A stretch of 20,000 nt of DNA from an uncultured virus (IMG/VR IMGVR_UViG_3300025751_000002). Lineage: Duplodnaviria > Heunggongvirae > Uroviricota > Caudoviricetes. Below the pieces are notes generated by a model. It was not told where the DNA came from, did not search any database, and saw only the letters and a list, made by a program, of their open reading frames with translations. Made by a program: the position numbers and the translations under genes. Numbering within the stretch: position 1 is the stretch's first letter; every line of letters starts with the position of its first letter. Below are positions 1 through 20,000 of this stretch, piece by piece. The DNA is taken from IMG/VR virus record IMGVR_UViG_3300025751_000002; one strand, given 5' to 3'.

Positions 1-422
1 CAGAAGTTTGCATCTTCTGTAACTGATTCAATGAATAAGTTTTGACTACTCACTGGATCAGTAAGTTGATCGGTACGAATAGAGCCAGCGAATCTCCAAA
101 TAGCCCACTGCATCCCAAGCTCTTTATTGCTTGTGGGATAACCAACGAAAGCGCCTGAGATTGTAGTCGCAGGGTTACCACTGGATATGGTGTTAGGTAT
201 TTCGTAACGAAAACGATATGTATAGTCGTTATTATAAAAAGTTGCCGTAGCAAGTTCATATCCTCTACGCCAGCGAGACCAGGCCGATTCTCTATTTACT
301 GCATAGAGTGAATCAGGTACTGATCCTCTAGAAAATTCTGTCGTAATAGGTTTAACCGGACGAGGATCGAATTTCTTCGCCCGGTCAAAATTACCAAAAG
401 AGCTTCCACTCTTCTTTGGCAT
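1..422 (-). CDS. Hypothetical (probably virion structural) protein, 5' part; runs off the window
   Basis: Not in the ORF track because it has no stop in the window. ATG at 422-420 overlaps the TGA of the upstream gene (TGATG). The frame is open to position 1: MPKKSGSSFGNFDRAKKFDPRPVKPITTEFSRGSVPDSLYAVNRESAWSRWRRGYELAT... Confidence 0.75.
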   Translation of the reverse strand, partial: MPKKSGSSFGNFDRAKKFDPRPVKPITTEFSRGSVPDSLYAVNRESAWSRWRRGYELATATFYNNDYTYRFRYEIPNTISSGNPATTISGAFVGYPTSNKELGMQWAIWRFAGSIRTDQLTDPVSSQNLFIESVTEDANF

Positions 423-1213
423 CAGAAGAATCCGCCTTGTGCGGTTACGTGAGCACCTGGCGTGTAACCAGAAATATTCAAGCCATCAGGGAACACACCA
501 ACGTAAATGCGATCACCACGCTCCAGGTAAATGCCTTTGTTGCGTAGAGGCGCAGTGGGACCAAGGCCATTTGTGTTACCTGCGCCAACAACAGGTGTTG
601 CAAGCTGAGGAAGGAGATCAGAGCAATCAACAGTACCGCTACCTGCTGGCACTGTTTTTGCAAAGAGTACACGGTAGTCACCCGATGCAGGGATAGGTGT
701 TGTCGTACCACGGGTGTGGTAGAAGACAAAGGTAACATTGGGTTGATCTCCCCAGGCTACACCGTTATAAAGGAAACCTGAAGAAGATCCGCCTGAGTAC
801 TCAAAAGATGTATTAATACCTGTCAGGGTAGTTGCACCTGTATAGGTGTAATAACCGTAGCCACTTGCAGGAGCTGGAGTAACAACACCTGTTTCAGCAA
901 CAAAAACAACTTGACCGCTAACAAGAGAAATTACACTGCCAGATGTGACTGTATTAACTGTGTAATCAGCAGGACGATAGAAGTCATTACGAGTAATGGT
1001 GATTGAATCAACGACGCCACCACTGTTGTTATCTTCTTGTAGTGCAGCATCCATATCCACGAGGATAGATGGTGCTTGTCCACCTTGCACGAAAAGTGTA
1101 TTGGCAGTAGAACTACCAACAGTTTGAGTGGTTACGCGAACCGAATCAAAAAGTGGCCTATCAACCAGGAGCGGTTGCTTGTTTGTGCTAGTACTGGATA
1201 TTTTACTAAACAC
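422..1213 (-). CDS. Hypothetical virion structural protein (Ser/Thr/Gly/Val-rich, probably beta-rich); exact start uncertain
   Basis: 263-aa ORF in the structural module, coupled to the next gene. Composition is typical of tail or other structural proteins. Confidence 0.65.
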   Translation of the reverse strand: MFSKISSTSTNKQPLLVDRPLFDSVRVTTQTVGSSTANTLFVQGGQAPSILVDMDAALQEDNNSGGVVDSITITRNDFYRPADYTVNTVTSGSVISLVSGQVVFVAETGVVTPAPASGYGYYTYTGATTLTGINTSFEYSGGSSSGFLYNGVAWGDQPNVTFVFYHTRGTTTPIPASGDYRVLFAKTVPAGSGTVDCSDLLPQLATPVVGAGNTNGLGPTAPLRNKGIYLERGDRIYVGVFPDGLNISGYTPGAHVTAQGGFF

Positions 1214-1291
1214 CCTGTCTATGCTAGTTTGACAGGGGCCTCCAAAAACTTCTCTTATTCTAATGGCACAAACAACTTTTCAATATAAACC

Positions 1292-2020
1292 TTATTGACC
1301 AAGCAAGCCTAATACTTCTTGTAGGCCAAACTGTGGACGTTGCTGGAATAGTGATTGCATCACTTGTCCTTTCATTGTATCAAGAAAAGAACGAGCTTCA
1401 GGTTTTGCCTCTTCTTCACCAGATAAATTAATGTTGATACTAACAGGTAAACCCAGGGGATTTTGAAGCTGTTTTTTTAATTTCCTTTCTTGTTTTTTTG
1501 TAAGTTGAGTTGTGGCCCCAAACGTTTGTGTTTCTTGTGGCTGACCAAAAACTTTCTGGAGATCAGCAAGTTTTTTAACAGGTTGGCCATAGTAACTCTC
1601 GCCACTTTCGGTGGGAAGAGAAGCCCATTCTGGTGCTAGTGCAGAGGATACACGCTGGCTAAAACCTTCTTTTTCAAGGGTTGATAAACCACCGATAGGC
1701 ATCAAGCGATTACGCAACAAACGTGTAGCAGCAAGATCTTGATTCTGTGGACCAAAATCAGATAAGCCTAGTGCTTTTGCTTGTCGCTCCCAGGTAAAGG
1801 GCATGAATTGGTATGCACCAGCAGCTGCACTTTTATAGCGTCCTCCATCAATAACTTTGTCTGGATGCCGCTTTAGATCAGGTGCCAAGCCACCGCCAAA
1901 CATGACGCGATAGGAATCGGGTCCGCCACGTTCAGTACCTTCCGCAAAACGAATAACTCGCAATGCGTTCTGGATGGCAGGTCTTGAAACGTAGCTTTGT
2001 AGTAATTCGCGTTCTGTCAT
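1292..2020 (-). CDS. Lambda R-like lysozyme / lytic transglycosylase with C-terminal extension
   Basis: Motifs ALRVIRFAEGT (catalytic Glu), YRVMFGG, SAAAGAYQF..TW, DFGPQNQD, EWASLP and YYGQP match lambda-type lysozymes. GAGG SD lies 8 nt upstream. Confidence 0.9.
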   Translation of the reverse strand: MTERELLQSYVSRPAIQNALRVIRFAEGTERGGPDSYRVMFGGGLAPDLKRHPDKVIDGGRYKSAAAGAYQFMPFTWERQAKALGLSDFGPQNQDLAATRLLRNRLMPIGGLSTLEKEGFSQRVSSALAPEWASLPTESGESYYGQPVKKLADLQKVFGQPQETQTFGATTQLTKKQERKLKKQLQNPLGLPVSININLSGEEEAKPEARSFLDTMKGQVMQSLFQQRPQFGLQEVLGLLGQ

Positions 2021-2030
2021 TTTTATTGCC

Positions 2031-2147
2031 TCATTCAGCTACCCAATTTGACTGTGCTTTGAGACCAGGTGTAAATACTGTTTGCGTAATTGCAACCAGG
2101 GATACAGTGGCTGCTAAGCGTTTAACAAAATTAGGGCAGAGAATCAT
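2031..2147 (-). CDS. Small 38-aa ORF with signal-peptide-like sequence
   Basis: Manual translation gives MILCPNFVKRLAATVSLVAITQTVFTPGLKAQSNWVAE*. It fills the gap upstream of the lysozyme and is below the ORF-track cutoff. Confidence 0.5.
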   Translation of the reverse strand: MILCPNFVKRLAATVSLVAITQTVFTPGLKAQSNWVAE

Positions 2148-2232
2148 CGTGATAAAGCAACAACACTGGCTCCCGTGAATCAAAGATTCTTGTCCAGCAG
2201 GCTGGTCTTACATGCTACGCAATGCCAAGATA

Positions 2233-3543
2233 TTATTCTTTTGCTTGATTAAGTAATGCCTGGAATTTTTTCCGCATTTCTGCATCAACTTCTAGCCCGC
2301 CTGCACCGTAAGTAGGTTGCATGTTGACAGTAGAAGGAAGGCCTTGCGGTGCACCTAAACCAGGAGGTGGGGTTGGAATCATTTGTGATTGCATTTGATA
2401 ACCCATTCCTTGACGTGCTGCATTACCTGCATCTTGGCCAATCAAGGTTTGTTGAATGACATCGTATCCTGCCTGACCAGGTTTTACAGCACGTGCAAGT
2501 GTTGGATTAGCTTTTGCCCACATCTGCATACCGATATCTTCTGCCGATTGAACTTGTGCAGGTGTTGCGCCAGGTGCAACAGCAAGTTCACGTGCATCAG
2601 CGTAACGTTTTAGTTCAGGATCCTGTGCGGTCAACTGAGCAACACGTGATGCTTCTTGCATGTAAGCACGATCTTGTGCACTACCTGGGATGTAACGACC
2701 ATACATGCCGGTTTCTTGTGCACTACCTGGTGCTGCTACATCAGGTGATGCCTGGCCTCTATTGAAACGCAAACCTCGGCCTTGTCCCCCTCTTGCTCCA
2801 CGGGGAGAAGCTTGTTCAGCAGCAGTTTTTTTACCTGGCGTTGAATCGAGATAATCACGACCTTGCAAAAGATTGCCTATGCCAGTACTTAACCTTTGGA
2901 CACTTGTAATGATATTATCCTGAGGATTTAATACTTTTTTTGAAGTTTCATAAATTCCGTATCCAGTTCCAAGGGGACCAAGGACTTTTGCTGCTGGTCC
3001 TGCAAAACGACTTAATGAACCAACGGCATTAATTGCATCATCTGCAAGATTTACGGCAGCTCGTCCTAAATTAGCTCCGGTTGCAGAAACCTTAGGAGTA
3101 AGTTTATTGGCAACTTGTTGAGCGCCGCCTGTCCATCCAAATTGTCTGCGTAGTGCAGGATCAAACTGAAGGGGGCTACCAGGGATTTGAGTAGCTGGTC
3201 CTTGCGACAAAACTGTGCTGGCTGCAGAAGGAGTTCCAATTCCAGGGGCACGTAACATGCCGCCGGGTCCTGCAGAGCTAATAGGAGGTTGGTTAGGAGG
3301 TTGTATAGAAGCGCGTGTGAGTGTATTTTTGGCAGCAGTCCTAGCGGCTTCTTTTGCAGCGCCTGGGGGCATTTGGTTAATCTGATCTAGTGTATTTAGA
3401 TAACTAGTAGGTAAACCACCCCAATTAACATTACCTGGCACTGCACGTGAAAGCACATTGCCTGCAGCTTCTTGAAGAAAACGGTAATTACGAGGATCGG
3501 CGACACCTGATTGCCGAACAAAATTAGCTAAAAAGTTTTCCAT
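2233..3543 (-). CDS. Gly/Ala/Pro/Gln-rich hypothetical protein, possible internal virion/ejection protein
   Basis: Long ORF. ATG at 3543 overlaps the TAA of the previous gene (TAATG) and is preferred to the TTG at 3552. Function inferred from composition and position only. Confidence 0.65.
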   Translation of the reverse strand: MENFLANFVRQSGVADPRNYRFLQEAAGNVLSRAVPGNVNWGGLPTSYLNTLDQINQMPPGAAKEAARTAAKNTLTRASIQPPNQPPISSAGPGGMLRAPGIGTPSAASTVLSQGPATQIPGSPLQFDPALRRQFGWTGGAQQVANKLTPKVSATGANLGRAAVNLADDAINAVGSLSRFAGPAAKVLGPLGTGYGIYETSKKVLNPQDNIITSVQRLSTGIGNLLQGRDYLDSTPGKKTAAEQASPRGARGGQGRGLRFNRGQASPDVAAPGSAQETGMYGRYIPGSAQDRAYMQEASRVAQLTAQDPELKRYADARELAVAPGATPAQVQSAEDIGMQMWAKANPTLARAVKPGQAGYDVIQQTLIGQDAGNAARQGMGYQMQSQMIPTPPPGLGAPQGLPSTVNMQPTYGAGGLEVDAEMRKKFQALLNQAKE

Positions 3544-4004
3544 TACCTCCAATTCTCCATTAAATACATGCGGGAGCCAACGGCGGTGTCGGCAGGACCA
3601 GGTAATGCCTGGATAAATTCAGCACCAGATCTTTCATAACGATATCTGGCTTGGAACGGATCTTTGTAGTTTGGTACGTAAAGAATTTGTGCCAAACGAT
3701 TGGTTTCGTAGAGATAAATCTCGTCCCAAACCTTTAAAGCTTCCTTTGCATTGCTAGATCTAATCGTACGATCAACGTCACCAGCAATACTTTCCAAACG
3801 GGTGGAAGGTGAGGTTGCAACTTCTGTTTTCTTTTCAGCCGTATCACAACGACCAATTTGAATAGCTACCTTATCGTAAAAATACGAATCAGGAATTGTA
3901 TTCATTGCTTCTTCCAGCCTGGCATAATCACCCGCTGGAACAGAAACCGTGAAGTAGCCCAGGTGATACCGGACTCTACTCTTATCAAAATCAGATAGCT
4001 GCAC
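3543..4004 (-). CDS. Putative head completion / head-tail adaptor protein
   Basis: 153 aa, GTG start, helical-looking sequence (LSDFDKSRVRYHLGY), downstream of the capsid genes. The function is a positional inference. Confidence 0.5.
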   Translation of the reverse strand: MQLSDFDKSRVRYHLGYFTVSVPAGDYARLEEAMNTIPDSYFYDKVAIQIGRCDTAEKKTEVATSPSTRLESIAGDVDRTIRSSNAKEALKVWDEIYLYETNRLAQILYVPNYKDPFQARYRYERSGAEFIQALPGPADTAVGSRMYLMENWR

Positions 4005-4060
4005 CGTTTATTTCCGTTTGTTTTTTATTATAAATGCACTGAATTAAAAGAATTTGCAAG

Positions 4061-4089
4061 ATAAAACCCCTGGTCGCCCAGGGGGTTAA
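4061..4089 (-). terminator. Rho-independent terminator
   Basis: Minus strand reads AACCCCCTGG-GCGA-CCAGGGGTTTTAT: a GC stem, GNRA loop and U-tract just after the stop of 4095..4523. Confidence 0.8.
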
Positions 4090-4094
4090 TATCC

Positions 4095-4523
4095 TCAAAC
4101 TCTGATTAAATCAGCTGCAAGAACTGCGTCCCAATCAACCCTTTTAATCTGTTTTAACTGTTCGAGATTATTAAACCTTTCACCCGATAAGGACATCTGA
4201 AGATCTTTAATCTCTCTAGCTGTTTTAAGTCCAATACCTTTAATATGATCAGCGATCATTTGAGGTGTTGCACCATTAATATTTAACCGATTATCAGGGG
4301 GAAAAGTGCGAGGTTCTTCTTTTGCTGCTTTATCTTTTACCTGAAGAGTTTTAACAGTTTTTGTTGCAGCCTCATCAGGTGTAATTTCAGTTTTATAAGC
4401 AGTGAAAAGGCGACCATCCTGATCTTCGACCATGAACCAATCGCCATTATCCCATTCGCTTACAACCTTGACACGTGCACCTGTTTTTTTGTGCTGATAA
4501 AGCATCGAAGGAGTAGTTGTCAT
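4095..4523 (-). CDS. Helix-hairpin-helix (ComEA/HHH_3-like) nucleic-acid-binding protein with small N-terminal beta domain
   Basis: LNINGATPQMIADHIKGIGLKTAREI...ERFNNLEQLKQIKRV matches the ComEA-type pattern (ININ.A...L..l.GIG...A..I....F....L..v.g). Confidence 0.8.
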   Translation of the reverse strand: MTTTPSMLYQHKKTGARVKVVSEWDNGDWFMVEDQDGRLFTAYKTEITPDEAATKTVKTLQVKDKAAKEEPRTFPPDNRLNINGATPQMIADHIKGIGLKTAREIKDLQMSLSGERFNNLEQLKQIKRVDWDAVLAADLIRV

Positions 4524-4566
4524 AAGACCAGTAATTTACTGGTCTTAGTTTAACTTATCTCTTTAA

Positions 4567-5361
4567 TTACGGGGAGACAACACGGCCAAGCAGGTAGCCG
4601 TCGATGTCTTCGTAACCAGGAGCAACATCAGGTTGGATGTAGCACACTTCAACGATCAGATAACCAGTGCGGCCAGCAGTGGAATCAGCGCTGGAGATGT
4701 ACCAACCGCCGCCTGCAGTGGTGCCGGTCAGGGTAGTACGGGACTGAACGTTGTAAGTAGTAGCGGCAGTCACTTCGCGGTAAACCTTACCTGCGCTATT
4801 ACCAGCAGCACCGGTAGCAGTCAGGAGAGGAACAGCGCTGTAAGCAGCGGAACCACCAGCGAAATAAATCTCACCGGGCTGGCTGCCAGAGGTGGTGGAC
4901 TGCAGGTTTGCTTGGGAAACAGCTGCGCCAACACCTGCGTTGGATTCCAGGCCAGGACCGAAGGTAATGATGTTACCGGTTGCGGCATACACACCAGAAG
5001 CAACACGGCCATCACCCCAGCCAGAAGCAACGGAAACAGTTGCGCGATACACATAGGCAGGAAGGGTGCTGCTGCCGGAGATCACCATACCGGTGATGTC
5101 AGTGCGGGTATCGTCATTCCGATAAGGGGAAGGAACGATGACACTGCCGGAGGAAACAGCACCGCCACCAGAAGTGTTGGTGACAGGAACGTAACCACGC
5201 TGCTGGAAGTAACGGTAGCCAGGAGTTGCCAGCACGCAAGTGGGGCCACCCTTGGAGTTATTGTTGCTGCCGTCATCGTTGGTATCAATGTTCTTGTACC
5301 AACCGTTGAGGGGCTCTGCCCAGTTACCTGGGTAGATTTTCTTAGCGGACAAATAGGTCAT
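4567..5361 (-). CDS. Putative capsid decoration / second major virion protein
   Basis: 264 aa, Gly/Ser/Thr/Ala-rich, directly after the MCP. It shares the MCP's C-ending codon bias, which suggests high expression. Confidence 0.55.
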   Translation of the reverse strand: MTYLSAKKIYPGNWAEPLNGWYKNIDTNDDGSNNNSKGGPTCVLATPGYRYFQQRGYVPVTNTSGGGAVSSGSVIVPSPYRNDDTRTDITGMVISGSSTLPAYVYRATVSVASGWGDGRVASGVYAATGNIITFGPGLESNAGVGAAVSQANLQSTTSGSQPGEIYFAGGSAAYSAVPLLTATGAAGNSAGKVYREVTAATTYNVQSRTTLTGTTAGGGWYISSADSTAGRTGYLIVEVCYIQPDVAPGYEDIDGYLLGRVVSP

Positions 5362-5398
5362 TTATCTTTTCCAGTAATTTAAATGTATGGATTAATTA

Positions 5399-6550
5399 TC
5401 AGACGGTACCATCGTCTTGGATGAAGCTGAATGCGGTGGTAACGAAGTCCTTGTTCAGGATTTCAAAACCAGCATACAGTTGCCAGATCAGGATGATGAA
5501 GCGGCTGAAGTCGTCGTTGTTGTTGATGAGCACCTGAGCGTTCGGGCCGCCGATACCAACACCAATCGACTGAGGACCAAAGAAGTAACCTTGGGCAACT
5601 TCCTGGGAAGTGTAGGTGGAACCAGCATCGAACGAAGCGTTGACGTTCTTGATGGGGAAGTTGGTCGATTCGAAGAACTTCACACCTTCAAACTGAACAC
5701 CAGTAGGCATCACCGGCTCACCGGCAAGGAAGTAACCTTGACCAGCCTGGGGACCCATGTAGAAGCTGGCGTTGTTAGGCATCATGGGATTACCCATGTA
5801 CATGCCTTGGCCAGGGGTACCAGCGTAACGAGCGATCTCACGGAAGTCAGGATCACGACGCAGATGCATCATGAAGACGGGATCGCAAATGCAACGATAC
5901 AGACCATCAGCGAAGGTAGGAACGTTACGCTTACGCAGATCCTTAACAACGGTCAGAAGGTCAGTACGCACCTGGAACTGCTGAGTTTGGCTTTGGTACT
6001 CAGCAAGGCTATAGGTGATTTGACCGGAAGCATTCTTTTCCTTAGCACCAGCGAAGTAGTAACCGCCTTGTGTGGTGGAGGCAGCACCGTTTGCTTCTGC
6101 TTTGGCAAGTTCATCAATGAACACACGATCACGCCACCGGCGATAATCATCGAGCAGAGTCAGCGAACCAATGCTCTGGTGGAACATGTTCAGGTTACCG
6201 GTATCCAGCAGCAGACGCTGGGCGGTAATCAGGGTTTCACGAGCAATTTTGAAGGTGCTGGGCTGAGTGGGATCACCCGGATCAGCAGGGCCAGTGTATT
6301 CTTTCAGAACAACAAGCACCTTTTCCTTGGTGATGTTGCGGCTATTGGCAGTACCAATGGTCTGATCAGAGATACGCTCGCGGCTATCCTTCGTACCAGG
6401 GGTACCCCAGAACTTATAGCGATCTAACTGAACGGTTTGACCGGGCTGACGAGTGAAGTCGTGGACAACCACGGGCTCCACAGCCATCTCGGTAACATAA
6501 GCAGGGTGAGGACGATAAAGTTCCGCACCTAAAATCTTTGGAAAATCGTT
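5399..6550 (-). CDS. Major capsid protein, exon 2 (spliced gene = complement(join(5399..6550,7377..7388)), 387 aa)
   Basis: The frame is open 21 codons upstream of the listed ATG 6487 (NDFPKILGAELYRPHPAYVTE) with no in-frame start before a TAA in the intron. It has HK97-fold-like features (DFTRQPGQTVQLDRY, DLRKRNVP, GVQFEGVKFFES, DDFSRFIILIWQLYAGFEIL), strong codon bias, and sits after portal/scaffold. Confidence 0.85.
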   Translation of the reverse strand, partial: NDFPKILGAELYRPHPAYVTEMAVEPVVVHDFTRQPGQTVQLDRYKFWGTPGTKDSRERISDQTIGTANSRNITKEKVLVVLKEYTGPADPGDPTQPSTFKIARETLITAQRLLLDTGNLNMFHQSIGSLTLLDDYRRWRDRVFIDELAKAEANGAASTTQGGYYFAGAKEKNASGQITYSLAEYQSQTQQFQVRTDLLTVVKDLRKRNVPTFADGLYRCICDPVFMMHLRRDPDFREIARYAGTPGQGMYMGNPMMPNNASFYMGPQAGQGYFLAGEPVMPTGVQFEGVKFFESTNFPIKNVNASFDAGSTYTSQEVAQGYFFGPQSIGVGIGGPNAQVLINNNDDFSRFIILIWQLYAGFEILNKDFVTTAFSFIQDDGTV

Positions 6551-6788
6551 CTCCTGGTCTCTAGTTTCTTAGAGGGGTGGACTATCTCTTCATCCCTGTG
6601 GGATGCCGGACGCTGAATCTGGTATTACGTAACAAGATCGTGTTACCCCCAGTAGTCTCTGCACCTTCCAATCACGTTCTTGATTGGCTTGGCTCAGGAT
6701 TACCCTCGTCTTTACGTTAGGGCTTCCCTGAATTCATCCGGTTTGCACTCATCAATTGCTTGGTGAGGTGACAACGTTGAGCGTTCAG
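6551..6788 (-). ncRNA. Group I ribozyme core (P1 3' strand/IGS, P2-P9)
   Basis: P AAUUCAGGGAAG (6734-6723), Q AAUCCUGAGC (6701-6692), R GUGCAGAGACUA (6664-6653), S AAGAGAUAGUCC (6590-6579). P3 CCGGAUG/CGUCCGG; P7 GACUA/UAGUC; P8 CAUCCC-ACA-GGGAUG; P6 extension CCAAUCA/UGAUUGG; P9 CUCUA/UAGAG; IGS CGUUGUCA (6776-6769). Confidence 0.92.
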
Positions 6789-6805
6789 TTGAGGCGTGCT
6801 ACAGT
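6777..6805 (+). promoter_or_regulatory. Predicted sigma70-type promoter of the HNH gene
   Basis: TTGAGC (6777-6782), 17-nt spacer, TACAGT (6800-6805) with an extended TGn. It ends 23 nt before ATG 6829. Confidence 0.55.
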
Positions 6806-6828
6806 CTGGAAACCTGTTTATAAACAAC

Positions 6829-7374
6829 ATGAATCCAAAACTTGTTCCAGGATTTGGTAATCTTTACTTAACGGAAGAAGGGAAAGCTTTTGAAAAACAA
6901 CTTGATCCCGATAATCAAGAATATTTTCTAGAGATTCCTATTAGTTCCACCAGTGTTTACGACCGTATTTCAGTTCTTGTAGATGGAAAGAGAAAAAGAT
7001 TTCATCTTCACGTCTTGATGGCAATTGCTTTTTTAGGATTAGATCTGCGTTCTCATGGAACCAGTAACTTTTCCCTACAGATTGATCACAAAGATAACAA
7101 CAAGAGAAATAATCAACTTGCTAATCTTGAGATCGTTACCAAACAAGAAAATTTAACAAGAGCCTGGGAAAACGGTTGTTACAAAAACAATGGTTTTGCC
7201 AGTAAAGGAAAGCCGAAGAAATCTTTGAGAAAATTTTCTTCGGATGACGTGAAACAAATTAAATCTTTAAAAGAAGCAGGTCTTTCTTATAGAAAAATTG
7301 CTGAAAAATTTAACTGTAATCACGGAGCTATTTACCAAATCTTGAAGGGACATACCTACCAGGATCTGAACTAG
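6829..7374 (+). CDS. HNH homing endonuclease (HNH_3 / I-HmuI-like) with C-terminal HTH
   Basis: NUMOD4-like N-terminus (KLVPGFGNLYLTEEG), HLHVLMAIAFLG, IDHKDNNKRNNQLANLEIVTKQEN, and HTH LSYRKIAEKFNCNHGAIYQIL. AT-rich relative to the MCP. ATG 6829 is preferred to GTG 6796, which lies inside the predicted promoter. Confidence 0.92.
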   Translation: MNPKLVPGFGNLYLTEEGKAFEKQLDPDNQEYFLEIPISSTSVYDRISVLVDGKRKRFHLHVLMAIAFLGLDLRSHGTSNFSLQIDHKDNNKRNNQLANLEIVTKQENLTRAWENGCYKNNGFASKGKPKKSLRKFSSDDVKQIKSLKEAGLSYRKIAEKFNCNHGAIYQILKGHTYQDLN

Positions 7375-7376
7375 CT

Positions 7377-7388
7377 ATCAATGAACAC
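7377..7388 (-). CDS. Major capsid protein, exon 1 (GTG TTC ATT GAT = MFID)
   Basis: GGAGG SD at 7403-7399, 10 nt before the GTG. Unspliced, the frame stops after MFIDS. The exon pairs with the IGS through a U-G wobble at the splice site. Confidence 0.85.
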
Positions 7389-7428
7389 TTTAGTTTATCC
7401 TCCAGTGTCAGTGTTTTTATCGGGTGAA

Positions 7429-7489
7429 AGATAAAGACACATGTGTCTTATCTAAAACAAATTCTAGCAGGTAATAAGCTTTAAGCTTA
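7429..7489 (-). promoter_or_regulatory. Predicted MCP promoter and leader with two palindromes
   Basis: Extended -10 TGCTAGAAT (7469-7461). Palindromes AAGACACATGTGTCTT (7434-7449) and TAAGCTT-T-AAGCTTA (7475-7489). Confidence 0.5.
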
Positions 7490-8068
7490 CATATACTGCA
7501 TAGTAGGTGCTTTATAGCGTGCACCAGGGGAGTTGCTAGATCCGTAGGATTCAGGATCAATAGCCATTCCTTGTTGGAATCCAGGGACACCCAGTGATTC
7601 AGGGATTGCACCAAGCGCTAAACCTCCTAGTCCAGCAGCAGCCGCAGATGCTGGCACTAAACCAGCTGCAAGTCCCTTAGCAACATTCTGCTGAACAGCT
7701 TGGCTTGGGAAAGGAAGTGCAGCTGAAACTCCAGCTAAAGGATCACCAAATAAACGAGCATCTACTGCAGAAACTGCATCAGCTCCAATATTTGCAGCTT
7801 TGCGACGCAAGCTATCTTGTGGAAGATCGCGTGCCACGTCACCAATCTTGTTCCCAAGACGAGTAACTTGTTTTTGCGCCGCTGCAACTAAAGCAGGGTT
7901 GTACTTACCTGCAAGTGCACGGGCTCCTAATAGTCCTGCTGCGCCGCCCAAAGCACCAGTACCTGCAGCAAGTGCAGCAGATCCTGGATCTTCATTCTGA
8001 GAAAGGGCATACCCGCCGGTCAGCAAACCAGCTGCAGCGGGTACACCGTATCTATAAGCGCCACGCAT
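7487..8068 (-). CDS. Ala/Gly-rich hydrophobic hypothetical protein
   Basis: 193-aa ORF starting 4 nt after the scaffold stop, with glycine-zipper-like segments. Confidence 0.7.
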   Translation of the reverse strand: MRGAYRYGVPAAAGLLTGGYALSQNEDPGSAALAAGTGALGGAAGLLGARALAGKYNPALVAAAQKQVTRLGNKIGDVARDLPQDSLRRKAANIGADAVSAVDARLFGDPLAGVSAALPFPSQAVQQNVAKGLAAGLVPASAAAAGLGGLALGAIPESLGVPGFQQGMAIDPESYGSSNSPGARYKAPTMQYM

Positions 8069-8072
8069 GGAA

Positions 8073-9026
8073 TCACTCCATTACAAACAGCTTGTTGGAA
8101 ACCACTTGAGGCTGAGCGTTATTCAGGAGACGCCATGCCTGGCTGGGATCCACATCCATTTGTTGCTTAAAGCTGCCCCAGAAGTTTTCAGGTTGCTGAG
8201 GAGCTGCTGCGGTAGGAGGAGCAGGGAATTGACCCAGGGCAGAATCAATCGGTGCAGTGGGATAACCACGGGTTTCCAATTGAGCCTCATCCTCATACAC
8301 AGGATAGGGACCCTCAGGACCAAAGAACTTCAGCGTGTAATCGCTAAGTACATCGGGATTGGTCAGGATCTCGTTGTATGCCAGGTTCTCCTGGTGCTCA
8401 TTAACACTGAATTCGGCATAGCCATTCAGCAGTTCTTGTGCTTTGCCACCCCAGGCAACAGCACTATCCAGCATATCTTCCAGCTGGAGAGCATAATTAT
8501 TTAGAATTGCGGGAGCTTCTGTTCCGTACGCGCTTACCACGTTCCGGCTTTCCGGGCTCCAATCCAGGAGATCCGCTACGTCCTCCAATGATTGAATCGA
8601 GGAAGTTTGGGAAGAGTTGGGCGAGTAGGCCTGGTTGGGTAATGAGGTCTGCGGAGCCGATTGTTGCGTACCCAGGTTGCTGGGAAGCTGGCCGTAGTTG
8701 GCTGGACTGTATTGCGTCGTCTGAGACGGTTGACCCTGGAACGGGGATTGAACTGGTGCGCTCAGCAGATTCACCACCTTGTTGAACGCCGATTCCCATG
8801 GGTTGCCCTGGGCTTCCGGTTGGGATTGGGGGGCGTACTGCGTAGGGGCTGATTGGTAGCTGGGGGCTGCCTGTGGTACCGCCTGAGGGTAACTGGTACC
8901 CACCTGATACTGGACTGGTGCTGCCACTGGAGCTTGCGCCGGAGCCGGAGCCACGTAGCTGCTCGGAGCCACCGCTGCCGGAACTTGGCTCGTCTGTGGG
9001 ATCGATTGGACGGTAGCGTCCTGCAT
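8073..9026 (-). CDS. Putative capsid scaffolding/assembly protein
   Basis: AAGGAG SD upstream. Pro/Gln/Ala/Ser-rich disordered N-terminus and acidic helical core, located between portal and MCP. Confidence 0.6.
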   Translation of the reverse strand: MQDATVQSIPQTSQVPAAVAPSSYVAPAPAQAPVAAPVQYQVGTSYPQAVPQAAPSYQSAPTQYAPQSQPEAQGNPWESAFNKVVNLLSAPVQSPFQGQPSQTTQYSPANYGQLPSNLGTQQSAPQTSLPNQAYSPNSSQTSSIQSLEDVADLLDWSPESRNVVSAYGTEAPAILNNYALQLEDMLDSAVAWGGKAQELLNGYAEFSVNEHQENLAYNEILTNPDVLSDYTLKFFGPEGPYPVYEDEAQLETRGYPTAPIDSALGQFPAPPTAAAPQQPENFWGSFKQQMDVDPSQAWRLLNNAQPQVVSNKLFVME

Positions 9027-10773
9027 AACTCATCTCCTTTTGTAAGGCTTCTAATGTTCGATACAGATATGGTGTTAGATCCAATCTGGGATCCGCAGCC
9101 ATCGGTAGATCCGGTGCTTGCGGGTGAGGAGTCTGCATCATTCCCCCCACTAGACGAGCAAATTGAGAGTAAGCACCCTGCAATTCGTTCACCATCCTGA
9201 ATGGGAACCCAGATAGCATCTCGGCTCTTTCCTCATCCGTTTTAGAAGGGAAGAGGTACTTCAGTGCTTCAATGCTATCAACACCTAATTCCTGAAGGTT
9301 TCTTACAACAATAGAGTTGTTAAGAATATCTTGCGTGGAATCTTCATAGACGGGACCAAGCCAACGCCATAAAACAGTTAGATCCCCATCAGGAATTAAC
9401 CCAACAACACTTGGTGGTATTTGTTGAGTTTCCACACAAGCTAACATAAGTTTCTTCAATTGTTCGTTATATTGACTTAATGCATCTTCGTATGCAGCCT
9501 GTTGTTCAGGTGGTGCATCATCAGGTAATTCAACTGGTTTCTCCATACCAGCAGCAGCCGCAAGTGTTGTTTTAAACAGCTGCTCTTCTTGATAAATAAT
9601 AAGTTCTAGACAACGACAAATACCGTGGGTGTAAATGGCGTTTGCTTTCTTCTTTGATGTGGCGGCAACGCGGCCAAACAATGATTTGTATTCAGTTGCA
9701 GTAACACCTGCAGAAATTGACAACTCATCCACGCCACCAAGAGCGGTACGGATCTCTTCCCTATACTGACGGGCAAATGCGTTTTGATCACCTGTAATAG
9801 CATCTGGAACAATATAACCAACACGATCGTTTGGTTCCAGGTTTGCAATAACTCTTGGAACCCTGATCTGACCATCCATGCCACGGCTGACTGGATCAGC
9901 TTTAAACATGGAACGGCTCATGGGCGAAGGGCTCATGAAACCTGAGTTAGCAGCAATAGATGGCCGTTGAACGGACATATCACCACCTGCTTCCATTAAG
10001 TCGGTTTTAGGCCGAGAGGAAAGCAATGTTGGATTACCAAAAAAGGTAATGTTCTTGCGCATCGTGCGCATTAAATCATCATGGGTGCAGATGTGATTTG
10101 CCATTTGGTCAAATTCACCCACCCCTTCATTGGAGAAGCCTTGGGCATTGTTGATGATCTCAACACATGGAATAAAACCAAGGCTATTTTTTAACTTCTT
10201 TGTATTGCCCGTTAGGGCATAAGTGGGCATATCAAAATTTAATTCTGCATCAGAATGAGTTTCTTCAATTTCTCTTCCTTTAATAGATAAACGAATATAG
10301 CGTTTTGCTCCAGGGCTATAAGTACTTTGTGTACCTGAAATACTCGTAGTATTAATTGCTTCGCCGAAACCGTTGCCTTTACGTACCTTATAACTGTAGA
10401 TAATTACAACTTCATCAAGTTCGCCATCAACGTTGTAATAGGCACGATATTCGTGATCACGAAAATAGTAAAGCCGATAGTTCTGTTTAGTTGGCCGAAT
10501 GTAAAAAAGACCTTTTCCATCACATAAAAAGTATTCCCAGATGGAATCCAAACGGGTATCAATCTTGTTGTACTTTAGTACGCGATCGATAAAGTCCTTT
10601 CGTTGAGCACCAAAGTTATCCTGGCCTGCAAAGAATTCAACTCCTTGGCGAATGCCAAAAAGTTTCATTTGTGCTACGTGGGACGCAACAATGCCCGTAT
10701 CAACAACAATGTTGCTATCTTTATCTAGATAGGCATTGATAATTTCTTGAAGCCGGGCTCTAGCGTCCGCCAT
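8497..10773 (-). CDS. Putative portal protein with long C-terminal tail overlapping the scaffold gene
   Basis: Largest ORF between terL and MCP, with AGGAG SD. Portal-like layout (YFLCDGKGLFYI, LGFIPCVEIINN...GVGEFDQM, LTVLWRW). Assignment rests mainly on synteny and size. Confidence 0.72.
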   Translation of the reverse strand: MADARARLQEIINAYLDKDSNIVVDTGIVASHVAQMKLFGIRQGVEFFAGQDNFGAQRKDFIDRVLKYNKIDTRLDSIWEYFLCDGKGLFYIRPTKQNYRLYYFRDHEYRAYYNVDGELDEVVIIYSYKVRKGNGFGEAINTTSISGTQSTYSPGAKRYIRLSIKGREIEETHSDAELNFDMPTYALTGNTKKLKNSLGFIPCVEIINNAQGFSNEGVGEFDQMANHICTHDDLMRTMRKNITFFGNPTLLSSRPKTDLMEAGGDMSVQRPSIAANSGFMSPSPMSRSMFKADPVSRGMDGQIRVPRVIANLEPNDRVGYIVPDAITGDQNAFARQYREEIRTALGGVDELSISAGVTATEYKSLFGRVAATSKKKANAIYTHGICRCLELIIYQEEQLFKTTLAAAAGMEKPVELPDDAPPEQQAAYEDALSQYNEQLKKLMLACVETQQIPPSVVGLIPDGDLTVLWRWLGPVYEDSTQDILNNSIVVRNLQELGVDSIEALKYLFPSKTDEERAEMLSGFPFRMVNELQGAYSQFARLVGGMMQTPHPQAPDLPMAADPRLDLTPYLYRTLEALQKEMSYAGRYRPIDPTDEPSSGSGGSEQLRGSGSGASSSGSTSPVSGGYQLPSGGTTGSPQLPISPYAVRPPIPTGSPGQPMGIGVQQGGESAERTSSIPVPGSTVSDDAIQSSQLRPASQQPGYATIGSADLITQPGLLAQLFPNFLDSIIGGRSGSPGLEPGKPERGKRVRNRSSRNSK

Positions 10774-10805
10774 TAATTATTCTCCTTTTTTAAATAGTAG
10801 CAGCT

Positions 10806-11150
10806 TCAGGAGACAGTTTTGTTCTGGAATCCCATCGGCATTTGTGTCATTGGCATGGTCATTGCACCAGCGTTGCCCATAGGTGCCATGCCACCCATAC
10901 CAAAAGCTAAAGGAAGTTGCGGTCCACCGGGCATGATTCCACGGCGACGTAGTTCTTCATTTAGTTGTTGATTCTGTTGCGTGCCGCCTTCATATATTTT
11001 TCTCAGCTGCTCACCAGAGCGTCCACCAAGGGCACCTGCGCCACGGTTGATATCAAAGCTAGGGTTACCAGCCATCATCATTGGGTTCATGCCAGGGTAT
11101 GCTACTTGGCCTGGAGCACCCGGCACATTTTGATATCCACTAAAACGCAT
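10806..11150 (-). CDS. Gly/Met/Pro-rich low-complexity hypothetical protein
   Basis: 114-aa ORF with GGAG SD and an upstream TAGAAT. Confidence 0.7.
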   Translation of the reverse strand: MRFSGYQNVPGAPGQVAYPGMNPMMMAGNPSFDINRGAGALGGRSGEQLRKIYEGGTQQNQQLNEELRRRGIMPGGPQLPLAFGMGGMAPMGNAGAMTMPMTQMPMGFQNKTVS

Positions 11151-11176
11151 TTTTAATCATCTCCAATTTTTTTATT

Positions 11177-11359
11177 CTAATCCTCTATAACTTCATATGC
11201 ATTGATGTCATTCAATTTAGTAATGACAATGCCTTCACCACGGAAATCATAATTTAAAACATCGCCTTCTTGCCAGGCCAGATCTTCGAGTACCTCATCT
11301 GGAAGGGTAATGAAACAATCACCGTTATCATCTTCTTGTACTTCGATGACGTAAGTCAT
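11177..11359 (-). CDS. AbrB/MazE/SpoVT-like swapped-hairpin DNA-binding protein
   Basis: GDCFITLPDEVLEDLAWQEGDVLNYDFRGEGIVITKL matches the ITLP..l...Lg...GD.l....g.I.l pattern. ATGA overlap with the upstream gene. Confidence 0.8.
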   Translation of the reverse strand: MTYVIEVQEDDNGDCFITLPDEVLEDLAWQEGDVLNYDFRGEGIVITKLNDINAYEVIED

Positions 11360-11652
11360 TTTACTTCCAGTAGTTTTTCAATTAGTTTATCAAGCTTTGT
11401 ATTGATTTGACTAAGATTGTCATGCATCTGTTGGATTTCTCTAAGAAAATCAACTTTTAATACGTATTCCAGGGGCATACGCTTCACGTCGTTTTCCAAA
11501 ATGTCAATCCTTCTTTTTTGCGAGCCGACATAATTAAATACTTGTTGGATCTGTTCTGATTGACGGCCAAGTATTTTAGTTGCCATCCATCCACCGCCAG
11601 TTACAGCAGAAACAACAGCTGTAATGCCGATTGCAATATATTCAGGTCCCAC
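11356..11652 (-). CDS. Small membrane protein (N-terminal TM helix + coiled coil), holin/lysis-accessory-like
   Basis: Hydrophobic YIAIGITAVVSAVTGGGWMA followed by a heptad-rich tail (YVLKVDFLREIQQMHDNLSQINTKLDKLIE). Confidence 0.55.
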   Translation of the reverse strand: MGPEYIAIGITAVVSAVTGGGWMATKILGRQSEQIQQVFNYVGSQKRRIDILENDVKRMPLEYVLKVDFLREIQQMHDNLSQINTKLDKLIEKLLEVK

Positions 11653-11684
11653 AATAATATCGGTATTTTTTTCTATTCTAAAAG

Positions 11685-13211
11685 TTAGTAATCAACCTGA
11701 AGCTTACCTTTACGCATTAATCCGTTAATCATCCAAACCAACGCATCAACACAGTCATCATGACTGCTAACACCAAAGTTGGTAAGCTCTTCAAACATTG
11801 CAGTGAAGTTGCGGTAACGATTGAAGATAATCTTGCGATCTTCAAACAAACCCATGCAACCACGGAAACGTGCCAACTTATCTGCACGGAATCCTTTGAC
11901 AGGATGCCAATTTAAGTTATAAAGATTTTCATTGTTTAAACAAACGCGTTTGAAGTCAGCTTCCAGTGATGCCTGGTACTGTACAGCTTCTGAGTAAATA
12001 TCACAGGTGGAATAAGTAGGAAAATAATTACCTTGTTCATCGCGTCCAAGGATGGACCAATCATTAAGTAGTTCCTTGAGGGCATCAAGTTTTTCAAGGT
12101 TACCCATTACTCGCAATCTGCGGTAATCAATAACGTGAATGCGATCCTCGATGCGACCACCCAGAACCATAACGGTATAATCATTTTTCTCTTTCGTACC
12201 AGCAGATAGGTCAACCCCTACAGCAAGCGTGTCAAACTCCGTAGAGATCTCAGCTTTAACAATAAGTTCTGGCGCCAGGGACAATTCATTCTGTCTGACG
12301 ATTTGATTCATGTACTGAAAAGAAAAAGCAATAGGTGCTTGTCGTTTCTTTTCCTTTAAATAGTCCAACGACCACATATCTGGCCAGTATGAAACTTCAT
12401 CCCCTGTTTTGGGATCAGTAAGAATTGCAGATAACACGATCTGCATCCAATTGTTTTGTGGGTTAAAAGTAGTTGAATGAATATCGTCATGTCGGAAGCG
12501 TGTACCAAGGCAGATGGCACGTGCTCCTTCAAACATGGTTGGTGCAATCACTGCATTCCAGTTGTCCTGCATCTGTTTACGGATGTCTGGATTAGCAATA
12601 TCAGCGGCTGATTTAATTGCGTCATCAATGATTACCAGGTGAGAACGTTTTGATGTCACCGAACCTTTGAGGCCCGCTGCACATAAAGTAAATTGCTCTT
12701 CACCAGTGGTATCAATACCAGCAAACTTATGGTCAATAGACCAGTATTCATTACTGGTTACGTTTTTAAGAAGGCGTACTTTAGGGAAAACTTCTTGATA
12801 TCTTTTGCTTTCAATGATTCGTTTGATGGTTGCTGACTTGGAACGAGCAATATCAACCGTATAAGAAAGGTAAAGAATTTGCAGCGGTTTCTTTGCCATG
12901 GTGTGTACACCAATGGCCCATGCAGTAAATAATCCAAGGATGGTTGATTTAGCTGAACCTCGTGGAGCCAATAGATCAATATTGGGGCCAGCAATCTTTA
13001 CTAAACAACTACTATCTTCTTGCGTTACAAAGTGCCGATGCCATTCTTTATGATGCTCGGCAGGTGGTTTATCTGCTACATACTCACAAAAGAAACCAAA
13101 ATCATCCCTTGCTTTTTCCAGGGATTCAAGGTTTCGTGGAACTCTAATTTGTTGCCTGCGTGCAGCAGCTTGTGCATTACGTCTATAAGCAAGATGTTGA
13201 TAAGCAGGCAC
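11685..13211 (-). CDS. terL: Terminase large subunit
   Basis: Walker A APRGSAKST, Walker B LVIIDD, coupling motif GTRF, and RNase H-like nuclease residues GVDLS ... DYTV ... HDDCVDA. Confidence 0.95.
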   Translation of the reverse strand: MPAYQHLAYRRNAQAAARRQQIRVPRNLESLEKARDDFGFFCEYVADKPPAEHHKEWHRHFVTQEDSSCLVKIAGPNIDLLAPRGSAKSTILGLFTAWAIGVHTMAKKPLQILYLSYTVDIARSKSATIKRIIESKRYQEVFPKVRLLKNVTSNEYWSIDHKFAGIDTTGEEQFTLCAAGLKGSVTSKRSHLVIIDDAIKSAADIANPDIRKQMQDNWNAVIAPTMFEGARAICLGTRFRHDDIHSTTFNPQNNWMQIVLSAILTDPKTGDEVSYWPDMWSLDYLKEKKRQAPIAFSFQYMNQIVRQNELSLAPELIVKAEISTEFDTLAVGVDLSAGTKEKNDYTVMVLGGRIEDRIHVIDYRRLRVMGNLEKLDALKELLNDWSILGRDEQGNYFPTYSTCDIYSEAVQYQASLEADFKRVCLNNENLYNLNWHPVKGFRADKLARFRGCMGLFEDRKIIFNRYRNFTAMFEELTNFGVSSHDDCVDALVWMINGLMRKGKLQVDY

Positions 13212-13240
13212 AGTTAGTATTCATTCGTTATAAATAAATA

Positions 13241-13618
13241 CTAACTCATTCGTCGTCCTCGTCCTCTTTCTCGTCCTTGCCCTTGCGATTCTTCTTCTGC
13301 TCCTTGTACTTCTTCGCTTTCTCTAAAGCGGCCTTCCGCTTCTCCTTGTCCGACATCTCGCTGCCGTCCTCTTTCTTGGCCTCCTTCTTTTTGAAGTACT
13401 CCAGAAGCTGGGGCGGCATTTTGTTCTTGCTCATTTTCTTTGTTATCTAATAAGGCATTCATTACCTCTTGACCACGAGAAACCTTGGGATCAAGAGGAG
13501 TAGGTTTCTTGATACCAGCTGATTGTTCGCGGTTTTTATTTAATTGACGAACAACTTCGAATAAACGTCCGGCAATATTTTCTCCATATTCTGGAGGTTG
13601 CGGAGGTGGTTTTCTCAT
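13241..13618 (-). CDS. Hypothetical protein; C-terminal half overlaps 13246..13434
   Basis: 125-aa ORF whose N-terminal half fills otherwise non-coding 13435-13618. Confidence 0.55.
   Translation of the reverse strand: MRKPPPQPPEYGENIAGRLFEVVRQLNKNREQSAGIKKPTPLDPKVSRGQEVMNALLDNKENEQEQNAAPASGVLQKEGGQERGRQRDVGQGEAEGRFRESEEVQGAEEESQGQGRERGRGRRMS
13246..13434 (-). CDS. Small Lys/Glu-rich hypothetical protein nested in another frame of 13241..13618
   Basis: 62 aa (MSKNKMPPQLLEYFKKKEAKKE...) with coherent AAG/GAG codon usage. Confidence 0.55.
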   Translation of the reverse strand: MSKNKMPPQLLEYFKKKEAKKEDGSEMSDKEKRKAALEKAKKYKEQKKNRKGKDEKEDEDDE

Positions 13619-13636
13619 GTTACCAGTCTACGTGAA

Positions 13637-14233
13637 TTATTCTTCTAACTGCATGTGGGACCACACACTCATTGATGCTTCTTCCAATGGAATTTCAATT
13701 GGATCATCTTTGAAGATAGTAATTAGTTCACGGATGGCACGATCAGCACCAGCCATCAATAAACCTTTTCTATCCTTGATAGAAGTAGAAAGCTCAACTT
13801 GAGCAATGGTGCCACGTAATTCTTTTTGCATTGATGCAATACGTGCTACACCAGCATCACGTTTGACAAGACCATTATCAACATCCTGCCTTAGCTTACG
13901 GATGTCTTCTTGCATCTCATCAATTTCATACAACAAAACCTTCCTGTGGTCAGGTTTTGGATAATTTTTATTTAACCAGTGGTCACAACCAGTGATGCTT
14001 CCGTTGTAACGCAAAAACCTGGCATAAAGATAACATTCAATTACAGAGAAGTTCTCTGCGCAAAAAGATTTAAATGCTTCTTCAGTTGGTGAATCTAAAT
14101 TGTCTAGCCAACGATCAAATATCTCAATATCGATATGCTCGTTGTGCTTGGCTGTAGTCACGGGCTTCGTCGCTTTCGCCGAAACGCTGTGCTTGCTCTG
14201 CAGACTTTCTTTGTTCTTCACCTGATTTACCAA
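13637..14233 (-). CDS. Helical hypothetical protein, candidate terminase small subunit; start uncertain (TTG 14233 or GTG 14161)
   Basis: Globular N-domain plus coiled coil (EIDEMQEDIRKLRQDVD...), about 430 nt upstream of terL. The TerS call is positional only. Confidence 0.55.
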   Translation of the reverse strand: MVNQVKNKESLQSKHSVSAKATKPVTTAKHNEHIDIEIFDRWLDNLDSPTEEAFKSFCAENFSVIECYLYARFLRYNGSITGCDHWLNKNYPKPDHRKVLLYEIDEMQEDIRKLRQDVDNGLVKRDAGVARIASMQKELRGTIAQVELSTSIKDRKGLLMAGADRAIRELITIFKDDPIEIPLEEASMSVWSHMQLEE

Positions 14234-14408
14234 TAGTTTCCCTTTCTTGGGTACCAGCTTCCCTCATCTTTTCTTTAGATGAGCCAACAGATACATCTTG
14301 GAAGATCTTAACAGCTGAAGCAGCTTTACGCGCTTTATCCTCATCGAAGAATAAATCATACGGATCAGGATTTTCCGCGCTTTCAAAATAAAACGGCTCT
14401 TCTTGCAT
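14124..14408 (-). CDS. Charged hypothetical protein
   Basis: 94-aa ORF starting 2 nt after the previous stop. Confidence 0.65.
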   Translation of the reverse strand: MQEEPFYFESAENPDPYDLFFDEDKARKAASAVKIFQDVSVGSSKEKMREAGTQERETIGKSGEEQRKSAEQAQRFGESDEARDYSQAQRAYRY

Positions 14409-14410
14409 GG

Positions 14411-14596
14411 TTAATTTTCCTTCTGTTTATCTGTTTTCTTTTTGGGTTCTTCACCAAAAGGATCTTTGCTGTCCGTAGTGCCAGTAGATCGTTCACGGTT
14501 AATCTTATCCTTAGCGTAACGGTAAGCAACATCAGCTGCTTGCCGATAACGATTTAGATCAAATTCTGCACCTGAATCTTTATTATCTACTGGCAT
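14411..14596 (-). CDS. Small charged hypothetical protein
   Basis: 61-aa ORF with an upstream TAAAAT at the recurring spacing. Confidence 0.65.
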   Translation of the reverse strand: MPVDNKDSGAEFDLNRYRQAADVAYRYAKDKINRERSTGTTDSKDPFGEEPKKKTDKQKEN

Positions 14597-14627
14597 TATC
14601 TACGCAGAGCTATTGATTTATTTTAGA

Positions 14628-14909
14628 TCAGAAATTGCCCATCATGCCAGCAAGACCTGCGGCAAAGGTATCGCGCTGACGTGCACGGTTCGATTGAGCA
14701 GCTTGACGCATCTTGGAACCTTCCAGGCGACCAAGGAGAGTTTCAAAATCTTGAAGTTCAGCACGGCTCATGCCGCCACCGTACTCGCGCTCAGCCTGTT
14801 GATCAATAAGCTGCTGCGCTTCTGCTTCGCCCATGCCCTGTGCACGAAGCTGAGCAAGGCTGGTACGGTTGCGATTAGCAGCCTTAGGAAGATTAATACT
14901 GTAAGTCAT
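14628..14909 (-). CDS. Hypothetical protein (possibly an abundant virion protein)
   Basis: 93 aa with GC-richer, capsid-like codon usage, ending FAAGLAGMMGNF. Confidence 0.7.
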   Translation of the reverse strand: MTYSINLPKAANRNRTSLAQLRAQGMGEAEAQQLIDQQAEREYGGGMSRAELQDFETLLGRLEGSKMRQAAQSNRARQRDTFAAGLAGMMGNF

Positions 14910-14955
14910 AAAACGTAAAAGCTCTACAAATTAATTTTAATGCACTATTTTTAAT

Positions 14956-15312
14956 TCACCTATAAAAAGATGTTAGAAACTCTTGGAAACGACGACTTTT
15001 TAAATCGCGGCTCCTGTTTGCACGGTTTCTAGGCTTGGAGCCACCACGGCCACGGCCTCCCATAGGACCACGATCATCCACAATGGGACCACGTACGTTT
15101 TGTAAGTCGGCTGCGGTCATAGAATCACGGCCTCCCATAGGACCACGATCATCCACAATGGGACCACGTACGTTTTGTAAGTCGGCTGCGGTCATAGAAT
15201 CACGGCCACGGCCTAAAGATACACTAGAGGGAGGCCTGCGGCCACCTCTAACGTTGCTGCCTCTGTCCCATACAGAACTAGCTTGCGCAGATGTAAAAGG
15301 ATTAATACGCAT
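14956..15312 (-). CDS. Arg/Gly-rich basic protein with an internal 25-aa duplication
   Basis: 118-aa ORF with AGGTGG SD-like site and upstream TAAAAT. Confidence 0.65.
   Translation of the reverse strand: MRINPFTSAQASSVWDRGSNVRGGRRPPSSVSLGRGRDSMTAADLQNVRGPIVDDRGPMGGRDSMTAADLQNVRGPIVDDRGPMGGRGRGGSKPRNRANRSRDLKSRRFQEFLTSFYR
15051..15207. repeat. Perfect tandem duplication, 2 x 75 bp plus a 7-bp partial copy
   Basis: 15051-15125 is identical to 15126-15200, followed by cacggcc. It encodes GRDSMTAADLQNVRGPIVDDRGPMG twice. Confidence 0.97.
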
Positions 15313-15342
15313 TAGCTTAAACCACCTATTTATATTTTAACG

Positions 15343-15870
15343 TTAAAAATTAAATGCGCCCATCATGCTTGCAAACATTTGGGAACCACGTTGGATGTTA
15401 GCCACCCTTCTATTACCTGCGTTAACAATCTTCTGTAAATCAATTTTTCCTTTGTATTCAGCTTCTGTTAAAGGGATACGATTATCGACTTCGTACTTTA
15501 AACGTTCGGTTGCACCAGCTTCCTGTAATTGGGCAATTGCTTTGCGTGTATCCCATTCGTAACCAGTTGTTGCTGAATTAAGTTCAGCTAACGTTGCATC
15601 AATACCTTCCTTTTGGTACCCACCAAAACTACTGCCTCCGCCACCGCTGGTAGTGGATCCTGTTGAAATTGGCTCAACTAATTTAGGTTGATATGCTCCT
15701 GTTGCAGCTGCACTTTGAGTTGCAGATGAAAGTTTAATACCTTTATTAGCTGCTTTTGCGTAAACATCAGCCGTTGAAACGCCTAAATTGTCAGCGATAC
15801 GTTGGATTTCTCCAGGGCCTAGTTTATTGCCTACGTCTCTTAAAGCTTGACCAATACCTCTTCCAGCCAT
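15343..15870 (-). CDS. Hypothetical protein
   Basis: 175 aa with AGGAG SD, ending FASMMGAFNF. Confidence 0.75.
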   Translation of the reverse strand: MAGRGIGQALRDVGNKLGPGEIQRIADNLGVSTADVYAKAANKGIKLSSATQSAAATGAYQPKLVEPISTGSTTSGGGGSSFGGYQKEGIDATLAELNSATTGYEWDTRKAIAQLQEAGATERLKYEVDNRIPLTEAEYKGKIDLQKIVNAGNRRVANIQRGSQMFASMMGAFNF

Positions 15871-15900
15871 TTTTACTCCTGTTAATTAAACTATTTTAAG

Positions 15901-16467
15901 TTAACTACCCATTGCCGCTTTAAGAGCGGTTACATTTGCGGGATTAAATGTAAAAGTACCGCGCTTAAGGTAACCTTGCTCATCGCGCCCCATGGGTCCA
16001 TACATTGCTTCAAACAAGTAATCTTGCTCTGTTTTAATCTTACCCATGCCTTCAGGTGATGCCATGAGTGTATCACCTAAAAAGGCTGAGAAAGCACCTG
16101 GATCACTTGGAGAAATGCGGCGGGCTCCAGCAAGACCTTTAAAACTTTCAATCTCATCAAAAGTAGGTGCGCGACCTAATAAGGTTTCGTAGCTACTCTC
16201 AATTAAAGGATCAAGGGAACGATACCGCCCTGGTTTAATAGAACGAGATTTTTTACCAGCAAGTTTACGCGCTGCTTTCTGTGCTTTGCCTGATTTCCAG
16301 CCATACACATCTGCTTCTGCAAGAAAAGAAGCTGCGGCCGATTCTGGAGATTCCTGGCCTAATTTAATAGCCTGCTTATAACTTTTAATGAAAGGTCTCT
16401 TTCTGCCGCCTTGATAACGACCTAAAATACCTTCGATAATAGATTCATCAGCGTACATGTTATTCAC
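15901..16467 (-). CDS. Hypothetical protein with a DUF4214/phycobilisome-linker-like helical motif
   Basis: 188 aa containing LIESSYETLLGRAPTFDEI...LMASPE. Confidence 0.7.
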   Translation of the reverse strand: MNNMYADESIIEGILGRYQGGRKRPFIKSYKQAIKLGQESPESAAASFLAEADVYGWKSGKAQKAARKLAGKKSRSIKPGRYRSLDPLIESSYETLLGRAPTFDEIESFKGLAGARRISPSDPGAFSAFLGDTLMASPEGMGKIKTEQDYLFEAMYGPMGRDEQGYLKRGTFTFNPANVTALKAAMGS

Positions 16468-16937
16468 CCATAGAAAGAACCAGAAGTAAGTCGTGCCATT
16501 GCCGGTCCATACTTACCTGCCATCTTGTCAAAACTATCCATCCTTCCTTCAAAGCCCCTTGCTTTTTTGTAAGCAGGAGAATTCATTAAAGCAATTTCAC
16601 GTTTGGTGTCTTTAAAATCAAGATACCTAGGAAATTCTTGCGCAGAGAGTTGGCTGCCAAACGCATATTCCCTATCTTTCTCCATTTGTTCGCGGGCTGC
16701 ACTAGCAGCACGAGAACCACCAAATAATTGCCCTACAGTACCAAGTGCAGATAAGGTTAATCCTGTCCAGCCAACGGGGCCAAGTGCTGCACCTAAACCT
16801 GCTAAGCCGCCTGCTGCGCCACCTGCACCGGCTAAGGCACCAGTACCAGAAAGTGCTGCACCTGCGCCTGCAGCAGAAGGAGCTAACGCAGCAGTACCAA
16901 AGCTAGGTGCCATGAAGCTAGGAATTGCCGGAAACAT
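16464..16937 (-). CDS. Gly/Ala-rich pilot/ejection-like protein
   Basis: A long hydrophobic Gly/Ala N-terminus followed by a charged helix (SAAREQMEKDRE). Confidence 0.65.
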   Translation of the reverse strand: MFPAIPSFMAPSFGTAALAPSAAGAGAALSGTGALAGAGGAAGGLAGLGAALGPVGWTGLTLSALGTVGQLFGGSRAASAAREQMEKDREYAFGSQLSAQEFPRYLDFKDTKREIALMNSPAYKKARGFEGRMDSFDKMAGKYGPAMARLTSGSFYG

Positions 16938-16939
16938 AA

Positions 16940-17437
16940 TTAAGCCCTCCCTAAACGTGAACGAATGCCAGAACCAAATGCTGGACGGTTACCATAAGCA
17001 GCAAATGTACCTGGTAACTGTTGAGTTTGTGCGGCTAAGCTTTGCAACGGAATTGCCCTCATTGCATTAATGGTTTGAGGGATTTGACCAATTGCATTAA
17101 TCCCTGCACCAATTAAGTTTGATTGTAAACCAAACCGTTGCTTTTGTTCACCAATGCGTTTTAATGGTCCTTCGATTTGCTCAAAGATCCTGCCGATTTC
17201 TTCTGGAGTTTGTTTTTGACCTTCCAGGATACTACCCAAGAAAGCAGTGCTGGCTAACTCTCTTTTTGCCTCGTCGTCATCCTTAAGACCAAAAGTAGTT
17301 AAAAAGCTATTAAAATTTTCAGGATCTAAATAACTACCCGCCAGCCGATTTTGTGCCTGGCCAAAACCCATCACATTGATGGGACCACCATACGAAGTGT
17401 TACTGCCGTATCCGCCAAAGTTTAATCCCATGATCAA
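16940..17437 (-). CDS. Hypothetical protein (possible internal virion protein)
   Basis: 165 aa, ATGA-coupled to the upstream gene. Confidence 0.7.
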   Translation of the reverse strand: MIMGLNFGGYGSNTSYGGPINVMGFGQAQNRLAGSYLDPENFNSFLTTFGLKDDDEAKRELASTAFLGSILEGQKQTPEEIGRIFEQIEGPLKRIGEQKQRFGLQSNLIGAGINAIGQIPQTINAMRAIPLQSLAAQTQQLPGTFAAYGNRPAFGSGIRSRLGRA

Positions 17438-18369
17438 CCAAACCTAATTTGAGGGGCATTCAGTGTTGCACTGGCGTATGGATTACTAGTTAAAGCAGTA
17501 CGTACAGTTTCACCTGTTTGAGCCTGGGCTCCACGGGCAAGTGCGCCTGCATTTGCAAGCATGCCCTGCTGGAGATAAGCTTGATTTTGTGTATTAAGTA
17601 AAGCTTGCTGACGCACCAAGGCTGCATCGTTAAGTTTATTAATAAGCGGAAGTTTACGTTCTAAATCAGAATACTCTACCTCTTTCATGCCCTTGGCTAA
17701 ATCAATAACACTGCTAGTGTTAATTCCCATCATATTACGATATTGAGTCATTCCTAACTCATCTAGCTGACGCGCTCTAGCAAGTTGATTAGCAAAATCT
17801 TCTTCACCTGTAATAGGGTCACCTGTTAGTTTTCGTTTTACTTTCTCGGCACCAGAAGCTGCAGCACCTGGAAGAATAGCGCCAAGACCCATGAGTCCAA
17901 GGCCGACTGCAGTACCAGCAACACCTCCTTTGCCGATCATGGCCTGACCCGTACGGCCAATCATGCCAGTACCCAAAGCAGATAGACCCGCCGGAGCAAG
18001 CGCGGCTAATGAGCCGAGTGGACGACCTTCCTGTAATTCTCCTAGTGAAGCACCAATAGCTGGAGTAGCCGCAAGAGCAGCAGTACCCAAGAGGCCATAG
18101 CGACCTGCCTGTGGATAACGCTTTAAGAAATCTTGTGCAGCTACTTTTGCCTCCCTAAGCTTTTGTCTCCCTTTACCAAGGACTTCTGTCGCTTGGTCAC
18201 GTAAACCAGGTCCTGGTTGACCGGGAATACCTGAAAGAATAGGAGTTGCACCGCGAGAAGGAAGTAAATCGGGATCAACTAAACCAGCACGTGCAGCTAC
18301 ATAAGGATCTTGATAATAAGCTCTTGGATCTAAACCCGCCCGCATGGCGGCTAATTCTTCCGGCGTCAT
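17434..18369 (-). CDS. Gly/Ala-rich protein with hydrophobic segments and coiled coil, possible ejection protein
   Basis: 311 aa with repeated GxxxG segments. Confidence 0.72.
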   Translation of the reverse strand: MTPEELAAMRAGLDPRAYYQDPYVAARAGLVDPDLLPSRGATPILSGIPGQPGPGLRDQATEVLGKGRQKLREAKVAAQDFLKRYPQAGRYGLLGTAALAATPAIGASLGELQEGRPLGSLAALAPAGLSALGTGMIGRTGQAMIGKGGVAGTAVGLGLMGLGAILPGAAASGAEKVKRKLTGDPITGEEDFANQLARARQLDELGMTQYRNMMGINTSSVIDLAKGMKEVEYSDLERKLPLINKLNDAALVRQQALLNTQNQAYLQQGMLANAGALARGAQAQTGETVRTALTSNPYASATLNAPQIRFG

Positions 18370-18400
18370 TTATCAATAGTCTTTATTTATTTAAATTCTA

Positions 18401-19306
18401 TCACTGCATGCCTAATGTATATTCCGTTGTTGTTGGTAATTTTGGTCGATTAGCAGATGCAATCGCCTGATTCATAGCGTTACCAACCAACGCACCTGCA
18501 CCTGAGCCAGCAAGGCCTGCAATTGCGGAGCGTGTAAATCTACCTTTGGGTCCACCAGCTCTTGCTGCAGTGCCAACAGCAGCCGCACCACCAACAGCTG
18601 ATGTAACCGAAGGAATAGTTACTGGAAAACCAAGGAGCCGTGCTTCTGGTACACCTTCAAGATTCTCAGGAGTAAATTTAGCAACACCGAGTAAACCACG
18701 ATCTTGATAGTAACTCCTCATAAAGTTGCCATAACGTTGTGGTGTTAAATCAGGAATATCTTGTTTAGCTGTTTCGTACTTTAGTGGGCGACCAGAGCGC
18801 CCAAGAAAGAAACGTTCAAACAACTCCATGGTTGGCTGAGAAGTTTCCCGTCGATCTTCAGAGCCTTCTTCTGCATAATTTTGAGCGAAACCCTTCGGCC
18901 TAAATTGTTGTGAAACATTAGTGATGTCATACGCACCCGTCAATGCTGCTGATGGAGCCAGTGCTGCTGTCATCAAGAGACCTTTCTTAATTGGTCCCAG
19001 CTCTTGTGTCGCTTGTTTTCCAATTGCTTTTTCTGTTATTGCATTTTTAATTGCTTCGGGATGGTTGTAACGCCACCAAAGTGTACGTGTACCGTCATTC
19101 GTAATATCTGCAATCATTCGCGCGGTATAAGCACCTACAAATTCAGCAGGTGTCTCGCGTAAAGTAATTGCTTTTCTATTTTCTTCCTCTGTTGCAAGAC
19201 GTTTTTTAAACGATGGAGCGCCAATTGATAAATTATATTCATTGGACTCCATCATCAGCTTTTCAGCTGTGCGGTAACCTTGCTGTGCTTTCTGAAATAA
19301 ATTCAT
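18401..19306 (-). CDS. Hypothetical protein with C-terminal glycine zipper
   Basis: 301 aa containing AIAGLAGSGAGALVGNAM. Confidence 0.75.
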   Translation of the reverse strand: MNLFQKAQQGYRTAEKLMMESNEYNLSIGAPSFKKRLATEEENRKAITLRETPAEFVGAYTARMIADITNDGTRTLWWRYNHPEAIKNAITEKAIGKQATQELGPIKKGLLMTAALAPSAALTGAYDITNVSQQFRPKGFAQNYAEEGSEDRRETSQPTMELFERFFLGRSGRPLKYETAKQDIPDLTPQRYGNFMRSYYQDRGLLGVAKFTPENLEGVPEARLLGFPVTIPSVTSAVGGAAAVGTAARAGGPKGRFTRSAIAGLAGSGAGALVGNAMNQAIASANRPKLPTTTEYTLGMQ

Positions 19307-19309
19307 GAC

Positions 19310-19876
19310 TTACGCAATACCGTATTGAGAAATAAGAGCTTGATCTTGTGGTGTTAAGTATTGCTGCCAATTACCAGCAAGTTGCATTTGTCTTGGCATG
19401 TCGTCTAAAAACTCCATACCTGCCATCTGGAACTGCGTACCAGGTGCCACAGCTTGTATAGGAAGATTATTAACTTGTGCGCGTTCGATCATCTGCGCCA
19501 TAATTTGTTGTTCTTGCGAGTAATTTGCAGGAACAGGACGTGGCTCCAGGATCGAAGATAAGCCGTAGCCAGTACCAACGGAGGTAAGGAAATTTACAGG
19601 TGTTTCAGCACGACTGGTCTTATTTATAGTTTCAATCTTGCCTGTATTTAAATCCCTTACACGACGCGTTTGATACGATTTTGGACGTAATGCTCTTACC
19701 CCTGCTACAGAAGCACCTGACGCAAGAGTATCTCCAATACCGTAAGCAAGAGCAGTAAGTGGATTAGATCCTCCAAGAAGAGATACTCCAGTGGCAAGGG
19801 CACCACTAGTCAATGAAGGCGCGGCGACCTGTTTAACTGTATTTAATAATCCTTGGAATAACTTACCTTTACTCAT
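19310..19876 (-). CDS. Hypothetical protein with Gly/Ala-rich hydrophobic N-terminus
   Basis: 188 aa with an upstream TATAAT. Confidence 0.72.
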   Translation of the reverse strand: MSKGKLFQGLLNTVKQVAAPSLTSGALATGVSLLGGSNPLTALAYGIGDTLASGASVAGVRALRPKSYQTRRVRDLNTGKIETINKTSRAETPVNFLTSVGTGYGLSSILEPRPVPANYSQEQQIMAQMIERAQVNNLPIQAVAPGTQFQMAGMEFLDDMPRQMQLAGNWQQYLTPQDQALISQYGIA

Positions 19877-19907
19877 GATATTTATCTTTTATTAGTATTA
19901 TAAGCCG

Positions 19908-20000
19908 TTAGGCTTCCTCATCTTTTTTGATGTCTTCACCATCTTTTGGTTGTTCGTTAAGAAGAGAAGCAACAGATTGATTACCCTCTGCTTCGTTTAA
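19908..20000 (-). CDS. 3' end of a CDS entering from outside the window
   Basis: Open frame ...LNEAEGNQSVASLLNEQPKDGEDIKKDEEA* ending at TAA 19910-19908. Confidence 0.6.
   Translation of the reverse strand, partial: LNEAEGNQSVASLLNEQPKDGEDIKKDEEA

Follow-up and report, generated by a model that had tools for sequence, protein, structure and literature searches.

The analysed window, a 20-kb stretch of DNA from an uncultured S-EIV1-like freshwater cyanophage, carries on its minus strand a major capsid gene interrupted by a group I intron that itself holds a homing endonuclease gene on the opposite strand.

The split capsid gene

The features that define the locus are listed below.

7399..7403, minus strand: the capsid gene's Shine-Dalgarno sequence GGAGG, which precedes the GTG by 10 nt, read from the sequence
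7377..7388, minus strand: capsid exon 1, 12 nt, GTG TTC ATT GAT (M F I D)
6551..7376, minus strand: group I intron, 826 nt, beginning AGCUAG and ending CCAGGAG, with its terminal G at 6551
6829..7374, plus strand: HNH homing endonuclease gene, 181 codons, ATG at 6829, antisense to the intron
6558..6829, minus strand: ribozyme core, from the Rfam alignment and a hand-drawn structure
5399..6550, minus strand: capsid exon 2, 383 codons plus stop, starting AAC GAT TTT, assigned by phrog_1357 and a structural model

Exon 1 runs directly into AGC TAG (7376..7371), making the second codon of the intron an in-frame UAG, and the unspliced message reads MFIDS*. Exon 2 stays open from 6550 to its stop at 5401..5399, and the 4 and 383 codons together give a joined capsid product of 387 aa. 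The full-length protein thus needs exon joining, as the original prediction had stated. The leader (GGAGGATAA...GTG) is common to S-EIVl and related loci, and the Shine-Dalgarno sequence and the four-codon exon are intact 5' of all 19 complete introns.

The original prediction placed a group I intron after codon 4 and expected intron-less homologues to be contiguous at that point. This is what we found. A 383-aa GTG-start ORF of S-EIVl runs through the insertion site uninterrupted, and 54 of 80 IMG/VR loci are contiguous there, including L004, whose capsid is 99% identical and whose leader is identical. In these 54 loci and in S-EIVl, the 12 nt of exon 1 are followed without a gap by AAC/ACC GAx TTT, exactly the predicted joined sequence. 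The length of 387 aa is shared by 94 of the 120 homologues listed, and the three 387-aa homologues inspected begin (M/V)F(I/L)D(N/T)DFPK. Homologues starting at MAVEPVV, named beforehand as evidence against a split gene, were not what we observed: even relatives at 27–50% identity begin 3–12 residues before the DFP motif. An ORF with an ATG start at 6487 (5399..6487; 362 aa, MAVEPVV...) does exist, and no good Shine-Dalgarno sequence was found before this ATG. Starting there would remove 25 residues that are conserved down to the relatives at 27–50% identity. Gene callers had been expected to make this truncation, and public sets indeed hold a 362-aa call (P0037, with 29 member sequences) along with 377-aa calls.

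The capsid protein matched the major head protein family phrog_1357 (2.5e-16) and gave no Pfam match even at E 1; some homologues bear a precomputed PF25209 tag that our own Pfam search did not reproduce. An AlphaFold model (pLDDT 78.6) had cyanophage and other phage capsids as its top Foldseek matches (probability 1.00), the best being 8i4l (E 4.7e-13, TM 0.51/0.58). The gene lies downstream of portal-like and TerL genes. By its modelled structure, the product is an HK97-fold major capsid protein.

Structure of the group I ribozyme

Lack of a covariance-model match had been named in advance as evidence against the intron. Instead, Rfam model RF00028 (gathering score 50) aligned from end to end (positions 1–253) with the minus strand at 6829..6558, scoring 91.2 bits and E 1.4e-22, and was the sole Rfam match in the 20-kb window. 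The same model scored 87.8–94.5 bits in all five intron-bearing relatives scanned and matched neither of two intron-less relatives. The elements of the structure are as follows.

7374..7380, minus strand: P1 5' strand, UGAU/AGC, spanning the 5' splice site (slash) and complementary to 6775..6769
7366..7371, minus strand: 5' strand of the P1 extension (P1a), GUUCAG, pairing with CUGAAC at 6788..6783
6783..6788, minus strand: P1a 3' strand, CUGAAC
6769..6776, minus strand: internal guide sequence CGUUGUCA, with GUUGUCA as the guide strand of P1 and CGUU as the partner of the 3' exon (P10)
6767..6748, minus strand: P2, with a GCAA loop
6741..6735 with 6612..6606, minus strand: P3
6731..6694, minus strand: P4-P5
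6693..6663, minus strand: P6/P6a
6659..6653 with 6584..6579, minus strand: P7
6652..6619, minus strand: P7.1/P7.2 insertion, 34 nt, two helices (CUGG/CCAG and GUAAC/GUUAC)
6605..6591, minus strand: P8
6574..6559, minus strand: P9, with a GAAA loop

Both splice-site pairings proposed earlier are present in the sequence. P1 forms between UGAU/AGC (7380..7374) and GUUGUCA (6775..6769), with U7377 opposite G6772 as the U.G wobble at the cut, and P10 forms between CGUU (6776..6773) and AACG (6550..6547), the first four bases of exon 2. The internal guide sequence is invariant in 15 distinct sequences. The P1a 5' strand doubles as the final codons of the endonuclease on the opposite strand. The conserved core from P3 to P9, with its P3/P7 pseudoknot, a bulged-A G-binding P7 and the terminal G6551, is complete.

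In an alignment of 20 copies (15 distinct), the P2–P10 structure was paired in 98.2% of 989 pair cells. Eight pairs, in P2, P6, P6a, P7.2 and P8, changed on both sides; none of 500 shuffles reached eight, and slid controls gave 0–1. Because P1, P10, P7, P9 and most of P3–P5 are invariant, covariation is neutral on those helices. One copy, L005, has P7.1/P7.2, P6/P6a and P8 fully re-paired. P1 and its extension form in the minimum free energy (MFE) folds of both 276-nt introns that lack an ORF; the whole-intron MFE fold at this length was uninformative, with a z-score of -1.64 and long-range 5'/3' pairing in place of the ribozyme fold.

The P7.1/P7.2 insertion, which has GUA after its inner helix and lies between P7 and P3', matches the IA2 feature described in PMC3428280. 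Judged by anatomy only, the intron is of the phage IA2 type. When the whole intron was compared with cultured phages by blastn, only part of the ribozyme core (query 633–842) was matched, in 48 records at 60–95% identity by band; none of the 48 covered 80% of the query, and Mycobacterium phages were absent from the organism tally. Two-piece matches to Vibrio TerL genes were set aside. There TerL is annotated in five and three pieces, and we read these genes as holding several short ORF-less introns, which makes them uninformative on endonuclease orientation.

The antisense endonuclease gene and the distribution of the intron

Although the intron reading was borne out, the original prediction had overlooked the 181-codon plus-strand ORF that occupies the 5' two-thirds of the intron. 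This antisense homing endonuclease gene accounts for the size of the intron and would explain its mobility. From its stop codon TAG (7372–7374) the distance to the 5' splice site is 2 nt and that to the capsid GTG 14 nt; the start of the ORF is ambiguous, being either ATG 6829 or an in-frame GTG/ATG 33 nt upstream (GTG 6796). The protein matched Pfam HNH_3 with 35.3 bits (cut-off 24.8, E 9e-9) and phrog_59 (3.1e-26), and I-HmuI (1U3E) aligned over residues 43–176 of 181 (E 8.6e-7). Pfam HTH_38 at the C-terminus scored 24 bits, under its cut-off of 27.

The ORF is intact in all 17 copies at about 10% nucleotide divergence, the HNH motif is kept in every one, and the median dN/dS is 0.11 (131 of 136 pairs, dS > 0.05), which shows selection on the endonuclease protein. 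The sense frames of the same region contain 4–15 stops. GC content is 0.32–0.36 across the gene versus about 0.5 around it. A promoter and terminator scan of 6300..7700 found one promoter-like and one terminator-like site, not above shuffles; for the endonuclease gene itself we found no convincing promoter or Shine-Dalgarno sequence, the only sigma-70-like match lying inside the ORF, with fewer matches than in shuffles. These results establish an intact, conserved endonuclease gene, whose enzyme activity, target and strand preference we infer from family and context.

Three alleles of the capsid gene coexist: intron-less, with a 276-nt ORF-less intron, and with an 824–826-nt intron containing the endonuclease gene. 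Out of 80 IMG/VR loci, independent of one another and spread over many samples, 26 have the insertion, at the same base. Related contigs hold 17 complete 824–826-nt copies at 89–100% identity, and one, L002, is 100% identical to the window both in its intron and in the matched capsid protein. In the nearest record (G001, 24 kb) this intron is the only one. On a tree of exon 2 (81 rows), intron presence needs at least 16 changes, 11 of which are forced by well-supported branches, and the sister pairs L002/L004, L005/L006 and L064/L075 differ in intron presence. Alleles scattered over the capsid tree in this way indicate mobility; the distribution could also come from recombination between co-infecting phages without the endonuclease.

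Metatranscriptome contigs in two of four runs join 6549/7376, skipping exactly 826 nt, at depths of 49.3 (X1) and 2.8 (X2). Intron-less relatives abound and may share the leader exactly, as L004 does, which makes these contigs ambiguous for splicing; DNA carried over into the RNA libraries is another possible source of them. In X1 and X3, contigs (records 8 and 21) cross the 5' splice site unspliced, and the intron is present in RNA-library contigs of three of the four runs. No joint occurred among X3 and X6 contigs and no intron cover among X2 contigs, where, the data being assembled contigs, absent cover is not evidence; the contigs are also strandless and hence silent on endonuclease transcription. 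Splicing of the capsid transcript is presumed.

It is very improbable, in our estimate, that the intron is a splicing-dead relic and that intron-bearing phages start their capsid protein at the internal ATG (6487), as gene callers predict. The 362-aa ORF and its public calls would fit such a relic, and the joined RNA contigs are not specific to this phage. However, the ribozyme core is far above threshold in all six copies scanned (the window and five loci), compensatory changes maintain its helices, and the Shine-Dalgarno sequence and four-codon exon precede every complete intron intact. A start at 6487 would moreover forgo the 25 conserved residues and lack a good Shine-Dalgarno sequence. 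Still further from likely, at a near-negligible level, is an assembly artefact, with the insertion created by chimeric joining within a single metagenomic contig. The source is indeed an uncultured viral contig and L002 is 100% identical to it, but this artefact is refuted by the independent copies: the same-base insertion in 26 of 80 loci, the divergence among the 17 complete copies and the intron in RNA-library contigs of three of four runs all stand against it.

Improbable, though less so than either of these, is an intron that splices and has an inactive endonuclease, its patchiness reflecting homologous recombination in co-infection and occasional precise loss. The ORF-less introns of L007 and L074 lie in different capsid backgrounds and have both their boundaries and two substitutions in common, which indicates that an intron without its own enzyme has spread; the failure of the scans to find a promoter or Shine-Dalgarno sequence for the ORF points the same way. 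However, a co-infecting endonuclease-bearing phage can mobilise ORF-less introns in trans, and 17 of 17 ORFs intact over 181 codons, the dN/dS of 0.11, the retained HNH motif and the I-HmuI alignment over most of the protein argue against inactivity.

Proposed mechanism and precedents

We favour, with a probability of about 0.87, a mobile group I intron inserted after capsid codon 4 and carrying an antisense I-HmuI-like gene. The late transcript would comprise the Shine-Dalgarno sequence, the GTG and 12 coding nucleotides, followed by the intron with its early in-frame UAG. The guide GUUGUCA would pair with the last four exon bases and the first three intron bases (P1, U.G at the cut), and an external guanosine would cleave at the 5' splice site. 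The guide would then position the 3' exon through P10, attack after the terminal G would join the exons, and the joined message would be translated into the 387-aa HK97-fold capsid protein. The low-GC insert, with the I-HmuI-like HNH gene on the opposite strand, sits in the long loop that caps the P1 stem and its extension. Being on that strand, the endonuclease would have to be transcribed separately, counter to the late genes tested around the locus, and ribosomes on its message would never traverse the ribozyme RNA.

A nicking mechanism is expected of the enzyme, as for its SPO1/SP82 counterparts. Acting in the manner of I-HmuI and I-PfoP3I, it would, during co-infection, nick capsid alleles that lack the intron close to the insertion site, and repair from the intron-bearing genome would copy the intron in. 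Such homing would explain the interleaving of intron-bearing, ORF-less-intron and intron-less alleles among near-identical capsid genes.

A ribosome positioned on the start codon would cover P1, and translation initiation before splicing is therefore probably incompatible with the docking of P1. The proposal in the original prediction that splicing may control how much capsid is made is kept as a conjecture. We also considered, as an unlikely idea, that the start-proximal antisense layout may act as a timing switch for capsid synthesis. Since the endonuclease stop adjoins the splice site, a transcript extending slightly past it would be antisense to the splice site, the capsid start and the Shine-Dalgarno sequence, and could keep splicing or translation shut off up to the point where it is outcompeted by late transcription. 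If true, the switch would parallel, in a structural gene, a case reported for cyanophage S-PM2, in which an antisense RNA connects psbA with the gene of a homing endonuclease.

I-HmuI itself is encoded on the sense strand within the intron of a DNA-metabolism gene. The SPO1/SP82 DNA polymerase introns (I-HmuI/I-HmuII, 1U3E) resemble the present one in combining a phage group I intron with an HNH endonuclease of about 175–180 aa, whereas here the endonuclease gene runs antisense within the P1 loop and a structural gene is the host.

The closest precedent is mycobacteriophage LittleE, whose major capsid gene, spliced in vivo, has an intron with a bottom-strand endonuclease gene (Pope et al. 2013, PMC3706429). 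The excerpted text of that paper describes, as here, an intron of about 820 bp in a tailed-phage major capsid gene, an exon 1 ending in U and an intron ending in G, a related ORF-less intron elsewhere (265 bp, in a BAKA tail gene) and presence in only some members of the phage group. Unlike here, where splicing is presumed, it was demonstrated in LittleE by RT-PCR and N-terminal sequencing; the LittleE intron is 'most likely group I', whereas ours gives a firm RF00028 match; its endonuclease is likened to LAGLIDADG in the text and called HNH in the figure legend, whereas ours is clearly HNH and I-HmuI-like; and its insertion site corresponds to the mature N-terminus after a processed leader rather than to ORF codon 4 (PMC3706429). 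The same text cites a capsid-gene intron in Tuc2009. With LittleE and Tuc2009 already in print (PMC3706429), the rarity claimed in the original prediction was overstated and is toned down here; given LittleE, the capsid-intron arrangement itself is not new.

The freshwater cyanophage Pf-WMP3 has a polymerase intron that is also IA2-type, with P7.1/P7.2 joined by G-U-A, that encodes an HNH nicking endonuclease (I-PfoP3I; nicking is predicted here), and for which separate arrivals of intron and endonuclease gene are likewise considered; unlike here, the host gene is a DNA polymerase and the ORF is on the sense strand, overlapping P6a–P7.2 (PMC3428280). The authors present I-PfoP3I as the first intron-encoded endonuclease from a protein-coding gene of a cyanophage, and the excerpted text gives no capsid-gene case (PMC3428280). 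Endonuclease genes antisense to the ribozyme also occur in nuclear rDNA introns with His-Cys box genes (e.g. L2066), but these belong to the eukaryotic nucleolus, rRNA genes and another endonuclease family, and have spliceosomal introns within the endonuclease gene (PMC9548176). Literature searches for group I introns of phages whose endonuclease gene is antisense or lies on the opposite strand returned no phage case, LittleE having been traced through a reference list, and the words antisense, opposite, orientation and capsid are absent from a 2014 bacterial group I intron review and a 2025 intron database paper.

The 12-nt first exon is the unusual feature, and it places the splice site within the ribosome-binding region; a limited literature search returned no naturally occurring phage intron whose first exon is this short, which is not a claim of absence. 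The C. difficile c-di-GMP ribozyme and SIBR, an engineered td intron placed directly after the start codon (PMC8565351), also lie at the extreme 5' end of coding sequence and make translation of the full protein depend on splicing (PMC3984707, PMC8565351). Unlike the capsid intron, the former is ligand-controlled and in a 5'-UTR (PMC3984707) and the latter is synthetic (PMC8565351). A stop in frame early in the sequence is known from phage introns (PMC3984707).

In this lineage the most heavily expressed virion gene would rely on a ribozyme, and its splice site is close enough to the start codon to make competition between splicing and translation initiation probable. A second well-resolved antisense endonuclease in a capsid-gene intron suggests that the LittleE layout is not a one-off. 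With three allele states co-circulating in many metagenomes among near-identical capsid genes, the locus offers a natural, sequence-rich system in which to track intron homing and loss in uncultured phages. For annotation, public protein sets shorten the capsid of intron-bearing genomes by 10 or 25 residues, and the S-EIVl reference record is without a correct capsid CDS. This freshwater cyanophage lineage is widespread.

Capsid gene and splice junction

The minus strand carries all structural genes tested near the capsid gene (TerL, portal-like and capsid). Re-reading this strand confirmed the coordinates, the 826-nt intron length and the 387-aa sum of the original prediction.

Features of the capsid region
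11685..13211, minus strand, TerL, structural gene near the capsid gene
8497..10773, minus strand, portal-like protein, structural gene near the capsid gene
7403..7399, minus strand, Shine-Dalgarno GGAGG, 10 nt before the capsid GTG
7388..7377, minus strand, capsid exon 1 (12 nt), GTG TTC ATT GAT
6829 (ATG) to 7372-7374 (TAG), plus strand, HNH endonuclease ORF of 181 codons, inside the intron
stop at 5401..5399, minus strand, capsid exon 2, a 383-codon frame starting AAC GAT TTT

AGC TAG directly follows the exon 1 GAT codon, so unspliced RNA would yield MFIDS*. The intron ends in ...CCAGGAG (last base 6551), 826 nt after this codon. Synechococcus phage S-EIVl, the only cultured relative (85.9% protein identity, full coverage), has the same GGAGGATAA leader, followed by a GTG-start 383-aa ORF in which M-F-I-D-T-D-F-P-K is uninterrupted. 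An IMG/VR scan gave 598 relatives, and the best 80 were kept. Among these best 80 of 598, the site is contiguous in 54, and the intron 3' end abuts AAC GAx TTT in 26. Among the contiguous IMG/VR loci is L004, which shares 99% capsid identity and an identical leader with the window. As predicted, full-length capsid requires exon joining, and the expected junction matches the contiguous sequence of S-EIVl and of those 54 loci.

The database homologues listed numbered 120, of which 94 are 387 aa long; the N-terminus is (M/V)F(I/L)D(N/T)DFPK in all three 387-aa homologues inspected. The same 120 include one call of 362 aa, which starts MAVEPVV and has 29 member sequences, together with six of 377 aa; the single 377-aa call inspected starts LGAELY. 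We read both classes as truncated products of intron-bearing genes. Among 1.84 billion representatives searched, the full-length relatives found at 27-50% identity start 3-12 residues ahead of the conserved DFP motif, indicating that the 25 N-terminal residues belong to the family. The capsid product hits phrog_1357, major head protein, and the best structural matches of its AlphaFold model (pLDDT 78.6) are solved phage capsids (8i4l, E 4.7e-13, probability 1.00).

The S-EIVl GenBank record has no correct capsid CDS (L001 3917-5143 = KJ410740.1 60784-62010): the annotation there consists of an opposite-strand 'hypothetical protein' and a short plus-strand fragment, and the capsid homologue is the GTG-start 383-aa ORF at L001 3992..5143. 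Frames of the kind mis-annotated in S-EIVl occur in the window at 5417..6427 and 4633..5382 (plus strand), stop-free ORFs of 336 and 249 aa with TTG starts, antisense to the capsid gene and the next gene, respectively; codon composition probably gives rise to them as artefacts. A 317-aa ORF in a different frame (8073..9026, minus strand) shares ~530 nt with the 3' portion of the portal-like gene. Its S-EIVl counterpart is only 133 aa, so its true start is probably much further downstream.

An intact IA-type ribozyme

The only Rfam match in the window was Intron_gpI, aligned end to end at 6829..6558 (minus strand) with 91.2 bits (gathering score 50; E 1.4e-22). The alignment contains the R and S elements and P3-P9. 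Separating the 5' strand of P7 from the 3' strand of P3 is a 37-nt insertion, which forms two helices stacked on each other, the inner helix being followed by GUA; a P7.1/P7.2 insertion with such a GUA is described as a subgroup IA2 feature (PMC3428280). Read from the sequence, P1 pairs UGAU|AGC with GUUGUCA, placing U.G at the cut, and is extended by 6 bp (GUUCAG with CUGAAC); P10 pairs AACG with CGUU, which adjoins the P1 guide on its 5' side, and the terminal G is at 6551.

The P2-P10 structure was drawn in full and scored on 20 related copies representing 15 distinct sequences. Standard pairs filled 98.2% of 989 cells, and two-sided changes were found in eight pairs (in P2, P6, P6a, P7.2 and P8), a count reached in 0/500 shuffles, with slid controls giving 0-1. 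P1, P10, P7 and P9 are invariant among the copies, so covariation is silent on these helices. In L005, another related locus, P7.1/P7.2 are rewritten yet still pair. The Rfam threshold was passed by all five intron-bearing relatives scanned (87.8-94.5 bits) and by neither of two intron-less loci. The predicted group I intron is supported by Rfam scores here and in relatives, by covariation and by P1/P10; the ribozyme is intact, P1 and P10 are canonical, and the junction restores the reading frame exactly.

A conserved antisense HNH gene

The original account missed an endonuclease gene within the intron. The 5' two-thirds (7374..6829) has 4-15 stops in every sense frame, and the plus strand carries the 181-codon ORF, which matches Pfam HNH_3 (E 9e-9) and phrog_59 (3.1e-26). 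Residues 43-176 align with solved I-HmuI (1U3E; E 8.6e-7); a C-terminal helix-turn-helix match falls below the Pfam cut-off. GC is 0.32-0.36 across the gene, versus ~0.5 on either side. The ORF is intact with its ATG in 17/17 complete copies (89-100% nucleotide identity), and median dN/dS is 0.11 (range 0.03-0.20; 131/136 pairs with dS > 0.05), which together show selection on the protein. The P1 and P1-extension sequence also encodes its last five codons and its stop, which lies just 2 nt away from the 5' splice site. Translation could alternatively begin at an in-frame GTG/ATG located 33 nt upstream; promoter scanning and sequence inspection found no convincing promoter or Shine-Dalgarno for the gene.

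Just upstream of the capsid leader, in the gap separating the capsid Shine-Dalgarno from the end (7487) of a 193-aa ORF, 7411..7450 holds a hairpin that is almost a perfect palindrome, with a T-rich stretch after it; a promoter/terminator scan flagged it as terminator-like on the plus strand. S-EIVl has a hairpin of different sequence in the equivalent position. The hairpin could be a terminator, processing site or regulatory stem for capsid expression or, read on the plus strand, could mark the end of the endonuclease transcript.

Probable mobility, expression and precedents

The 26 intron-bearing loci comprise 17 with an 824-826-nt form, 7 cut by a contig end and 2 with a 276-nt form at the same site, in which a small hairpin caps the P1 extension and the endonuclease ORF is absent.

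ORF-less introns in two related loci
L007 1824-2099, 276 nt
L074 1346-1621, 276 nt

These two introns have their deletion/insertion boundaries in common, as well as two substitutions, of which one abolishes the endonuclease stop codon, and are located in different capsid clades of the exon-2 tree. This suggests that, instead of having arisen by deletion twice independently, the short form is a lineage that spreads in its own right, perhaps through mobilisation in trans. On the same tree (81 rows), intron presence requires no fewer than 16 changes, and well-supported branches force 11 of these; near-identical sisters are discordant (L002/L004, L005/L006, L064/L075). The three alleles (intron-less, ORF-less intron, intron with endonuclease gene) make up a natural series of unusual richness. 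Their scattered pattern is consistent with homing, which would produce repeated gain, and/or with loss, although recombination alone may also lie behind it. Under homing, an I-HmuI-like enzyme would nick intron-less alleles, and repair would then copy the intron in, as in its family. Junction variants number 18 among 55 intron-less alleles. Some alleles (e.g. L015, L038, L061) differ at would-be P1 or P10 bases (TTAGAC|AAC, GAT|AAT, GAT|ACC); such alleles might be endonuclease-resistant, or unable to splice if invaded.

By analogy with the family, the late transcript would self-splice in a guanosine-initiated reaction. Early in-frame stops, such as the one at the second intron codon here, are familiar from phage introns, where they are proposed to bar ribosomes from the ribozyme (PMC3984707), and the antisense orientation would likewise keep ribosomes translating the endonuclease off it. 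Because the unusually short first exon places P1 within the footprint of a ribosome at the start codon, P1 docking should be incompatible with initiation on pre-mRNA. Splicing might, as first suggested, gate capsid output.

Contigs of four metatranscriptome runs were compared with 5399..7700. An exact 826-nt skip at 6549/7376 was present in two runs from two studies (X1, depth 49.3; X2, depth 2.8), with a one-base ambiguity at the joint that is explained by the A on both sides. Contigs of three runs (X1, X3 and X6) covered the intron and endonuclease-gene region, and one each in X1 and X3 bridged the unspliced 5' splice site. Since some intron-less phages have the same leader and contigs are strandless, the junction contigs are compatible with splicing but do not prove it.

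The rarity initially claimed for a capsid-gene intron was overstated: splicing of a ~820 bp intron has been demonstrated in the capsid gene of mycobacteriophage LittleE (Pope et al. 2013, PMC3706429), and that study also cites an intron in the capsid gene of lactococcal phage Tuc2009. LittleE resembles the present case in intron size (~820 bp versus 826 nt) and in its endonuclease ORF 'on the bottom strand'; a related ORF-less 265-bp intron lies in a tail gene (PMC3706429). Antisense endonuclease genes are known from nuclear rDNA introns (PMC9548176), and cyanophage introns have been described in psbA and the Pf-WMP3 DNA polymerase gene (PMC3428280). Within the literature searched, this is the first such intron reported from the capsid gene of an S-EIV1-type cyanophage, although the supplementary tables of an intron database paper (PMC11835236) might already list it. 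In two Vibrio phages (L083, OP793884.1; L084, MG592553.1), large-terminase genes are annotated in five and three pieces, with gaps of ~230 nt that are 74-75% identical to the capsid intron's core; we read these as multiple group I introns without ORFs inside a single gene.

Follow-up and report, generated by a model that had tools for sequence, protein, structure and literature searches.

The question raised by this locus is how an endonuclease gene of the HNH type comes to lie, in antisense orientation, near the very start of the major capsid gene of a phage, and what that orientation might mean for the expression of the nuclease. The DNA analysed is a 20,000-nt stretch from an uncultured member of the Caudoviricetes, which we refer to throughout as the window. 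Our answer, to which we attach a probability of about 85% from comparison of sequences, is that the window belongs to an S-EIVl-like cyanophage of fresh water whose major capsid gene is interrupted by a mobile group I intron, a reading that includes a putatively self-transcribed HNH gene and homing by its product. Among virus records the closest is G001, which has 100% identity with the window across positions 6300-7700.

A search of the window with the Rfam model Intron_gpI (RF00028) gave a match on the minus strand at 6829..6558 with a score of 91.2 bits and an E value of 1.4e-22 (gathering score 50). The intron splits the capsid gene after codon 4, and the features of the interrupted gene are the following:

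7398..7403, minus strand: Shine-Dalgarno-like GGAGGA of the capsid gene, read from the sequence and also preceding the intron-less S-EIVl capsid gene
7377..7388, minus strand: capsid exon 1, GTG TTC ATT GAT (M F I D), with U7377 as its last base, assigned from the S-EIVl homologue and intron-less loci
6551..7376, minus strand: group I intron of 826 nt, ending with the terminal G6551 (omega G), assigned from the RF00028 match
5399..6550, minus strand: capsid exon 2 (NDFPKIL...), 383 codons plus stop, assigned to the major head protein family phrog_1357

The capsid protein of the window is 86% identical to that of S-EIVl, the intron-less homologue of which reads MFIDTDFPKIL, and splicing would join U7377 to A6550 to give MFID-NDFPKIL. 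In all 57 intron-less loci found on viral contigs the flanking sequences abut at exactly this point (7377 to 6550), and a terminal G was present in each of the 43 introns examined. Nineteen of the 20 relatives scanned were carriers of the same capsid intron, with RF00028 scores of 82-99 bits; these comprised 13 members of clade B, which has the antisense HNH gene, and six that were either clade A or ORF-less. Among four RNA-library runs, two contained a contig from which precisely these 826 nt (6551-7376) are missing and all four contained contigs over the HNH region, the evidence in each case being assembled contigs that carry neither strand information nor transcript ends and in which uncovered bins are uninformative. 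The joined contig is not proof of splicing, because intron-less alleles exist as DNA, and the contigs over the HNH region could be explained by carry-over of DNA.

The placement of the endonuclease gene within the intron depends on the helices at the 5' end of the ribozyme, for which 17 introns were aligned. The elements assigned were as follows:

7374..7380, minus strand: 5' strand of P1, UGAU/AGC (the slash marking the 5' splice site that it spans), with 7/7 pairs formed in 17/17 introns
7366..7371, minus strand: 5' arm of the closing helix, GUUCAG, the complement of the last two HNH codons, assigned from pairing and covariation
6789..7365, minus strand: insert of 577 nt in loop L1, where ORF-less introns have about 28 nt instead, as aligned with L008 and L081
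6783..6788, minus strand: 3' arm of the closing helix, CUGAAC, assigned from pairing and covariation
6769..6776, minus strand: internal guide sequence, with a P10 part at 6776-6773 (CGUU) and a P1 part at 6775-6769 (GUUGUCA), assigned from pair counts
6551..6768, minus strand: ribozyme core, comprising P2, P3-P9 and the P7 pseudoknot, assigned from the Rfam alignment and pair counts

P1 is formed by 7380-7374 with 6775-6769, such that the last four bases of the exon and the first three of the intron are paired with a guide situated 601 nt downstream, with a wobble at U7377.G6772; the limits of 6769 and 7380 match those of the earlier, sequence-only reading of this DNA. The U-G pair at the last exon position is found in all 17 aligned introns, covariation is seen at the -4 pair (C-G in 11, U-A in six), and P1 follows a synonymous change in the exon, ATT to ATC being accompanied by A to G in the guide. 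The closing helix of 6 bp is 100% paired in 17/17 introns, and five of its six pairs have changed on both sides. As first proposed, GUUCAG thus pairs with CUGAAC and closes off the insert, which measured 577 nt where roughly 580 nt had been estimated, but the first arm occupies 7371-7366 and not 7370-7365.

Over the whole structure, 94.8% of cells were paired in the 17 introns versus 31-41% when the partners were slid, and 27 pairs had changed on both sides versus 1-6 in the slid controls. Each of P2, P3, P6, P6a, P7, P8 and P9 contains one or more pairs in which both sides have changed, and P4 and P5 are invariant across the aligned introns. In the 4-bp P10, pairing is 100%, two G-U changes affect one side only and there are zero double changes; the inserted P7.1-like helices align poorly between the clades (57-61% paired). 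P2 consists of 8 bp with a GCAA loop (6767-6748) and covaries; this form was taken instead of an alternative P2, CAC(C)UCA/UGAGUG, which clashes with P1. When the complete 850-nt RNA was folded to minimum energy, most of the core formed and neither P1 nor the closing helix did, so that the assignment of these two helices rests on covariation. The ORF-less intron of L008, folded alone, formed the closing helix and the core. The covariation in P1 and the closing helix, along with the 4-bp P10, the splice junction and the ORF-less introns, bears out the earlier view that the HNH gene occupies L1 in antisense orientation, with the 5' splice site on one side of it and the internal guide sequence on the other.

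The gene in question is a single feature of the opposite strand:

6829..7374, plus strand: gene for an HNH homing endonuclease of 181 aa, running antisense to the intron within L1, assigned from HNH_3, phrog_59 and I-HmuI (1U3E)

The ORF extends from 6796 (GTG) or 6829 (ATG) to 7374. ATG 6829 is the start common to the relatives, and GTG 6796, which is not, was rejected. The predicted protein matched Pfam HNH_3 with an E value of 9e-9 (35.3 bits; cut-off 24.8), phrog_59 with 3e-26 and the solved I-HmuI chain (1u3e_M) with 8.6e-7, where query residues 43-176 were aligned with chain residues 38-160. HTH_38 was also matched at the C-terminus (E 3.3e-5), at 24 bits and hence below its cut-off of 27, and the I-HmuI alignment extends to its C-terminal part. 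Residues H87, N99 and N108, which we take to be the catalytic positions, are invariant in 18 HNH proteins that share 50-96% identity. Internal stops were absent from 39 copies of the gene, and the median dN/dS values of 0.106 (55 pairs) and 0.108 (93 pairs) indicate purifying selection; the protein has homologs in 107 clusters. The opposition of strands, with the HNH gene on the plus and the ribozyme on the minus strand, recurs in 40/40 other complete ORF-bearing introns examined. That this is the only convincing plus-strand gene of the window, as had been asserted, agrees with our finding that none of the eight other plus-strand ORFs of at least 100 aa has a PHROG match, each of them overlapping a minus-strand ORF that is likewise 100 aa or longer.

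At its 3' end the gene shares its sequence with the ribozyme, in that the closing helix and P1 are complementary to the last HNH codons and the stop. A distance of 2 nt separates the TAG stop at 7372-7374 from the 5' splice site (between 7377 and 7376), and the palindrome CTAG at 7371-7374 provides a TAG on both strands, that on the minus strand being in frame with GTG TTC ATT GAT AGC TAG; both details had been read correctly from the sequence. At the 5' end, two promoter-like elements were recognized:

6797..6805, plus strand: extended -10-like site TGCTACAGT, a putative promoter, 32 nt before the HNH start
6777..6782, plus strand: possible -35-like TTGAGC, 17 nt upstream of the -10 element and complementary to the loop that separates the closing helix from the internal guide sequence

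A TAnnnT hexamer lies 27-36 nt before the HNH start in 41/41 ORF-bearing introns and is preceded by TGn in 38 of the 41, although these are not 41 independent events, because the loci are related by descent. Thirteen different hexamers are represented, in which T, A and T are fixed and the three middle bases vary; this pattern was seen in 8% of control windows within the coding region. TTGA is retained in both clades at a spacing of 15-17 nt, but this motif is complementary to ribozyme sequence that is itself conserved, so that its retention may be unrelated to any promoter. A consensus promoter scan returned zero sites before the HNH gene, the proposed hexamers scoring 8/12 against a cut-off of 9. 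The sole promoter match of that scan, at 7085-7113, falls within the HNH coding region. No convincing terminator for the HNH message was found; a terminator-like sequence at 7411-7440 (plus strand) was considered and rejected as not specific to the HNH gene, because it overlaps a hairpin that is present in intron-less S-EIVl too.

We propose that the HNH gene would form its own transcription unit, transcribed by a polymerase of the sigma-70 type from an extended -10 promoter some 30 nt ahead of the start codon, and that this transcription would run convergent with late transcription of the capsid gene. As a separate unit, the gene would therefore allow the nuclease to be made independently of the capsid message. 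The earlier suggestion that the antisense orientation decouples nuclease expression from the capsid transcript is consistent with the data. The enzyme would then nick or cut, close to the insertion site, the intron-less capsid alleles that co-infecting relatives carry, and repair would copy the intron plus the upstream flank. A further proposal, which we put forward as speculation with the odds well against it, is that the endonuclease gene and the ribozyme are interlocked, such that neither is easily lost or changed alone, and that their convergent layout serves as a timer. The interlock would arise from the complementarity of the last HNH codons and stop to P1 and the closing helix, and from the position of the putative HNH promoter on the complement of the stretch beside the guide sequence. 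As to the timer, the host polymerase would make the nuclease early, from a message that would cross the capsid start and ribosome-binding site in antisense, and strong late transcription of the capsid gene would silence the nuclease through collision and RNA pairing. If true, this would be a regulatory use of antisense orientation that is undescribed for phage introns.

To what extent the element moves was approached through its distribution in capsid loci, surveyed in the best 80 of 599 viral-contig relatives. Fifty-seven of these loci are intron-less and 23 are intron-bearing, the latter comprising 15 with a full HNH gene, one cut within HNH, two that are ORF-less and five in which the core is cut by the end of the contig. 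A search for the intron with and without the L1 ORF had been suggested on the basis of the sequence, and both forms exist (15 and two loci, respectively). The two ORF-less introns are 276 nt in length and have a short L1 hairpin in place of the gene. Beyond the closing helix they retain the antisense codons Y-Q-D-L-N, and because these last five HNH codons are kept, they look like deletion products and not ancestors; we infer that they are deletion derivatives. In clade B, 25/25 loci have their intron after this codon too, and L1 contains the HNH gene in antisense orientation; all of them bear HNH by construction, because they were found through the HNH protein. Twelve of the 25 were scanned against Rfam, and the ends of L1 were read in 12. 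Relative to the window, clade-B capsid proteins are 65-74% identical (about 68%) and HNH proteins 53-65% (about 62%).

On a capsid tree of 81 rows, the presence of the intron requires at least 14 gains or losses, at least nine of which are forced by well-supported branches, a count that recombination inside the capsid gene could have inflated. The 110 nt upstream of the intron have a median identity to the window of 93.6% in 14 intron-bearing and 80.0% in 51 intron-less loci, with no overlap, in a comparison that left out L004, L017, L019 and L025 among others (upstream match <90 nt). Of these, L017, L019 and L025 are intron-bearing, yet have only 80% identity across 55 nt. The first 251 nt of exon 2 are 86.85% identical in both the intron-bearing and the intron-less set. 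The identities of the upstream flank were taken from BLAST, the ungapped comparison of close pairs being unusable beyond about -34 on account of indels. As judged from these identities, the upstream flank is a segment that travels with the intron.

The same observations have to be weighed against other histories of the locus. A once free-standing HNH gene may have invaded a pre-existing ORF-less intron as a safe harbour; it would then mobilise itself or its flank and would not be the homing enzyme of the intron, and its orientation would be a relic. Such an invasion would fit the existence of ORF-less introns of the same family, the occurrence of a related core in unrelated phage genes (among them terminase, DNA polymerase and psbA), the presence in L108/L109 of a distant HNH relative (31% identical) that is sense-oriented upstream of another group I core, and a co-travelling flank that is confined to one side. 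However, both ORF-less introns keep the last five HNH codons, and the antisense layout in L1 is maintained down to 53% HNH identity. Moreover, the 3' end of the HNH gene and the promoter-like site interlock with P1 and the guide-adjacent region, which speaks for long co-evolution. We consider an invasion of this kind possible, if unlikely.

That the HNH protein has ceased to act as a homing nuclease and was instead domesticated, for instance as a splicing helper or as a regulator bound to the 5' region of the capsid gene, the patchy distribution being due to precise loss and recombination alone, seems to us improbable. Purifying selection is silent on which activity is kept, the sub-threshold HTH_38 match at the C-terminus would accord with such a role, and intron-less close relatives, for example L004 when compared with the window, could be precise losses. 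Domestication has to contend, however, with the invariance of the HNH-motif histidine and asparagines in the 18 proteins, and with the co-segregation of the flank with the intron across unrelated capsid backgrounds, for which gene conversion is a simpler account than loss. Scarcely credible is the idea that the intron is a dead relic, with the capsid protein starting at an internal ATG at 6487 and the 12-nt "exon" being meaningless. An ATG with an open frame is indeed present at 6487, but the frame is open upstream as far as the 3' splice site, and conservation with the intron-less S-EIVl protein extends over the 25 residues that precede M6487; in addition, the ribozyme core is 95-100% conserved with compensatory changes, and the P1 guide tracks the synonymous exon change described above. 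A mobile group I intron whose HNH gene would drive its homing is hence the reading that we prefer.

Read as a mobile intron, the element shows that wild phage populations contain, at a single site, three stages of the homing cycle, namely an empty site, an intron with its nuclease and an intron devoid of it. Close relatives that differ only in this state make up a natural test system, in which the cultured, intron-less isolate S-EIVl could serve as a recipient. The ribozyme apparently tolerates an insert of 577 nt in its substrate helix, 12 nt from the start codon, and the capsid gene is presumably among the most heavily expressed of phage genes. The conserved promoter-like site makes it testable whether the timing of the nuclease is independent of the host gene. 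It is also worth noting that gene callers miss the four-codon exon and that the S-EIVl record has hypothetical proteins annotated on both strands of its capsid region; database entries for the capsid genes of this lineage are therefore probably truncated.

In the available portions of the literature on antisense endonucleases of phage introns, capsid introns of cyanophages and introns of S-EIV1, this element is not described. The sequence-only reading had held that antisense endonuclease genes are known mainly from eukaryotic nuclear rDNA introns; nuclear rDNA introns do have them, but the statement is incomplete, a phage precedent existing in mycobacteriophage LittleE (Pope et al. 2013, PMC3706429). 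According to the accessible part of that report, the major capsid intron of LittleE contains an endonuclease ORF (gene 14) on the bottom strand, splicing was demonstrated by RT-PCR and N-terminal sequencing, and no promoter for gene 14 is described (PMC3706429). The LittleE record (JF937101) has gene 14 within the joined CDS for the capsid protein and on the minus strand. The two systems are alike in having a phage major capsid gene, a group I-type intron and an opposite-strand endonuclease ORF. Unlike the HNH protein of the window, LittleE gene 14 matches LAGLIDADG_3, and in the LittleE locus (L128) the gene (2065-2598) is directly 3' of the core (1859-2062), a weak match of 30.7 bits that is below the gathering score, whereas the gene of the window is in L1. 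The LittleE intron is situated mid-gene and that of the window after codon 4, and LittleE has an actinobacterium as its host, unlike the cyanophage of the window.

In its family the HNH protein of the window resembles the nicking endonucleases I-HmuI, I-HmuII, I-BasI and I-PfoP3I, and its size is similar (181 versus 174 aa). Enzymes of the I-HmuI family are generally encoded on the sense strand of their introns, as the sequence-only reading noted for I-HmuI, whereas the HNH gene of the window is antisense in L1. I-PfoP3I, as reported in the available text, likewise originates in a freshwater cyanophage, and it introduces its nick in a single strand (PMC3428280). The host gene of the I-HmuI-type introns is that for DNA polymerase, as opposed to the capsid gene in the window.

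The endonuclease I-DirII, which belongs to the intron Dir.S956-2 in Didymium, is presumably of a different nuclease family from the HNH protein of the window. According to the parts of the reports that were available, its gene is antisense to the ribozyme and has its own promoter, and nuclear rDNA introns have insertions in peripheral loops, including P1 (PMC3073962, PMC3679873). These introns differ from that of the window in being eukaryotic and located in rRNA genes and, as far as the same partial sources go, in using a polymerase II promoter along with a spliceosomal intron and a poly(A) tail. The layout of this capsid intron has precedent, both in LittleE and in the nuclear rDNA introns, and an HNH gene placed antisense in L1 is a variant of it.

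Every recognisable gene of the window (terminase, portal, capsid, endolysin-like) is encoded on the minus strand, and the HNH ORF is the only plus-strand ORF with a family match (Pfam HNH_3, E 9e-9; phrog_59, E 3e-26; I-HmuI structure 1U3E, E 8.6e-7). The sequence-only reading had called this ORF the lone convincing plus-strand gene, which was borne out by the absence of a PHROG match in all eight other plus-strand ORFs of at least 100 aa in the window. On the minus strand, a 317-aa ORF (8073-9026) shares about 530 nt with the portal ORF (8497-10773) at the latter's 3' end. Because Synechococcus phage S-EIVl is annotated with a gene of only 133 aa following portal, the downstream gene probably starts at an internal ATG.

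S-EIVl is the nearest named relative of the window and its capsid gene is unbroken, starting GTG TTC ATT GAT ACC GAC TTT CCT (MFIDTDFPKIL). Window positions 7403-7377 hold a ribosome-binding site and GTG TTC ATT GAT, identical to S-EIVl, and the capsid text picks up again at 6550 with AAC GAT TTT CCA. Since S-EIVl-like text breaks at 7377 and resumes at 6550, the intron occupies 6551-7376 (826 nt), preceded by U and ending in G; the spliced product would read MFID/NDFPKIL. A strong hairpin (AGAUAAGACAC...GUGUCUUUAUCU, minus strand, 7411-7446) separates the upstream gene from the capsid ribosome-binding site; intron-less S-EIVl has it too, and it may serve in processing or partial termination ahead of the capsid message. 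The S-EIVl record (KJ410740.1) assigns two hypothetical proteins to the capsid region, 2917-4143, with one of them on the wrong strand, and omits the full 383-aa capsid ORF (2992-4143).

Features of the intron and its ORF in the window
6829..6558, minus strand: group I intron (Rfam, 91.2 bits against a gathering score of 50), the sole one found in the window
6796/6829-7374, plus strand: HNH ORF
7380-7374 (UGAU/AGC, slash at the splice site) with 6775-6769 (GUUGUCA), minus strand: P1, with a U7377.G6772 wobble
6776-6773 with 6547-6550, minus strand: P10
7371-7366 with 6788-6783, minus strand: closing helix at the base of the 577-nt insert in L1, the loop of P1
6797-6805, plus strand: extended -10-like site TGCTACAGT, conserved TGnTAnnnT pattern
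6777-6782, plus strand: TTGAGC, 17 nt upstream of the -10-like site and complement of the loop adjoining the internal guide sequence

A second phage lineage (clade B; 25 loci reached via a 63%-identical HNH protein, capsids 65-74% identical) carries the intron at the same codon as the window, with the HNH gene antisense in L1. When 17 introns from clade B and the window's own lineage (clade A) were aligned, 94.8% of cells were paired as against 31-41% in controls with slid partners, and 27 pairs had changed on both sides as against 1-6. P1 was paired in 17/17 introns, and the switch of its -4 pair from U-A to C-G goes with a synonymous exon change, ATT-to-ATC. P10 was paired in every aligned intron, with no double changes. 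Counting against the structure, the full-length 850-nt RNA, when folded for minimum energy, formed neither P1 nor the closing helix. The claim that the HNH gene is inserted antisense in L1, inside P1, is upheld by the layout kept in clade B and the pairing of P1 throughout. The proposal that GUUCAG/CUGAAC closes the insert required a correction: the helix is real, with 5/6 pairs covarying over the 17 introns (ACUCAG/CUGAGU, GCUCAG/CUGAGC, GCUUAG/CUAAGC and GCUCCAC/GUGGAGC are its other variants), and its first arm lies at 7371-7366, not 7370-7365. Judged by natural variation, which supports them unusually well, we regard the observation and its structural interpretation as correct.

The HNH protein has 107 homologous clusters at 49-96% identity. 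Its start codon aligned in 41 ORF-bearing introns (ATG in 32, GTG in 8, TTG in 1), 39 copies contained no internal stop, median dN/dS was 0.106 for clade A pairs and 0.108 for clade B pairs, and the motif residues H87, N99 and N108 were invariant in 18 proteins. In the intron copies read from clades A and B, the gene closes with YQDL(N/S)-stop; more distant homologues have other C-terminal ends. The closing helix is complementary to the last two HNH codons, and the TAG at 7372-7374, read on the complement of P1 bases 7374-7372, stands 2 nt from the 5' splice site, as had been proposed. In one homologue, P0062, the stop is lost and the ORF continues for 12 residues (…NELSINTVCFSS); by our reading of the window's sequence, this extension passes the 5' splice site and enters the exon 1 complement. 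A distant HNH relative (31% identical) occurs at two further loci (L108:2501-3589 and L109), where it is encoded on the sense strand and precedes a group I core (L108, 3260-3589, 60.7 bits); in tblastn the window capsid protein matched nothing in the neighbouring DNA.

Ahead of the HNH start, a TAnnnT hexamer was present at 27-36 nt in 41/41 ORF-bearing introns, preceded by TGn in 38/41, these introns being related by descent. Thirteen different hexamers were observed, which share the fixed T, A and T but are free at the three middle bases; the same pattern occurred in 8% of control windows, and a consensus promoter scan of the window did not flag the site at 6797-6805. The TGnTAnnnT site looks like an extended -10 promoter, which would make the nuclease a separate transcription unit, convergent with the capsid message.

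The capsid search of viral contigs returned 599 relatives, the best 80 of which were analysed; the counts of locus states among them are not population frequencies.

States of the capsid locus among the best 80 of 599 relatives
Intron-less, exon 1 and exon 2 abutting exactly at the predicted junction: 57/80
Intron with complete antisense HNH gene: 15/80
Intron broken off within the HNH gene by the contig end: 1/80 (L044)
ORF-less intron, 276 nt: 2/80 (L008, L081)
Intron broken off within the core by the contig end, L1 content lying beyond the contig: 5/80

The same intron with and without the L1 ORF, which the sequence-only reading had suggested seeking, was present in this set. Both ORF-less introns have a short hairpin in place of the 577-nt insert, keep both arms of the closing helix and retain the antisense codons Y-Q-D-L-N directly past it, bases that are unpaired in the L008 fold; we read these introns as probable deletion derivatives. 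In the L006 intron (2165-3012), P1, L1/HNH and P2-P5 are clade-A-like but the P6-P8 stretch (alignment columns ~701-800) matches clade B, which suggests a chimera from recombination between the two intron lineages. At locus L107 the capsid gene is interrupted a second time, near residues 37-39, by another group I intron (1877-2148, minus strand of the locus; Rfam, 65.7 bits) that lies downstream of its codon-4 intron, which bears the HNH gene.

On a capsid tree of 81 rows, with the 60 nt adjoining the intron left out, intron presence requires at least 14 changes, at least nine of these forced by well-supported branches. Near-identical capsids differed in intron state (the window, L003 and L005 versus L004; L006 versus L007; L070 versus L073). 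With loci whose upstream matches were below 90 nt dropped, median identity to the window over the 110 nt upstream of the splice site was 93.6% in 14 intron-bearing loci versus 80.0% in 51 intron-less loci, without overlap, and the first 251 nt of exon 2 were 86.85% identical in both sets alike. Such a one-sided flank is what a co-conversion tract from homing would leave. The ribozyme core (6559-6762) shares 71-85% DNA identity with introns of unrelated phages, namely Klebsiella and Escherichia jumbo phages, Vibrio phage terminase genes, Bacillus phage DNA polymerase genes and psbA of Synechococcus phage S-CBWM1.

Four metatranscriptome runs, available as contigs without strand information, supplied the RNA evidence. 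A contig skipping exactly the 826 nt was found in 2/4 runs, and contigs over the HNH region in 4/4, one crossing the 5' splice site unspliced. These are compatible with splicing and transcription, and equally with intron-less strains and DNA carry-over. Record 13 of run X5, aligned to 6549-6685, gives a hint of a related intron, either in a different gene or in a capsid gene that has diverged.

The earlier statement that antisense endonuclease genes are known mainly from nuclear rDNA introns holds in part. Group I introns of nuclear rDNA are an established site of such genes, P1 insertions included, and one has its own promoter (PMC3679873, PMC3073962). A phage precedent exists, however: the capsid intron of mycobacteriophage LittleE bears a bottom-strand endonuclease ORF, and its splicing was demonstrated by RT-PCR (PMC3706429). 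Our record check showed LittleE gene 14 to be LAGLIDADG-like and directly 3' of a weak ribozyme-core match. The principle, an antisense endonuclease ORF in a phage capsid intron, is common to both, whereas nuclease family, loop and position in the gene all differ. Searches of the literature on phage and cyanophage group I introns turned up no description of the cyanophage capsid element. The arrangement is known in kind; what is new is a phage capsid intron with an I-HmuI-like HNH gene lying antisense in L1, and the end of this gene and its probable promoter interlock with the ribozyme substrate helix.
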